From Candidatus Borrarchaeum weybense (GTDB lineage: Archaea; Asgardarchaeota; Sifarchaeia; Borrarchaeales; Borrarchaeaceae), in assembly GCA_019057385.1 (NCBI GenBank), contig JAHQJS010000004.1, forward strand, positions 416,001 to 480,000: DNA of 64,000 bases, written 5' to 3'. Under the pieces are notes generated by a model, which saw only the letters and a list, made by a program, of their open reading frames with translations, made no database searches and had not been told where the DNA came from. The translations under genes and the position numbers were made by a program. Positions 1-64,000 of this stretch are shown one piece after another; the stretch's first letter is position 1; every line of letters begins with the position of its first letter.

Positions 1-527
1 CTTGCCATCCGCCCCATCTTTTGTGAGGATTTGCAAACTGTAATTTTCTTTTGCCCAGTTTATCTCATTCATCCAACTACATGAAGTTACAACTAAATAA
101 ATATGCAAAGTAGATAAAAGGCATAACTATTAATCAGGTCTATGATTATTGTTTATCCTTCATATAGTGCATGAAATCTACTTTACTTGAGAGAGACTGC
201 AATAAAACTGTGAAAGTGGTTTTTTGTAGTTTTTAACTACTATCTTGCTACGATTTTGCTTTTAGTGAGAGCTCGTATAGATTCAATTAATGAAAATAAC
301 GATCTCAAATTTATGACAAACTCGATCGAACATGGTGAAGATTCTAGGAAAACGCTGAAAACATGCTAATGGTGATCTACTGAACGATCACAAGTGAGAT
401 TTGCGCGGATAAACGAGTGGAATCGAAAAGTATACTACAAAGGTTAACCTTAAGGATCCAATTTGAGTATATATATACTTGAATTCACAAATGAAATTAC
501 ATAAATATACTTGAAGAATGTGATAAA

Positions 528-842
528 ATGGCTGTAAATGATGTAATAATGGATAAAATATTATGTATGGTGTACCATTGGCAAGATGCTTATCCCAGTA
601 TATCTGAATTAAATAAGAGATTCGAAATAAAAAATATGGAAACAATTGAAGCAGATAGGGAGATATGGGAAAGAATATTAAAATTACAGGCTAAAAAATA
701 TGTAGAAATCAAAAGACCTCTTATTTCCATAACAAATCATGGCATTAACTATCTAAATAAAAAATATCCAGAACTTGCTGAGCGAAGTATAAAAGAATGC
801 CTTTTTGTAACTTGCAAAGATTGCGATATGTTAAGCTCTTAA
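528..842 (+). CDS. Small winged-helix DNA-binding protein with Cys-rich tail
   Basis: wHTH pattern ILCMVY..SISELNKRF..IWERILKLQAKKYVE..ISITNHGINYL; C-terminal CxxxxCxxC. Confidence 0.55.
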   Translation: MAVNDVIMDKILCMVYHWQDAYPSISELNKRFEIKNMETIEADREIWERILKLQAKKYVEIKRPLISITNHGINYLNKKYPELAERSIKECLFVTCKDCDMLSS

Positions 843-1051
843 TTTTGAATATTCTTTGAGCAATGCCTCTTATTCTAAATAATTTGAAAGACCGCAGAGT
901 GTTTAATATGCGCCTCAAGTCGCTTGACTAGTTAGTGTCCTATGATTATTAAACAATAAACTGGTTTATTTGTTCAGTTTTTTCAATTTGTTCCTGCTGG
1001 TTGATTAAAGGTAATTTTTTGAGTATACGAGGACAAAGGTTTTTGATGATT

Positions 1052-1299
1052 AATTTGTGTCTAAAAATAGAGATTTAAGAAAAACTAGAAGGAAAATTAC
1101 GAAAAAAGGTTATGTGTGTCTTAGATTTGTGGAAATAGAATTGATTAGAATTGAGAAAAATGAATATACTAAAATTAAAATGATCTTTGTCAAAAAATGA
1201 CTAATCAGAAATGAGAATAAGAATTTGTGTCTAAAGAGAAAAAATAGAGCAGGAAATTTAAGATAATTAATTTTTGGACAATTTTTTTAGACACAAATT
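1052..1299. repeat. Three exact copies of 14-mer AATTTGTGTCTAAA (direct 1052-1065, 1222-1235; inverted 1286-1299)
   Basis: Read directly; a weaker copy lies near 1112-1125. Confidence 0.85.
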
Positions 1300-1429
1300 G
1301 AAGGTCTTTTTCATTTGCCCTGTTCAAGTGTTGAAAGATCGTATTGGGCAAAACCATTATCTACTAGGTGTTTGCGTTGTGGATACCAAATCCTTACGCC
1401 TTTTATAAATAAATTTCCAACCATTTTGT

Positions 1430-3133
1430 ATGATCACAATGCCACATATATTGGGATGGTATTCGGTATGGGAACGGTTGGGACGAGCAGGTTATCTAAA
1501 GTTATTTGCTTTTCAGTATAAGGCGGTTTATGCATTCAGGGATGGAAAAGATATATTTGTAAAAGCACCAACGGGTGCAGGAAAGACGCTCATTCCGCTG
1601 ATTTGTGCTACTCTTATTCTTGGAATGAAAAAACGATGTGTGTTCCTTGTACCGACCAGGCGGTTGATCGACCAGACCTATGACCGACTCAAAGACTGGT
1701 TTGAAAGTATACCACATTGCGAAGAAGAGTACAATATCGTAACCTTAACAGGAGATAATCGACCTTCTTACAAAGAAATACGAGAAGTGCACATAATCAT
1801 AACAACCTACGAGTCTTTTAATGGTATGTTGGCAAAACATTACAGACATTCACTTTTGAACAATGTCGGACTTGTGGCGATTGATGAAATGCATTATGTC
1901 GGGGATGTAGAGAGAGGGACGCATCTTGAGGAGGCTATTGTCAAAGCGAAGTTGTGGTTGCGACCTCGTCCTCAGATGATCTACCTTGCGGCTACGTTAG
2001 GGAATATACAAGAAATTGGGGAGTGGTTAAAAGCTACAGTCATCGAAACAAAAAAACGCAAGTCGGAAATCATTGTTGGATCACCCATTAACGTCTATAA
2101 TGAGGATGAACGGTTAAAGGTTATTGCTCAGTTAGTTAAAGAAACGGATCAGATAGAGATAGGGGCAAAGGAAACTGACAAAAGATGTGTGCTGGTTTTT
2201 TGTAGATCGAGATGGCATGCCGAAACTAGAGCACAGAATCTTGCAAAAATGTTGGAGAAGGAAGGATACAAAAAAACTGTTTCATATAGCCACAGAGGAC
2301 TGAAAACTGTGGAACGACAAAAGCGGATGAAAGCGTTTCAAAAGGGTGAAATTGACGTGTTGTTCACCACAACAGAATACAAGGAGGGTGTGAATGCTCC
2401 AGTCCTGCGGGTCATCATAGCTGATACCGAGGTGTTCAATTCTCAGGACATTGAACAGATGATCGGAAGGGCAGCCCGTCCGCGATTTTTTCAGATCGGA
2501 TATGCAAATCTGATTATTCAGGGAAACATAGAAGACATTCTCGAAAATAAAAGAATAAGGATAGAGGAAGGGGTAGCCCATTTTGAGGAATCACCATTGG
2601 AAAGTTGGGCAAAATATCATTTGAACGAGATCATCCTCAACAGGTTAGCTAAGGGTGCCTGTTCGATAGGTCGGCTTATTAGGTATCTCAAAGAGTTTTA
2701 TTTTTACTTCGAGGATACAACTCAGATAAAGAATTGGTATAAAGTTATGGAAAACGCAATAAGTGAACGAGAGATGTTTATGCTTACCGCAGACAACTAT
2801 ATGATACTCTTCTCTTTAATAGATAATGACGATAGATACAATGCGAAGGATAAGAAGAACTTTCACTCTTTCGTAACTGAATTCCTGATGCGTAGTCGCA
2901 AGTGCGCTGAAACACAAAAAAGAAGGCGTAAAAGGGATAAAAAACTCGTACTTGAAAAGAAGATGGCTCTTGTTTTCTTGAAAGAATACTTAACTAATAA
3001 ACTAAAACGTTATGATGCTGAGCTAAAAACTCAAGTTAAAACTCATCTAGGCTACCTCATCCATATTGGGTTTCTTAAAAAACAGGAACTGGAATCTAAG
3101 GCAATAAAGGAAGGATTAGGAAGTGCAGTCTAA
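1430..3133 (+). CDS. SF2 Ski2/Hel308-like helicase, N-terminal part (RecA1/RecA2 plus start of winged helix)
   Basis: Q-motif LFAFQ, Walker A APTGAGKT, VPTRRL, DEMH, LAATL, LVFCRSR, TTEYKEGVNAP, QMIGRAAR. Confidence 0.92.
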   Translation: MITMPHILGWYSVWERLGRAGYLKLFAFQYKAVYAFRDGKDIFVKAPTGAGKTLIPLICATLILGMKKRCVFLVPTRRLIDQTYDRLKDWFESIPHCEEEYNIVTLTGDNRPSYKEIREVHIIITTYESFNGMLAKHYRHSLLNNVGLVAIDEMHYVGDVERGTHLEEAIVKAKLWLRPRPQMIYLAATLGNIQEIGEWLKATVIETKKRKSEIIVGSPINVYNEDERLKVIAQLVKETDQIEIGAKETDKRCVLVFCRSRWHAETRAQNLAKMLEKEGYKKTVSYSHRGLKTVERQKRMKAFQKGEIDVLFTTTEYKEGVNAPVLRVIIADTEVFNSQDIEQMIGRAARPRFFQIGYANLIIQGNIEDILENKRIRIEEGVAHFEESPLESWAKYHLNEIILNRLAKGACSIGRLIRYLKEFYFYFEDTTQIKNWYKVMENAISEREMFMLTADNYMILFSLIDNDDRYNAKDKKNFHSFVTEFLMRSRKCAETQKRRRKRDKKLVLEKKMALVFLKEYLTNKLKRYDAELKTQVKTHLGYLIHIGFLKKQELESKAIKEGLGSAV

Positions 3134-5468
3134 GGTAATAAAGAACGGGAAATATAGCGTAACAGAAACTGGACAATGGGCAAGTCAATTTCTATTAAAG
3201 ACCAGCGATGCAAAGAAGATCCACAAATTTCTCCAGACACAGTATTTTTATTCAGAAGACGACGCTTGTAAAAAACTGGCGACTCTTATAAGTGAGAGTG
3301 TCCGTGAGAACGATAATTCGCGATATAGAGCGCAACAATATGAGTTGTTCATATTATCTTTAGTAGAAGGGTTCGATATTGATGAGGCAGCGGAAAACGC
3401 TCGGATGCGACAAGGGGATGCCGAAGGGTGCAGAAGAACTGCCGCGTGGATTGCAGAGGCAGTTAATGCCTACGTTGGAAAGAACATTCCGAAGATCGCG
3501 GAAATGGCAGAAGGAATTAGTGAAGCGCTTACCGTAGATAAAAGAAGGGAAATAGGACCTGGGGTGCGAAGTTATGCAAAAGAGAAACCCTCGTCATATC
3601 CAGGTATTCAAAAAACAATTTGTTCTGTTATTAATCAATTAGGAATTTGCACATATGATGCGATCCATAACATAATTACTGACAAATATGGTGAGTCAGT
3701 AGATCGAACGACAACAATTTGGAACATCCTTGATTTAAGGGCGAAAGACGAAGTTATAACTTTATCAAGAGGCAAGGGAATAGGGCGTCCCGTAATCCAT
3801 GTGTGTAAAAAGGGAATGAATGTACCTGAACATATGCGCAAGACTTGCGGATCCTGTGTATTTTACATATCCTGTGACGATGATGAAAAAGAACGAGACA
3901 ATCAAAGATTTATCTGTGAACTGCGAAGGGAATGCAACAAGCGCGTGGAAAAAAATATTGTAAGCACGTACGTTACGAGCAATATGGGTGCGTGTAAATA
4001 TCATAATTCGTCTCAAGAGCGAAAAAGACGAAGTTTTCGTAAATTTGAGAGGACAGACACAGGCAAACCTATCTGCCAAATTTGTAAATCGGATGCCGTT
4101 AAGGAACCAACCGCTTATGATCACTACACCATATGTTCCAATTGTAATTCACAGTATTACTACCTTTGCGACGGCAGGTTCAGTGTTCAGCCAGGTGTCA
4201 GAGATTTATTACAGCAAGCATTAGAAGAAATCTATGGAAAGTCCGTTAAACCTGTTAAAAGGTGTGCAAAACTAGAGGGTTCTTTAGATCGGCAATACGT
4301 TGAATTAACCATTAAGAAAGGGGATGCAGCTCATATTGACCAAAATAAACTCATTTATATTCCAAAAGAGGAGAAGACACGTTCTTATTTGTTAGATGCC
4401 ATTGAATGTGTTAGAGTGCTTGACGGTGCATATATCACGCCTTATGTATATGAGAAACTCGATGACAGAATTTTATCTGGCAAGAATGTGAATAGACCGC
4501 CAAACGCTTCCTTTGAAGGGTATATAAACATACCTGACGTGCACAATCAACTGAAAGAACGTATACAAGAAATTCGAGAGCAAGAAGTTGGTTTGGCATT
4601 GGCGAGGATACTTATAATGGGTAAGAAAATGAATAATGCAATTCTTACTCTGCAAGCTGGTGAGGAGGGATTACTGTGCCCAGTAGATGCCAGCAGGTTA
4701 TTTTTCAAACAAATGAATGTTGTCGCCCATACTATCATGTATTGGACGGGAAATAGAGAAAATCTGCTCAGTTTCGAGGCGGTTGGCGAACGATACGCAT
4801 GGAAAGCAATTAAACGCGCCTTGAAGGATACATCTATGCGCTTTGAAAATCGTACACAGGAACGATATATCTTTTCGGTTCCCTATATCGGCAAAGTTAG
4901 GGCACGATCTCCCTTTAGTGCAGGACTTAATGCCATTTATCGCCGTGTCCTCGAAATATGTAGAGAGGTGCTTTGCGAAAAAGGATTCTCTTGGTTTCCT
5001 GGCGAACTCGTACTCCATTATAGAAGAAGAAAAGACCAACAAATCCCCATTGGAACAGCTCTTGATTTCCGAGAGTTGTTTTTGGCACTGTTCAGATTCA
5101 CTTATATGAAAGCGTGCAAGAAGGATCAAATTAGGAATACAGATTTTGTACTGTCAAGTACATCTCGCGAGGAAAAAGTATATACCCTTACATACGAGGC
5201 AGAGGATAAAGTTAGAGACTTAATCGAAAGCGTCATGAATAAAGAGGTATATTATCTTGGAAAACAGATGTCACTTTGGAAAGCAATGAAAGAATGCGCA
5301 CGTTCACTTCGCAACTTTTTATTAGAGGGATCTAAATTTATTCCTTTTGTCTGCGCATTAAATGAGGAGCAATTTAAAAAGATTTTAAAGACTTTCCAAA
5401 ATATAGAGAGGTTTTGTGGACCTTCAGGTAAAGGACCTCCTGTTTCAATGTTTGATATCTTATCATAA
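3123..5468 (+). CDS. cas1: Multidomain Cas1-family integrase: Hel308 C-terminal region + wHTH + Zn fingers + Cas1 domain (~4290-5350)
   Basis: Hel308 tail (SVTETGQWASQFLL; GDAEGCRRTAAWIAEA); CxxC pairs; Cas1 motifs in order: ALARILIMGKKMN, LLSFEAVGERYAW, RFENR, PFSAGLNAIY, VLH, ALDFRELF, terminal ARSLRNFL..FIPF. Confidence 0.85.
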   Translation: MQSKVIKNGKYSVTETGQWASQFLLKTSDAKKIHKFLQTQYFYSEDDACKKLATLISESVRENDNSRYRAQQYELFILSLVEGFDIDEAAENARMRQGDAEGCRRTAAWIAEAVNAYVGKNIPKIAEMAEGISEALTVDKRREIGPGVRSYAKEKPSSYPGIQKTICSVINQLGICTYDAIHNIITDKYGESVDRTTTIWNILDLRAKDEVITLSRGKGIGRPVIHVCKKGMNVPEHMRKTCGSCVFYISCDDDEKERDNQRFICELRRECNKRVEKNIVSTYVTSNMGACKYHNSSQERKRRSFRKFERTDTGKPICQICKSDAVKEPTAYDHYTICSNCNSQYYYLCDGRFSVQPGVRDLLQQALEEIYGKSVKPVKRCAKLEGSLDRQYVELTIKKGDAAHIDQNKLIYIPKEEKTRSYLLDAIECVRVLDGAYITPYVYEKLDDRILSGKNVNRPPNASFEGYINIPDVHNQLKERIQEIREQEVGLALARILIMGKKMNNAILTLQAGEEGLLCPVDASRLFFKQMNVVAHTIMYWTGNRENLLSFEAVGERYAWKAIKRALKDTSMRFENRTQERYIFSVPYIGKVRARSPFSAGLNAIYRRVLEICREVLCEKGFSWFPGELVLHYRRRKDQQIPIGTALDFRELFLALFRFTYMKACKKDQIRNTDFVLSSTSREEKVYTLTYEAEDKVRDLIESVMNKEVYYLGKQMSLWKAMKECARSLRNFLLEGSKFIPFVCALNEEQFKKILKTFQNIERFCGPSGKGPPVSMFDILS

Positions 5469-5703
5469 ATACAATTCACTTTTTGCTCTCTTTTTCGACT
5501 TGGATTAATTTAGACCATCAACCTCTTCCTTTTGGTTCTCTAAGAAATGCTTCTTCTTGGTGAAAAACCTAACTAAGAATAAATTTGATTCAATGTTTAT
5601 TTAAATGAAAAGAAGAACAAGAAAGGTTTTTTCCTCCATCTCCAAAGACATAGATAAAAACGTTACTAGATCGCTTATTTTTACAAAAGGAGTTCATAAA
5701 ATA

Positions 5704-5750
5704 ATCCGTTATACAAAAAGCGTTATTTAAAAACCGCAATGCTTATATAC
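5704..5750 (+). promoter_or_regulatory. Archaeal promoter (BRE + TATA), copy 1, upstream of cas7-like gene
   Basis: TACAAAAAGCGTTATTTAAAAACCGCAATGCTT, identical in copy 2 (6771-6817). Confidence 0.7.
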
Positions 5751-5782
5751 TCGGTTGCAAAGGTATATTTGAGGTTTTCAAA

Positions 5783-6598
5783 ATGAAAAAAACTAAGAAA
5801 CAGATCAATGTTCATGCCTTCACTCCTATTGCGAAACCGATCAATACCTCCATACAGAAAAATTCCACTATGCTTCTTTTGGGAGAAATTCCGTATGTCA
5901 ATGGATCGAAAACATTTACTACCAAGCTGTATTATCTCAAAGGTTTGCGAGGAATGCTGAGGCATGCCTGCATGGACTTAGCACGTGCTTACGATATCGA
6001 GGTCTGTCACAGTTCTGAAAAGACTGAACTCAGGGATGGGACAAAACTCGTCTCGCAAGGGTTTCATCCGCTGGGTGCCTGTGATCCTCCCTGCATTCTG
6101 AGGCGTATCTTCGGTACGTTCAGAGAAGACTCCCGCATTAGTGTTTCCGCCGATCCCATCACTTCTATCAGCCATAAGGAATACATTACCGAAGTTCCCG
6201 TCCAAAAAGTTCATATCGCCAGTGAAAATAGGATTGCTCTTTCCTATGACAGGATCCCCATACAAGACTTTAGACAATCCTATTTTTCAGGTTACTTTAC
6301 CTTTTCCATTGATGCCACCCAATTGACCGATGATGAGATTAAATTTCTCTTGGAATCGCTGTTGCATATAGAGTACTATGGTGGTGGCAGAAGTGCGGGC
6401 TATGGTCATGTCAAAATTCTAAATGTTGAATTGCTGCACATAACAATCGAAAGAAAATTTGAATCTGAGAACGGAACTCTGAAAGTCGTTGAAGAGGAAA
6501 AAGTAACTCCGCTAGAACTTGATACTCTCGATGACTGGACGGAAAGTATATCCCTATCTGCACTGACACAAGAACTAGAATTGATGGATGGGGAGTGA
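5783..6598 (+). CDS. cas7: Cas7-group RAMP protein
   Basis: N-terminal strand + TPI; LKGLRGMLRHA; Cys cluster VCH..GACDPPCILRRIFG; ENRIAL; Gly-rich loop YGGGRSAGYGHVKI. Confidence 0.85.
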   Translation: MKKTKKQINVHAFTPIAKPINTSIQKNSTMLLLGEIPYVNGSKTFTTKLYYLKGLRGMLRHACMDLARAYDIEVCHSSEKTELRDGTKLVSQGFHPLGACDPPCILRRIFGTFREDSRISVSADPITSISHKEYITEVPVQKVHIASENRIALSYDRIPIQDFRQSYFSGYFTFSIDATQLTDDEIKFLLESLLHIEYYGGGRSAGYGHVKILNVELLHITIERKFESENGTLKVVEEEKVTPLELDTLDDWTESISLSALTQELELMDGE

Positions 6599-6648
6599 AA
6601 AAGATGTTGAATAACCTGCAATACTCGTTATTTCCTTTTTTCTCATCT

Positions 6649-6770
6649 AAGACGGAATGCTTCCCTTGTAGCGAGGGGAGCACGTTCTTGTGCATGAGAC
6701 TGAACCATCTTGGAGGTCTGACGCCTCGTCTCATGGGGATGGATGACAGGCAGGGGACGAGAAAAGTCAC
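6649..6770 (+). ncRNA. Putative ~120-nt structured RNA/element, copy 1
   Basis: Invariant blocks shared with 7758-7875, separated by hairpins that differ in sequence but keep pairing; strand inferred from the copy 2 promoter. Confidence 0.65.
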
Positions 6771-6817
6771 ATCCGATTTACAAAAAGCGTTATTTAAAAA
6801 CCGCAATGCTTCTATAC
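6771..6817 (+). promoter_or_regulatory. Archaeal promoter, copy 2, upstream of RAMP-HD gene
   Basis: Near-identical to 5704-5750; followed by a perfect 9-bp hairpin GCCCGTTAT/ATAACGGGC at 6827-6851. Confidence 0.7.
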
Positions 6818-6875
6818 AATTAATATGCCCGTTATAACATTGATAACGGGCTAAAATCTATAAATAGGGATAAAG

Positions 6876-7691
6876 ATGACACAAAATTGGTTTAAATTGA
6901 TAGGAATCACCAAAACGCCTGTGATCACAAGAAGAAGGCGGTTTTTCTATAAATTAGGAGTAATCTCCATTCATGGTCGCCCCAGAGTCTTCGGTAAACT
7001 CACAAAAGGGGAAAGACGCCCACCTAAGACGTATAGGGCGTGGTATGGTGACGTCGAGTTTATCGTGCCAGAAGACAGACTTGACGACGCGCTCGCCATT
7101 GATTGTTTCGGGAGTTTCACTAATGAAGGCATGGGACAAATGCAATGGAAAGAAGCGAAAAAACTCTACAAAAAACCCCTCTATACTCCGAGAAAAGCCA
7201 AGATCAGAAAAATGCTTCCGAAACTTTCAGAGACGCAAGAAAAACTATTAATAGGTTTTTTACTTCATGATTTTGTCCATACCGAAAAACACAACAGCAA
7301 AATCTATACCGAGGTTAATATATATGATGGATTTGTCTATGAATTGGCTAAAAATCATCATAATTACACGATAGACGATAGAGAAATCCCTTTGCTCTGT
7401 ACTCTTCAATATTACGATAGGCTTTCTTCAAGAATCTCAAGAAAATTCCGCTTTTCTGCGTCCTCACGCTATCGCGTCACTGAAATAGAAAAAATAGATT
7501 TCGACGAACTTAAACAGGAGATCGAAACGCGCCAATATTCCCTATACGCGCTTTATAGTTATGTCTATAAGTCTCAGACACTCAATAAAATCAACGAAGC
7601 ACTCAAATTCGGTTTTTCATCGCTAAAAAATCATCTCTTATTAATGGTTAACCTGTATATTGATGACTCACAAGAGGCTATATACTTATGA
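6876..7691 (+). CDS. Minimal RAMP (Cas5-like) fused to Cas10-type permuted HD nuclease
   Basis: FKLIGITKTPV start, G-loop FGSFTNEGMGQMQW, then LLHDFVH, KNHH, YYDRLSS and C-terminal SLKNHLL. Confidence 0.75.
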   Translation: MTQNWFKLIGITKTPVITRRRRFFYKLGVISIHGRPRVFGKLTKGERRPPKTYRAWYGDVEFIVPEDRLDDALAIDCFGSFTNEGMGQMQWKEAKKLYKKPLYTPRKAKIRKMLPKLSETQEKLLIGFLLHDFVHTEKHNSKIYTEVNIYDGFVYELAKNHHNYTIDDREIPLLCTLQYYDRLSSRISRKFRFSASSRYRVTEIEKIDFDELKQEIETRQYSLYALYSYVYKSQTLNKINEALKFGFSSLKNHLLLMVNLYIDDSQEAIYL

Positions 7692-7757
7692 CACGAGAAA
7701 CTCTCGTTTTGAATAGTGGCGTTTATATAGGTCTTTGCAAGCGAATATACAAGTTAC

Positions 7758-7875
7758 AAGGCGGAATGTTCCTCGCATCACGCGGAGAACACGTTCTTGT
7801 GCATGAGACTGAACCTGAGAGGTCTGACGCCTCGTAGAAGGGAATGAATGACAGGTAGGGGACGAGAAAGGTCAA
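7758..7875 (+). ncRNA. Putative ~120-nt structured RNA/element, copy 2
   Basis: Homologous to 6649-6770; TATA box TTTATATA at 7722-7729 just upstream. Confidence 0.7.
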
Positions 7876-7935
7876 AAAACAAGTGGTGTATGCGATAAAG
7901 TGGACGTGTACCAAAAAGTAATATATAAACGATGG

Positions 7936-7957
7936 AGGGCTCATTTGAGCCCTTTTT
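7936..7957 (+). terminator. Hairpin followed by T-tract
   Basis: AGGGCTC-ATTT-GAGCCCT-TTTT. Confidence 0.5.
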
Positions 7958-8023
7958 ATCTATTTAAAAACTGAGTTTTCCCGCCGATTTGGTCAAAAAT
8001 ATAAAACTGATATTTATGATAAA

Positions 8024-8311
8024 GTGGATGTGTATGAAGGTGGAACTTGTCAATATTGCAAGGCAATCGTCAAAACCGCGCTACAATCTCTACACAAGAA
8101 AGGAGACATTTCGCTAGTCAAAGATATGCAAGTTATTGTTGGTAAAAACCCTTCCGAGCCATATTCGAAATCAAGTTTAGATTTTATTGTAGGCGATTGC
8201 GCATGTGAATCGACAGATTACGAGGGTATTGAAATTCCTGGTTGTCCACCCTTTGACGCTTTCGTAAAAATCAGAAAAGCAGTGCACAACAATGTTTCTG
8301 AGAAAACATAA
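8024..8311 (+). pseudogene. Probable C-terminal fragment of a DUF362-type Fe-S protein
   Basis: GTCQYC..VIVGK..IVGDC..IPGCPP pattern, normally the tail of a longer protein; N-terminal part absent. Confidence 0.5.
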
Positions 8312-8428
8312 TTTTCTTAAGTATAGTTCTAAATTGTCACTCGATTCATAAGTCAAATTTTCAAATATTCATCCATCAATTACACAATCGATCTAGTAAA
8401 GTTCGATTAAAAGGAAAAGGGGAGTTAA

Positions 8429-9172
8429 GTGCCTATATTATGGATTATATTGTTCAGTCTTTTAGGTAGTATAGGCGCTATTATTACAGCAGCGAGCTTT
8501 CTTTTATTACAGAAAAAAATACACAAAGACTTTCTCTCTTCATTAATCTCTTATGCAACTGGAACTTTGCTTGCTGCCGCATTATTAGGATTGATTCCAC
8601 ATGCACTAACGTACATAAGTCCCCTTCCAGTCTTATTCGCAGTCTTAGTAGGGATAATTCTTTTTTTCTCTCTTGAGAAATTGGTTATTTGGCGTCACTG
8701 TCATGACATAGAATGTGAAGTGCACGGTGCTGCAGGACCTATGATCCTCATGGGGGACGCATTTCATAATCTTATAGACGGGACTATAATTGCAGCTGGA
8801 TTCTTGGTATCTATACCACTTGGTATTATTGTGGGGCTCTCAGTTATTGCGCATGAAATTCCCCAAGAAGTAGGCGATTTTGGAATACTTCTTCATGGCG
8901 GTTATTCAGAAAGAAAAGCGCTATTCTTAAACCTTCTCTCTAGTTTAAGTACCGTACCCGGAGCAATTATCGCTTATTTCGCTTTAGATATCATCCAAAC
9001 CGCTATTCCTTACGTTATGGCTATTTCGGCAGCAAGTTTTCTGTATATTGCCTTATCTGATTTAACACCTGAACTACATCGCAAAGTTGGTGTCGGATAT
9101 GCTCTACGACAATTTCTTTTAATGATTGCTGGAGTTGGAACAATTCTTCTGATCCTTCAACTTCATCCCTAG
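8429..9172 (+). CDS. ZIP family metal transporter
   Basis: Hydrophobic helices; GDAFHNLIDG and AHEIPQEVGDFG motifs. Confidence 0.93.
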   Translation: MPILWIILFSLLGSIGAIITAASFLLLQKKIHKDFLSSLISYATGTLLAAALLGLIPHALTYISPLPVLFAVLVGIILFFSLEKLVIWRHCHDIECEVHGAAGPMILMGDAFHNLIDGTIIAAGFLVSIPLGIIVGLSVIAHEIPQEVGDFGILLHGGYSERKALFLNLLSSLSTVPGAIIAYFALDIIQTAIPYVMAISAASFLYIALSDLTPELHRKVGVGYALRQFLLMIAGVGTILLILQLHP

Positions 9173-9251
9173 AATGATTATGTTCTTCAATATCACGACA
9201 GAAGTTCCTCAAGTATTTCAGGAAAATTCAGATTTTCTGCGCCATTATTCA

Positions 9252-9330
9252 GAGAACACTTTCTTGTGAATTAAACTGAACTTAAAAGGTCTAACGCCTT
9301 ATAGAGGTTCATAATAAAACGAAAAGTTAA
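9252..9330 (+). repeat. Decayed third copy of the 120-nt element
   Basis: GAGAACACTTTCTTGTGAATTAAACTGAACTTAAAAGGTCTAACGCCTT aligns without gaps to 7785-7833. Confidence 0.75.
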
Positions 9331-9385
9331 ATTCTATACCTTTAAAATAGCTTGTATACAAATAATGAAAAAAGAAGGAAGATGG

Positions 9386-9490
9386 TTATTTAATTTCGAC
9401 TTTCTTCGCTGGTTCTGGTTCCTTCTTTGGAAGGATCAGAGTCAGAATTCCTTTATCTAGCGAAGCCTCAATCTGGTACGATATAACCAT
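9386..9490 (-). pseudogene. Hsp20/alpha-crystallin C-terminal remnant
   Basis: Translates MVISYQIEASLDKGILTLILPKKEPEPAKKVEIK*: A-x-x-x-x-GIL-x-L-x-LPK plus VEI tail; not in the ORF track. Confidence 0.7.
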
Positions 9491-9739
9491 GGTTTAGATT
9501 ACTTCTCGTTGAAATCGCCGAATTACCTGAAAAATTTCCTGATTTCATTTTCTTGGCTGTCCACGATGGCAAAATAATTGATTTTCTTCTAAGTGCAAGA
9601 TCAAGCGAAAAACAAATTTTGATATTCTTTTGCCTTCATTTGTCAAAACCAAAACTGTGAAATAAAGAATCTGCCCATAAAGCACCTCATTCATATAAGA
9701 CTTACATTAGTGATTACTAAGAATAAGGAGGAAAACTAA

Positions 9740-9898
9740 TTGGCAGAAAAGTGGCAGTGTTCAGTATGTGGCTATATTTATGACCCAGAAGTAGGTGATG
9801 AGCCATTTGTGGCACCTGGAACTCCATTTGAGGAAATCCCAGATGATTGGGTATGTCCAGTCTGTGGTGCGGACAAGGACATGTTCAAAAAAATGTAA
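9740..9898 (+). CDS. Rubredoxin (52 aa, TTG start)
   Basis: [30 protein letters not shown]; RBS AAGGAGG upstream; below the ORF-track cutoff. Confidence 0.95.
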
Positions 9899-10009
9899 AT
9901 GGGACTTTATCTAACTACAAAAATCAAAGCCTGACACGGTAAAGTTCCAATCTATTTTTTAAAGTTTACATCCCATAGATTTGTCAAACTACAAAGCGGA
10001 TGACAAGAC

Positions 10010-11107
10010 TTGAAAATACGAATAGATATTAGATTGCCACTATCATTGTTTAGAAAAGTCCCGTTTCTCTTTACTGCTTCCAATTACAAATCATTTTCAA
10101 TGGGCACTCCCTTTGATTTTCTTTCCTACCACGGGTCTAAGATTCCTGCCCTCTTACCCTGTACCCTATTTATCAAAGAAGAAAATACTCTAAACGATTT
10201 ATTATTCTCATTCGCATTCCCTTTTATCAACAATGACGAATGCTTAGTTATATATTTCAATCATCCAGTTTGGCTTGGAAATAATAGAGACCCCTCACTT
10301 ATTCATAATTTGTTTGATGAGATCACCAACTATTTTCAAGAGTTGGGTAAAGTAATACTGGTAATGGAAAGTCAGATTGAGCATATGACAACCACGTATG
10401 CAGTGGAAACAGATTCACCTCATAGTGCTTACCCAACTTCGCTCACACACTTTTCTTATGATGTCAGCAAATTATCCAACTTTACCCCTCCCTTGAAAGA
10501 ATCTCTTGATCAACTACAAGAAGCAGGGTTCAAGGAATACAGCAGATTGCTATGTTACGAATGTGAAATCGAAACGTTGTTAAGTAATTTACATATCTCG
10601 GATCAAAAACTGCCGTATGAAATACTAAAGGACCTAAAAGACAAAAATATAACCATATCACTAGAAGACATCACCCCTTCTGATATGGTTGTAAAAAATT
10701 ATTCATTTGCAAATCAATTCACCTTTATTTCTTCGCAATACACGTTTGAGCTTGGAGATCATGGTGTTATTGGTTTCCATAATAAACAATTTGTAGGGTT
10801 CTTTCAATGGACGCCAAATCTTTTTGAATTACCAAAAAATACGTTACCAATACCTTTCCTTTATCCAGATTTGATAAGGACACACCAGTTCACAACAGGT
10901 AAAATCTTTAGGTTTGGCATGAAGATCAAAGATAGTGATCTCTTTAAGGGCCTGTTTCATAAGACAGCACTTACAATGAGGGAAAAAGGTGTAAATACCT
11001 GCCAGATTGGATATATTGACGAACAAAATGAATTTCTCACCTCTCTTCTTGATCAAATTGGCTTTAGAGTAATCCATTCCCTACAAATTTTGAAGAAGGA
11101 AGTATAG
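10010..11107 (+). CDS. Hypothetical protein, probable GNAT-fold C-terminal domain (true start uncertain)
   Basis: C-terminal REKGVNTCQIGYIDEQN..LLDQIGF pattern. Confidence 0.45.
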   Translation: MKIRIDIRLPLSLFRKVPFLFTASNYKSFSMGTPFDFLSYHGSKIPALLPCTLFIKEENTLNDLLFSFAFPFINNDECLVIYFNHPVWLGNNRDPSLIHNLFDEITNYFQELGKVILVMESQIEHMTTTYAVETDSPHSAYPTSLTHFSYDVSKLSNFTPPLKESLDQLQEAGFKEYSRLLCYECEIETLLSNLHISDQKLPYEILKDLKDKNITISLEDITPSDMVVKNYSFANQFTFISSQYTFELGDHGVIGFHNKQFVGFFQWTPNLFELPKNTLPIPFLYPDLIRTHQFTTGKIFRFGMKIKDSDLFKGLFHKTALTMREKGVNTCQIGYIDEQNEFLTSLLDQIGFRVIHSLQILKKEV

Positions 11108-12540
11108 TGAAGGACCTTGATTGTTTAATCGTACATCCCACGACTCGCGTCAAGACACGTTCCCCTACTAACGTACTGACTAACGTGATACTTCCAATGG
11201 GGAGTATTGCCATTGCCGATTACATTGATCGGAATGGATTTTCAACAGAAATCGTTCATACCGGATTGGAAGAAATGCTCAATCCTTCTTTCACGATAGA
11301 AGCGCTATTCAAAGAATATACACCTACAGTTCTTGGAATCGATCTTCACTGGTATCCTCATAGTTATGATGCATTGCGTATTGCTGAAATAGCAAAAAAT
11401 ACTTACGAAAATATCTTCATTGTGCTGGGTGGCTTCACTGCTTCTTGTTTTGCTGAAGAACTACTACAAAAATTTGAGTGTGTTGATGCAATTGTTAAAG
11501 GTGATGCAGAAATTCCAATGTTAGATCTTTTGAAAACTCTTCCCTCCCAAGATCTATCTAGCGTCCCTAATTTGTTTTATCGCGAAAATGATAGCATAAA
11601 ACAAAGTAAAAAGAATTACTGTCCTTCTCAAGAGCAGTTTGACTCGTTCAATTTTCATAGAATCTCATTGCTCAGAAACTGGTACAACTACCTACAACTT
11701 ACTCACGAAAATGACGACCTTCGCCAAAAACTGAAAAGACAGGGATGGTTATGTGTAGGGAGAGGGTGTGCAGTAAATTGCAGTTATTGCGGAGGTGGCC
11801 ATAACGCACAATGCCTCCTTACAGGACGTTCGACGCCCTTATACCGTTCACAAGAAAAAGTAATTGAAACTTTGAAAGTATTTGCAGAAATGAAAATCTC
11901 GTGTGCATACTGCGATTTTGACCCCTTTGGGCGAAAAACACGTGAATATTATTTTAAACTCTTTGAAATGATCCGAAAAGAGGGTATAGACGTTTCTACC
12001 CAATTTTTGGTGTGGGATGTCACGTCAAAAAAGTTTTTGGAAGAATTTAAAAGAACTTTCAATCCTTTATACACTACCCTTACATTGTCTCCAGAATCTG
12101 GTAGTGAAACGATTCGGAAATTGAATAAAGGATTTTATTATAGCGATTCAGAATTATTTTCGTGGTTAGATCTCACCAAAGAAAACTTTATTCCCATCGA
12201 ATTATATTTCACCACTGGATTGACTGGTGAAACTGTTACAGATTTCAGAGAAACTGTTCAGCTTGGAAAAAGGGTCGTTGAAGAATATCCAAATATTATT
12301 CATATCGCTTGTAATCCAATTTTTCTTGAGCCTGGCTCTCCGCGCTTTTTAGATCCTCAAAAATTTGGCATCACACTAAAATTTTCAAAATTCATTGATT
12401 TCTATTTAACCTACAAGAAATTCGCTTTAGGCGTTCCAGTCAGTTCCCGTCTGGGATATGAGACGGAACATATGTCAGAAACCGATATTATCCGGTTTGC
12501 CAACTATTTCAATGATCAAGTGTATGCTTTAACTCATTAA
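11107..12540 (+). CDS. Cobalamin-binding radical SAM protein
   Basis: B12 domain (IVLGGFTAS, KGDAE), GRGCAVNCSYC, SPESGSE. Confidence 0.9.
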   Translation: MKDLDCLIVHPTTRVKTRSPTNVLTNVILPMGSIAIADYIDRNGFSTEIVHTGLEEMLNPSFTIEALFKEYTPTVLGIDLHWYPHSYDALRIAEIAKNTYENIFIVLGGFTASCFAEELLQKFECVDAIVKGDAEIPMLDLLKTLPSQDLSSVPNLFYRENDSIKQSKKNYCPSQEQFDSFNFHRISLLRNWYNYLQLTHENDDLRQKLKRQGWLCVGRGCAVNCSYCGGGHNAQCLLTGRSTPLYRSQEKVIETLKVFAEMKISCAYCDFDPFGRKTREYYFKLFEMIRKEGIDVSTQFLVWDVTSKKFLEEFKRTFNPLYTTLTLSPESGSETIRKLNKGFYYSDSELFSWLDLTKENFIPIELYFTTGLTGETVTDFRETVQLGKRVVEEYPNIIHIACNPIFLEPGSPRFLDPQKFGITLKFSKFIDFYLTYKKFALGVPVSSRLGYETEHMSETDIIRFANYFNDQVYALTH

Positions 12541-12576
12541 GTTTAAAAATAGCCTGTTCTCTACTTGTAGGGCGTT

Positions 12577-12873
12577 TTATCCTCCACCACCAGGCGGAAA
12601 AATCGTAATAAGATCTCCTTCTTTTAGTTCTGTTTTTGCCCCTTTTAAGCCCTTAATATTCATACCATTTACAAACATCACCAGGCGGTCAGTGATTTGA
12701 TTTGTTTCAGCATCGATAAGTTTCTCTTTCAACTTTTCTCCATGTTCTTTGATAAGGGTATCAACTAGATCTTCTACATCGCAACGTTGAAGTGTGACTT
12801 GTCTGGATTTTTCGTTCACAACTTCTTGTAACTGACCATAGAATTTAACAGTTACGGCAACCATTTTCTTCAC
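12577..12873 (-). CDS. moaD: MoaD/SAMP ubiquitin-like sulfur carrier
   Basis: Beta-grasp pattern, FVNG, LKEGD, C-terminal PPGGGG; next to AOR genes. Confidence 0.85.
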   Translation of the reverse strand: MKKMVAVTVKFYGQLQEVVNEKSRQVTLQRCDVEDLVDTLIKEHGEKLKEKLIDAETNQITDRLVMFVNGMNIKGLKGAKTELKEGDLITIFPPGGGG

Positions 12874-12999
12874 ACTTTTTTATGAGTATTAGAATATCTT
12901 TAAGGTTTGTATTTTGGCAATCGTTTACGTTGCTCTTGCTACTCATATATAGGTATTTTTGTAAGTGTCATTTGAGCACAAAAAAATTAAAGACAGCTA

Positions 13000-13389
13000 C
13001 TAGCCGGACGTGTGCCACACATAATGTTTACTAAGATGATCATTAAATTTCTCGTTTAGGGCTTTTGCAGCTGGCGTATCTGGAAGTTCTTTATTGCCCT
13101 TGACCTCAAATGTTTCAATGGTGAGATCAGTAGTTTCTGATGTAGGCCAGAAGCCACCATGATGATTCATATCTCGCCATCCATGGATTGTCATTCGAAT
13201 TATTAGTTGTCCTGAAGAATCCGCTCTTTTACCTTCTATAATGCCATCAAAGTCGTCTCCTTCATGTTTAAGTATTTCTTTTTTCGTGAGCGTTATTCCT
13301 ATACGTTCGGCACAGATGGCACAGTTGTTAAATATCTGAAGCGGCACATTTACGGTTCTAAATCTTCTTTCGTTTTTCATAAGCGACAC
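13000..13389 (-). CDS. Uncharacterised AOR-associated protein, paralog 1
   Basis: Clear paralog of 15979-16377 (GWRDMxHHxGFWPT..TDLTIETFEV..YVWHTxG). Confidence 0.75.
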   Translation of the reverse strand: MSLMKNERRFRTVNVPLQIFNNCAICAERIGITLTKKEILKHEGDDFDGIIEGKRADSSGQLIIRMTIHGWRDMNHHGGFWPTSETTDLTIETFEVKGNKELPDTPAAKALNEKFNDHLSKHYVWHTSG

Positions 13390-13507
13390 CTTTCATCTTT
13401 TACACTCAAGAATACTCTTTAAATAATTTCACTTCTCTGCATGTGTGACATCATGTGAAAACTAGTTTAAGAAAAAAAAGAAACAAAAAAAGGGAATGAA
13501 ATTTGTT

Positions 13508-15373
13508 TTATAGGCCATATTTCGACTTTATACTGGCGGGTACGCTACCGTCATCGTTCCAGCCGCGGGTCTTGTAGTACATCGGCTTTAGTTTAGCTAA
13601 TGGAACCGTGTTTCCTTTCGATGGTCCCTCTGGAATAGGCTCTTCGAGAATCCTTGTTGGTAAGCTATCATTGTCCGCCGTAAATCCTTCGCGGTAGTTG
13701 AACATCCTTTCGAGGTTCCAGATGCGTGCGCCAATAGAGTCAAATTCTTCAGCTGTTATATCCCAACCGGTTATTGGGGCTAGAATATTTGCGAATTCTT
13801 GGGAACCCATTGAGAATGTAACGAACTGGCAGACAAGTGAGCTGTCCATTGCCGCTACGAAGTCCTGAAACGCGATCAGCATGTCAATTGATTTTTGACC
13901 TGGGTCGAATCGAGGCAATTGTTCAGGTGCGCCCAAGATTTCTGGATTGATCATGTATGCTCTTAAGTGGCAAGCACCTCTGTTGGAGGTAGCATAACCT
14001 AATGCATGTGCTTTGGCACCACGACCGTCATACGCGGGCATGCTTTGTCCTTTGACTGTCATCGCGAATTTATCAGCACCTTTACCCCATTTCTTTGCAG
14101 ACATCTCTTCACCATCGCCCAGAATTGCACCGATTCCTTCGACCTTACCTATCATTTCAGCAACCTGTACTATTGCTTCTGTATTGCCAAATGTGAGGTC
14201 AATTCCACCAGTGTCTTCTTTGGTGATGATTCCTTTTTCATAGCATTCCATAGCGAAGGCACAAGCTGTACCCGCTTGGATTGCGTCTAAACCGTATTTA
14301 TTGCAAATGTGATGCGCTGTTAAGACGTAATCAATGTCGTCTACTCCACAGTCTGCTCCCCAACTCCAGGTTGTTTCGTATTCAGGCCCTTCACATACAG
14401 TTCCGGCGTATGGTCCTTTTTCGATCTTACTCCATCGACCACACATGATTCTGCAGCCCTTACAACCGACATTCTTGATCAATCTGTTTTCCTTGATGTA
14501 TTCACCAGAAGTGACTTCAGCACCTGGAAATACATCCATTTGGAAGTTATGTGTTGGATAAATCCCTGCACCGTTGACGATGTTAACCAGCAGCGCTGTA
14601 CCAAGTGTGTAGAGTCCACCTCCGATCTTTGTGACGTCTCCAGCCTGCATTACCTCGTCTTCGTTCTTCTTAACAGCTGCCTTGAATGCAGCTTCATCAG
14701 CCATTGGAATCCTCTGTTTTCCTCGTGCCACTAAAGCTTTTAGGTTCTTTGAACCCATAACAGCTCCGTGTCCACCTCTTCCAGCGGCACGGTAGAATCT
14801 GTTCATAATAGCCGCAATGCGTTTCATATTTTCTCCGGGTGGTCCGATGCTTGCCACACCAATTGGGTTGCGCACTAATTTTTCGATGTCCTTTCCTACT
14901 GAAGATGGATCTAAATCTGCAAGGATTGCTGTTTCCGTCGCATGAACATCCATACCCCAGTACTTTGAAGCATCTTTCAGTTCAATTTTTCCGTCTTCGC
15001 ACAAAATCATTGTTGGTTTAGCGGCTTTTCCTGTAATTACTAAATAATCGAATCCTGCAGCTTTGAGTGCGTGAGCGTAGTCTCCTCCAGAGTGCGAGTC
15101 AGAAACTGTACCAGTGAGGGGACTCTTAGTAACAGTACAGAATCGCCCAGAACTTGGCGCGCCTGTACCAGTTAGCGGACCTGTTAGAACGATGAGGATG
15201 TTGTCTGGTGAAAGTGGGTCAGTTCCTGGCTTCAATCGGTCATAAAGAATTTTAACACCGAGTCCTCTACCACCAAGCCATTTCCTGGCCATAGCCATGT
15301 CGACATCTTTGATTTCAATGCTTCCAGTAGTCAGATTAATATCTGCCCATTTGCCCATATATCCATTTGCCAT
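13508..15373 (-). CDS. aor: Tungsten aldehyde:ferredoxin oxidoreductase, paralog 1
   Basis: GRGLG, KSPLT, GRGGHGAVMGSKNLKA, CxxCxxxC, EGPEYET, RGACH. Confidence 0.95.
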   Translation of the reverse strand: MANGYMGKWADINLTTGSIEIKDVDMAMARKWLGGRGLGVKILYDRLKPGTDPLSPDNILIVLTGPLTGTGAPSSGRFCTVTKSPLTGTVSDSHSGGDYAHALKAAGFDYLVITGKAAKPTMILCEDGKIELKDASKYWGMDVHATETAILADLDPSSVGKDIEKLVRNPIGVASIGPPGENMKRIAAIMNRFYRAAGRGGHGAVMGSKNLKALVARGKQRIPMADEAAFKAAVKKNEDEVMQAGDVTKIGGGLYTLGTALLVNIVNGAGIYPTHNFQMDVFPGAEVTSGEYIKENRLIKNVGCKGCRIMCGRWSKIEKGPYAGTVCEGPEYETTWSWGADCGVDDIDYVLTAHHICNKYGLDAIQAGTACAFAMECYEKGIITKEDTGGIDLTFGNTEAIVQVAEMIGKVEGIGAILGDGEEMSAKKWGKGADKFAMTVKGQSMPAYDGRGAKAHALGYATSNRGACHLRAYMINPEILGAPEQLPRFDPGQKSIDMLIAFQDFVAAMDSSLVCQFVTFSMGSQEFANILAPITGWDITAEEFDSIGARIWNLERMFNYREGFTADNDSLPTRILEEPIPEGPSKGNTVPLAKLKPMYYKTRGWNDDGSVPASIKSKYGL

Positions 15374-15392
15374 TTTTCATATTTCCTCCTAA

Positions 15393-15425
15393 CTCAAAAC
15401 GTTTTGAGATACAAATTTTGTATCT
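15393..15425. promoter_or_regulatory. Two adjacent palindromes upstream of aor paralog 1
   Basis: CTCAAAACGTTTTGAG (perfect 16 bp) and AGATACAAA-T-TTTGTATCT. Confidence 0.5.
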
Positions 15426-15978
15426 AAAAAGGAGTGTGGACTACTTTATAATGAAAGGTTATATAAAAACCTTAACTTTAAGGAGCGCAGGGATATGAAT
15501 CATTATACATATCGATGAAAATGAACTTAGTAACGAGTAGATTCATTAATCATCAAATTAATTAAATATCAGAGATAGAGCATCATCAAAAATCGTGTTG
15601 GCTTGAAGTACATTAAGCTATGTAAAGTATACAAATATACTATAAATCCTTAAAATTAAATTGCAAATAAGCACTTTTCAGGTGTTTTACGGGGATAAAA
15701 CAGTTTTAAAATCAAATATACGAATATACTCTGATTTCGAAGATTTTAATTGGTAATGGATGTTTTTCCTCTTTTTTAGGTAGAGTATACTAAATTTAAA
15801 TAACTGTTTAAATAAATGCGTGTCTTTTAAACGTATCAAATTCAAAAACTGGTGGTCTTCTTAATGGAAAGGTATCGTCTTCGTTGTAATGGAGTAATGA
15901 ATTCACTTCCAAGTTGCTTTAATACTTTTGTATAAAGATTTTTCTGGGTTGCCATTCGATAATAAAGGTACAAGATGG

Positions 15979-16377
15979 TTAGCCAGCAGTATGCCAAACA
16001 TAAAGATTGATACGATTATTAAATTCATCATGTAAGGCTTTCGCATTTAGAGTGTCAGGGAGTTCTTTATCGTTCTTAGAGACTTCAAATGTTTCGATCG
16101 TGAGATCAGTAGTTATTGCTGTTGGCCAGAACCCCATATGATGATCCATATCACGCCATCCATAGATTTTAAGTCGGATGATTACCTCTCCTGCAGGACT
16201 TGTCCGAATACCTTCTATGATACCCTCAAAGTCGATATCTTCTTCTTTCAGTACTTCTTTTTTTATAAGAGTTATCCCCATGCTTTCAAGGCATACTGCT
16301 GAATTTGAAAATACCACGCCTGGAAAATTTGTCCCTCTAAAGCGTCGTTGGCTCAACATAAGGTAATGCCACCTCAT
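15979..16377 (-). CDS. Uncharacterised AOR-associated protein, paralog 2
   Basis: Paralog of 13000-13389; start codon uncertain. Confidence 0.75.
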   Translation of the reverse strand: MRWHYLMLSQRRFRGTNFPGVVFSNSAVCLESMGITLIKKEVLKEEDIDFEGIIEGIRTSPAGEVIIRLKIYGWRDMDHHMGFWPTAITTDLTIETFEVSKNDKELPDTLNAKALHDEFNNRINLYVWHTAG

Positions 16378-16501
16378 TCATTCTAATAAGTAAGTAGTCG
16401 ATACGAGTCATTTAAACTTCTTCAAACCCTTTTTTGTTTTTTAATCTAAGAATTGTTAAGAAAAACAGGTAAAAAAAAAGAGGAAAGGAACTTTTTCGTA
16501 T

Positions 16502-18370
16502 TTATGCGATGCCGTATCTTTTCTGTGTTTCTTCAGTCGGCTTGCCTTCATTATCATATCCACGAGTCTCGTAGTACATCGGCAACATTTTATCGATTGG
16601 CACGGTATTTCCTTTTGATGGTCCTTCAGGCATAGGATCCTCAAGCATTCTGGTTGCTAAGGTGTCGTCCTTTCTGCCAAATCCTTCTCGTGCATTAAAC
16701 ATTCGTTCAAGATTCCAAATGCGTGCGCCCACCTCATCGACCATATCGGCAGTCCAATCCCAGCCAGTGGCTGGTTTTAGTAAGTTTGCAAACTCCTGAT
16801 TACCCATAGCGAAGGAAACAAACAGACAAATCAGACTGGAGTCTAGAAGTGCGGTGAAGTTCTGGAAGGCAATTAACATATCGATCGTCTTTTGGCCTGG
16901 GTCGAACCGCGGCAATTGCTCAGGTGCACCTAAGATTTCTGGATTGATCATGTATGCACGTATGTGGCATGCGCCTCTATTAGATGTGGCATATGCAAGT
17001 CCGTGTCCTTTTGACCCTCTTGGGTCATAAGCTGGCATGCTTTGTCCTTTTGTCACCATCGCGTACTTTTCAGCACCTTTACCCCATTTCTGTGCAGCAA
17101 CTATTTCACCATCTGCAAGGATTTTACCGATTCCTTCCACTTTACCTATTTGTTCGGCGACTTTTATCATAGCCTCAGCATTTCCGAATTTGAGTTCGAT
17201 ACCACCCGTGTCCTCTGTTGTGATAATGCCTTTCTCAAAGCACTCCATAGCGAATGCCGTCGTCGTACCCGCTTGAATCGCATCGAGCCCGTATAAATTA
17301 CACAAGTGATGTGCTGTCATACAATAGTCAATATCGTCTACGCCACAGTCAGCGCCCCACGCCCACATGTTCTCGTATTCCGGCCCTTCCATTTCAGTTC
17401 CAGCAAAAGGTCCTTTTTCGATTTTAGACCATCGTCCACACATAATTCTACAGCCTTTGCAACCAACAGGCTTGATTAATCGATTTTCCTTAAGATATTC
17501 ACCGGAAGTAACCTCAGCCCCTTCAAATACACCTGTCTGGAAGTTATGTGTTGGATAAATCCCAGCACCATTTATAATATTAACAAGCAGGGCCGTACCA
17601 AGCGTATTAAGTCCTCCTCCTGGCTTCGTTACATCGCTTACTTTCATTGCTTCATCTTCATTCTTTTTGACAGCTGCCCTGTATGCCTCCTCGTCATATA
17701 AGGAGACTTTTTGTTTTCCTCTTGCCACTATAGCCTTTAGGTTCTTTGAACCCATAACAGCCCCATGTCCACCTCTTCCAACGGCACGATAGAATCGGTT
17801 CATTATAGCCGCTAATCTCTTCATATTTTCTCCAGGTGGTCCAATACTTGCCACACCAATTGAATTGCGTACTAATTGTTCCATGTCCTTTCCTGCTGAA
17901 GATGGATCTAATTCTTCAAGAATCATTTTTTCTGTTTCGAAAACATCTTTGCCCCAAAGGGCTGATGCATCTTTAAACTCCACTTTTCCATCATCTAAGA
18001 AGATCCAAGTCGGTTTATCAGCTTTGCCAGTGATGACGAGCCAATCAAACCCCGCAGCTTTAATTGCGTGACCGAAATCTCCACCGCAGTGCGAATCGTG
18101 TACTGTGTTTGTTAGTGGACTTTTTGTGACACTACAGAATCGTCCAGAACTCGGAGCACCTGTACCTGTTATTGGACCCGTTGCAATAACGATGATGTTG
18201 TCTGGTGAGAATGGGTCTGTTCCTGGCTTCAATCGGTCATAAAGAATTTTAACACCGACACCTCGTCCTCCGACCCAGGTTTTGGTAAAACTCATGTCAA
18301 CATCTTTAATTTCAGCACTCTTCTTGTTTAGGTCGATATCGACCCATTTACCCATGTATCCATTTGCCAT
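16502..18370 (-). CDS. aor: Tungsten aldehyde:ferredoxin oxidoreductase, paralog 2
   Basis: Same motifs as 13508-15373; collinear and highly similar. Confidence 0.95.
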   Translation of the reverse strand: MANGYMGKWVDIDLNKKSAEIKDVDMSFTKTWVGGRGVGVKILYDRLKPGTDPFSPDNIIVIATGPITGTGAPSSGRFCSVTKSPLTNTVHDSHCGGDFGHAIKAAGFDWLVITGKADKPTWIFLDDGKVEFKDASALWGKDVFETEKMILEELDPSSAGKDMEQLVRNSIGVASIGPPGENMKRLAAIMNRFYRAVGRGGHGAVMGSKNLKAIVARGKQKVSLYDEEAYRAAVKKNEDEAMKVSDVTKPGGGLNTLGTALLVNIINGAGIYPTHNFQTGVFEGAEVTSGEYLKENRLIKPVGCKGCRIMCGRWSKIEKGPFAGTEMEGPEYENMWAWGADCGVDDIDYCMTAHHLCNLYGLDAIQAGTTTAFAMECFEKGIITTEDTGGIELKFGNAEAMIKVAEQIGKVEGIGKILADGEIVAAQKWGKGAEKYAMVTKGQSMPAYDPRGSKGHGLAYATSNRGACHIRAYMINPEILGAPEQLPRFDPGQKTIDMLIAFQNFTALLDSSLICLFVSFAMGNQEFANLLKPATGWDWTADMVDEVGARIWNLERMFNAREGFGRKDDTLATRMLEDPMPEGPSKGNTVPIDKMLPMYYETRGYDNEGKPTEETQKRYGIA

Positions 18371-18430
18371 TTTTCACATTTCCTCCTATTCGAATATATT
18401 TTTTCACATTTCCTCCTACTTGAATCTATT
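18371..18430. repeat. 30-bp tandem duplication containing the aor ribosome-binding site
   Basis: TTTTCACATTTCCTCCTA(T/C)T(C/T)GAAT(A/C)TATT twice. Confidence 0.85.
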
Positions 18431-18953
18431 TTTTATCTGAGAGGTAGTGTGATTATATGTATCAGCAAACGTTATATATATACATAAGTATATTAAAATA
18501 TGCATCAGCATACATATCGAGAAAAAATCACTCACCGAATATCAAATTTGAACCATCTCCGAGACGGAAGTTAAGATATCTATTGATTCATGGATGGGTG
18601 AGTCTCCCCTGTATACCCTTAAAATTTGCGTAAAAGGCGCGCATTATTTTTGTTTATAATGATCGATCATGACATTTAACTGCCTGAAAACTTGAAATAC
18701 GCATAATAGAAAAGAGATGGGAAAAAATATATATACATATTAATACATAAAAATATGCATAAGCAGGCACATAGAAGAAAACTGCCCACTAAATAGCGAT
18801 TCAGAAAGAAGATCCACTTTTAATGTCAAAAACACAGGTTTGTATATATTAAAAATGGGAAATAACGTACTGACCCTATAATAAGAAAAGGGATAGCCAG
18901 GGGAAACCCCTTCTTATAGAACAAGATAGAGTAATACTAGATAGGTCTTATTA

Positions 18954-19304
18954 ATGGTATCAATAAAATCAGAACATGGATCACCCATAATTTTTTGTGG
19001 TATACATGAACCAGAAGTACCACCATACGTAGAAAAGGAAGTAGGATATCTCGCAAATAGATGTGGATACTACGATCTCAAAACAGATACAATTTACATT
19101 TTTTTGAACAGTCCATGTAACCACAAACCGAGAAACTTGGCAGATACAATAATTCATGAAACAATCGAAAGAGCGGTACACAGAGTTTTCTGGGACGATT
19201 ATATCAAAGCAACCTCTTTTTCACATCTTTTCATAAAGATTTCAAGAGAGTCAGATATAATGCTTACCATTGAGGAAAATAATGACATGAAACAGTCATC
19301 TTGA
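18954..19304 (+). CDS. Hypothetical protein, possible degenerate minimal zincin
   Basis: GYYD..TIYI..TIIHETIE: HExxH with the second His replaced. Confidence 0.4.
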   Translation: MVSIKSEHGSPIIFCGIHEPEVPPYVEKEVGYLANRCGYYDLKTDTIYIFLNSPCNHKPRNLADTIIHETIERAVHRVFWDDYIKATSFSHLFIKISRESDIMLTIEENNDMKQSS

Positions 19305-19332
19305 AACTCTTTAAAACATATGAAAAAGATAA

Positions 19333-19878
19333 CTATTTTAATCTCAAATAACTTCGCGCAAGTTTGTAGTATTCCTCCGCATTCCATCTTATCAATTCCA
19401 ACTGCTCTTCATTCACTGTTTTGACAGGCTTTGCAGGAATACCGAAACAGATGCTGTTTGGCGGAATAATTGAGTTCTGTGTAACTACCGCACCTGCACC
19501 AATAATTGAATTAGAGCCGACTTTTGTATTATTCATAACTGTAGCGTTCATGCTTATGATAACGTTGTCTTCTATAGTGGCACCGTGTACAATTGCGCCA
19601 TGCGCGATTGAGACATACTCGCCAATCACTACCGGGATGCCTGTATCCCTTTCACGAGTCCATCCAGGATGGATTACCGCATTATCTTGGATATTAGAAA
19701 AGCGACCTATCTCTATGCGACCTACATCTCCCCTCACGACTGCACAATTCCACACAGAAGCGTTTTCTGCCAGTTCCACATCTCCAATGACATTAGCTGA
19801 TGGGGAAATAAAAACTGATTCGTGTATGCGCGGCTTTTTTTTCAGGTTACTTGCCACTATTTCTTCCAGATTTGACAT
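19333..19878 (-). CDS. Gamma-carbonic anhydrase family hexapeptide-repeat protein
   Basis: VIGDV, VRGD, SNIQDNAVIH, IAHGAIVHG. Confidence 0.93.
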   Translation of the reverse strand: MSNLEEIVASNLKKKPRIHESVFISPSANVIGDVELAENASVWNCAVVRGDVGRIEIGRFSNIQDNAVIHPGWTRERDTGIPVVIGEYVSIAHGAIVHGATIEDNVIISMNATVMNNTKVGSNSIIGAGAVVTQNSIIPPNSICFGIPAKPVKTVNEEQLELIRWNAEEYYKLARSYLRLK

Positions 19879-20003
19879 CTTATTTGCACCAATTCTATAT
19901 GTTTACTGAATCGTTCAACGCAATTTCTATAACTAGTTTTAAAGTTTCTCTTATTTCCAAGTTATTTAAGATATTTTTTCAAATAAAACTGATAAGAATG
20001 TGT

Positions 20004-20483
20004 TCAAATTGATTTCAGTTCTAATATTTTTTCTGTAAAAGATTCGTGATCTGGGTTGATTACAGGGATTGTACCTAAAATTCCTCTGAAGTCACTGTCG
20101 TATGTAACGAATATATCCGCATTGGAATTAATGGCAATAACAGCGTGTAAAGCCTCTGCTGCATATAGATTTCTATTGAAGATCTGGTTTCTGGATGCCA
20201 TAATTGCTGTTTTTGTCACGGGCACTAGTGTTAATATCTTTTTTTGATTCATTTCACCAATATCGCTTAAGAAGAAATCGAGAGTAATGTTGGCGTCTTT
20301 TTCGCTAATTGTTCCTAAATTGGATTGCTTCTTAAGAGCACGAAACATTTCAAGAATCGTCCATTCACAAGTCACACCATAAAAGTTTTCAGTTAATTGA
20401 TTTAACAGCCAGTCAGCATGTTTTTGATTCTCAACAGGGCAATACGCATTGTAAAACACATTCGAATCTAAATAAATCGGCAT
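20004..20483 (-). CDS. vapC: PIN-domain toxin (VapC-like)
   Basis: IYLDSNVF..TILEM..EALHAVIA..FVTYD. Confidence 0.85.
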   Translation of the reverse strand: MPIYLDSNVFYNAYCPVENQKHADWLLNQLTENFYGVTCEWTILEMFRALKKQSNLGTISEKDANITLDFFLSDIGEMNQKKILTLVPVTKTAIMASRNQIFNRNLYAAEALHAVIAINSNADIFVTYDSDFRGILGTIPVINPDHESFTEKILELKSI

Positions 20484-20719
20484 TATTCTTCCTCCCTAAC
20501 AGAGCGAATTGCTTCAATTCCAGGTTGAAAGGGTGACTTCTGTCGTTTTTTCAGATATTCTATTAGTTCTTCTCGCGTTTTAATCCCTATTTTTTCTTTA
20601 ATATATGAATAAATGCCACCTCTGACTGCTTCACTCCTAGAGGCTAAAATACCTTCTTTAATCATTTGATCTAACCATTCAATTAATTCTTCATCAATTG
20701 AAACAGAGATAGTTGTCAT
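20483..20719 (-). CDS. Ribbon-helix-helix antitoxin
   Basis: TISVSIDEELIEWLD..SRSEAVR; overlaps the vapC start. Confidence 0.85.
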   Translation of the reverse strand: MTTISVSIDEELIEWLDQMIKEGILASRSEAVRGGIYSYIKEKIGIKTREELIEYLKKRQKSPFQPGIEAIRSVREEE

Positions 20720-20841
20720 AAAACCACCTAAGATACTTTCTTACAAGTTAATATCAAAACAATATTAGAAAAAATATATTATTTAAAAGTTATCAAAATT
20801 TACAAGATAATCGTTATGTAAATGTATACTCGGCGGGTCGA

Positions 20842-21132
20842 TCAGCGACATGACTCCCAGTCATGTGTTGATCCAAAAATCTGTAATATGTCCCAAAAGT
20901 CATCAAATGTCTCTGGATTCTGCTCAAGAATTGTATCAACATCTTCTAAACTAGCTACTGCCTCACCACATTGCGAACAGGTAATGTATGACAGGATAAT
21001 CTCATCATCAGATAAATCAGATACGGTTTTTTTAAAGGCATTTAAGTCAAATCCTAATTGATCTGCTATCTCTGGTGCACGTTCTAATTGTCTATCTCTT
21101 AAAATATCCGCTAATTCTTTTCTTGTTCTCAA
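20842..21132 (-). CDS. Hypothetical protein
   Basis: ORF with CSQC motif, co-directional with larC. Confidence 0.5.
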   Translation of the reverse strand: MRTRKELADILRDRQLERAPEIADQLGFDLNAFKKTVSDLSDDEIILSYITCSQCGEAVASLEDVDTILEQNPETFDDFWDILQIFGSTHDWESCR

Positions 21133-21212
21133 TTTTTTGTCCCTCTATTCACTAGCCTTTCCTTAATGTTTTTTTATAAAAGCCCTGCTCTTTCTTTGAA
21201 AATAAATATTTT

Positions 21213-22529
21213 TTACTTCTTGCCGTTTTGGTATGCTTTAGGAAGTTCTGTGCCGAATGTTTCACGAGCTTTCTTTAAAGCAATCTCAGAAATAGTTTTC
21301 ATTGATTCCCCTGTTTCCTTAGCTATATCTTTTGTGTCCTCGAATTCAGGTTTTAGTGTGAGAATATTATCTTCTGAGTCCTTTCCAATCTTGATTCCTA
21401 CATGAAACTCCTTTCCATCAATCGTAATAGATATTTTCTCGATACTGCGACTAAGGATCAACCGTGGATGTTCGAGGACAGTACGGATTCCAAGCGTACC
21501 CGTCTCTTCGAATAGGATCGAAGCTAGCTTCAAACTATCTTGCGGTCTTGCGATTACTGTAATGAGGTAACCAGGACGATTCTTTTTTGTGACAGTGCTC
21601 AAATAACTGACATCTAAAGCCCCATGCTCTAGAAGTTTATCCATAGTGTACCCTAATACCTCTCCTGTGACATCGTCGACATTTGTTTCAAGTTTGATGA
21701 TTTCATCTTCATAAAACTTACGAGCCACAGAAAATTGACGTATGGCGGCATCTCCAATGATAATTCGCGTTACATTGGGGATGCCGTGAAACTCGTACTT
21801 CCCTGCGCCGTAACCCTCCACTTTAATGGTCATAGCAGGATACACACCAACGAACTCTGTAACAAGATTCGCTAGAATAGAGATTCCAGTCGGCGTCACC
21901 AACTCCTTCTCAACAGGCCCACCCTTAAAGGGGATATTATAGTCTTTCAAAATTCTTGTAGTCGCAGGTGGTGGCACGGGATACGTCCCGTGATCGATCT
22001 CAATTATGCCTCCGCCAATGGAGGGAGGAGTTCCATAAATTTTTGAATTAAAAACGCCTAAAGAATCAAGCGCAATTGCAATTCCCGCAACGTCAATAAT
22101 GGTGTCAGCCGATCCTGCTTCGTGAAGGTGGACGTGATCAAAGGGTTCATTATGAACCGTAGCCTCAGCCTGAATCAATGTTTTTAATGCATTAACGGCA
22201 AATTCAGAGGCCTTTTTAGATAGGTCAAATTCAGGGAGGATCCGATTTATTGCTTCCATGAGGATTGCCCCTTCTCTGTGGTGAATATGTTCGTGAATAT
22301 TAATTCCGATCCTGGTTGCTCGAATACCACTTCGATTTACTTCTTCAAAATCTATGTTAATTTCTTTACAATCAGGAAGAAATTCGGGAATGACCTCAGC
22401 TAATCGGCTAATTTTGAATTTCACTTTATTGCCCCCCGCGTCGACTAAAGCGCCAAGCAACATATCCCCAGAAATGCCAGCTATGCTGGAATCAATTAAA
22501 GTGATCTTTTGACTGAATGAGTTAATCAA
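21213..22529 (-). CDS. larC: Nickel-pincer cofactor biosynthesis protein LarC
   Basis: AGISGDMLLGAL, HLHEAG, HGTYPVPPPAT, ELVTPTG, LETNVDD, ETGTLGIR, KPEFED. Confidence 0.95.
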   Translation of the reverse strand: MINSFSQKITLIDSSIAGISGDMLLGALVDAGGNKVKFKISRLAEVIPEFLPDCKEINIDFEEVNRSGIRATRIGINIHEHIHHREGAILMEAINRILPEFDLSKKASEFAVNALKTLIQAEATVHNEPFDHVHLHEAGSADTIIDVAGIAIALDSLGVFNSKIYGTPPSIGGGIIEIDHGTYPVPPPATTRILKDYNIPFKGGPVEKELVTPTGISILANLVTEFVGVYPAMTIKVEGYGAGKYEFHGIPNVTRIIIGDAAIRQFSVARKFYEDEIIKLETNVDDVTGEVLGYTMDKLLEHGALDVSYLSTVTKKNRPGYLITVIARPQDSLKLASILFEETGTLGIRTVLEHPRLILSRSIEKISITIDGKEFHVGIKIGKDSEDNILTLKPEFEDTKDIAKETGESMKTISEIALKKARETFGTELPKAYQNGKK

Positions 22530-22682
22530 ACAAGTACCTCCTGCTTCTACCTCTTTCGATTATCATAAAAACGAAAACTGTTTTTTTTAAATTTAATAGT
22601 CAATTTTTAAGATTTCTATTTAAGATCTATAGATCCTTAGTTTTATAAACACAGTAAGAAACTTAAGATTAGGTGTATTAGC

Positions 22683-23498
22683 GTGCAACTAAAAGAGATT
22701 TTAGAAAAGATAGCGTGTAAGGAACTTAGCATCGAGGAGGCAGAGAAGTTACTGCAACTGAAGGGAGATCTTATTTCAACAGCGATTGAAGAAGTTAATG
22801 ATATTGCAAAACTAGATCTGTATCGCCAGGCTAGAACAGGTATTCCTGAAGTAATCCTAGCGGAAGAAAAACGTCCTGAAGACGCAGCCCTCCTTGCCGT
22901 CAAAATGGCGAGTAAGAGTGGCTATACCATACTCTCACGGATTTCTGACAAGGTTATAGATGAGGTAAAAACAATTCTCCCGGATTCACTTGAACTTGAG
23001 ATTAATGAACGTGCCCGTATGCTAATCGTAAAGAAAAAAGGATACGAATACAAAAAAGTCCCTGGGAAAATAGGGATTTTTGCAGCAGGAACTTCAGACA
23101 TACCTGTTGCTGAGGAATCACGAATTATTGCAGAAGCAATGGGTGTTTCAACATATACAGCATATGATGTAGGAATTGCAGGCTTACATAGATTGTTGCC
23201 TCATCTAAAAACGATGCTAGACGAAGATGTAGATGCATTAGTTGTTGTGGCAGGGATGGAGGGTGCCTTGCCCTCAGTTGTAGCCGGACTTGTGGACATT
23301 CCTGTAGTTGGGGTGCCAAGCCCAGTAGGTTATGGTCTAGGAGGCAAGGGGTTAGCGGCACTTAACTCAATGCTACAATCTTGTGCGCCTGGTGTGATGG
23401 TAGTAAATATAGATAATGGAATCGGGGCAGGCACAGCGGCAGCATTAATTGCATTAAAAGTAGCGAAAGCGCGCGAGAAGTTCAATCAAGGGATCTAA
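22683..23498 (+). CDS. larB: Nickel-pincer cofactor biosynthesis protein LarB
   Basis: RTGIPEV, AGTSDIPVAEE, DVGIAGLHRL, AGMEGALPS, VNIDNG. Confidence 0.95.
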   Translation: MQLKEILEKIACKELSIEEAEKLLQLKGDLISTAIEEVNDIAKLDLYRQARTGIPEVILAEEKRPEDAALLAVKMASKSGYTILSRISDKVIDEVKTILPDSLELEINERARMLIVKKKGYEYKKVPGKIGIFAAGTSDIPVAEESRIIAEAMGVSTYTAYDVGIAGLHRLLPHLKTMLDEDVDALVVVAGMEGALPSVVAGLVDIPVVGVPSPVGYGLGGKGLAALNSMLQSCAPGVMVVNIDNGIGAGTAAALIALKVAKAREKFNQGI

Positions 23499-23540
23499 AA
23501 CTATTTTTAAAGACAAATAATTACTATAGAACTCCTTAGG

Positions 23541-24524
23541 CTATTCAATAAAATCAGTTAGATTTATTTCAACCGCTGAAATAACAGTGGTTACCTTTAC
23601 AGTATTCGTTAGGTTTTCGTCTATAATAAGTCCCCAGATGACTTGAACATTTTCATCAAGTTCATTTACGACATATTGAGCGATTTCTTGCGCTTCCTTA
23701 AGTGTAAGATCGTGACTACCTGTAATATTGACAATAGCACCTTTAGCATGAGAGAGGTCAACATCGATAAAAGGAAATTCCATAGCAGTTTGTACGGCTT
23801 CTGTTACGCGTTTTTCTCGGTTTTCTTCCTCTGATACACCTCTCCAGATTATTGAAATACCTGTCGGTTTTTTACTTAATGAAAATAGTGTTCTTAAATC
23901 AGCTAAGTCTACATTGATTCGTCCTGGCGTTGCAACCAATTCAACGATGGCTAAAACACCATTAATAGCTAAATCATCTGCTAGTCGAAATGCATCCTCT
24001 AAAGATGAGTTTGGAGCGATTTTCAAGAGTTTCTCATTCGGGATTACGATAATTGCGTCAGTAACCGTCATTATCTCCTCTAAAGCAGTTAAAGCGAAAT
24101 CCATACGCCTTTTTCCTTCCACATCGAACGGAAGAGTTGAAATACAGATGGTCAAAATACCCTTATTTTTAGCAATTTGTGAAATTATTGGAGCAGCACC
24201 TGTGCCTGTTCCTCCTCCTAATCCGACAATTAAAAAAACGATATCTGCTTGAATATGATTTCTAATTTCAGAGATACTTTCTTTTGCAGCCGCTTTTCCT
24301 CTTTTTGGATCCTTTCCAGCACCTAATCCTTTGCAAACTTGCTTACCAATTGCAAGCTTTGTATCACAAGTTGTATTGTGGAGATTTTGGACATTGGTAT
24401 CTATTCCCAGTGTTCTCAGTGCTGGAACATTATCAAAGAGACCGTTTTCACTTAACCGCGTTATTATATGATTTCCAGCACCACCCACTCCAACAATTAA
24501 GATACTAGGTATAAGTTCTGTCAT
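23541..24524 (-). CDS. ftsZ: Cell division protein FtsZ
   Basis: GVGGAGN, GLGAG, GLGGGTGTGAAP, PFDVEG, INVDLAD. Confidence 0.93.
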   Translation of the reverse strand: MTELIPSILIVGVGGAGNHIITRLSENGLFDNVPALRTLGIDTNVQNLHNTTCDTKLAIGKQVCKGLGAGKDPKRGKAAAKESISEIRNHIQADIVFLIVGLGGGTGTGAAPIISQIAKNKGILTICISTLPFDVEGKRRMDFALTALEEIMTVTDAIIVIPNEKLLKIAPNSSLEDAFRLADDLAINGVLAIVELVATPGRINVDLADLRTLFSLSKKPTGISIIWRGVSEEENREKRVTEAVQTAMEFPFIDVDLSHAKGAIVNITGSHDLTLKEAQEIAQYVVNELDENVQVIWGLIIDENLTNTVKVTTVISAVEINLTDFIE

Positions 24525-24558
24525 ATCCTTCTATCCTTAGCAGAATCTAGATTTTTTG

Positions 24559-24616
24559 TTAAAAACAGTAATGTGGTATCAATAATATTAAAAACAGTAA
24601 TGTCATATCAACAAAA
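24559..24616. repeat. 29-bp imperfect tandem repeat upstream of ftsZ
   Basis: TTAAAAACAGTAATGT..TATCAA twice. Confidence 0.75.
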
Positions 24617-24736
24617 GTAACATTGCCGTATTAAGATAGAAACTATCTATACGCATCAAGCATGATAACAGTTGCTTTCGCAACCTTTTTAATCAAATGT
24701 AATTACACAAATACAATTATTTTAAGGACTTGTTCA

Positions 24737-25098
24737 GTGACATCCTCCCCATCCCTTCGGATAGGGCTTCCAGCTTTCCACTGTAGTTCTCGCTCCCTCA
24801 CGGGAGGCGACGCTTCGCCACTGTCACTACATCTATGGGCTTACGGAAACTTACCAGGTTGCACACGCTGCTCACCCTTATCCTGCCCCTTCCTTATCTG
24901 CCTGAAGAGTGCTATTAATCTTTTACCTGTCTGTCCGACAGGTTAGCACACTGCACACACTAAGGGGACTCTCTTGCCACGCTGGATAAGACCTCATGCA
25001 CGGGCATCCTCACGTTTAGCCCTGTCACAAACTGACTGGTTGCTTACAGGAGGATATGCCTCCACCCAGTCGGGCATTACGGGTACACTCACGGTACC
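24737..25098 (-). ncRNA. ~360-nt structured ORF-less element ending in an IS200/IS605 right-end / TnpB omega-RNA-like motif
   Basis: Minus-strand end GAAAGCTGGAAGCCCTATCCGAAGGGATGGGGAGGATGTCAC; many stems; GC-rich island; TATA at 25121-25128 (-). Confidence 0.7.
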
Positions 25099-25157
25099 AT
25101 ATATAGAGGTTCCGAGTAACTATAAAAAGCCATCGTATTTCGTCATCGTATAAAGTT

Positions 25158-25196
25158 AAAATAAAATAAATAAAATAAAATAAAATAAAATAAATA
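25158..25196. repeat. (AAAAT)n microsatellite
   Basis: About 8 units read directly. Confidence 0.85.
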
Positions 25197-25255
25197 GTAT
25201 ACAAAGATCCATGCTTATCGATTGGTGAAAGACTTAAACATGAGAGAGGATTTTA

Positions 25256-25444
25256 ATGGTAGAATTCAAGAAAGTGAGATCAGATTTCATAAGAATGGCA
25301 CGCCTCGCAAAAAAGCCTTCAAGAAAAGAATTTTGGCTTAGCATCAGAATTAGCTTACTTGGCATGGTTGCTATAGGTCTTATAGCGTTTATAATTAAAC
25401 TTATCTTCACTTTGGTAGTTGGTTTTACACCTCCGACAGCCTAA
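25256..25444 (+). CDS. secE: Protein translocase SecE/Sec61-gamma
   Basis: RLAKKPSRKEF..GLIAFII; upstream of spt5. Confidence 0.92.
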   Translation: MVEFKKVRSDFIRMARLAKKPSRKEFWLSIRISLLGMVAIGLIAFIIKLIFTLVVGFTPPTA

Positions 25445-25457
25445 GGAGGCATTTTTT

Positions 25458-25967
25458 ATGGAGACTCAAGAAAAACCTGAGGTAGCGAAAAAACGTACGG
25501 GTACGTCAATTTTCACGATTCGCACCACCATCGGTCAAGAAAAATCAGTAGCAGAGCTAATTGCTAATCGAGTTAAAATACACGATCTCGTTATAAAATC
25601 TATCTTGGTGCCTGAAACTCTACGAGGATACATCTTCATAGAAACGGCAAAAAGGGATGCCATTGATGAAGCTATTTCAGGAATTTCACACGTTAGAGGA
25701 TCAGTAGGAAAAACCCATATTACTGAACTCTCGCATTTTCTAATTCCAAAGCCTCCAACCGAAGGGCTTGAAGCCGGTGATATTGTAGAAATAACTGGAG
25801 GGCCATTTAAAGGAACTAGAGCAAAAGTAACGAGAGTAGACACAACAAAGGAAGAAGTTACAGTTGAGTTACTTGACTCACCTGCCCCAATACCCATCCG
25901 AGTTCATGGAGATTATGTACGAAAAGTTGGTGATCGGATAGAAGCAGATGAGTTTTCAATTCGTTGA
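25458..25967 (+). CDS. spt5: Transcription elongation factor Spt5/NusG
   Basis: RTTIGQEK, RGYIFIE, KOW motif GDIVEITGGPFKG; ATG 25458 after AAGGAGG preferred over the 25419 start. Confidence 0.95.
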   Translation: METQEKPEVAKKRTGTSIFTIRTTIGQEKSVAELIANRVKIHDLVIKSILVPETLRGYIFIETAKRDAIDEAISGISHVRGSVGKTHITELSHFLIPKPPTEGLEAGDIVEITGGPFKGTRAKVTRVDTTKEEVTVELLDSPAPIPIRVHGDYVRKVGDRIEADEFSIR

Positions 25968-25988
25968 TAATAAGTCGACACAAAAATA

Positions 25989-26474
25989 TTATTCTTGAAA
26001 AATAAGCCCCAGATCAAATATTGGTTTTATTTCAATAACTTTTTCAGGGCACGTTTCTTCACAATCCCCACAGGTAATGCATCTTTCAATTGCAACACAT
26101 AATCTTCCAAACCCTCTCAGCGGCGCTGGGAGTGATATTGCTTCTAAAGGTTTTTTAACTGCTAATTGTTTGATAAAATTTATTAGAAGGCGTCTATTTT
26201 CTGATTTTATTTCCCCGCTGTCTTCAAAAAGGCTGGGCAAGTCAAATTTATTTTCAATCAGCGGGGCATCAAGTTGACAGACCTCTTCACATTTATGGCA
26301 TCCTATGCAAATGCTCTGTAGCGCGGTTACCTTTCCAAATCCACGGAGACCTTCTGGAACAGCTATCACTTTTTCAGGCTTTTTTATTGCGATTTTTCTT
26401 ATTAAATCGACTAATTTTTCTCTTTTAGATTGAGTTTCCTCGGTCTCTGATTCATTGGTTTTATCAGACATCAA
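25989..26474 (-). CDS. 4Fe-4S ferredoxin-like protein with internal duplication
   Basis: Two repeats of KKP..P..LRGFG..CxxCxxCxxxC. Confidence 0.8.
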   Translation of the reverse strand: MMSDKTNESETEETQSKREKLVDLIRKIAIKKPEKVIAVPEGLRGFGKVTALQSICIGCHKCEEVCQLDAPLIENKFDLPSLFEDSGEIKSENRRLLINFIKQLAVKKPLEAISLPAPLRGFGRLCVAIERCITCGDCEETCPEKVIEIKPIFDLGLIFQE

Positions 26475-26653
26475 ACTTCCCGCTTACTGTTAATTGATCA
26501 AATTTCGAACAGTCATAGTGCTTATGTTCTGATGTGCAAATCACAGAATAAAGTTATATTTGTAAAGATACCGATTTCAACAACTATTATATATATATTT
26601 ATACAGAAACAGGTAAGATGTATTTCAATGTCCGCCGCTTGGAGGACACATAA

Positions 26654-27682
<1,029 letters not shown>

Positions 27683-27894
27683 ATAAAAAAGTGTAAAACA
27701 TGATCTACTATTTTCTTTTTTTTTATATTGACAGTAAATGCCTTTTATTTCTATAGCGAACCAGCGAGACTAAGATAAGAGCTTCAAATTATCAGCAAAG
27801 ATAGTTTTATAAGATATCAATCGCCAATGATACACTCTGTCAAGATTTCAAAAATATCTACAAAGATTAAGCGCAAAATACATTTCAATGATAA

Positions 27895-29271
27895 TTGCTG
27901 TTCAAAATGCAAGAATGGGGAAGTATATTGAACGCATCTATTTCGTCTAGTCTACCAGTACTTGTACTTGGTGGAGGTATTGCCGGGATTCATGTAGCGC
28001 AAGAATTGGCTGATTTTGGAATTCAAGTTTGTCTAATAGAGAAAGAGCCGACGCTTGGAGGTAAAGCGTTACAACTCTTCAGATTCTTTCCAACAGATGA
28101 TTGCGCCCTTTGTGTCTCGTCTTCGGATAGACTTTTTTCTCGTGGTGGATTTAGGAAATGTTTTTACAGATGTGGTATCATAGAGCATCCAAATATAGAA
28201 CTGCTTACTCAAACACAACTTGTGGCTGTAGAGAAACTGAATTCAGAATTTAAGGTTTCACTAGAACGACATCCGAGATTCGTAGACGAGAAAAAATGCA
28301 TTATGTGTGATAAATGCGCCGATATATGTCCAGTAGTGGTCCCTAATCCTCGAAATCTTAATTTAGATACTCAAAAAGCGATTTATCTGCCTGCATCTCA
28401 AGCTATTCCCTACAGTTACGTAATAGATCCAAACACATGCTTATTCGAAGAATGTGCTAAATGTGTGGAAATTTGCCCTACAAACGCAATAGACATCAAA
28501 GAAGAAAGGGAAACCATCGAAAAAAATTTCGGATCGATAGTTATAGCGACGGGATTTGAAGAGTTTGATCCCAGTCCCCTAAAAGAGTACGGATATGGTA
28601 TATTTGATGAAGTAATCACACAAGTACAACTTGCTCGATTAGTAGATCCACAAGGTCCGACTAAGGGGAAACTTCTAAAGAAAGATGGTGCTCCAATAAA
28701 GAATGTAACTATGTTGCAATGTGTCGGGTCAAGAGACAAAAGATTTAATAGTTACTGTTCAAGTATATGTTGTACATATGCTCTTAAACATTCACTCCTA
28801 ATTAGAGAGCAAGAAATTGATGTAAATATTGCTTATATGGACATTAGGACGCCTTTTATTTATGAGGACTATTTTTTACGAGCTAGAGATGATGGAGTGA
28901 AATTTATTAAAGGACGTGTCAGTCACATCGAGAAGGATCCTGTGACACAGAAAGTGCATGTGTATGTTTCAGATATCCAAACTGAGGAGATCATGGATCT
29001 AGAAACTGATCTAGTCGTTCTTAGTGCCGCTCTTGTTTCGTCTAAAGGTATAAAAAAACTAGCTGAGATACTAGATCTTGAATTAGATAATTATGGATTT
29101 TTTCCGACAACTGGAGCTAAAGAAAGCATTTATACAAATATAGAGAATGTTTATGTCTGTGGAGCTGCCCAAGAGCCAAAAGATATCCCTTCAACCATTG
29201 AACAAGCTAATGCTGTTAGCATGGCGATCTTAAGACGAAATGCTCCTCTCCAGAAAGGTGAAGTGAAGTGA
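27895..29271 (+). CDS. hdrA: Heterodisulfide reductase subunit A-like protein (true start probably slightly downstream)
   Basis: GGGIAG, FPTDDC, ferredoxin insert, QCVGSRD..YCSSICC. Confidence 0.88.
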   Translation: MLFKMQEWGSILNASISSSLPVLVLGGGIAGIHVAQELADFGIQVCLIEKEPTLGGKALQLFRFFPTDDCALCVSSSDRLFSRGGFRKCFYRCGIIEHPNIELLTQTQLVAVEKLNSEFKVSLERHPRFVDEKKCIMCDKCADICPVVVPNPRNLNLDTQKAIYLPASQAIPYSYVIDPNTCLFEECAKCVEICPTNAIDIKEERETIEKNFGSIVIATGFEEFDPSPLKEYGYGIFDEVITQVQLARLVDPQGPTKGKLLKKDGAPIKNVTMLQCVGSRDKRFNSYCSSICCTYALKHSLLIREQEIDVNIAYMDIRTPFIYEDYFLRARDDGVKFIKGRVSHIEKDPVTQKVHVYVSDIQTEEIMDLETDLVVLSAALVSSKGIKKLAEILDLELDNYGFFPTTGAKESIYTNIENVYVCGAAQEPKDIPSTIEQANAVSMAILRRNAPLQKGEVK

Positions 29272-31382
29272 CCTCAGAAAATCAACGAATTGGCGTATTT
29301 CTCTGTAGTTGCGCTTCTAAGATAAGTGAAACCGTAGATTATAACGCAATTATAGACTATTTATCTAAGAATGAAGAATTATTAGTAGAACAACATGATA
29401 CAGCTTGTTTAAGTGATGGGCTTGAATTTCTTAAAGAATCTATCAAGAATAATAACCTTGCAAAGGTTGTCATTGCGGCATGTACACCAAAACTCTTTGA
29501 GACAAGATTTAAAACAGAACTTCAGCAAATTGGCATAAGCCCAGATTTCGTAGAAATTGCGAATTTGAGAGAGCAATGTGCACTGCCTCACAAGTCATGG
29601 CCACAAAAGGCAACTACAAAGGCTATTGCTCAAATTAATGCCGCAATACAAAAGGTAAGTCTAGCAAGTTCTGTTGAAAAAAAGATGTTCTCTCCGCTAG
29701 AGTCTGCCTTAATAATTGGAGGTGGGATTGGAGGTCTACAAGCAGCATTAGATTTAGCTAGTAATGGTATAGAGGTCTCTATTATTGAAAGATCTCCTGA
29801 GATTGGAGGAAGGGTGCGAAAAATCACTAGGATTCGAGGAGAAGAAGACTATAAAGCGTTTCAAGAACTCTTAGAAAGCGTTACTGCAAGCCCACAGATC
29901 AAAATTTTCACGTCAAGCGAAGTAAAAAGTGTTGCGGGAGTGCCAGGAAATTATAAAGTTTCTATTGATGGAATGAACAAAGACTTTCTGAATGTTGGTG
30001 CCATTGTAGTAGCAACTGGTATGGACGAGTTTAAACCGTTTAGCCTGAAAGAATTTGGATATGGATTGTATCCTAATGTACTTATTCAGAGTGATCTGGT
30101 TAATTATTTGGATCCTGAAGGCCCAACAAAAGGCAAGATCATTATTGATGGTGAGCAACCCAAAAATGCTCTCTTCATTCAATGTGTGGGTTCTCGTGAT
30201 TCAAGGTTTAATGAGTATTGTTCAAAACTATGCTGCTTCAGTTCTATTAAGAATGCTCTCTTACTTAGAGAGCAAGGGATTGACACTGCCATTTCTTTCA
30301 TAGACATAAGAACACCGTATGCTTACGAGGATTACTATGAACAAGCAAGAAAACTAGGCGTTCAATTTCTTCATGGACGCGTTTCTAATATCGAGCAAGC
30401 GGCAAATCAGCTAAGTGTAGAGCTAGAAAATTCATTTACTGGAGAAATAATTACACTTAATAGAGATTTGGTTGTCCTAAGTAGCGCTTTGATTCCTTCT
30501 GCAGGTACTGAGGACCTAAAAGAAATATTAGGAATAAGCAAAGAACCTTCCCCGAAATCTAATTTTTTCAATCCACTTTACGCAAAAATAAAAACTAGCG
30601 AATCGGAATCGAAGGGAATATTCTTGTGTGGTTCAGCAATAGGCCCAATGTTCATAAAAGAAACATTGACTCATGCAAGTGCAACAGCATTCAAAGCACT
30701 GAAGTATCTGAAATATACCATTTTCCAAGCAGACCTTCTTGTATCAAAAATTGATGAAGAAGCTTGTGATGGGTGCAAAGCATGTGTGGAACTCTGTCCT
30801 TTTGAAGCTATAGATTTTGATGAAGCAAAGGATCTAGCCGTGATTAATGATCTCAAGTGTGAGGGCTGTGGAGTTTGTACGGCAATTTGTCCTACAGGAG
30901 CAGCACAATTAACTAATTATGAGAGAGATATACTATTTAGACAGGTAGAGGCACTTCTTTCAACAAAAAAAGCATTAGAAGGAGATACTGCGGATAAGAC
31001 CATATTGGCATTCGTATGTAGTGAATGTGCCTATGGTTCTGTTGATCTTGCAGGAATAAATAACTGGCAATATCCTCCAAACGTTTTAGTTGCTTCAGTT
31101 CCTTGTATTGGCAGAATTTCCCCCCTTGATATACTAAAGGCGTTTGTTGAGGGCGCAGAAGCAGTTATGCTTGCAAGTTGCCCTGAGGAACGATGTCAAT
31201 ATCTTCGTGGAAACACAATCGCTTCGCTTGTAGTGGAATTCACGAAGAATATCTTAAATGAAATTGGGATAGATGAAAATCGAGTAGAATTATTTTCAAT
31301 GACTTCATCTGAACCTAACAAATTCATTGACGCCGTACAAGAGATGAACAAACGATTAAACTATCTTATTGCAGAAACATAG
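29268..31382 (+). CDS. hdrA: HdrA-like protein fused to MvhD/FlpD domain
   Basis: GVFLCSC, NLREQC, GGGIGG, QCVGSRD, 2x[4Fe-4S], C-terminal FVCSEC..VPCIGRI..SCPEERCQY. Confidence 0.88.
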   Translation: MTSENQRIGVFLCSCASKISETVDYNAIIDYLSKNEELLVEQHDTACLSDGLEFLKESIKNNNLAKVVIAACTPKLFETRFKTELQQIGISPDFVEIANLREQCALPHKSWPQKATTKAIAQINAAIQKVSLASSVEKKMFSPLESALIIGGGIGGLQAALDLASNGIEVSIIERSPEIGGRVRKITRIRGEEDYKAFQELLESVTASPQIKIFTSSEVKSVAGVPGNYKVSIDGMNKDFLNVGAIVVATGMDEFKPFSLKEFGYGLYPNVLIQSDLVNYLDPEGPTKGKIIIDGEQPKNALFIQCVGSRDSRFNEYCSKLCCFSSIKNALLLREQGIDTAISFIDIRTPYAYEDYYEQARKLGVQFLHGRVSNIEQAANQLSVELENSFTGEIITLNRDLVVLSSALIPSAGTEDLKEILGISKEPSPKSNFFNPLYAKIKTSESESKGIFLCGSAIGPMFIKETLTHASATAFKALKYLKYTIFQADLLVSKIDEEACDGCKACVELCPFEAIDFDEAKDLAVINDLKCEGCGVCTAICPTGAAQLTNYERDILFRQVEALLSTKKALEGDTADKTILAFVCSECAYGSVDLAGINNWQYPPNVLVASVPCIGRISPLDILKAFVEGAEAVMLASCPEERCQYLRGNTIASLVVEFTKNILNEIGIDENRVELFSMTSSEPNKFIDAVQEMNKRLNYLIAET

Positions 31383-31563
31383 AATAGTTTGAAATCTACA
31401 TATCTTTTCTATTTCTTGAGATTTAGTAACGTTCTCCTGTCATTTTTTTGAGTAAAAACTCTATTTAGAATAATATCAATTAAACTATAAACAAATCTAG
31501 TCTCATTAAGAAAGTCAAAGTCGTTATTTATTAAATCATTTCAAATTGAATTCTGGAGCTTAG

Positions 31564-32757
31564 TTGAAAAAATTGACGACAAGAAATAAACGAACTGGTA
31601 AAATATTAACTGGAAATTTACTTTTACTAAGTATCGTCAGTTTTCTAACTGATATGAGTTCTGAAATGATCCTTCCAATACTCCCATTGTTTCTTGTATC
31701 AATTGGCGGAACTGGAATCATCTTAGGTTTAATTGGTGGAGTAGGAGATAGTATAGCTAGCATCTTGAAGGTATTTTCAGGTTATTTCTCTGATAAGTTT
31801 GGAAAAAGAAAGACTCTCATATATGCGGGATACCAGACATCTGCAGTATCAAAACTGTTTTTTGCTTTTGCTACTATTTGGCAACATTTGTTGATCCTTC
31901 GTCCGATTGAACGCCTAGGTAAAGGAATAAGAACAGCCCCACGAGATGCGCTTATTGCTGAATCTGTACAAGAAAGAGGTAAAGGTTTCGGGATTCATAG
32001 GGCGTTTGATACGGCAGGAGCGATTATCGGATCTTTCCTAGCACTGGTGTTTATCATATTCTACAGTTTAGGCTTTAGAACTATCTTTCTTATTGCCGGA
32101 GGAGTTGCTTTTCTTGCTCTTGTACCACTCGTTTTTTTAAGAGAGAAAAAATCAAGACCACTAGCAAAGTCAATAAGTCTACATATCAGTTTTAAAGAAA
32201 TACCTAGCTCTCTAAAATTCTTCATCATTGTTGCAACTCTTTTTGCTTTAGGCAATTTTAGTTACTTTTTCTTTATTCTTAGAGCGCAACAGTTTTTCCC
32301 GGCAGAATTAGCGATCATAGGTCCATTGTTCCTTTACGTATTACTCAATGTAGTATATGCGGCGCTTTGTGTTCCCTTAGGAATCCTATCAGATAAGATT
32401 GGCAGAAAAAAGGTTTTAATTGCAGGTTACGCTTTATTTGGTTTCGTCTGCCTTGGTTTTACTCAGTTATATTCTTCTCTTGTATATCTTATCATCCTTT
32501 TCATACTTTATGGTTTAGTATATGCATTGGTAGAGGCTAATCAACGTGCATTTGTATCAGATTTGGCTTCTGAGGATTTAAAAGGAACATCTTTAGGTAC
32601 TTTTCACACAGCCATTGGCATTGCTTTGTTACCTGGAAGTATAATCGCTGGGTTTCTCTGGGATTTCATTGATCCTTATGCAACATTTCTTTATGGTGCA
32701 TTATTCGCTTTTCTTGCTGTTGCTTTATTTATAATTGGAGAAAAAAGCACTAAATAA
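31564..32757 (+). CDS. MFS transporter
   Basis: DMSSEM, SDKFGKRK, RLGKGIRTAPRDALI, SDKIGRK. Confidence 0.92.
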   Translation: MKKLTTRNKRTGKILTGNLLLLSIVSFLTDMSSEMILPILPLFLVSIGGTGIILGLIGGVGDSIASILKVFSGYFSDKFGKRKTLIYAGYQTSAVSKLFFAFATIWQHLLILRPIERLGKGIRTAPRDALIAESVQERGKGFGIHRAFDTAGAIIGSFLALVFIIFYSLGFRTIFLIAGGVAFLALVPLVFLREKKSRPLAKSISLHISFKEIPSSLKFFIIVATLFALGNFSYFFFILRAQQFFPAELAIIGPLFLYVLLNVVYAALCVPLGILSDKIGRKKVLIAGYALFGFVCLGFTQLYSSLVYLIILFILYGLVYALVEANQRAFVSDLASEDLKGTSLGTFHTAIGIALLPGSIIAGFLWDFIDPYATFLYGALFAFLAVALFIIGEKSTK

Positions 32758-32776
32758 AGCACATGGACTTTGAAAA

Positions 32777-33634
32777 ATGCCAGCAAATTTTTTTGCTTCA
32801 TTAAGTTATCAGCAATGTTGTTTTCTTAGCGATTCGATCGCGGGAAAGAATACCCTCGAAACAATGGAAGAGCATTTATCACTTGTTGAGTCAAATTTTG
32901 AATCAGATCAGGATCTTCACAAACTTGTTACCGATGTCCCCGTACCAACCGTTCTTATTAGGCCAAGTGCCATTAAATATGCTAAAAACTTATGTAAAGC
33001 TCAAGCTAAAGAAATTATGCTCGATAACGGCATTATTCAAAGAAAAACTCCTTTTTCAATTAAAAAATTACCAGATTTCATAGCAAAAATGGAAAAATGG
33101 TTGCAGTTAGTTGACTATTTTATTGTCCCAGACGTGCCACTCTGGAAGTTCGGTGAAAAATACAAAGAAAAAAACATAGAAATAGCAAGACAGACACTAG
33201 AACAAATTGGTAAACAAGATAAACTTGTTCTTCCTTTACATTTTAATAATGACGCTGATTTTCATTTGTACTATGATTCAGGGTTAATTGATGAATATAT
33301 TTGGTTTGCTGTGTCTTGCAGACCGTTCTCAATCTTCACAAAGCGGAAGAACACATTAGAAGAACACAATATCTGGAATAAAACACATTTACTCGCTTTT
33401 AATTCGACAAATCGAACAAATCTATCTTTGATTACAGATGCGTATTCATTTGATTCATCAGTATACAATATTCTTGCAGGAAAATTCCGTACAATGATTA
33501 CAAAAAACGGTGAGAAGCAAATTGTTCGCCGGATGAATAAAACTGAGATGATTCTTCTTTCTCTGAATAATGCGAAGTTTTATCCAACTTTCCTGAATAA
33601 AATAGCTCAAAAAAACATCATTAAAACAATTTGA
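32777..33634 (+). CDS. Hypothetical protein, possible TGT/DpdA-like TIM barrel
   Basis: DYFIVPDVP..VLPLH..HLLAF..YSFDSS motif order. Confidence 0.45.
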   Translation: MPANFFASLSYQQCCFLSDSIAGKNTLETMEEHLSLVESNFESDQDLHKLVTDVPVPTVLIRPSAIKYAKNLCKAQAKEIMLDNGIIQRKTPFSIKKLPDFIAKMEKWLQLVDYFIVPDVPLWKFGEKYKEKNIEIARQTLEQIGKQDKLVLPLHFNNDADFHLYYDSGLIDEYIWFAVSCRPFSIFTKRKNTLEEHNIWNKTHLLAFNSTNRTNLSLITDAYSFDSSVYNILAGKFRTMITKNGEKQIVRRMNKTEMILLSLNNAKFYPTFLNKIAQKNIIKTI

Positions 33635-33688
33635 TGAGATCATCTGTTTTGTATTCTTAAAACTGGAGGTTACATTATCAAGTCAAAT

Positions 33689-34453
33689 CTATAAATCCAA
33701 TTCTTCAAATATTCTCTTCTCTAACATATCAAGTTTTGAGAATTTCAGATCCCATTTGAGGAAAAATTTCCATTGAAATACTAGATAAATTAACAAGCCA
33801 ATCTGAGCAAGAATGTTTAAGATTATTAAGATTAAAGGAAATTGTGCTGGTGGACCTCTAAACACTAGTCTACCAATTGCAAGTCTAAATACAATTCTCG
33901 ATACAAACCAAAAGAAGTAGAAGACGGCAACTGCATTCATTAGGAAGAAGATTATACGGATTTTCTTAACATGTTGTATTATATCATAAGTGATCTGGCT
34001 TAGAGAAATAAACTCGGTGCCAGACTCAATTTCATCTGGAGAACTTTTTATTAATTTATCAAAAGTTTCTTCTTGGTCGTTATATTGCTGGACTTTTTTC
34101 TGCCAGTGTAAAAGAAAGAAAAAGTTTGCAAGTACAAAAAGAGCAATAATAATCATTATAATTCCAGGACTTAACACTTCAATTATCCTAGGTGCTTCAC
34201 GATGTAAAGGAGGACGACCAGGGGGTGGCGGATTCATACTCACAAAGACTATATTTGCAATTTGGATTAAAATTATAAAAATGGGAAGAAGTGCGCTCCA
34301 AACTAGAAACCTCTTTTGAGAATCAATAAAAAATAGCCCTTCTTTTTCAATTTTTTTAAAAGATGAAGAACGAGAATCATTCTTCCCCCGCAATATTTTT
34401 TCCTCCTCTGGTCCTTCTGGAGAATTATTCGTCATTTTCATCAGAGGTCTCAT
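33689..34453 (-). CDS. Membrane protein with two repeated 2-TM units
   Basis: Four hydrophobic helices with Pro-rich loops. Confidence 0.65.
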   Translation of the reverse strand: MRPLMKMTNNSPEGPEEEKILRGKNDSRSSSFKKIEKEGLFFIDSQKRFLVWSALLPIFIILIQIANIVFVSMNPPPPGRPPLHREAPRIIEVLSPGIIMIIIALFVLANFFFLLHWQKKVQQYNDQEETFDKLIKSSPDEIESGTEFISLSQITYDIIQHVKKIRIIFFLMNAVAVFYFFWFVSRIVFRLAIGRLVFRGPPAQFPLILIILNILAQIGLLIYLVFQWKFFLKWDLKFSKLDMLEKRIFEELDL

Positions 34454-34794
34454 TCGATTTCAGAATTTATTTTCACAAACCACTCGTATCGCTCTTTTCC
34501 AAGTGGCGTTATCTTATAGATAATTATTGTGCGATCGCCCCAAGGTTCTTCGTGAGATTCGATATATCCCGCGTTTTCCAATTTTATTAAATATTTCTCT
34601 GCTGTAATTGATTTTAACCCGCAATAGTTGATTAGATGTGATTTTACAATACCTTTAATCAAAGAATTTTCACGTTCTGCTCGAAGGATCCCTTCTAAGA
34701 TCGTTTGTATAATTAAATTAGCAGGGCGATACTGAGACGATTTCATGATATATACACAATTTGAGTTTTGAATTCTTCTGTACCAATGGTACAA
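34450..34794 (-). CDS. Archaeal winged-helix transcriptional regulator (likely start 34746)
   Basis: KSHLINYCGL..EKYLIKLENAGYI..YKITPLG. Confidence 0.8.
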   Translation of the reverse strand: MYHWYRRIQNSNCVYIMKSSQYRPANLIIQTILEGILRAERENSLIKGIVKSHLINYCGLKSITAEKYLIKLENAGYIESHEEPWGDRTIIIYKITPLGKERYEWFVKINSEIE

Positions 34795-34913
34795 AACCTT
34801 CTACCAAAGGTTTGACAGCATTTAAGAGTTTATTGGAGACTTTGTTTTTAGATTTTTTCATTCTGTGATATGGATGAAAATTTCAAACGAATAAATTATT
34901 TCAAAGAATTCAA

Positions 34914-35708
34914 ATGGTGTTTAAAATGGACAATCCTTCGAGTACTATGCTAGACATCACCAATATTGAAAGAGGTACTGTCTCGATTGAAGAAATGAAA
35001 GAAAATTCGGTAATTCTTAAGACTGTAAATCTCCATAAAACGTATATCTCTGGCCCACTGGCAGTACAGGCGGTGCGTGGCATTGATCTGGAAGTAAAAA
35101 ATGGTGAGTTTCTAGCTATCATGGGACCTTCAGGTAGCGGCAAGTCAACATTTTTGAATTGTTTATCGGCTATTGATACTCCCACAATGGGTGATATCTT
35201 CATTGACGGACAAAATATCGCTGCCCTTACTGACAACCAACTTGCCGACATTCGCCTACGCAAAATCGGTCTTGTCTTTCAAACATTTCAACTTTTTGAG
35301 TTACTTACTGCTTTAGAAAACGTAGAAATGCCTATGACTTTTCTAAAGATTCCAAAAAAGGAAAGAAAGGAGCGAGCTTTAGAACTATTACGGATGGTAG
35401 GTCTTGAAGCACGAGCTCAGCACATTCCGTCAGAGTTAAGTGGCGGAGAACAACAAAGAATCGCTGTCGCTAGAGCCCTTGCAAATGATCCTCCGGTCCT
35501 CTTTTTAGATGAGCCAACTGGTGATCTTGACTCCAAGAATAGCCAAAAGATCATGGAACTGTTGAAATCGATCCATGAAAAAGGAGTAACATTGGTTATG
35601 GTCACCCACGACCCCGAGATGGCTGCTTATGCAGATCGTGTCATAAACATGCTCGACGGGAAGATTCTAAATGAAGAAATCAATAACAAGACTGACGTAA
35701 ACAAGTAG
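34914..35708 (+). CDS. ABC transporter ATPase (LolD/MacB type)
   Basis: GPSGSGKST, LSGGEQQR, LDEPTG, VTHD. Confidence 0.95.
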   Translation: MVFKMDNPSSTMLDITNIERGTVSIEEMKENSVILKTVNLHKTYISGPLAVQAVRGIDLEVKNGEFLAIMGPSGSGKSTFLNCLSAIDTPTMGDIFIDGQNIAALTDNQLADIRLRKIGLVFQTFQLFELLTALENVEMPMTFLKIPKKERKERALELLRMVGLEARAQHIPSELSGGEQQRIAVARALANDPPVLFLDEPTGDLDSKNSQKIMELLKSIHEKGVTLVMVTHDPEMAAYADRVINMLDGKILNEEINNKTDVNK

Positions 35709-35721
35709 ATAGAGGAGATGA

Positions 35722-37152
35722 GTGATGAGTTACTTGAGTTATCTTTTCAAAGGAATGCGTCGTAAAAAAATGCGCAGTTTGCTGGGTGTACTAGGCATCA
35801 TTGTTTCAATCGCCTTGCTTACTGGTGTGAATGCAACGGTCGATTCTTATAGTTATACTTACATCGACCAGGCCGAACAAAGTGAGGGCATTATCGACCT
35901 TATGATCACTCGGGACGTGGACGATGAAACAAATCCAACATATAACGACTATTTATTCAAAGACGCTGAGGTACGTTCATATGTAGACTATATAGAAGGC
36001 ATCAAGGGCGTTTCACCACGCCTTAGGGCACTTGTAGAGGTTAAAGTAGACAAGCCCGGTGAAGAGAATGATCTGGAAGTAGACCTTGAATTGATGGGCA
36101 TGGATGTTGCCAGAGAGGATGAACTCGGAATTGGAAATTTCCGTCTCATTGAAGGCACGTATGATCTGGAAGGAAAAAAGGTTTTCATTCAGCAAAGCAC
36201 AGCTAACCTTCTTGGCATTGGAGTAGGTGATGAGATTAAAATCGAGGCATTAGAATGGAACACCGACAACGGCGGATCAAAAACTCAAGAGTTTGAAGTG
36301 ACAGGAATCATTGAGAATGAAAATCGCTTATCATCCAACGACGAAAATGTTCTTATCGCTGGCTTATGGAGGGTGCGTGACCTTACCCGCAGCTCAAAAT
36401 ACGTAACCGAACTAGTAGGAACTTTTGAAGGAAGAGAATTTATCTATAATGTACAAGATACTGATGAAACAATCGTGAGAACAGTAACAATTGGATCAGA
36501 AATACAAGAGGCAATAGGCTATGATTATGACGTCACTTTACCGATTACTGACGCAATGCAGCAGCTTGAACAATTTGGCATGTTCACAAGGGTCATGCTC
36601 TGGTTGGTTGCGATAATATCTTTGATCATAGTTTGTGTGCTGATGTACAGTTTATTAACTATCTCAGTTGAAGAAAAGACTCACGATTTTGGCTTATTCA
36701 TGGCGATTGGAGCGAAAAAGACACAGATATTACGCCTCGTCCTGTTGGAAGCAGTGATTATTTCCACCATAGGAGCAGTTTTTGGAGTTATCATCGGATA
36801 TTTTTTGAGTGTAGGACTCCTCTCTTTCCTAACAGGTGGTGGTGTCGGGATTCCTATGGCAGGTGGTGGCGGTGGGATGGGTGGCCGCTCTAGAGGACTT
36901 AGTATTCCTTTAATGCTCGATATTGTTGTTGTGGTACAGACAATAGTAACAAGTGCACCAGCAGGAATTCTGGTTGGTCTTTTACCAATCTTCAGTGGTG
37001 TTCTTTCTTTAACTTGTAGATCTCCTAAAACTACACAAACTATGATTACTTACGATTTAGTTGATGTCCATGCTGATCGTGTAACCCAAATGGTCGACGG
37101 GAAGATTGCAAATGAGGAAATTAATGACCGAGAGATCGATACAATCTTTTAG
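35722..37152 (+). CDS. FtsX/MacB-type ABC permease, N-terminal half with chimeric tail
   Basis: RSLLGVLGI, periplasmic domain, SVEEKTHDFGLFMAIGA; tail resembles the ATPase C-terminus. Confidence 0.8.
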   Translation: MMSYLSYLFKGMRRKKMRSLLGVLGIIVSIALLTGVNATVDSYSYTYIDQAEQSEGIIDLMITRDVDDETNPTYNDYLFKDAEVRSYVDYIEGIKGVSPRLRALVEVKVDKPGEENDLEVDLELMGMDVAREDELGIGNFRLIEGTYDLEGKKVFIQQSTANLLGIGVGDEIKIEALEWNTDNGGSKTQEFEVTGIIENENRLSSNDENVLIAGLWRVRDLTRSSKYVTELVGTFEGREFIYNVQDTDETIVRTVTIGSEIQEAIGYDYDVTLPITDAMQQLEQFGMFTRVMLWLVAIISLIIVCVLMYSLLTISVEEKTHDFGLFMAIGAKKTQILRLVLLEAVIISTIGAVFGVIIGYFLSVGLLSFLTGGGVGIPMAGGGGGMGGRSRGLSIPLMLDIVVVVQTIVTSAPAGILVGLLPIFSGVLSLTCRSPKTTQTMITYDLVDVHADRVTQMVDGKIANEEINDREIDTIF

Positions 37153-37165
37153 TGAGGTGTCATAA

Positions 37166-39037
37166 ATGAAAAAGAAACATGGATTATATCTTATATTAGT
37201 CCTTCTTGGAGTGCTGGTTGCTGTAAGCACCTTCTTTCTATTCGAAAGTTACATAATTCCACTAATAGGTAGTGGAACTAGTGGTGAATATAGTAGTGGA
37301 TCTGCAACATTCAATATTGTTGTTTCGGTACAGACCATAGCAATAAGCTTGGCAGCAGGAATTCTGGTTGGTCTAGTCAGTGTCCTTTATCCAGCCCTTA
37401 AAGCTACACAAGTTGATATCGTTGATTCCCTTACGCCTACACGCGTAAGTCACACAAAAGCTCATATGGTAAGAGAGAGAGGCGTTAGTCACCGTTTAAT
37501 CATGTATGGAATTGTAATTTCGGGCATATCAGCGTTTATGTTCTTCGTAATGCCCAACGCCTTCACTACTGGTAATACAACGACGATGTCGATGTTGTAT
37601 CTTGGTATGATGGTTAGTTTACTTATTGGGTTTACCTTCATAGGTTTAGGAGCGTTAGTTCCTGGCATAGAAAGGTTACTTACACGCGTAATACGTCCAA
37701 TCACCCGCCGGATTAATGATATAGTTGCAATGTATCTAAGAAAACATCGGAGAAGAAATACTTTAACAGCAATTATGTACTCGATATCGATTGCATTCAT
37801 CCTTTTCCTTTCGACGATGCTTACCGTTCAGACAGAGTATAGTGCAACCACTTTACGAGCTGAAATTGGCACAGATCTATCTCTTGTATCAACTACAAGT
37901 TCAATTGCAGAGCCTTTCAGGCCTGTAACCAGCGAAACTCCCATCTGGATAAATGATACTGAACTCATACCTAAGATTAAGGAAATAGATGGAGTAGTAG
38001 ATATCACACGTGTAAGCCATGCAAATCATCCAAATGGATCTTCAACAGTGAGAATGGGTGACCTGATGGAATTTGAAACAGTGAGTGCCAGTGTATATGC
38101 CGTAGATGCGAATTTTCCCAATGTAACGTACTTTGATATTGCCAGTTTCACAGCAGGGGACGAATCAGCCTTTGAAACGATTAATAAGGTAGAAAATACT
38201 ACGATTATATCCGAAGGTGCAGCAAAACGTCTTAATGTTGACGTTGGAGATCATGTGACCATTAATGTACAGAGAAATATTGCATCTGGAACAGAAGTAT
38301 CAAATATAGTGCTTAGTGTTGTTGCGATAGCTGACGATATGCCAGCCTTCTCCGGTTTCGTTAATTCCGAATCTGGCAGTTCAGATGTATTAGTTTCACA
38401 ACATACTTATGCGTTAATCTTCGATCTCTATGAGGACCAGGATATCGATAAGACAGATACAAGTGAACTAGAAGATTACGTTGAACCAGTCGAAAGACTG
38501 TTAATAAAAACAACCAGCCCTGAGGCTGCCGAGAGTGTTGGTAGGATCTTAACGGCATCTTACGGCGTGAAAGAAGATGTGAATGTTCGTGTAACAGAAG
38601 AAGAAATTGAAGAGGCAGAAGAAAGTCTAGAAAGCCTCCAACTATTCTTTACTATAGCTTTAGGATTTGGAATTATCATTGCATTCTTTGGACTCACTGC
38701 TAGCTCTTACTCCACTATCCAAGAATCTATCTCTGAGATTGGGATAATGAAAAGCATAGGGCTAAGCAGCAAACATATTGAAAACGTCTTTATGTTTGAG
38801 TCAATTGTACTTACTTTAGCGGCAGGTTTAGCTGGCCTAGTTGTAGGATACTTCACGGGGATTTCATTGATATTACAGCAAGCTATAAACGCCGAGCAAG
38901 CCTTACCGTTGTATATACCATGGACTGAACTGGCATTAGTCATCATAGCCTCAATTATCATTGGTGCTATAGGCGCAAGGATACCTTCGCGTACAATCAC
39001 TAAAAAAACAACAGCCGAAATTTTGAGAATGCGGTAA
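37166..39037 (+). CDS. FtsX/MacB-type ABC permease, C-terminal half
   Basis: YPALKA, RRRNTLT, EIGIMKSIG, multiple TM helices. Confidence 0.82.
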   Translation: MKKKHGLYLILVLLGVLVAVSTFFLFESYIIPLIGSGTSGEYSSGSATFNIVVSVQTIAISLAAGILVGLVSVLYPALKATQVDIVDSLTPTRVSHTKAHMVRERGVSHRLIMYGIVISGISAFMFFVMPNAFTTGNTTTMSMLYLGMMVSLLIGFTFIGLGALVPGIERLLTRVIRPITRRINDIVAMYLRKHRRRNTLTAIMYSISIAFILFLSTMLTVQTEYSATTLRAEIGTDLSLVSTTSSIAEPFRPVTSETPIWINDTELIPKIKEIDGVVDITRVSHANHPNGSSTVRMGDLMEFETVSASVYAVDANFPNVTYFDIASFTAGDESAFETINKVENTTIISEGAAKRLNVDVGDHVTINVQRNIASGTEVSNIVLSVVAIADDMPAFSGFVNSESGSSDVLVSQHTYALIFDLYEDQDIDKTDTSELEDYVEPVERLLIKTTSPEAAESVGRILTASYGVKEDVNVRVTEEEIEEAEESLESLQLFFTIALGFGIIIAFFGLTASSYSTIQESISEIGIMKSIGLSSKHIENVFMFESIVLTLAAGLAGLVVGYFTGISLILQQAINAEQALPLYIPWTELALVIIASIIIGAIGARIPSRTITKKTTAEILRMR

Positions 39038-39191
39038 CTTTTTTATCCCCTATTTTTTTTACATTCACTTTTAAGGGCATTTTCAAGTTTCATTCAAGCT
39101 AAAAAGAGAGATTTTGTTGCGTGAAATCCACGTTTAATGACGTTCATGATAATGATAAACCCTACTGTACATTCTCCGTTTTGTTGCAATA

Positions 39192-39554
39192 CTATGTGGA
39201 TTTTCTTTCGACATACTCTAAAATAATGCGCTTTTTAAAACCTCCACGTTCTACATTCTTTTTCTTTCTCAATTCTTCTATTCGTGTGAATTCTAGGTTT
39301 TCAGCATCAATTAAACAATAAATTGCTTCTAGTACATCAATGAGTTCATTAACATCTTGTGATTCCTTGAGCTCAATTGCCTCTTCTAGAATTTTTTCTC
39401 TTAATGCTTGGCAATATTCCGCTTTATTTTTCGCAATATGACATTCTGGATGATTCCCTTCCTGTCTTATTATATCTGGTATTTTGTCACGAACGAGTTT
39501 ATTGAAGTATGTACGCACCATTCGACATTCTCCTATAATGCAATCTATTAGCAT
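39192..39554 (-). CDS. MazG-like nucleoside triphosphate pyrophosphohydrolase
   Basis: NKLVRDKIP..KILEEAIE..ELIDVLE..RGGF. Confidence 0.85.
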   Translation of the reverse strand: MLIDCIIGECRMVRTYFNKLVRDKIPDIIRQEGNHPECHIAKNKAEYCQALREKILEEAIELKESQDVNELIDVLEAIYCLIDAENLEFTRIEELRKKKNVERGGFKKRIILEYVERKST

Positions 39555-39600
39555 TTTAATCGTAAACTATATAACTAAAAAGATATGACAGTGTCATAAT

Positions 39601-40524
39601 ATGGATGAATGTTCTATGATCGTAGCAAATAATATTACAGAATTAATTGGAAAAACCCCAATGTTAAAGATAAACAATCTTACAGGCTCCGATAGGGCTA
39701 CAGTTTATGCAAAACTAGAGTGGTATAATATCGGCGGTTCGGTAAAGGACAGGATGGCCTTGTATCTCCTAGAATATGCAAATGTAGCAGGTAAATTAAG
39801 CAATAGTAAAACAATTTTAGAGGCAACATCTGGTAATACTGGAATAGCGTTAGCAATGATCGCAGCAGCAAAGGGTTACAAAATTGCTATTATAATGCCT
39901 GAATCTGTTAGTGTGGAAAGAAGAAGGGTTATAAAGGCTTATGGAGCTGAATTAATACTTTCGCCAGGAGTAAAAGGAACTGGTGGCGCGGTAGAACTTA
40001 AGCAAGAGCTACTCAGAAAGAATCCTGGTAAATATATAGATATAGATCAATTCAAAGACCCCGCGAATATATTGGCGCATTATGAAACAACTGGTAAGGA
40101 AATTCTCGAACAGACTAAAGGAAAAGTGAATATGATTGTGGTTGGCATTGGGACTGCTGGGACCGGAGTTGGGACTTCTCTGCGTATTAAAGAGCATGAT
40201 CCAAAGATAAAAATAGTTGGCGTTATGCCGAAGCTTGGCATAAGTGTTCAAGGATTAAGAAATCCAGGAGAGCCCTATCCTACTCAACTATTTAGAAGAG
40301 AGTGCTTCGACGATATTGTTGAGATATCGAAAGAAGAGTTACCTAAAACTTTCGAGATCGCACGGAAAGTCGCGAAGGAAGAAGGTCTCTTGATTGGTTT
40401 AAGTGCAGCATCAATCATGTATATCGCACTCCAGAAAGCAAAGGAGTTAGGGGGAGGTAAGACAGTTGTTGCGATATTACCCGACGATGGTATGAAATAC
40501 CTTAGTACATCTTTATTTGAGTGA
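39601..40524 (+). CDS. cysK: Cysteine synthase (PLP-dependent)
   Basis: IGKTP, KLEWYNIGGSVKDR, EATSGNTG, GIGTAGT, DDGMKYLS. Confidence 0.88.
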   Translation: MDECSMIVANNITELIGKTPMLKINNLTGSDRATVYAKLEWYNIGGSVKDRMALYLLEYANVAGKLSNSKTILEATSGNTGIALAMIAAAKGYKIAIIMPESVSVERRRVIKAYGAELILSPGVKGTGGAVELKQELLRKNPGKYIDIDQFKDPANILAHYETTGKEILEQTKGKVNMIVVGIGTAGTGVGTSLRIKEHDPKIKIVGVMPKLGISVQGLRNPGEPYPTQLFRRECFDDIVEISKEELPKTFEIARKVAKEEGLLIGLSAASIMYIALQKAKELGGGKTVVAILPDDGMKYLSTSLFE

Positions 40525-40635
40525 GATATCTAAAGTTAAAGATGGGAGGTATTTGACAACAAATTTATTTGCTTTAATGAAAAATTATAGTTGTCATAAT
40601 TTAACTGAAAGGATGATCCAGATTTTAACTAAACT

Positions 40636-41826
40636 ATGTTGGAGGGGATCTTTGTGAAAGTAGTGTATATGGACAACGCCTCTACAACTCCAGTTGATCC
40701 AAGAGTCGCGGAGGTAATGCATGATTACTTTGTCACGCATTTTGGTAACGCCTCAAGCATTCATGAATTTGGTCGTGAAGCTCGTGAGGCAATTGACAAC
40801 GCTAGGCAAGTTGTAGCTAAAGCCATTGGCGCTGAGGAAGAGGAGATCATTTTCACTTCTGGAGGTACTGAGGCTGATAACCTTGCTTTGAAAGGCATTG
40901 CATTTTCCGATGAATATGAAGGAAAACACATCATCACGAGTGTCATTGAACATCCTGCTATTTTGAAAACTGCGAAATTCCTAGAAAAACAAGGTTTTGA
41001 AGTAACGTATCTGCCAGTTGACAGCGAAGGATTAGTAAGCGTAGAAGATGTCCAAAATGCCATTAGACCCGATACCATTTTAATTTCTGTAATGTACGCA
41101 AATAACGAGATTGGCACAGTTCAGCCACTTGAAGAAATTAGCAAACTTGCAAGGGAAAATAATATTGTTCTTCATACAGATGCAGTTCAAGCTATTGGAA
41201 AACTTGACGTCGATATCAATAAATTAGGGGTCGATTTGCTGTCGATGTCATCTCACAAAATTCATGGTCCTAAAGGAGTAGGTTTCCTCTATATTCGCAA
41301 AGGCACAGTTATCGAGCCACTTTTACATGGTGGAGGCCATGAGTATAACCTTCGGTCAGGTACTGAGAATGTTCCAGGGATTGTGGGCTTTGCAAAAGCA
41401 ATGGAATTGGCAACTATCGAGTTAGATAAAAAGGCAAACTATATGATGCAATTAAGAGATAAACTAATAGATGGCGTCTTACAACGTATAAAAGGGTCAT
41501 ATCTTAATGGACATCGTACAAAAAGGCTACCAAATAATGCCAATTTTCGGTTCGATCAAATCAATGGTGAAGCCTTGATTTTAGATCTTGATATGAACGG
41601 CATTTCAGCATCAACAGGCTCTGCTTGTTCATCACATGAAACTGATCCGTCACATGTTCTTCTTGCGCTTGGTTTGTCCCATAATGAGGCAGAAGGCTCT
41701 CTAAGGTTGACATTAAGTACTGAAACAACCGAAGCTGATATTAATTACGTGCTTGAAGTATTGCCAAACAGCATTTCCAAATTGCATGCGTTGCATCCAC
41801 GCGTATCTAAAACTGAATTTGAATAA
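40636..41826 (+). CDS. iscS: Cysteine desulfurase (IscS/NifS)
   Basis: DNASTT, FTSGGTEADN, SSHKIHGPKG, STGSACSS. Confidence 0.95.
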   Translation: MLEGIFVKVVYMDNASTTPVDPRVAEVMHDYFVTHFGNASSIHEFGREAREAIDNARQVVAKAIGAEEEEIIFTSGGTEADNLALKGIAFSDEYEGKHIITSVIEHPAILKTAKFLEKQGFEVTYLPVDSEGLVSVEDVQNAIRPDTILISVMYANNEIGTVQPLEEISKLARENNIVLHTDAVQAIGKLDVDINKLGVDLLSMSSHKIHGPKGVGFLYIRKGTVIEPLLHGGGHEYNLRSGTENVPGIVGFAKAMELATIELDKKANYMMQLRDKLIDGVLQRIKGSYLNGHRTKRLPNNANFRFDQINGEALILDLDMNGISASTGSACSSHETDPSHVLLALGLSHNEAEGSLRLTLSTETTEADINYVLEVLPNSISKLHALHPRVSKTEFE

Positions 41827-42194
41827 CTCATTCCATTTTGTAGTTTAACTGGCAAGGAGATCACTCACCATTGCTAAACCCGTTTAGATGCAATCTAAGT
41901 TACTAAAAAACCTATCGTAAGCGTATAATTCCATTACAGAGAACTTCAGCTTCTGTTGAAATTTGATAATATGACAACTTTTATAACCTTCTAGCATTTT
42001 ACTTAGACGAAAATGTACCTTTAAAGCATTTTGAGTGCTAGATCTCCTTACGATGAGCACAAATTCGAAACAAAAATATTGTTATAGAAAACGTAAGCAT
42101 CCGAGTACGATGCTCTTGGTTATATCGATAGCATTGTATTGATGGATAAGTATTTAGCATGTTCGTTAATGTTTCAGAATGAAAACAGGATGGA

Positions 42195-43340
42195 GTGTAT
42201 AATTTGTCTGAAGTTTACTTTGCATCTGCAACCTCATATTTTCCATGGCAAAATATGAAAATATCCTTAGAACATCTATTCGACCTATTAAAGATTCCAC
42301 AATGGATTCCTGAAAGAATACGAGTTGGTGTCAAATTTGAAACTGGTCATGAAGATTGTACTCGTTATTTATCTCCGCTATTTGTAAGGACAATGCTTGA
42401 TGAGTTTACTAGACTCCATAAACCACCTATTGGCCTTGATTCAATAAACCTCTGGAGAGGAGGAAGGCGATACGATCCAGCGGGCTGGGTTGACAAATGC
42501 CGGCATCATGGTTTTTCTATGGAGACATTAGGGACTGAAATATTTTTAACTGAGGGCTATACTGGTCAGGATAGCAAGACTTTGATGAACAAATTGGGCA
42601 AAAAAATTCGCGTTTTGGAAATTGGTGCAACGGTTACATATTGCCAATTATTAGTGATGCTAACCCATGTTACGGGGCATCCTTTACTCGGCTTCTACGG
42701 GGCAATCGCCGATCTGGCTTTAGGATGTACTGCTAGAAAAGGCAAAATGCGCATTCATGAGGACCTTCTACCAACTGTAAACATGGAAAAATGCAACTTG
42801 TGTGGCTTATGTGAACGAATGTGTGAATGGGACGCAATCAAAGTAGCTGAAACTGTAGTTATTGATCCAAAAAAATGCGTTGGGTGTGGAAAATGTATAG
42901 TCAAATGCCCACGGGTGGCAATAGAAGTTACTTCAAATCAAATAAGGGATTTTCAAATAAAGGTAGCGGATGCGGCGTCATTTATCGTCCAAGCAATGGA
43001 CAGTAATATCGCCTACTTCAACTTTCTAATTGATTGCACGCCTCATCCTGATTTTGATGCAAACTCTGGCATTCCATTTATTCCAGACATTGGTATCTTA
43101 GTGTCGAAAGATCCTGTAGCTATAGATAAAGCAACCCTTGATCTTGTCAACAGAGTACCAGGTGTGAGAGGTTCCGTAGCTGAACAGTTTAACGTATTGG
43201 ATAATAACACAGAAAAATTCAAGGCCATTAGCTTTGCTGGAGCAGCGGATCCAATGGTCCAGATTACCTCTGCTGAAGAACTTGGTCTCGGAAGCACAAA
43301 GTATGAATTAATTGATGTATGGGAACTAGAAAATGAGTAG
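42195..43340 (+). CDS. DUF362 domain protein with 2x[4Fe-4S] insert
   Basis: THVTGH..FYGAI..LGC..GK; CxxCxxCxxxC twice; PDIGILVSKDPVAIDKA. Confidence 0.85.
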   Translation: MYNLSEVYFASATSYFPWQNMKISLEHLFDLLKIPQWIPERIRVGVKFETGHEDCTRYLSPLFVRTMLDEFTRLHKPPIGLDSINLWRGGRRYDPAGWVDKCRHHGFSMETLGTEIFLTEGYTGQDSKTLMNKLGKKIRVLEIGATVTYCQLLVMLTHVTGHPLLGFYGAIADLALGCTARKGKMRIHEDLLPTVNMEKCNLCGLCERMCEWDAIKVAETVVIDPKKCVGCGKCIVKCPRVAIEVTSNQIRDFQIKVADAASFIVQAMDSNIAYFNFLIDCTPHPDFDANSGIPFIPDIGILVSKDPVAIDKATLDLVNRVPGVRGSVAEQFNVLDNNTEKFKAISFAGAADPMVQITSAEELGLGSTKYELIDVWELENE

Positions 43341-43420
43341 ACAAAAAGTTGTTTTGATTGAAAAATACTTGCAAAAATATCTTTTATAATGTATGATAAT
43401 GATATAGATCAAAAAAGAGG

Positions 43421-43810
43421 GTGGTAAAAATAGACACCGTTCCTAAAAAAGATATTACTGTGGAAGTTCCCCTATTCAAAGAGAAGTGGGTTAGAAAACT
43501 TATGGTATGCACTCTACACGATCTTGGTGTAACATGTCCAGGTATTTGTTCACATCAAATTCCTCCAGGAATAGGAGGACGACACTGTGGCACATTGAGT
43601 CGTGTACTTCATAAAGGCACAAAATCCATTTTGAGAACACTTAGCAAATTGGCAAAATTAGGATATGTGGATATTTTGGAGATTTCAGCTGGTGAAGGTA
43701 GTAAAGGACAGTTAAGAAGGGCGATTCAAAAAGTTTATAGATTAAGTGAGAAGGGCAAAGAAAAGGCAAAAGAATTTGATGATGAATTTGAATATAAAGA
43801 CTTAATATAG
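43421..43810 (+). CDS. Winged-helix protein with Cys/His insert
   Basis: ILRTLSKLAKLGYV..VYRLSEKG; CxxxCxH. Confidence 0.65.
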   Translation: MVKIDTVPKKDITVEVPLFKEKWVRKLMVCTLHDLGVTCPGICSHQIPPGIGGRHCGTLSRVLHKGTKSILRTLSKLAKLGYVDILEISAGEGSKGQLRRAIQKVYRLSEKGKEKAKEFDDEFEYKDLI

Positions 43811-43839
43811 ATACGGAAGATAGTAGATATGGGTTTCCT

Positions 43840-44172
43840 ATGAATATAAAAGAAAAAATACTTCAGGAATTGAAACGACGCCATTTGGCATTAGTAAATC
43901 CTCGAGAATGGGTTAGTATAAATGAGATTTCCTATCTCTTCTCATTTTATGTTATTACTCGTATGATAGAACCTGAAGATGTCATAGAGGCACTCAAGGA
44001 ACTCATTGAAGATAAAATAATTGTTGAAAAGGATAATATGCAATATTTCCAATTAGCAAATTATGAGGCTTTTATTAAAGAAGTAGAAAACCTCTGGAAG
44101 CAAAAATCAAAAATAAGACGTTCCGTAGTACAAAAGGAATATGATGATGAAAAGAGATCATGCAATCTCTAA
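43840..44172 (+). CDS. Hypothetical protein, probable winged helix
   Basis: KILQEL..SINEI..VIEALKELIEDKII. Confidence 0.5.
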   Translation: MNIKEKILQELKRRHLALVNPREWVSINEISYLFSFYVITRMIEPEDVIEALKELIEDKIIVEKDNMQYFQLANYEAFIKEVENLWKQKSKIRRSVVQKEYDDEKRSCNL

Positions 44173-44269
44173 TGATAGATTTTTTGTCAAGCTATTAATT
44201 TCTTCATAATAAGAGAACTATTCACGAACGATATGTAATAACTTGAAGACTTGATAGAGGTGTAATTTA

Positions 44270-45235
44270 ATGAGTACGAAAGAAGAAAAGGAAAAGAAAG
44301 CAGAAGAAGTAATTGAGAAGATTTTGGGATATAGAGAAAAAGGCGATAAGAGAGCCGAACTTAAATATGTTGCAAAGTTACGTTCCCCCATTTTAGCTAG
44401 GTTCAGAAACATCAAACATAAAATTGCAGTCATGTCCGGTAAAGGAGGCGTTGGTAAGACCACGGTAGCGACAAATTTGGTTGCAGCGTTTAAAGCGGAA
44501 GGCTATAACTGTGGCATCTTAGATGCCGATGTTCACGGCCCTAATGTCCATAAAATGCTGGGAGTAACGGAAAAATCTCCATCATTTAAAGGACGGACAT
44601 TTTATCCCCTTGAAAACGAAGATGGCATTAAAGTATGGTCGGTAGCATTGTATTGGCCAAGTGAATCAACACCTGTTCTTTGGCGCGGTCCATACAAAAC
44701 GAGAGTAATCAAACAATTCTTGGCCGCTGTAGATTGGGGACCCTTGGATTTTCTAGTAGTTGATCTTCCCCCTGGAACAGGTGATGAACCCCTCACAATA
44801 GTAGAAAAAATACCAGACATTGATGGAGTGGTCATAGTTTCTACCCCTCAAGAGGTTGCTCTTTTAGATGTCAGAAAGGCTGGGGTGATGTTAAAAGAGA
44901 AGAATGTGAGGCCTTTGGGCATTATTGAAAACATGTCAGCTCGTGCGATCTGTCCTCATTGTGGTGAAATACTTAAATGCGCAAATTGTGGAAATGAAAC
45001 GATTTTATTTGGAGAAGGTGGCTCAGAAATCGTTGCTGAAGAACTAGAAGTGCCATTTCTTGGAAGCATACCCGTTGATCCTCGTATAAGAACTTCTGGA
45101 GATGAGGGTAAACCTTTTGTCATCAAATATCCTGATAGTGAGGCCGCAAAGAAGTTTAGAGACATTGTTCGAAGAATCGAAGAAGAATTAAGTATTTCGA
45201 ACGACACAACTGAATCTCAAGAAACTGAAGCCTGA
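44270..45235 (+). CDS. mrp: Mrp/ApbC/NBP35 Fe-S cluster carrier ATPase
   Basis: SGKGGVGKT, DADVHGP, VDLPPGTGD, ENMS..CPHC. Confidence 0.95.
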   Translation: MSTKEEKEKKAEEVIEKILGYREKGDKRAELKYVAKLRSPILARFRNIKHKIAVMSGKGGVGKTTVATNLVAAFKAEGYNCGILDADVHGPNVHKMLGVTEKSPSFKGRTFYPLENEDGIKVWSVALYWPSESTPVLWRGPYKTRVIKQFLAAVDWGPLDFLVVDLPPGTGDEPLTIVEKIPDIDGVVIVSTPQEVALLDVRKAGVMLKEKNVRPLGIIENMSARAICPHCGEILKCANCGNETILFGEGGSEIVAEELEVPFLGSIPVDPRIRTSGDEGKPFVIKYPDSEAAKKFRDIVRRIEEELSISNDTTESQETEA

Positions 45236-45247
45236 GGTGAATATTTA

Positions 45248-45571
45248 ATGCCTGATGAAATCTCTTTAGACGATATTGTTCTTAAGGTAGCTGAAAGGTC
45301 GACAAAAGCACTGGAGAAATTAATCTTTTCTCTTGCTACCCCAGAAGAGGTCTCCGAAGAAATAACAGATATCGATGTGTCGGGATTGCTAGAGAACAAT
45401 TGGGCAAAATTTACTTCGGATCCGAAGTATCACTACCATCTTGAGATTCTACAAACAGTATTAACTCTTAAAGATCAGTTATTGGATCAAGTACAAGAGA
45501 TGGGTATTGATAGCATAAAATCAGATTTAGAAGTTCTAGATTTTGCACGAGAAAAAATTGCCAACAAGTGA
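45248..45571 (+). CDS. Hypothetical acidic protein
   Basis: GAGGTGA ribosome-binding site; directly downstream of mrp. Confidence 0.6.
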   Translation: MPDEISLDDIVLKVAERSTKALEKLIFSLATPEEVSEEITDIDVSGLLENNWAKFTSDPKYHYHLEILQTVLTLKDQLLDQVQEMGIDSIKSDLEVLDFAREKIANK

Positions 45572-45644
45572 TTATGAACTGAAAAGCCTTTAAGAGGTCA
45601 TCCTTCTCTTTAAGACAAGTTTCTTGAATTACCGTTTTTGGCCT

Positions 45645-46433
45645 TTAATTTGTTCTAGCAATTTGTCTTGTTAGAACCTCTCTTAGAATCATCTCTATAG
45701 GCATTATCACCCTTTTGACGGTTTCTGGTCGAGATTCTTTTTTAAGACGACCGTTATCAGCTTTTACTCTAGACGTGCTATCAGATTTCAGTAGTGTAAC
45801 CAAATCGTTTTTTGCATCCATACAACTCATTTCAATAATGCGTGAATGCGCGTCTCTCATTCGTTCGCTCCATCCCGTCTCAACAAGTAACTCCGATATC
45901 TGACTAACTGGGGTACGTACCTCCGTTGGAAGATCCATTTTATTCAAGCAGATCACGAAAGGCACGTCTTTAAGACCGTAGCTGTCGATAAATTCTGTGA
46001 GTTCCGTTAAGGCGCTTCTATTAGCCTCAAACTGTGCGCTTGTAGAGTCTAATATGATAATAAGTCCTTGGACGCCGCTTGTGACCACCTCTCTTTGTGT
46101 TATGTGGCGAAGTTGACCAGGGACGGTATAAATATGTGCTTTCAAGCGATCTTTGCCAGTCAACGGGTTATAACCAAAACCGAACACTCCGCGATCAAAA
46201 AACAATGTTCTCTTAGTTGGATCCTCAAGTGTGAGAAAGCTGTAAACGCGCTCTGGATCTTCTAAGGTTTTTAAAACTTTGAAGATAGTGAGTGCCATTG
46301 TCTTGCCTGCCATAGAAGCACCCCAGAACACTAGTTTAACTACTGGGACTTCATCAAAATCCTTTTTAAGATGTTCCAATGGTTTTCTGCCTCCAGTTCC
46401 TAAATATGGTTCTCTTGGAGAATTATGAGCCAA
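45645..46433 (-). CDS. MglA-family small GTPase
   Basis: G1 GASMAGKT, RTLFFD, G3 YTVPGQ, G4 NKMD. Confidence 0.88.
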   Translation of the reverse strand: MAHNSPREPYLGTGGRKPLEHLKKDFDEVPVVKLVFWGASMAGKTMALTIFKVLKTLEDPERVYSFLTLEDPTKRTLFFDRGVFGFGYNPLTGKDRLKAHIYTVPGQLRHITQREVVTSGVQGLIIILDSTSAQFEANRSALTELTEFIDSYGLKDVPFVICLNKMDLPTEVRTPVSQISELLVETGWSERMRDAHSRIIEMSCMDAKNDLVTLLKSDSTSRVKADNGRLKKESRPETVKRVIMPIEMILREVLTRQIARTN

Positions 46434-46809
46434 TTATATGGTGTCTTGTCTGTTTTCAAATTTGGAGGATATTGCTGGGCTATTAACTTTTAAACTGCTA
46501 TAAAAACTTTAAGATAAAAAACTCAGCATTATTAGTTTTGTTTAGAAAAGAATTTCCTGACAACTTTTCCTCTTCACCTCTCCCCATGTTAGTACATCCG
46601 TCTTTTCCATGATTCCAACTTTGATAAGATATGTTGAATTGGGAATATTAACTCAGTGTTTTTATTCATTGCAGAATTGTAAGATCACTCAATTTGGATT
46701 CGGTTGCATGACACATTGTCGCTTTAAGTAGAGAAAAAGCACATTTTTCCAGTTATAGCATAATATATTTCCCTATCGGTAGTATCCGTGGATAAAATCG
46801 CTTAAAAAC

Positions 46810-46850
46810 GGGAATGAATGACAGATAGAGGGAAGAGAAAGGTCATAAAC
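46810..46850 (+). repeat. Decayed 3' fragment of the 120-nt element
   Basis: GGGAATGAATGACAGATAGAGGGAAGAGAAAGGTCA versus GGGAATGAATGACAGGTAGGGGACGAGAAAGGTCA at 7840-7874. Confidence 0.7.
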
Positions 46851-47031
46851 ACATATGGATGCATGGGAACATTTATAATTTCTCACAGGTACTCGGTATT
46901 TTAATTAAAGTTAGTTTATTTTGATGTTTTCGCATTACATTCGTAGAGATTTTGATTAACTCATGTAGATAAGTATTTTACTCGTTAATTCCTATGGATA
47001 TAAATCTTTTAGAACCTTCCCCAGTTAGCAG

Positions 47032-47466
47032 GTGATACAGATGTACGGTCCATCATGGAGAATGGATGAGATAATTAAGAACAAAGAGAATTTACTTAAA
47101 GAGAGTATTTTCTATGTAAGAAATAGAAAAGATGCACTTTCTGAAGAAATTCAGAAACTTAGCGAACGTGATAAGATGATCCTTCCACATATCCGCGATT
47201 TAGACATTGATCAAGTTATTAATGAGTTTATTGATGTCTATCTGAGCGGATTAATTGATATAGCTTGTGAGTCAAAAGATGTTGAAGAATTCACTAACAA
47301 AAGTAGCGAACTTATTTCCAATATTGAACTACAGTTTAACAAAAAAAAGATTGGAAAGCCTGTCTCAAATCTAGCGATAGATATCAGTATGGCGTTGGTT
47401 AACTTTGGAATGGGTATAGAATATCGTTTTTCGCCAAAAGAATCTGGAGCGCGACATTTGATTTGA
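47032..47466 (+). CDS. Hypothetical helical protein
   Basis: ORF only. Confidence 0.5.
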   Translation: MIQMYGPSWRMDEIIKNKENLLKESIFYVRNRKDALSEEIQKLSERDKMILPHIRDLDIDQVINEFIDVYLSGLIDIACESKDVEEFTNKSSELISNIELQFNKKKIGKPVSNLAIDISMALVNFGMGIEYRFSPKESGARHLI

Positions 47467-47506
47467 GGGCTATAATCTTATTTAACTTAATTAATAGGAA
47501 TTCATT

Positions 47507-49540
47507 TTGGAGGAATGTATTTTGAATTTCCGCGGAATAATTGACATGGACAAATACGAACAAATAGTTAAACAATTCACAGATGAGCTTGAGAAAGTTG
47601 GTATTACTCCTTTAAATCAGGACGTCCTAGTAACCGTGCCAGTTCAGTCGTTCAAAGCATTTTTTTCAGCCCTTCCTCTTATTGATGCATTAAATAAGTC
47701 TGGGCTAAAAGCGAACTTAAAGACAGTTCGAAAACCTGAAGAAACGAAAGAAGAAAAAAAGAGAATAGAAAAAATGAGCGAACATGGTAGTATAACCGAG
47801 GATTCTTTCTATGAAAAGTATGCGGATCGCATCGGAACTGATCTCATTACGCAAATGCGCGATTTAGGAGGAGCGGGCGCACCCATGGCTTCCTCAATGT
47901 TTGGGGGTGGAAAGAAAGTACGTGTTGAAGAAGATGAATCTGATAAAATATATACTCTTTTAACATATGTTTGGGAACTTATCGATAAATATATCGAAGT
48001 ATGTGCAGGAGGCTCATATGATTACGAACATGAGCAAAAATTTGGGACGATTATGAATCGATTAAATCCATACTTTGCAGAAAAAAATGAGAACCCTCTT
48101 GAAAGTTGGGCTCGCGCTCCCCACATTATTTTAGATTTCGATGGTGATGCCTTTAAAAGTGTTCGAGGTTCTCCAGAAATTATACTAAAAATAGATAGTG
48201 CTGATTCGTGGGTTACATTATCAAATGTAGAAGATGATTTAGAAAAAGTATGTTTTGAGATCATAAGAAGTGGGTTTAATCTTCCTCGGGGAGGAGATAC
48301 ACTTATCATTCTTCCGAATATACCTTCCGAGAAACGTCGCAAAAAACCAAAAGAAGATTATCTTCAAGCGTATCTCCAAGCCTATAAACTGGAAGATGTT
48401 TCTTTTAAGCGGGGACGAATCGCGAGCATTTTAACACTTAACACAAAAGAGCACCCAAACGATCCTGCTGATAAAGTATGGTCTACAATTCAAGCATTTT
48501 GGGGGCTAGAATTCTCAAAATATGTTCCTCAAGAACCATTTAAACGTTATAAGATTTTCTCTGCTGTATCCGGTATGAGATACAAAGCGCGGTTACCTCA
48601 TGCAATTTGTATCTTCAAGGGAGAAGGATATTTTGGAAAGGATATTTTCGGTGAGATTATTGGATATCCTACACCAAACTTAAAGACGAAATGGACAAGT
48701 ACTCTTCAATTAATATCAAAACTTAAGTGGTATCCACAGTCAAGTGAAGATGATCGTGAACCTTTGATAAGATTGGGCTTGCAGGAAATTTTACCGATTT
48801 CAACGTTCTTACGAGTGTGTGGCATTGATTACAAGAACATGCGGAAGAGAAACGAGTCCATCAAAGAAGTTCTTGAAAAAGCAGAAAAACTTGAGGTGAC
48901 CGGACAACCAATCGATGGATTTGCCACAAACCTAACAGTTTCTCTTGGTAGGCGAGAACTCAGGAAAAGCGACTCTGAAGCTATATGGCCAGGAATGTTT
49001 GCCAACTTTCCTGGTGGAGAGGTTTATTTCACGCCAGAATCGCTTTCAGGCGTCTTCGTGTCGGATGAAGTGATATCTATCGATAGTAGTTACGTTCTTG
49101 AGTCACCTCTCGTAATAAAGATTGAAAATGGGCATTATACGGAGATAACAGGCAATCAACAGATCCTAAATATCCTCTTAACTGAGAAAGAAAAGGTCAA
49201 GAAAAGAATCACACATTTAGAAGAAAAACTGGCACTGCCAAATGAGGTTCTACAATTGTACAAAGACAATCTCGATCGAATCGGTGAGTTCGGTATTGGC
49301 ACGAATCTCAATGCACAATTGCCCAGTAGTTACCTGATAGAAGCCGAGAAGGCTGGTCGCACTATACATCTTGCACTAGGGTCTGGCTATGAGCCCGATA
49401 GGGCAACTTTGTATCATTGGGATGCTGTTGCAGGTCATCATCAAAAATTAACCCTCACGGCGTTAACAAGCGACGGTAACGAAATCCCTATCTTAATTGA
49501 AGGAGAATGGAGCAAAGAATTAGAAGAAGAGGAAACTTAA
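47507..49540 (+). CDS. M29-like thermophilic metallo-aminopeptidase with N-terminal extension
   Basis: NFPGGEVY, IGEFGIGTN, EKAGRTIHLALG, HWD. Confidence 0.82.
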   Translation: MEECILNFRGIIDMDKYEQIVKQFTDELEKVGITPLNQDVLVTVPVQSFKAFFSALPLIDALNKSGLKANLKTVRKPEETKEEKKRIEKMSEHGSITEDSFYEKYADRIGTDLITQMRDLGGAGAPMASSMFGGGKKVRVEEDESDKIYTLLTYVWELIDKYIEVCAGGSYDYEHEQKFGTIMNRLNPYFAEKNENPLESWARAPHIILDFDGDAFKSVRGSPEIILKIDSADSWVTLSNVEDDLEKVCFEIIRSGFNLPRGGDTLIILPNIPSEKRRKKPKEDYLQAYLQAYKLEDVSFKRGRIASILTLNTKEHPNDPADKVWSTIQAFWGLEFSKYVPQEPFKRYKIFSAVSGMRYKARLPHAICIFKGEGYFGKDIFGEIIGYPTPNLKTKWTSTLQLISKLKWYPQSSEDDREPLIRLGLQEILPISTFLRVCGIDYKNMRKRNESIKEVLEKAEKLEVTGQPIDGFATNLTVSLGRRELRKSDSEAIWPGMFANFPGGEVYFTPESLSGVFVSDEVISIDSSYVLESPLVIKIENGHYTEITGNQQILNILLTEKEKVKKRITHLEEKLALPNEVLQLYKDNLDRIGEFGIGTNLNAQLPSSYLIEAEKAGRTIHLALGSGYEPDRATLYHWDAVAGHHQKLTLTALTSDGNEIPILIEGEWSKELEEEET

Positions 49541-49570
49541 TTACGCTTTTTTGTATTTTTTCCGATGACT

Positions 49571-50731
49571 TCATCCCAAAGGCTTTTTCCAAAGCCCTAC
49601 TTTCTCGAAAAATTTATCATACGCGATTAAAATTACTAACCAAAGTCCTTGAAATATGAACGGGATTTTATTGTAAAAATGATCACTTTCATTGAGGATA
49701 TTGCCACCTAAATAAATGTAATATACGTAATAACTCAAAAGCGCTAATATAAAAACCAAAAGAGTTCTCATAAAGATATTAAATCGTTTATCATATTCGT
49801 GAGGCCAATTACCGCAGTAGAAAGCCCAGAAATATATCCATGATATTATGAATATTGAAAAGTTTGCAGCATTTCTTAGATACCAATCATTACTAGGACT
49901 CTCCCATAGAAACCAAGACTGGGTAGATGCTAATGCAAGAATTGCATAGAAAATATAGCCACCAATTAGGCAAATTGAACTTGCTAATATTCCTTGATAT
50001 GGTTGATTTTTTATTCTCTCAATTGGCCAATTTTCCCATAGTATACCTAAAAACAGCGTAACTGCTAGGGCGCTGTAAAGATACCCAATAAAGGCGTTAA
50101 GACTTATAACTTGTTTAAATTCACCATTTGCGATTTGTGCCGGGAGAACAAACCAAGCATAGGTTAAAACTAGAAGAAAAGTGCACCATAAAAACTCAAG
50201 AACTCTTATTTTGTATTTATTAAGCTCGTTTAAAGGCCAATGTCCCCAAAAAAACGACCACAATAAGTAGATGAAAATGCCTGTCGATGATATGAAAAAT
50301 AAAGAAGTATCTTTCACTTTATTAAAAAGCGAGCTAATTTCACCCCATACTAATGTAATATATGCAATAATTACAAACATAACCACAATATTTGCGGTGA
50401 AAAGAGCTAACCCTGTCTCTTTTTCTCTTATTTTTAATTTAGTCTTTAGAAACTCTTTGAATTCCATCTCTGGATCAATGAATTGGAGATAGAGGATTAT
50501 TGATAAAATAAATAAAAAGATGTAGTTGAGGACAAGATCAGCGGAAGCCTCTTCATACAAACGGAAAGTTTTCCAAATAAAAAACTCGCCTTCGGGATCG
50601 ATAAAAAGCCACCAAATAAAAAGCGATAAAGCGAATGTAAATACGAAAGCTAAAATTGATGTAATAATGGGATTATATCGTGGGATGATCTCAGTTTCTT
50701 TTTCTGTTGATTGAAATGCCATTCTTGTCAT
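49571..50731 (-). CDS. Polytopic membrane protein, possible transporter
   Basis: About 10 TM helices with repeated (G/E)xWP motifs. Confidence 0.65.
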   Translation of the reverse strand: MTRMAFQSTEKETEIIPRYNPIITSILAFVFTFALSLFIWWLFIDPEGEFFIWKTFRLYEEASADLVLNYIFLFILSIILYLQFIDPEMEFKEFLKTKLKIREKETGLALFTANIVVMFVIIAYITLVWGEISSLFNKVKDTSLFFISSTGIFIYLLWSFFWGHWPLNELNKYKIRVLEFLWCTFLLVLTYAWFVLPAQIANGEFKQVISLNAFIGYLYSALAVTLFLGILWENWPIERIKNQPYQGILASSICLIGGYIFYAILALASTQSWFLWESPSNDWYLRNAANFSIFIISWIYFWAFYCGNWPHEYDKRFNIFMRTLLVFILALLSYYVYYIYLGGNILNESDHFYNKIPFIFQGLWLVILIAYDKFFEKVGLWKKPLG

Positions 50732-50909
50732 CCTCGAATTTCTTAGTCATTGAAAAGGTTATAGAAGTTTAATTTTCAAATATTTCGTATTTCCCAGTAT
50801 TTCCAATATCTACTTATATTTCATATTCTTCGGGCTGTAATGAATAAGCACTACTAAGTTAAAAAGATGAGTGAAGTTCAAAAAAAATGGAAGAAAGACT
50901 GTTGTGTTC

Positions 50910-53900
50910 CTAAATCGCCTTACTTTTCGCGGTGTATCCCGATAATAACTCACTATTTATCAGTTCTATCAAATGGTCATTTGTCGACAGGATTCCTGTT
51001 AGATCTCTTCCTTTTACTGCTGGAGCTATGAGAACTTCTTCGCTATCTCGCGAAATTACATAGATCTTCGGATCAGGATAGTTTCTAACTCGGACATTTC
51101 CACGCTCTTGAAGTTGCCCTGCATCTTTCATATTAGCTTCAGCTAATTCTGTAACACATGTGACACGTATCGTTTTCTTAATATTTGATAAAGAATCTAC
51201 TGGTATATCTTCAAATTTTGGCGTTACTAAAATGAGATTTGCTTTTGTTCTGTCTATAATAGCCTTTATGTTGAAAAGGATATTTGCATCCCCAACCACA
51301 CGGTATGTCTGTTCAACTGGCAAAGGTTCTGCTTTTCTTGAAAGTTTTTGAATTGTGCCTAGCACACGGGCTGCCTTATTGCTTGCGGCTACCGCAGCTT
51401 CTAGTTCAGACGGGATTACATTGACCACTTCAGTTAATTCTTTTTCGATTCCTTCGACTCGATTAGTGACTATTTGGAGCAGTTCATCTTTGTGGGTAAC
51501 TACAGTGCCTTCATAGTTCTGAATTTGTGAAGAAGTTGTCTCAGATAATTTTTCATTAAGTTGTTTTGTTGCTGTTTCGACTTCTATGCCTAAATTCTCC
51601 AGAAATTCATTAATGTTGTCAATACTACTATATATGTTCTCGCGGTATTTTGTAGTTTGTACAGAGAGTAAATTAGAGAAGGATCCCTTAAAATCAACAG
51701 TTCCTTCAAGGATCGTTGTTGAAGGCCTTGATAAGAGTTGATCCAATCTTGTGATTATCTGCTCCAGTCGAGTATCAAATTTTGCAAGATAATCTTTCCC
51801 GCTGGCTATAAGTGCGTCTTTTAATTCGTCTACCTTTTGTTTTACGGATGTATTCGCTTGATCCAATATCTTATCGAATTTAGTTAGTATCGTCTCAATA
51901 TCTCCAGTAATTATCCCCTCTTTCTCCCCTAAAACGTCAAAAATGGTCTTTTTGATCTCAGAGATCTCGGAATCTGCTTCTTTGACTTTTTCATTTACGC
52001 TAACGGAAAGTGTATCAAGTTCTGTTGTAACCTCTTTAAGTTCCGTGGCTCCTTCTGTAGTTTTTTCTAACTTTTCAAGAAGGGCTTTTGCTTGAGGTTC
52101 AAACTTTTGTATGATATTCGAGTCAAGTTCAGCTAAAGTTGAAGCCGATTCATCTAATGTCCCTGATAGTTTGTTTAGCATATCTTCTGTCTCTGAAAGT
52201 TTGGTGTTAAGTGTTGAATTAAATCCCGATACTTTTTGAATAGTTTCTTCAAGTACATTCAATACAATCTCTGATAGATTCTGTTTCAACTCCATCAGAT
52301 GTGATGTCGAAGCACCTATCTTCTCCTCAGTTATTTTTTCAATTAAAGTTTCAACAGATTGTTCAGTTTCCGTTTTTCTTGTATTAATTTCGTCTTCAGC
52401 TTTTTCTTGTAACGCTGAGTTATTGCGTTCTATCTCTGCTCCCTTTTCGTTTAGGATAGTATTCGTATTCTCTTGTAGAGAATTTAAATTGCTTTCATTT
52501 ATTTCTTTAAGAGAGTTTGCTAGAGACTCAACATTCGTTTTTATCGTGTTGAGCAGTGAATCCTGCGCTGTTATCTCTTCAATGGTTCTTGTAGTTGTAT
52601 TCATTTTATGTTGTATCAAAGTAGATACAATCTTTTCTTCGTATTGAGAAAATGACTCGTTGAACTGTTCTACCCAACTATTGCTGGATTCGTGATTCGC
52701 GTCTCGAAGATTTTCAAGGATTTTAGTGAGGGCATCGCGTAAATTGGTCGTAAGTTCCTTCCTTTCATTCATGTTTGACTTTAATTGTGAATCTATTTGT
52801 TTTCCAGCCGTTTCTAAACTCTTAGTGTTTATAGTAGCTGTTTTTTGAATTTCTTCAAAAGCAGTTTTAGCCTCATTAAGTTTCTCGGTGAGTACTTTTC
52901 CAGCAGTATAGGTCATTTCATTGATCGCTTCTTTATTTTCTTCCAATCTGAGCACAACAGATTCTTTAGCCTCTGAATTATTGGTTTTTAAACCATTAGT
53001 GAAGCGTTCTAACGCATTCTCTATCTCTTTTTGAAAAGCACCTTGGAAGGTGGATGCAAAGTTTGAAACGATTGTTTCATAGGTTGTGTTCATTTTTTCA
53101 AAATTGGATTCGGCGTCTTTTTCTATGGTCTCCACTCTGTATGTCATATTTCGGCTAATATTATCCAATAGGGATGATACTCCCACCTCATACGCATCAG
53201 TATTCGTGTTTATTACATCTCTGACCTGTGCCCTCAATGACTGCAATTCCCCCTCCATTGATGCCAATTGATCCATAAATTCCTCTAATCCTGCCTTGCG
53301 CAAGCCGAATAAACTGCTGGCTTTTTCTTCGGTCTTCGTTTTTAAAACTTCAACGATAGACAAGAGTCGTCCAGAAGTGTCCGCGAAGCGTATGTCAAGT
53401 TGACTTATTCGATCCTTATGCTCCTCTAACTCTTTCTCGATGACATTTGGTACTTCATCTCTTATTCCCATGCTTTCTGTGAGCACATTGTCGATGAACG
53501 TTTTCATAAGTTCCATATTTTGCTTTTTTGACTCCTCCAGTTGTTTAAGCACATTTTGAGAGGTTTCCTCAATATGGACCGCAGTTTTTCCTTTTACATC
53601 TGTGAACTGCTTGTCCATATTTTTATTGCTAACCGAGAACATCTCTAAAAGATCTGTCTGGGTCTTTTCATTTGATTCTTTTAGTTTTCCGTGTTCTATA
53701 TTGAATTGTTCTTTAATTTGTTCTTGTGTTGTATCTATAGTTGTATTCGCTTTTGTGATCATTTCTGAGAGTGCTTCATCAATTTCTTTAACTATAGTTT
53801 GATTAGCATCTTTGACTTGTGAAATTGCTTCTTTTAATTGATCAGTTGTTTTTGTTAACAGGTCAGCATCCTTTTTTTCACTTTCTTCTAAAGTTTGAGA

Positions 53901-55508
53901 GATTAATTCCATATTTGCTTTAATTTCTGTGGTTATTTTTTCCTGGTTCTCTTCTGTTAACCTCGTAGCGTCATTAACAGAATTTTCAATAAGTACGTTC
54001 GTAGAAACAATACTATTATTCACAACATCTGATAATTCATATGCAAGAGTACTAAATCTCTCCTGTAAACGAGTGCTACCTTCAAAGAATTCTTCTAACA
54101 GTTGCTCCATCGATTGTCCAACAAGTTCGTTTACCTTACTTTTCGCATCTTTAATTGTTTGTGAAACCACATCTAAAAGCTCTTTTTGCGTTGTTTTCGC
54201 GTTTGAGGCATGTGACTTCAAGAGACCATCAAAATCACTTTTTAGTGAACTTATCTCAGTTAACATTTTGTTAAGGTTCTCACTAATTTCTTCCTTTAAC
54301 TGGTTCATCTTTGCAACAATATCGTCTCTCTCTGTATCTACAAATGTCTCTACTTGTGTATTAAACGCTTCAATCTGCGTTTTTATTACTTGATCAAGTG
54401 AAGTTACGGTATTACCAGCAACTTCAATTTTTGTTTTGATTATTTCAGCAAAAGATGATATTCCTTTTTTCGTTTTGTTTATAATTTTCGTATTTTTTTT
54501 CTTTAGGTCCTTAATAACAGCCTTAACTTCAGCGAGTGAACTTTTTAACATACCACTGCTTTCATCTTTGAAGGTCGTGAGTTTAGTATCTATATTTTGG
54601 AGCTGTTCATTAAATGAATTGGAAATATTAGAAAGAAGTGTATTGAGTTTTTCCTTAAACGCGTCAATAGATGAAATCGTAATGTTTTCTGTTTTTTCTT
54701 TAGCATCCGTAAATCCAGTTGTATAAACCTGAGTTAGGTTGGTCAGCGTTTCACTAGCATCTTTCTTAAATTTTTCAACATCCTCTACATCTGTCTCCTC
54801 AGTACTTTCAAGAAGCTGTTCGCTCTTTTCTTGGAAGCGTGTAACGTTTGCTTTCCAATCATTTATTTGTTCTCTAATGGCTTCTGCCAATTGTTCGTTT
54901 AGTGTCTGCATTTCGACTTCAAATTCGTTTGAAGTATTATCTAATGCATCAAATAATGTATCTTTAAGTCCGGTCAACGTCTCTTCAAACGCGGTATAAT
55001 TATCTTTTAAGGTGGTTGTTATTGTTTCTCTATTTTGATCCGCATCAGATTTGACGTGCTCGCCGAAATCCATTGAAATTGAATCAATCTGTTCTTTGGT
55101 TACATCAACGTTTTTCTTGAATTCTTCAAGATGTTCATTAATTACTGCAGATGTAGATTCCTGGAATCCTTGAAGTTGCGATGACAACGCGTTCTTGACT
55201 TCATTCCATTTAACTGTTATCTCGTCGCGTACATTTGACAGTCTTTGCGTGAGATCTTCTTCGACTTTTTCGCTTAAAACGATTCGTGGTTCCATAGCTA
55301 CCAGAATGTCCACTTTACCTGGAATCCGACGTATTAGCCCCTTCTGTTCAAGTGCGATCAAATTACTTTGTATTTCTGGAAGAGGGTCTCCTGTATAAAG
55401 AACTAATTCCTCTAATGTTTTCGCTCCTAAACCAACGATTGTTTCGTAAATTTTTCTTTCAATTTCATTGAGCCCGATTAATTCGTACACTTCTTCTGCA
55501 TTAAGCAT
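50910..55508 (-). CDS. Giant TrmB-HTH / coiled-coil / TrmB-type C-terminal domain protein
   Basis: GLNEIERKIY..LIALEQKGLI N-terminus; ~1300 aa of heptad-rich helix; C-terminal IIDRTK..RDSEEVLIAP. Confidence 0.8.
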   Translation of the reverse strand: MLNAEEVYELIGLNEIERKIYETIVGLGAKTLEELVLYTGDPLPEIQSNLIALEQKGLIRRIPGKVDILVAMEPRIVLSEKVEEDLTQRLSNVRDEITVKWNEVKNALSSQLQGFQESTSAVINEHLEEFKKNVDVTKEQIDSISMDFGEHVKSDADQNRETITTTLKDNYTAFEETLTGLKDTLFDALDNTSNEFEVEMQTLNEQLAEAIREQINDWKANVTRFQEKSEQLLESTEETDVEDVEKFKKDASETLTNLTQVYTTGFTDAKEKTENITISSIDAFKEKLNTLLSNISNSFNEQLQNIDTKLTTFKDESSGMLKSSLAEVKAVIKDLKKKNTKIINKTKKGISSFAEIIKTKIEVAGNTVTSLDQVIKTQIEAFNTQVETFVDTERDDIVAKMNQLKEEISENLNKMLTEISSLKSDFDGLLKSHASNAKTTQKELLDVVSQTIKDAKSKVNELVGQSMEQLLEEFFEGSTRLQERFSTLAYELSDVVNNSIVSTNVLIENSVNDATRLTEENQEKITTEIKANMELISQTLEESEKKDADLLTKTTDQLKEAISQVKDANQTIVKEIDEALSEMITKANTTIDTTQEQIKEQFNIEHGKLKESNEKTQTDLLEMFSVSNKNMDKQFTDVKGKTAVHIEETSQNVLKQLEESKKQNMELMKTFIDNVLTESMGIRDEVPNVIEKELEEHKDRISQLDIRFADTSGRLLSIVEVLKTKTEEKASSLFGLRKAGLEEFMDQLASMEGELQSLRAQVRDVINTNTDAYEVGVSSLLDNISRNMTYRVETIEKDAESNFEKMNTTYETIVSNFASTFQGAFQKEIENALERFTNGLKTNNSEAKESVVLRLEENKEAINEMTYTAGKVLTEKLNEAKTAFEEIQKTATINTKSLETAGKQIDSQLKSNMNERKELTTNLRDALTKILENLRDANHESSNSWVEQFNESFSQYEEKIVSTLIQHKMNTTTRTIEEITAQDSLLNTIKTNVESLANSLKEINESNLNSLQENTNTILNEKGAEIERNNSALQEKAEDEINTRKTETEQSVETLIEKITEEKIGASTSHLMELKQNLSEIVLNVLEETIQKVSGFNSTLNTKLSETEDMLNKLSGTLDESASTLAELDSNIIQKFEPQAKALLEKLEKTTEGATELKEVTTELDTLSVSVNEKVKEADSEISEIKKTIFDVLGEKEGIITGDIETILTKFDKILDQANTSVKQKVDELKDALIASGKDYLAKFDTRLEQIITRLDQLLSRPSTTILEGTVDFKGSFSNLLSVQTTKYRENIYSSIDNINEFLENLGIEVETATKQLNEKLSETTSSQIQNYEGTVVTHKDELLQIVTNRVEGIEKELTEVVNVIPSELEAAVAASNKAARVLGTIQKLSRKAEPLPVEQTYRVVGDANILFNIKAIIDRTKANLILVTPKFEDIPVDSLSNIKKTIRVTCVTELAEANMKDAGQLQERGNVRVRNYPDPKIYVISRDSEEVLIAPAVKGRDLTGILSTNDHLIELINSELLSGYTAKSKAI

Positions 55509-55522
55509 TATCCAATCTCCTC

Positions 55523-57829
55523 TTATTTGCTCATTTCTCGTGAAATTTCATCAATTGATTTCTTAGCATCATTAAAATCTGTTTGAACTGGTTTCTTCAG
55601 GCGATCTAGTTCCTTACCGATCCGTTCCACACTATTAGAAAGTTCCCGTAAGGATCGTGTCAATGAATTTAATTCTTCTTTCAATTTGTCTTTATCTTCA
55701 TTTATTGCTGATGAATAAGTGTTTGTTAGATCTGTAAGTTCTTTCTTCGTCCCCTCTTTTTGCCCCTCAAGTGTCTTGGACACATTTTGACTCATTTCGG
55801 TGTTAAATCTATCCAGTTTTTCGGTCTCAGCTAGAAGAACATCCAAGAGTCCCTTCTTAGAATCTTCAGCTAAAGATGTCAATTTAGAGATGGTGTCTTC
55901 TAATTGAGAATTCAATTTTTCCTTTGTTGTGTCCTGCATGTTTGCATTTGCCGTGGTTATACTATTAATCCACTGAGAAACCTGTTCTTTCATCATATCG
56001 CTATGTTCTCTGGTGGCGTCGCTATGTTCCTTTGTAGCTTCATTATTCTCTTTTAGTGCATTACTATGGCTTTCGGAGATAGTCTTTAGCTGAATTCTAG
56101 TGCTGTCATTAATATCTTTGTTTATTGTATTTACTGTAGTATTCATAGCATCATCACTATTTTTAAAGCGGTCATTAATTTTCTCTTTGATCACTGTTAG
56201 CGCTTTAGATACATCTGTAACTGTTCCATTCAAAGCATTTGTAAGATTGTCATTATGAGTTGTCGTTTCCGATTTGTAATTCTCCGAAATACTTGTTAAT
56301 TCCTGAGCAACAGTTTTTTCTAACTCTTCGGTAGCGTTTATGAAATTATTTTTATGAGAATCCAAGGATTCTGTCATATTTGTCTGTAGATCGGTTGTTG
56401 TCGCTTCATGGGTTTGTTTTTGTTCGTTTAATGAGTTAAGCGTATTTTCTTTGAGCCCATTCATTTTAAGTTTAAAATCTTCCATGGCTTTCATTAGGAA
56501 TTCTTCAGTTTCTGCCTTAATCTTCTCTACGTTATTTTTGTGGGCTGAAAGAGTGTTATCTACTATTGTTATGAAGTCCCCTTCATAAGATTCGCAGACT
56601 TCTGCTACTGTAGCAATATTTTCTAAAAAGGCTGTTCGCATTTGCGAGTTTAGGTCGTGAATTAGTTCCTCGATCCGTGTTAAGATATCTTTAATGCCTG
56701 TTTGCATCTGATCTTGGGTAACTTCAATTGTACCTTCAATATTTTCAAGACTTTTAACCAACTTTTCACTGAAAGCTAATTCAAGTTCTTCTTTCTTTTC
56801 GGCAAATTGCTGTTCTTGAAAACTCATTAACTCAAAGGCTTTTTTCATCATGCCGGTTTCTAATTGGGTTTTCACTTCACCTATTTTTGTTTCGAGAATA
56901 TCTGAGAGAAGGCTCTCCACTCCAGCAATAACTTCATTATATGTTTCCTTATGTGTTTCAAAAGTTTGTGATGAGTCTGCTTTTGTCTTTTCAATACTTG
57001 TAGAAAACTGAGATCGCTCGTTTTCAAGAAGACTTTGCAGAAGTTCTTTGATAGAATCTGCTTGCTGCATAAGTATGTTTATAGATTCCATAATCAGAGT
57101 ACTCGATGCATTTTTTTTGCCTTCAAGCATCTCTGAAAACTGAACAGATTTCGCCTCTAACTCGTTTATCAAGTTTTCTCGCGTATCATTAAAATTAGTC
57201 GAAAGTTCTGTGTATTTTTGCGTCAATTGTGTGCTTATTCCTTCGTCATGATTCTTGAGGAGTTCTGTAGAAGTCTCATTAACATTCTGAAGTATATCTA
57301 CTATTTTTTGATGGAGTTGGTCATTAATTTGATTCTGTGTAGTTAGAAATTCACCAAATTTCTCTGTTGCTTCTTGTACCATCCCTTGTGAATCATTTTT
57401 CATCTTTGTAACATTTTCATCGAAAAACGTAAGTCCTGCCTGTTCTTCTTTTAGTGCAGCGGTAAATTGACTGGTAACATCATCTATCTGGGGCATGAAT
57501 TTGAGTTCTTTAAGGATTCCTTTTAGTTCTTCAACCTCTTTAGATATTTCTGAAATTATGGCTGTTTTTGCGTCATCTAGTTTTAGCGCGATCTCCTCTT
57601 GCATAGTAGAATTTTGCTTCTTTAAATTCTCTTGGATCTCCTTTGCGTCTTCTTCTATCTTATTTTCGCCTTCCTGAAAAACCTTTTCTCCAGTTGATTT
57701 GATTTCTTCATATCCCGACGAGAGTGTCGAATTAAATTCACCAAATTGCTCCTCAAAGGACTTCGAAATTTTATCAAGATCTTTTCTAATCGATTCCAAC
57801 CTTGTTAGGGCATTTTCTACCTTTGACAT
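55523..57829 (-). CDS. Long coiled-coil protein
   Basis: E/K/Q/T-rich heptads, almost no Pro. Confidence 0.75.
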   Translation of the reverse strand: MSKVENALTRLESIRKDLDKISKSFEEQFGEFNSTLSSGYEEIKSTGEKVFQEGENKIEEDAKEIQENLKKQNSTMQEEIALKLDDAKTAIISEISKEVEELKGILKELKFMPQIDDVTSQFTAALKEEQAGLTFFDENVTKMKNDSQGMVQEATEKFGEFLTTQNQINDQLHQKIVDILQNVNETSTELLKNHDEGISTQLTQKYTELSTNFNDTRENLINELEAKSVQFSEMLEGKKNASSTLIMESINILMQQADSIKELLQSLLENERSQFSTSIEKTKADSSQTFETHKETYNEVIAGVESLLSDILETKIGEVKTQLETGMMKKAFELMSFQEQQFAEKKEELELAFSEKLVKSLENIEGTIEVTQDQMQTGIKDILTRIEELIHDLNSQMRTAFLENIATVAEVCESYEGDFITIVDNTLSAHKNNVEKIKAETEEFLMKAMEDFKLKMNGLKENTLNSLNEQKQTHEATTTDLQTNMTESLDSHKNNFINATEELEKTVAQELTSISENYKSETTTHNDNLTNALNGTVTDVSKALTVIKEKINDRFKNSDDAMNTTVNTINKDINDSTRIQLKTISESHSNALKENNEATKEHSDATREHSDMMKEQVSQWINSITTANANMQDTTKEKLNSQLEDTISKLTSLAEDSKKGLLDVLLAETEKLDRFNTEMSQNVSKTLEGQKEGTKKELTDLTNTYSSAINEDKDKLKEELNSLTRSLRELSNSVERIGKELDRLKKPVQTDFNDAKKSIDEISREMSK

Positions 57830-57832
57830 TTT

Positions 57833-59560
57833 CTAATTCTCCTTCTTAGGTTCTATAACTATTTTTTTTGCAAGTTTATCAAACTCTTTTCGATATAATT
57901 CATTGTTTATGGATTCTCGAGCCTTTTGACAAACTTTTTTTGCTCTTGCCCCCTCATTCGCTGTCTTGTAAAGTGAATAAGCACGCCTATAAAATAAGCG
58001 AGTAAAAGCGTCAAATGACTCTGCAGCGTATACATCTCCAGCTTCCTCATATAACATTGCAGCGTTCCTCGACAACGCGTTCCTTTTCCACTCGCTTCCT
58101 ATTTTATCATAAAGCCTTGAACCATTTGCAAGAAACTTGCGTGCATAATAGGGTTTTTTAGCCTTTGAAAATCTCTTGGCCATCTCATCACATAAAAGAG
58201 CTGCACGTTCAAAATCCTCTATTTTTTCAAAAATTTCTGTGGCATTTGAGAAAAGCACAAAGGCTTCATAAAACATTTCATGTTCCATTAAAGCTTCACC
58301 CATGGTGCTATAAGATTCTGCAATTTCTGTAAGAATCGGCGTTTCACGTTGGGCGAAAGCAATATTAGTCAATTCATCTAATTTCTCCTTAATCGGAGTA
58401 TCTGGTCTTTTTCCTGCACCTATTGATTCTTTAAACAAATCCAAAAGTATATTTGCTCTTCCAAAGATATTCAATCGTTCAGATGTTCTCTTTAATGTTT
58501 GAAAAAGAAATTTAGATGAAAAATAGACGAAGGTATTTTCTACCACTAGAAGTTGTTTTTCTTGCAGATCATTCAAGATAGTACTTATATCGTTTTTTAA
58601 ATCAGAAGTAGCTTCTAGTTCTGACAAAGTATCTAAATTTTCTTTTCGTGAGGCAATATTTTCAAGTATTTTAAGTTCCTCATCATGTAAATCAAATATA
58701 TCAACTATATTTTCATTTAGAATTGCATCTTTGCATTTATTCCAGACATTTTCTTCTATTGATGCGTTTTCTCTGTTTTCATAGAGATAACTAGTCGCTA
58801 AAGTTAGAACAAAGGGGACTCCTCTTCCTGCTCGAATAAGTTTTTCTTTCACATCTTTCGAAATAGTTATCTCATTTTTTGTTTCAACTCGTTTTAAAAA
58901 TATCTCCGCTTCTTTTGAACTCATCTTTCCAAGGGAGAACATTTCAAGATTTGATTCCAAGTTCTGTGAAGGGATATATTTCATAAACTCATCAGTAATG
59001 GAAAATATAATTATAATATTGTATTTTTTTTCTTTCAATTCTTTTAAAATTTCAATCAAAATATGATAAGCGTTTTCAAAATCTCTAATTGCAAAAAATT
59101 CCGTATCATCGACTAGAAACATAGCCCAGGTTTTTTGCGACTCCAGTTTTTCCTGAACATCGTCTAATCCTCGAAAAAATTCATCAATATACTCTGAGAG
59201 TACTTCAGATGTTGTAGTCGTTCCTTTAGGTAGCGGAAGCATATCAAAATCTGCTTTCTTCGAAAAACGTTTTTTCTTTTCGGGCACGAGAGCTACTATT
59301 TGACTTTTTAAGTCAGCAAAAAAACTCTCGACGGTTCCTGGGGTGATTGTTTTATAAATAGTCTGGAAACGCTCTATCTGCGCTAACTCCTGAAATTTCA
59401 TCAACGTAAGACTCTTACCCATACCCCTCTCACTACTAAGAATACCTCCTCGTTTTTCTTCGCTTCCTGTCTTAATTTTTGTTAAAAAGTCTCTAAATCG
59501 ATTTATTTCGTCTGTTCTTCCTGTGAATAACTCAATATTGGATATTATGGCGTTTTCCAT
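57833..59560 (-). CDS. STAND-like AAA ATPase with wHTH and TPR/SNAP-like repeats
   Basis: FTGRTDEI, SERGMGKS, FLVDD, GRGVP, C-terminal Ala-rich helical repeats. Confidence 0.75.
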   Translation of the reverse strand: MENAIISNIELFTGRTDEINRFRDFLTKIKTGSEEKRGGILSSERGMGKSLTLMKFQELAQIERFQTIYKTITPGTVESFFADLKSQIVALVPEKKKRFSKKADFDMLPLPKGTTTTSEVLSEYIDEFFRGLDDVQEKLESQKTWAMFLVDDTEFFAIRDFENAYHILIEILKELKEKKYNIIIIFSITDEFMKYIPSQNLESNLEMFSLGKMSSKEAEIFLKRVETKNEITISKDVKEKLIRAGRGVPFVLTLATSYLYENRENASIEENVWNKCKDAILNENIVDIFDLHDEELKILENIASRKENLDTLSELEATSDLKNDISTILNDLQEKQLLVVENTFVYFSSKFLFQTLKRTSERLNIFGRANILLDLFKESIGAGKRPDTPIKEKLDELTNIAFAQRETPILTEIAESYSTMGEALMEHEMFYEAFVLFSNATEIFEKIEDFERAALLCDEMAKRFSKAKKPYYARKFLANGSRLYDKIGSEWKRNALSRNAAMLYEEAGDVYAAESFDAFTRLFYRRAYSLYKTANEGARAKKVCQKARESINNELYRKEFDKLAKKIVIEPKKEN

Positions 59561-59793
59561 ATTATCTCTCCACCATTTCCTATACTTACATACCTAGGAC
59601 TTTCATTCATTCATCACATAATAATTTCATGATTGATTATTATTAGCATGCTGTCGCGCGCGATAAACTCACCAAAATGGTATATATGCTCATCGCTATA
59701 ATGTATTCAATTGTTTTTCCGTAGGCTTCAATGAAACCTAAATATGCTTTTACAATTAGTTTGCCACTTCAAATCACTTAGGAGGCATATTTC

Positions 59794-60699
59794 ATGGTTC
59801 AAATTAAAGGCATAAACGTACCCGTCGTTACTCCTTTCAAAAACAATGAAATAAATGAGGACGGTTTCAGAACCATAATCAACTATTTGATAGAAAATAA
59901 AGTTCACGGTATTATCCCATGTGGGTCAACTGGCGAAACAATCAACCTTAGAATGGATGAACGAAAAAAAGTTGCTGAAATAGCAATTGATGAGGCAAGT
60001 GGACGCATATCCGTTATTGTCGGTACTGGTGATAGTTCTACCGATCGTGCAATTGAATTAACAGAGCATGCCGCTGATATTGGTGCTGATGCTGTCCTAT
60101 TGGTTACCCCTTTTTACTTCAAGCCCAGTCAAGAAGCGATCTATGAATACTTTTCTGCAATTGTATCAACTATTGACATCCCTATTCTCCTCTATATGGT
60201 TCCTAAGTTTACTGGTGGCGTAGAAATTGATCCTCAAACTGTGGTGCGTCTACAAGAATACTCAAACATCATAGGAATAAAAATGAGCATAACGGATATC
60301 AGAAAAATCTCCACAATGATAAATATCGCATCAAATGAAAGTTTTAACGTGTTTGCTGGAAGTGGAAGTGCTATTTTTGCAACATTGATGCTTGGAGGAA
60401 TAGGTGCCGTACCAGCTACAGGAAATATTGCAACGAGGATGATAGCAGATATTTATGGTTCCTTTGTTCAAAACGACTTCGAAAAAGCAAGAGAGTTACA
60501 ATTGAAAATATTACCTCTTGACAACTTTCTTACTGGTCCAAATGGTCATGGAATCCCTGCAATCAAAGTAGGTATGGACATGTTAGATTTAGATCTTCAA
60601 GCAGGCATCCCTCGAAGTCCGTTACTTCCAATAACTGATAAAGTTAAAAATGAGTTAGGAAACATTCTCCATTCTATAGGTCTGATAGAAAACCAATAA
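59794..60699 (+). CDS. dapA: Dihydrodipicolinate synthase family protein
   Basis: VVTPF, GSTGE, TPFYF, IIGIK. Confidence 0.85.
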   Translation: MVQIKGINVPVVTPFKNNEINEDGFRTIINYLIENKVHGIIPCGSTGETINLRMDERKKVAEIAIDEASGRISVIVGTGDSSTDRAIELTEHAADIGADAVLLVTPFYFKPSQEAIYEYFSAIVSTIDIPILLYMVPKFTGGVEIDPQTVVRLQEYSNIIGIKMSITDIRKISTMINIASNESFNVFAGSGSAIFATLMLGGIGAVPATGNIATRMIADIYGSFVQNDFEKARELQLKILPLDNFLTGPNGHGIPAIKVGMDMLDLDLQAGIPRSPLLPITDKVKNELGNILHSIGLIENQ

Positions 60700-60832
60700 T
60701 CTTTCGAACCGTTATTTCCGCAACTTTAAAATGAAGCCTCATCATTGTATAATATTAAGGTAATACACCCATTATGACGTTTGTAGTTTCCAATTTGCTA
60801 CATCTTGTGAGCGCAACTTAGGTGAACTAATC

Positions 60833-62308
60833 GTGTCTCAGAGTCAAGTACCAACTCGGATCCTTATGTTTACGTCCCCAGATTGTGCTTATTGTCCTTC
60901 AGTTGAGAAACTTTTACAGCGCACAATAGGTTTTGGAAGTGTAGCATTTGCTCACGTCTCTACAATAGATATTAATGAGAATCCTGAGCTAAAGACAAGG
61001 TATAAAATTAAATCACTGCCCACTTTGATAATAAATGATGAAAAGGTTCTTAGCGGTCAGATCACCGAGGGCGAAGTTCAGAATGTGCTCTGGAACAAAT
61101 TGGTTACCACGATTTTAGAACGCGAAAAATCGTATGATATGCGAAAAGAAACTATGCTAGCAATCACAACCAATACACTTTCTTCAGCGCTCGAACTTCA
61201 ACTTGTTCGACCAAGCATTGGAGACTATACTCATATTGGAGCACTGCAGAAAACAACTTTTTCAATATTAGGGTTAGATGTTTTAGCAACACGCTTATTT
61301 TATGAAGCAGGTAAAGATTTAGGCTTATATGGTGCAGATTCTCACCTCCTCTTAAGTTTAAATCCTAAAATCGGAGCTGAAATCAGATCTATCGAAAAAC
61401 GCTTTAAGCACGTGATCGACGGGATACGTATTTTCTTTAATAGACAAACCAGTAATCTCCCCACGTATTTCAGCGATAGAGTTGATATAGTTAGCCTAGA
61501 GGATGATGAAGCCGTGATCCGTGTCTATGAAACTGCATCTTCTACACAAGCTATGGACATTGGTGAACCTCTTTGTCATTTCACTGCTGGCGAAATGGCT
61601 GGCATGATCGAAGCGTTACTTGCAGAAAGTGTTACAGTTCGAGAAACGGCATGTTGGGGTACTGGAAACCCATATTGCGAGTTTTACATAAAACTTGCTG
61701 GAGAAAAAGAGAAGCCTTATCCTTTACCAAAAAAACGAAAAGATAGACCTGAAAGATTTAAGCAACTGATTGATCGCTCAATGCGTCTTGCTTATGATTC
61801 TATCTTCATGAAAAGAAAAATGCGTCCAAATACAGGAGATTACCTGCACCTTGGGGTGCTCCAACAACAACTTACATCACTTAAACTCTCTGATCCGTTT
61901 ACAGGAAGTTTACTTTACGCAGCAGGACACCAACAAGGTTTAAATAGCCCTGAAATTGAATTTATTAACCGAATTAAAAATAAATCTGCTGAAATTGGAG
62001 ATATGGAGTTCTTAGAGGCTTTGAAAGTCTTACGAAACTTCTACAATCACCCAAGCTCATTTCTATCACGTGAACATGGCAAGGTTCGTTCACGAAATTT
62101 ACGAAAAGAAAGTGCTTCGCTTATAATCTATGAACTCGCTTCTGCTACTGCAACTCCAAATGCTGGGGTTAATTTTTGTGATTTCGAAACCGGTAAAATT
62201 GCTGGTCTTTTTGAACGATTAACTGGACAAAATATTGTTGCCAACGAATCAAAATGCTGGGGTTTAGGTAATAATTTTTGTGAATTTGACGTCAGCAAAG
62301 TGGACTGA
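60833..62308 (+). CDS. Thioredoxin domain + tandem V4R domain protein
   Basis: SPDCAYCP..SLPT; two copies of C-x-F-x-x-G..E-x-x-CWG-x-GN-x-x-CEF. Confidence 0.85.
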   Translation: MSQSQVPTRILMFTSPDCAYCPSVEKLLQRTIGFGSVAFAHVSTIDINENPELKTRYKIKSLPTLIINDEKVLSGQITEGEVQNVLWNKLVTTILEREKSYDMRKETMLAITTNTLSSALELQLVRPSIGDYTHIGALQKTTFSILGLDVLATRLFYEAGKDLGLYGADSHLLLSLNPKIGAEIRSIEKRFKHVIDGIRIFFNRQTSNLPTYFSDRVDIVSLEDDEAVIRVYETASSTQAMDIGEPLCHFTAGEMAGMIEALLAESVTVRETACWGTGNPYCEFYIKLAGEKEKPYPLPKKRKDRPERFKQLIDRSMRLAYDSIFMKRKMRPNTGDYLHLGVLQQQLTSLKLSDPFTGSLLYAAGHQQGLNSPEIEFINRIKNKSAEIGDMEFLEALKVLRNFYNHPSSFLSREHGKVRSRNLRKESASLIIYELASATATPNAGVNFCDFETGKIAGLFERLTGQNIVANESKCWGLGNNFCEFDVSKVD

Positions 62309-62456
62309 AATTCTTATCCTTTAGACAATTTTAATCCTATAGACCGTGATTTCTGATAAATACGCAACTATTTTTGATGATTAAATTCTTAAGTGCACGC
62401 CTTAATCATTTCACTATATTTCATCACAATTATCTTGTAGCTTGAGGTGAATGTCA

Positions 62457-64000
62457 TTGACAGAAGGTGAAACTAAAGATGTCTACATAAGCCCATTCAT
62501 TCAGCAAATCACTGGTGAGGTTAATTTACCACAAAAAGTCTACATTTTTGACACAACTCTCCGTGATGGAGAGCAAACTCCTGGTGTTGCACTTACAATT
62601 GAAGAAAAAATACAGATTGCATTAGCTTTGGATGAACTTGGTGTAGATGTTATCGAAGCAGGAATGCCTGTTGTAAGTTCTGGTGAAAGAGAATCCGTTA
62701 GAAGAATAAAGCAATTAGGTCTAAATGCCGAGATTGCTGGATTGGCACGTACAAGATCTTCGGATTTGGACGCGCTTCAAGAATGCGAATTAGATGTTGC
62801 ACACGTTTTCATAGCTACATCTGACTTGCATCTTCAGTATAAACTACACATGACCCAACAACAAGTTATTGAAGAGATTGTTAACTCAATAACTTATGCG
62901 CAGGAATTAGGATTTAAAGGAATTGAATATAGCGCTGAAGACGCTACTCGTACTGATCTTGACTTTCTGGTGAAAGCTTATACGACTGCCGTGTCTGCCG
63001 GTGCTGACCGAATTAATATCCCCGACACTGTCGGAACAATTATACCACGTGCTTACGGAGCCCTTACAAAAACCCTTACTGAGGCTATTAGAGCAATAAA
63101 TAAAGATGTCAGAATCAGTTTGCATTGCCATAATGATTTCGGTCTCGCTGTAGCGAATTCCCTTGCAGGAATTGAAGTCGGTGCGAATCAGGTTCACGTC
63201 ACAGTAAATGGTATCGGTGAACGGGCCGGTAACGCCTCACTTGAAGAAATTGTCATGTCCCTTTATGCGTTGTATGGAGTTCCTACGAATATTAAATTAA
63301 AACAGCTCTATAAAACGTCGAAACTGGTTGAAAAACTAACTCAAGTACCGATTTCTCCTTGCCAACCCTTCATGGGCGATAATACCTTCCGTCATGAGAG
63401 CGGCATACATGCACATGCTGCACTAGCACATCCACGAACATACGAACCTATTACCCCTGAACTCATTGGAAAACGAAAGGATAGTGAAATTGCAGTTAAA
63501 GGCGTTGTAATTGGAAAGCATTCTGGAGCGCATTCTATTCAGGAGAAACTAAAAACATTCGGCATAGAAACAACTCGCGAGCAAACAACTGAAATTCTCG
63601 AACGAATAAAAGAAATTGGGGATAAAGGAAAGCGAGTTACAGATTTCCATTTAAGAACTATAGCAGAATCTGTCACTGGAAAAATTGCTGAGCCAGTTCT
63701 TGACTTAAAGGAGTTAACTGTTGTCACAGGCTTGCATATCACACCATCAGCTACAGTAAAATTACGGATTAAGCAAAATAGTTCATTTATCGAAAAAGTA
63801 GCCTCTGATATCGGAGTTGGCCCGGTTGATGCTGCGTGTAATGCACTTCAAGCAGCGTTTAAGGATATTGTTAAAGATTTTGGCGATATTCAACTAGAAA
63901 AATTTAGTATGGATGCAATAGAAGCAGATACTGATGCTTTCGCCACAGTTCACGTTAGAGTTTCTGATGAACAGGGCTTTGTGACGGATGCAAGCGCATC
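62457..64000 (+). CDS. 2-isopropylmalate/citramalate/homocitrate synthase family (runs off the window end)
   Basis: TTG start after GAGGTGA; DTTLRDGEQTPG, HCHNDFG, GIGERAGN, HESGIH, GPVDA; absent from the ORF track. Confidence 0.92.
   Translation, partial: MTEGETKDVYISPFIQQITGEVNLPQKVYIFDTTLRDGEQTPGVALTIEEKIQIALALDELGVDVIEAGMPVVSSGERESVRRIKQLGLNAEIAGLARTRSSDLDALQECELDVAHVFIATSDLHLQYKLHMTQQQVIEEIVNSITYAQELGFKGIEYSAEDATRTDLDFLVKAYTTAVSAGADRINIPDTVGTIIPRAYGALTKTLTEAIRAINKDVRISLHCHNDFGLAVANSLAGIEVGANQVHVTVNGIGERAGNASLEEIVMSLYALYGVPTNIKLKQLYKTSKLVEKLTQVPISPCQPFMGDNTFRHESGIHAHAALAHPRTYEPITPELIGKRKDSEIAVKGVVIGKHSGAHSIQEKLKTFGIETTREQTTEILERIKEIGDKGKRVTDFHLRTIAESVTGKIAEPVLDLKELTVVTGLHITPSATVKLRIKQNSSFIEKVASDIGVGPVDAACNALQAAFKDIVKDFGDIQLEKFSMDAIEADTDAFATVHVRVSDEQGFVTDASA

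Follow-up and report, generated by a model that had tools for sequence, protein, structure and literature searches.

A probably immobile, gene-less IS200/IS605 mini-transposon with a putative guide-RNA scaffold, from a family conserved among Asgard archaea, in Candidatus Borrarchaeum weybense

The window, i.e. the whole 64-kb stretch of DNA that was analysed, harbours an island of 50-52% G+C in a genome of about 37% G+C. The island occupies intergenic DNA between divergent genes, on the upstream side of an ftsZ-like gene, which lies on the minus strand (23541-24524) and encodes the domains Tubulin/FtsZ and FtsZ_C. Two small features were observed in the neighborhood of this gene. A direct repeat of ACATTACTGTTTTTAA (24560-24603, minus strand), with two units about 28 nt apart, is positioned just 5′ of the ftsZ-like gene and may be a promoter or operator repeat. 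A short GAAA-loop hairpin, GGTTGCGAAAGCAAC (24671-24685, minus strand), lies between the island and the ftsZ-like gene and is kept in all five genomes of the genus; it may be a regulatory or terminator element and has no relation to the transposon. The island itself is a whole mini-transposon copy of 419 bp on the minus strand (24737-25155), with the target or transposon-adjacent motif TTTAA in its left flank (25156-25160, minus strand). A first-pass annotation of the window had placed an orphan RNA at 24715-25128. An RNA body of about 362 nt is indeed contained in this region, but the element reaches as far as 25155, with a left end that is degenerate.

The boundaries of the window copy were set by empty sites in two congeneric genomes (G004 and G002) and by the abrupt loss of similarity at both ends of the copies. 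The first base of the copy is the C directly 3′ of TTTAA and its closing bases are ...GATGTCAC. Its flanks adjoin each other in all four congeneric genomes (G001, G002, G003 and G004). The empty sites of G004 and G002 read ...TTCTAA|TGAACAAG... (in a longer form ...TTATTCTAA|TGAACAAGTCC...), whereas the filled site consists of ...TTTAA, the element and TGAACAAG. The insertion 3′ of TTTAA was thus seamless and left no target-site duplication, which is a signature of IS200/IS605 elements. TTTAA or a one-base variant of it was found 5′ of every copy in five genomes, such flanks being counted at 14 copies. Judged from these empty sites, the window copy was inserted recently and is specific to the genome of the window; precise excision in four congeners would be the less parsimonious alternative. 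The four congeners do contain the element at other sites, although the window locus is empty there. The left flank of the window copy furthermore carries a (TAAAA)7.8 microsatellite (Tandem Repeats Finder; 25157-25194, plus strand) that overlaps the TTTAA target. The four congeners possess a single unit at this site, indicating that the (TAAAA)7.8 or (ATTTT)n array expanded in the lineage of the window, beside a copy that lacks the left-end hairpin.

In the other copies the left end has a length of 52 nt and includes a subterminal hairpin, GGGAAGTCYCCTTCC-GAAA-GGRGGGGGA, followed outwards by the boundary that TTTAA precedes. The left end of the window copy (25129-25155, minus strand) is degenerate and measures 27 nt. 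According to the copy alignment it is 25 nt shorter than the others, and the arms of the hairpin are missing from the window copy only. This shortening and the expanded array in the flank are the two private changes of the window copy. TnpA of the IS200/IS605 family requires both subterminal hairpins, as established for IS608 and ISDra2, and since the left one is missing the window copy is probably immobile, i.e. a stranded insertion. The promoter is retained. A TATA-like box, TTTTTATA (25121-25128, minus strand), is kept in all copies and lies 23 nt ahead of GGTACC (25098-25093), as described in the first-pass annotation, which had considered it to be the RNA's own promoter. However, a TTTTATAG box is also encountered 3′ of the left-end hairpin in tnpA-tnpB and tnpB-only elements, where it is located 5′ of the genes, and the resident tnpA element agrees with the mini-element in its left-end hairpin, in the TTTTATAG box and in being flanked by a TTTAA-type motif. 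The promoter is therefore one that is built into the IS left end.

The structured non-coding RNA body comprises about 362 nt (24737-25098, minus strand) and resembles an omega-RNA scaffold. All seven stems given in the first-pass annotation are present and are part of the RNAalifold consensus, namely GACTGG/CCAGTC (25071-25066 / 25039-25034), GGAGG/CCTCC, CTTATCC/GGATAAG, CCCCTT/AAGGGG, GTGCTA/TAGCAC, ACCTGTC/GACAGGT and CTCCC/GGGAG. The fold of the single sequence is modestly better than that of shuffled sequences (z = -2.5). For the 3′ domain two families contributed 24 sequences, in the alignment of which 89% of the cells are paired, compared to 40-49% when the partners are slid. Both sides are changed at nine pairs, and the hairpin CUCCC-GUGA-GGGAG shows covariation at four of its five pairs. 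The covariation score exceeds those of all 500 shuffles, a control that ignores relatedness, so that such figures are supportive and are not probabilities. An alignment of the whole RNA was built from 16 sequences covering three subfamilies, namely the long and the short forms of the genus and family f12. Here, 93.7% of the cells are paired versus about 42% in the slid controls, 12 pairs are compensatory, and the interior helix 6 covaries at five of eight pairs. The slid controls, as well as loops that vary while stems are conserved, agree with the covariation. RNAalifold additionally predicts that GUGACA (25023-25028, minus strand) pairs with the terminal UGUCAC (24737-24742). This helix, GUGRCA/UGUCRC, would close the scaffold just 5′ of the guide and has modest support: the G084 copy shows one compensatory change to C-G, and wobble changes occur at several pairs.

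The genus-specific part of the RNA is an insert of about 67 nt in a hairpin loop (24897-24963, minus strand). Neither the short subfamily nor family f12 possesses it; both have a small CCCC-TGAATA-GGGG hairpin at the place where the insert is found in the long form, to which the window copy belongs. The insert contains the module CTAACCT-stem-AGGTAAAAG..AATAG, or more generally CTAACCT-stem-AGGTAAnAG..AATAG (24912-24946, minus strand). What the first-pass annotation had regarded as an unusual 5′ extension of about 230 nt is the conserved core of an RNA family with this insert, and it is not peculiar to the window copy. In intact members the RNA has a length of about 290-360 nt, and its fold is conserved across Asgard families.

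At the right end we identified a subterminal hairpin, CCCTATCC-GAAG-GGATGGGG (24747-24766, minus strand), that shows compensatory changes within the family and is identical at about 18 of 20 positions to the hairpin of one group of resident tnpB elements (cluster C, see below). In the window copy this hairpin is maintained by a compensating change. The RNA and the element both end at 24737 with ...GGGGAGGATGTCAC, an end already noted in the first-pass annotation, and are followed by TGAACAAGTCC; the similarity among all aligned copies stops exactly after TCAC. The annotation's assignment of this end to the IS200/IS605 type is borne out by the resident elements, since the right ends of tnpB clusters A-D read CAGGAAGCC-hairpin-GGTAGTTCAC and that of the mini-element reads CTGGAAGCC-hairpin-GGAGGATGTCAC, each followed by the flank, with the layout CWGGAAGCC-hairpin-...TCAC in common. 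A scaffold that stops at the right-end boundary is in the hallmark position of TnpB guides. The would-be guide is thus the flank, of which the first 16 nt are TGAACAAGTCCTTAAA (24721-24736, minus strand), and it is identical to the sequence to the right of the empty site in the congeners. The first-pass annotation had advised a search for guide targets; in the own genome the sole match at up to one mismatch is the window site itself. Other matches in this genome have two to three mismatches each and none of them is located 3′ of TTTAA, and the flanks of the other copies likewise have no close second-site match in the own genome. A guide that equals the insertion-site flank and lacks a second match corresponds to canonical transposon-retention biology and not to domesticated targeting.

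The RNA is no orphan. In the own genome, which comprises 4.18 Mb on 8 contigs, a DNA search retrieved six full copies that are 89-91% identical, one shorter variant and five solo hairpins. Their divergence of 9-11% speaks against a recent burst. The element has a size of about 420-445 bp and contains no genes, and the copies other than that of the window extend 5′ beyond the TATA box through the full 52-nt left end. Subterminal hairpins, which are imperfect palindromes, occur at both ends of the family consensus, and terminal inverted repeats are lacking; the window copy retains only the one at the right end. No coding gene was found inside the element, the longest overlapping ORF on the same strand having 59 aa and running out past the left end. 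Moreover, a blastx comparison of all copies with the 41 resident TnpB sequences revealed no tnpB coding remnant (best E = 0.25, which is noise). The 64-kb window contains neither tnpA nor tnpB, as stated in the first-pass annotation, and the non-autonomous element that the annotation had offered as its alternative proved to be the right choice: multicopy, gene-less and with IS200/IS605 ends, the element is almost certainly a PATE-like, protein-free and non-autonomous IS200/IS605 transposon. The solo hairpins have a length of about 45 nt (contig 4:817183-817221; contig 6:90731-90769 and 740464-740502; contig 7:213987-214025 and 708208-708246) and begin with TTTAAC and the first bases of the left end, to which a single hybrid hairpin and ...GGGGAGGATGTCAC are joined. 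In appearance they are recombinants between the similar hairpin repeats of the left and right ends, comparable to solo LTRs, or minimal mobilisable elements.

Proteins that could act on the element are encoded elsewhere in the genome. As recommended in the first-pass annotation we searched it for TnpB and obtained 41 matches to the TnpB zinc ribbon; a single gene for a Y1 transposase (tnpA) is present. The TnpB sequences form the clusters A (n = 13), B (n = 11), C (n = 7, including the tnpA-linked one), D (n = 3) and E (n = 2). Cluster C encodes TnpBs of 414-436 aa and consists of one tnpA-tnpB element (contig 7:194100-195885) and six tnpB-only copies. Clusters C and B are flanked by TTTAA(C), and the left end of cluster A is different. 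The right-end hairpin of the mini-element is nearly equal to CCCCATCCG..AGGGTGGGG of cluster C, and a CTCCC-loop-GGGAG hairpin together with GAGRACT is found just 5′ of the right end in both. Cluster C proteins contain the domains HTH_OrfB, OrfB_IS605 and TNB and match ISDra2 TnpB structures with E = 3e-15. At the second catalytic motif (RuvC) they have G-D/E-L, for example in the gene at contig 7:194597-195880, whereas the other clusters have x-E-x-L, so that activity of cluster C is plausible but not certain. One cluster C TnpB (contig 8:169403-170647) shows a Q at the motif and a broken zinc-finger cysteine (CWMYGK) and is probably decayed. The two TnpB-like proteins of cluster E (contig 4:1265105-1266742 and contig 6:738268-739908) are larger than the rest with about 545 aa, and their downstream regions have no common GGAAGCC-hairpin-GGTAGTTCAC right end.

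A further tie to cluster C is the module within the insert. The 12 genome-wide matches to its pattern (0-0.7 expected) all fall into copies of the mini-element or into the tnpB genes of cluster C, each of the seven genes being matched; this test of exclusivity is partly circular, the pattern having been derived from these copies and cluster C. In the cluster C genes the module lies in the TNB-coding part, about 300-345 nt 5′ of the right end, and displays the same fold with different stem sequences. Even so, the restriction to these two groups is striking and links the long form of the RNA with cluster C, to which the matches are strong at the level of motifs. Searches of the own genome with a covariance model (E = 0.2) and with nhmmer (E = 0.08-1.7) gave weak matches at tnpB right ends, which are suggestive by position but no proof. 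A global alignment of the element with the last 425 nt of cluster C tnpB was not significant (score 137 versus 116 +/- 9 for shuffles, with a maximum of 139). Taken over HMM, covariance model and global alignment, no homology to tnpB-embedded RNA could be demonstrated beyond the module and about 75 nt proximal to the right end. Likewise, cluster C tnpB genes revealed no conserved GTGAAC partner of the terminal GTTCAC that would mirror the closing helix. None of the sites with the right-end motif of the mini-element in the own genome is situated at a tnpB 3′ end; the sole tnpB within 4 kb of such a site is encoded on the opposite strand at a distance of about 0.6 kb, the site being a solo hairpin. 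On balance we think it rather probable that the RNA acts as a functional omega RNA for a resident TnpB, most likely that of cluster C. It would then represent the stand-alone form, which is defined precisely by the missing adjacency to tnpB.

The element is not restricted to the genome of the window. Elements of this build, from the left-end hairpin and TATA through the structured interior to the right-end hairpin and TCAC, were recovered at 87-93% identity from all four congeners, and a diverged family with the target TTAC(A) is represented by at least 41 fragments in a genome from another family of the class (G005). The latter genome is a 2-Mb MAG in which many fragments of this sister family are located at contig ends, indicating that the repeat breaks the assembly. 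The left end of this ORF-less sister family (e.g. L023:1716-2125) resembles that of cluster A tnpB elements. Using a covariance model of the 3′ domain, the family was matched in 14 of 151 sampled genomes and in six of 27 sampled families of the phylum, including f4, f8, f12 and f13. The distant matches that were inspected (L079-L084) are ORF-less elements with a left end, TATA, RNA and right end. An exact-pattern scan of GTDB species genomes detected the 5′ core in Asgard MAGs only, apart from one chance match. The records belong to Ca. Borrarchaeum yapensis, Ca. Sifarchaeum marinoarchaea, Ca. Hermodarchaeum yapensis, Promethearchaeota and Odinarchaeota. The chance match, in a Geminicoccaceae MAG, is the sole one outside the archaea; it lies inside G+C-rich sequence with no element around it and was rejected.

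None of the pattern matches in Asgard MAGs places the 5′ core at a tnpB 3′ end. The lone TnpB match nearby is a separate tnpB downstream of one copy. In a record of the congener Ca. Sifarchaeum marinoarchaea (L098, 6873 nt) the region 4292-5837 contains a mini-element, a gap of about 140 nt and a cluster C-like tnpB on the same strand, i.e. tandem insertions. Neither in the genomes searched nor at the inspected copies of relatives was a tnpB-linked version of the RNA found, and every inspected case of the RNA lies in an ORF-less element.

Metatranscriptomes provide a weak hint of expression in relatives. Four metatranscriptome runs from four wetland and sediment studies yielded contigs that are 85-99% alike to the RNA body and cover 24734-25075 only, leaving the flanks uncovered. 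These contigs are assembled, stem from copies of relatives and may contain DNA, and their ends near 25060 are uninformative on transcript ends. The word shares in sediment and wetland RNA libraries are small (0.05-0.16). For the organism of the window, transcription, binding by TnpB and cleavage are inferred from sequence.

As the best explanation of these observations, and a fairly probable one, we propose that the locus holds a PATE-like copy that was moved by TnpA, whose RNA is read by a TnpB in trans and which is now probably stuck. The single resident Y1 TnpA would excise and insert the element as single-stranded DNA 3′ of TTTAA, and transcription from the promoter in the left end would run across the scaffold and the right end and continue into the flank. 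The readthrough product would be an omega-RNA with the adjacent host sequence as its guide. A TnpB encoded elsewhere could then bind this RNA in trans and cut emptied or naive sites consisting of TTTAA and the flank, which would favour retention of the element. The best candidate for this TnpB is that of cluster C with its 414-436 aa, because left end, right-end hairpin and TTTAA target are in common. The window copy was inserted recently and later lost its left-end hairpin; promoter, scaffold and right end were kept.

Other explanations have to be weighed against this one. An RNA of about 360 nt that forms a G+C-rich, structured island behind a TATA box in an A+T-rich archaeal genome is reminiscent of a housekeeping RNA, and the first-pass annotation had itself brought up RNase P and SRP RNA. 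However, models of RNase P RNA (RF00373) and SRP RNA (RF01857) gave no match at E = 10 in 24500-25300, whereas the true genes lie on other contigs (RNase P RNA at contig 5:351144-351523 with 207.9 bits, SRP RNA at contig 3:11011-11326 with 168.6 bits), and the element is multicopy, so that this identity can be practically dismissed. In Rfam searches the whole window had no match at gathering thresholds, and region 24500-25300 had three chance-level matches at E <= 10. This also bears on the idea that the RNA is carried as cargo and serves a purpose unrelated to TnpB guidance: it might be a ribozyme or resemble an intron and thereby free host transcripts of the element, or it might guide a different effector. 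The size of the RNA and its multi-helix junctions would fit, as would the fact that the RNA family was never found beside a tnpB 3′ end and that its core has no detectable homology to tnpB-embedded RNA except for the right end and one module. Nevertheless we hold such a cargo to be improbable, given that no Rfam family, including group I and II introns and small ribozymes, was matched above chance level at E = 10 and that the RNA stops precisely at the right-end boundary with the tnpB-like layout CWGGAAGCC-hairpin-...TCAC. A related and equally doubtful possibility is that the conserved RNA is an independent, ancient "RNA-only" lineage of Asgard transposons whose core does something other or more than guiding a resident TnpB. 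If true, the RNA might for example be catalytic or self-excising, or a guide for an unrecognised effector, and its activity would involve the closing helix formed with the TCAC cleavage motif.

Two further readings concern the function of the interior and the fate of the window copy. The element might be a plain MITE or PATE whose interior is carried between functional ends without any RNA function, the stems being signals in single-stranded DNA or chance. The first-pass annotation had named numerous scattered, untranscribed copies as the mark of a plain MITE; as regards copy number, scattered copies do exist, and they have typical IS200/IS605 ends; the copies are also fairly diverged and the hint of expression is weak. 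But TnpA needs the subterminal hairpins alone, and yet interior helices covary (five of eight pairs in helix 6, and CUCCC/GGGAG), six Asgard families have retained the core and differ in the peripheral loops, and the promoter is kept in every copy. An interior without RNA function is thus unlikely. The first-pass annotation had favoured a domesticated guide RNA, which would make the window copy an immobilised guide-RNA gene whose product acts in trans and leads a TnpB-like protein to a target in the host or in foreign DNA. In line with this, the left-end hairpin is lost in the window copy alone, with promoter, scaffold and right-end hairpin kept, and the copy sits upstream of an ftsZ-like gene. 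However, the locus is empty in all four congeners and the copy hence young, its guide is the insertion-site flank and matches nowhere else in the genome at up to one mismatch, and its scaffold is indistinguishable from those of the mobile copies, of which there are several. Domestication therefore appears highly improbable, and we regard the window copy as a stranded member of a family of IS200/IS605 mini-transposons that carry a guide RNA only and are conserved in Asgard archaea.

The guide RNA (omega RNA or reRNA) of ISDra2- or IS605-type TnpB is embedded in the 3′ end of tnpB. The Asgard element resembles this arrangement in that the guide starts at the right-end boundary, a subterminal hairpin lies at the right end, the scaffold is rich in stem-loops and the target motif equals the insertion motif. 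It differs by the lack of an overlapping tnpB ORF, by a separate predicted transcription start and by a longer scaffold, the 5′ core of which occurs in none of the tnpB genes searched. With the cluster C elements it has in common the TTTAA target, the left-end hairpin with the promoter, the right-end hairpin (about 18/20), the CTCCC-loop-GGGAG hairpin, GAGRACT and the CTAACCT...AGGTAAAAG...AATAG module. Unlike the mini-element, cluster C elements are protein-coding, have a size of 1.4-1.9 kb and end with the tail GGTAGTTCAC instead of GGAGGATGTCAC.

Gene-less IS200/IS605 elements of the PATE type were described from Geobacillus stearothermophilus by Meers et al. (2023, bioRxiv 10.1101/2023.03.14.532601), according to whom PATEs "often encode omega RNAs" for use in trans by the TnpB of other elements. 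Like these, the Asgard element is gene-less, has ends akin to those of resident tnpA/tnpB elements and an RNA scaffold adjoining the right end, and is presumed to be mobilised by TnpA and used by TnpB in trans. Unlike these, it has an Asgard archaeal host, a TATA-type promoter inside the left end and a scaffold of about 290-360 nt that is not a simple deletion derivative of the 3′ region of a resident tnpB, and it forms an ORF-less lineage that is conserved across several families. Stand-alone omega RNAs that are mobilised without an effector or transposase exist according to Altae-Tran et al. (PNAS 2023, PMC10691335), who state that they were shown to work in trans. These, too, are mobilised guide-RNA loci with compatible effectors in the genome; the difference is that the function in trans was shown by experiment for those RNAs, whereas here the partner TnpB is deduced by comparison. 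A publication on circular archaeal omega RNAs (PMC12558985) contains no mention of PATE, MITE, non-autonomous, in trans or promoter. Stand-alone omega RNAs and PATEs bearing omega RNAs have therefore already been described, and the Asgard element fits that kind.

The current picture of these systems is unchanged by our analysis, and the window copy is without a sign of domestication. For annotation the finding means that G+C-rich "RNA islands" in such genomes are transposons and not housekeeping RNAs. It is also of value for the mining of compact pairs of TnpB and omega RNA, since the RNA can be defined here free of overlapping coding sequence. What is added is a conserved Asgard family of guide-RNA-only mini-transposons with a defined target, TTTAA, a promoter, a fold supported by covariation and a candidate TnpB.
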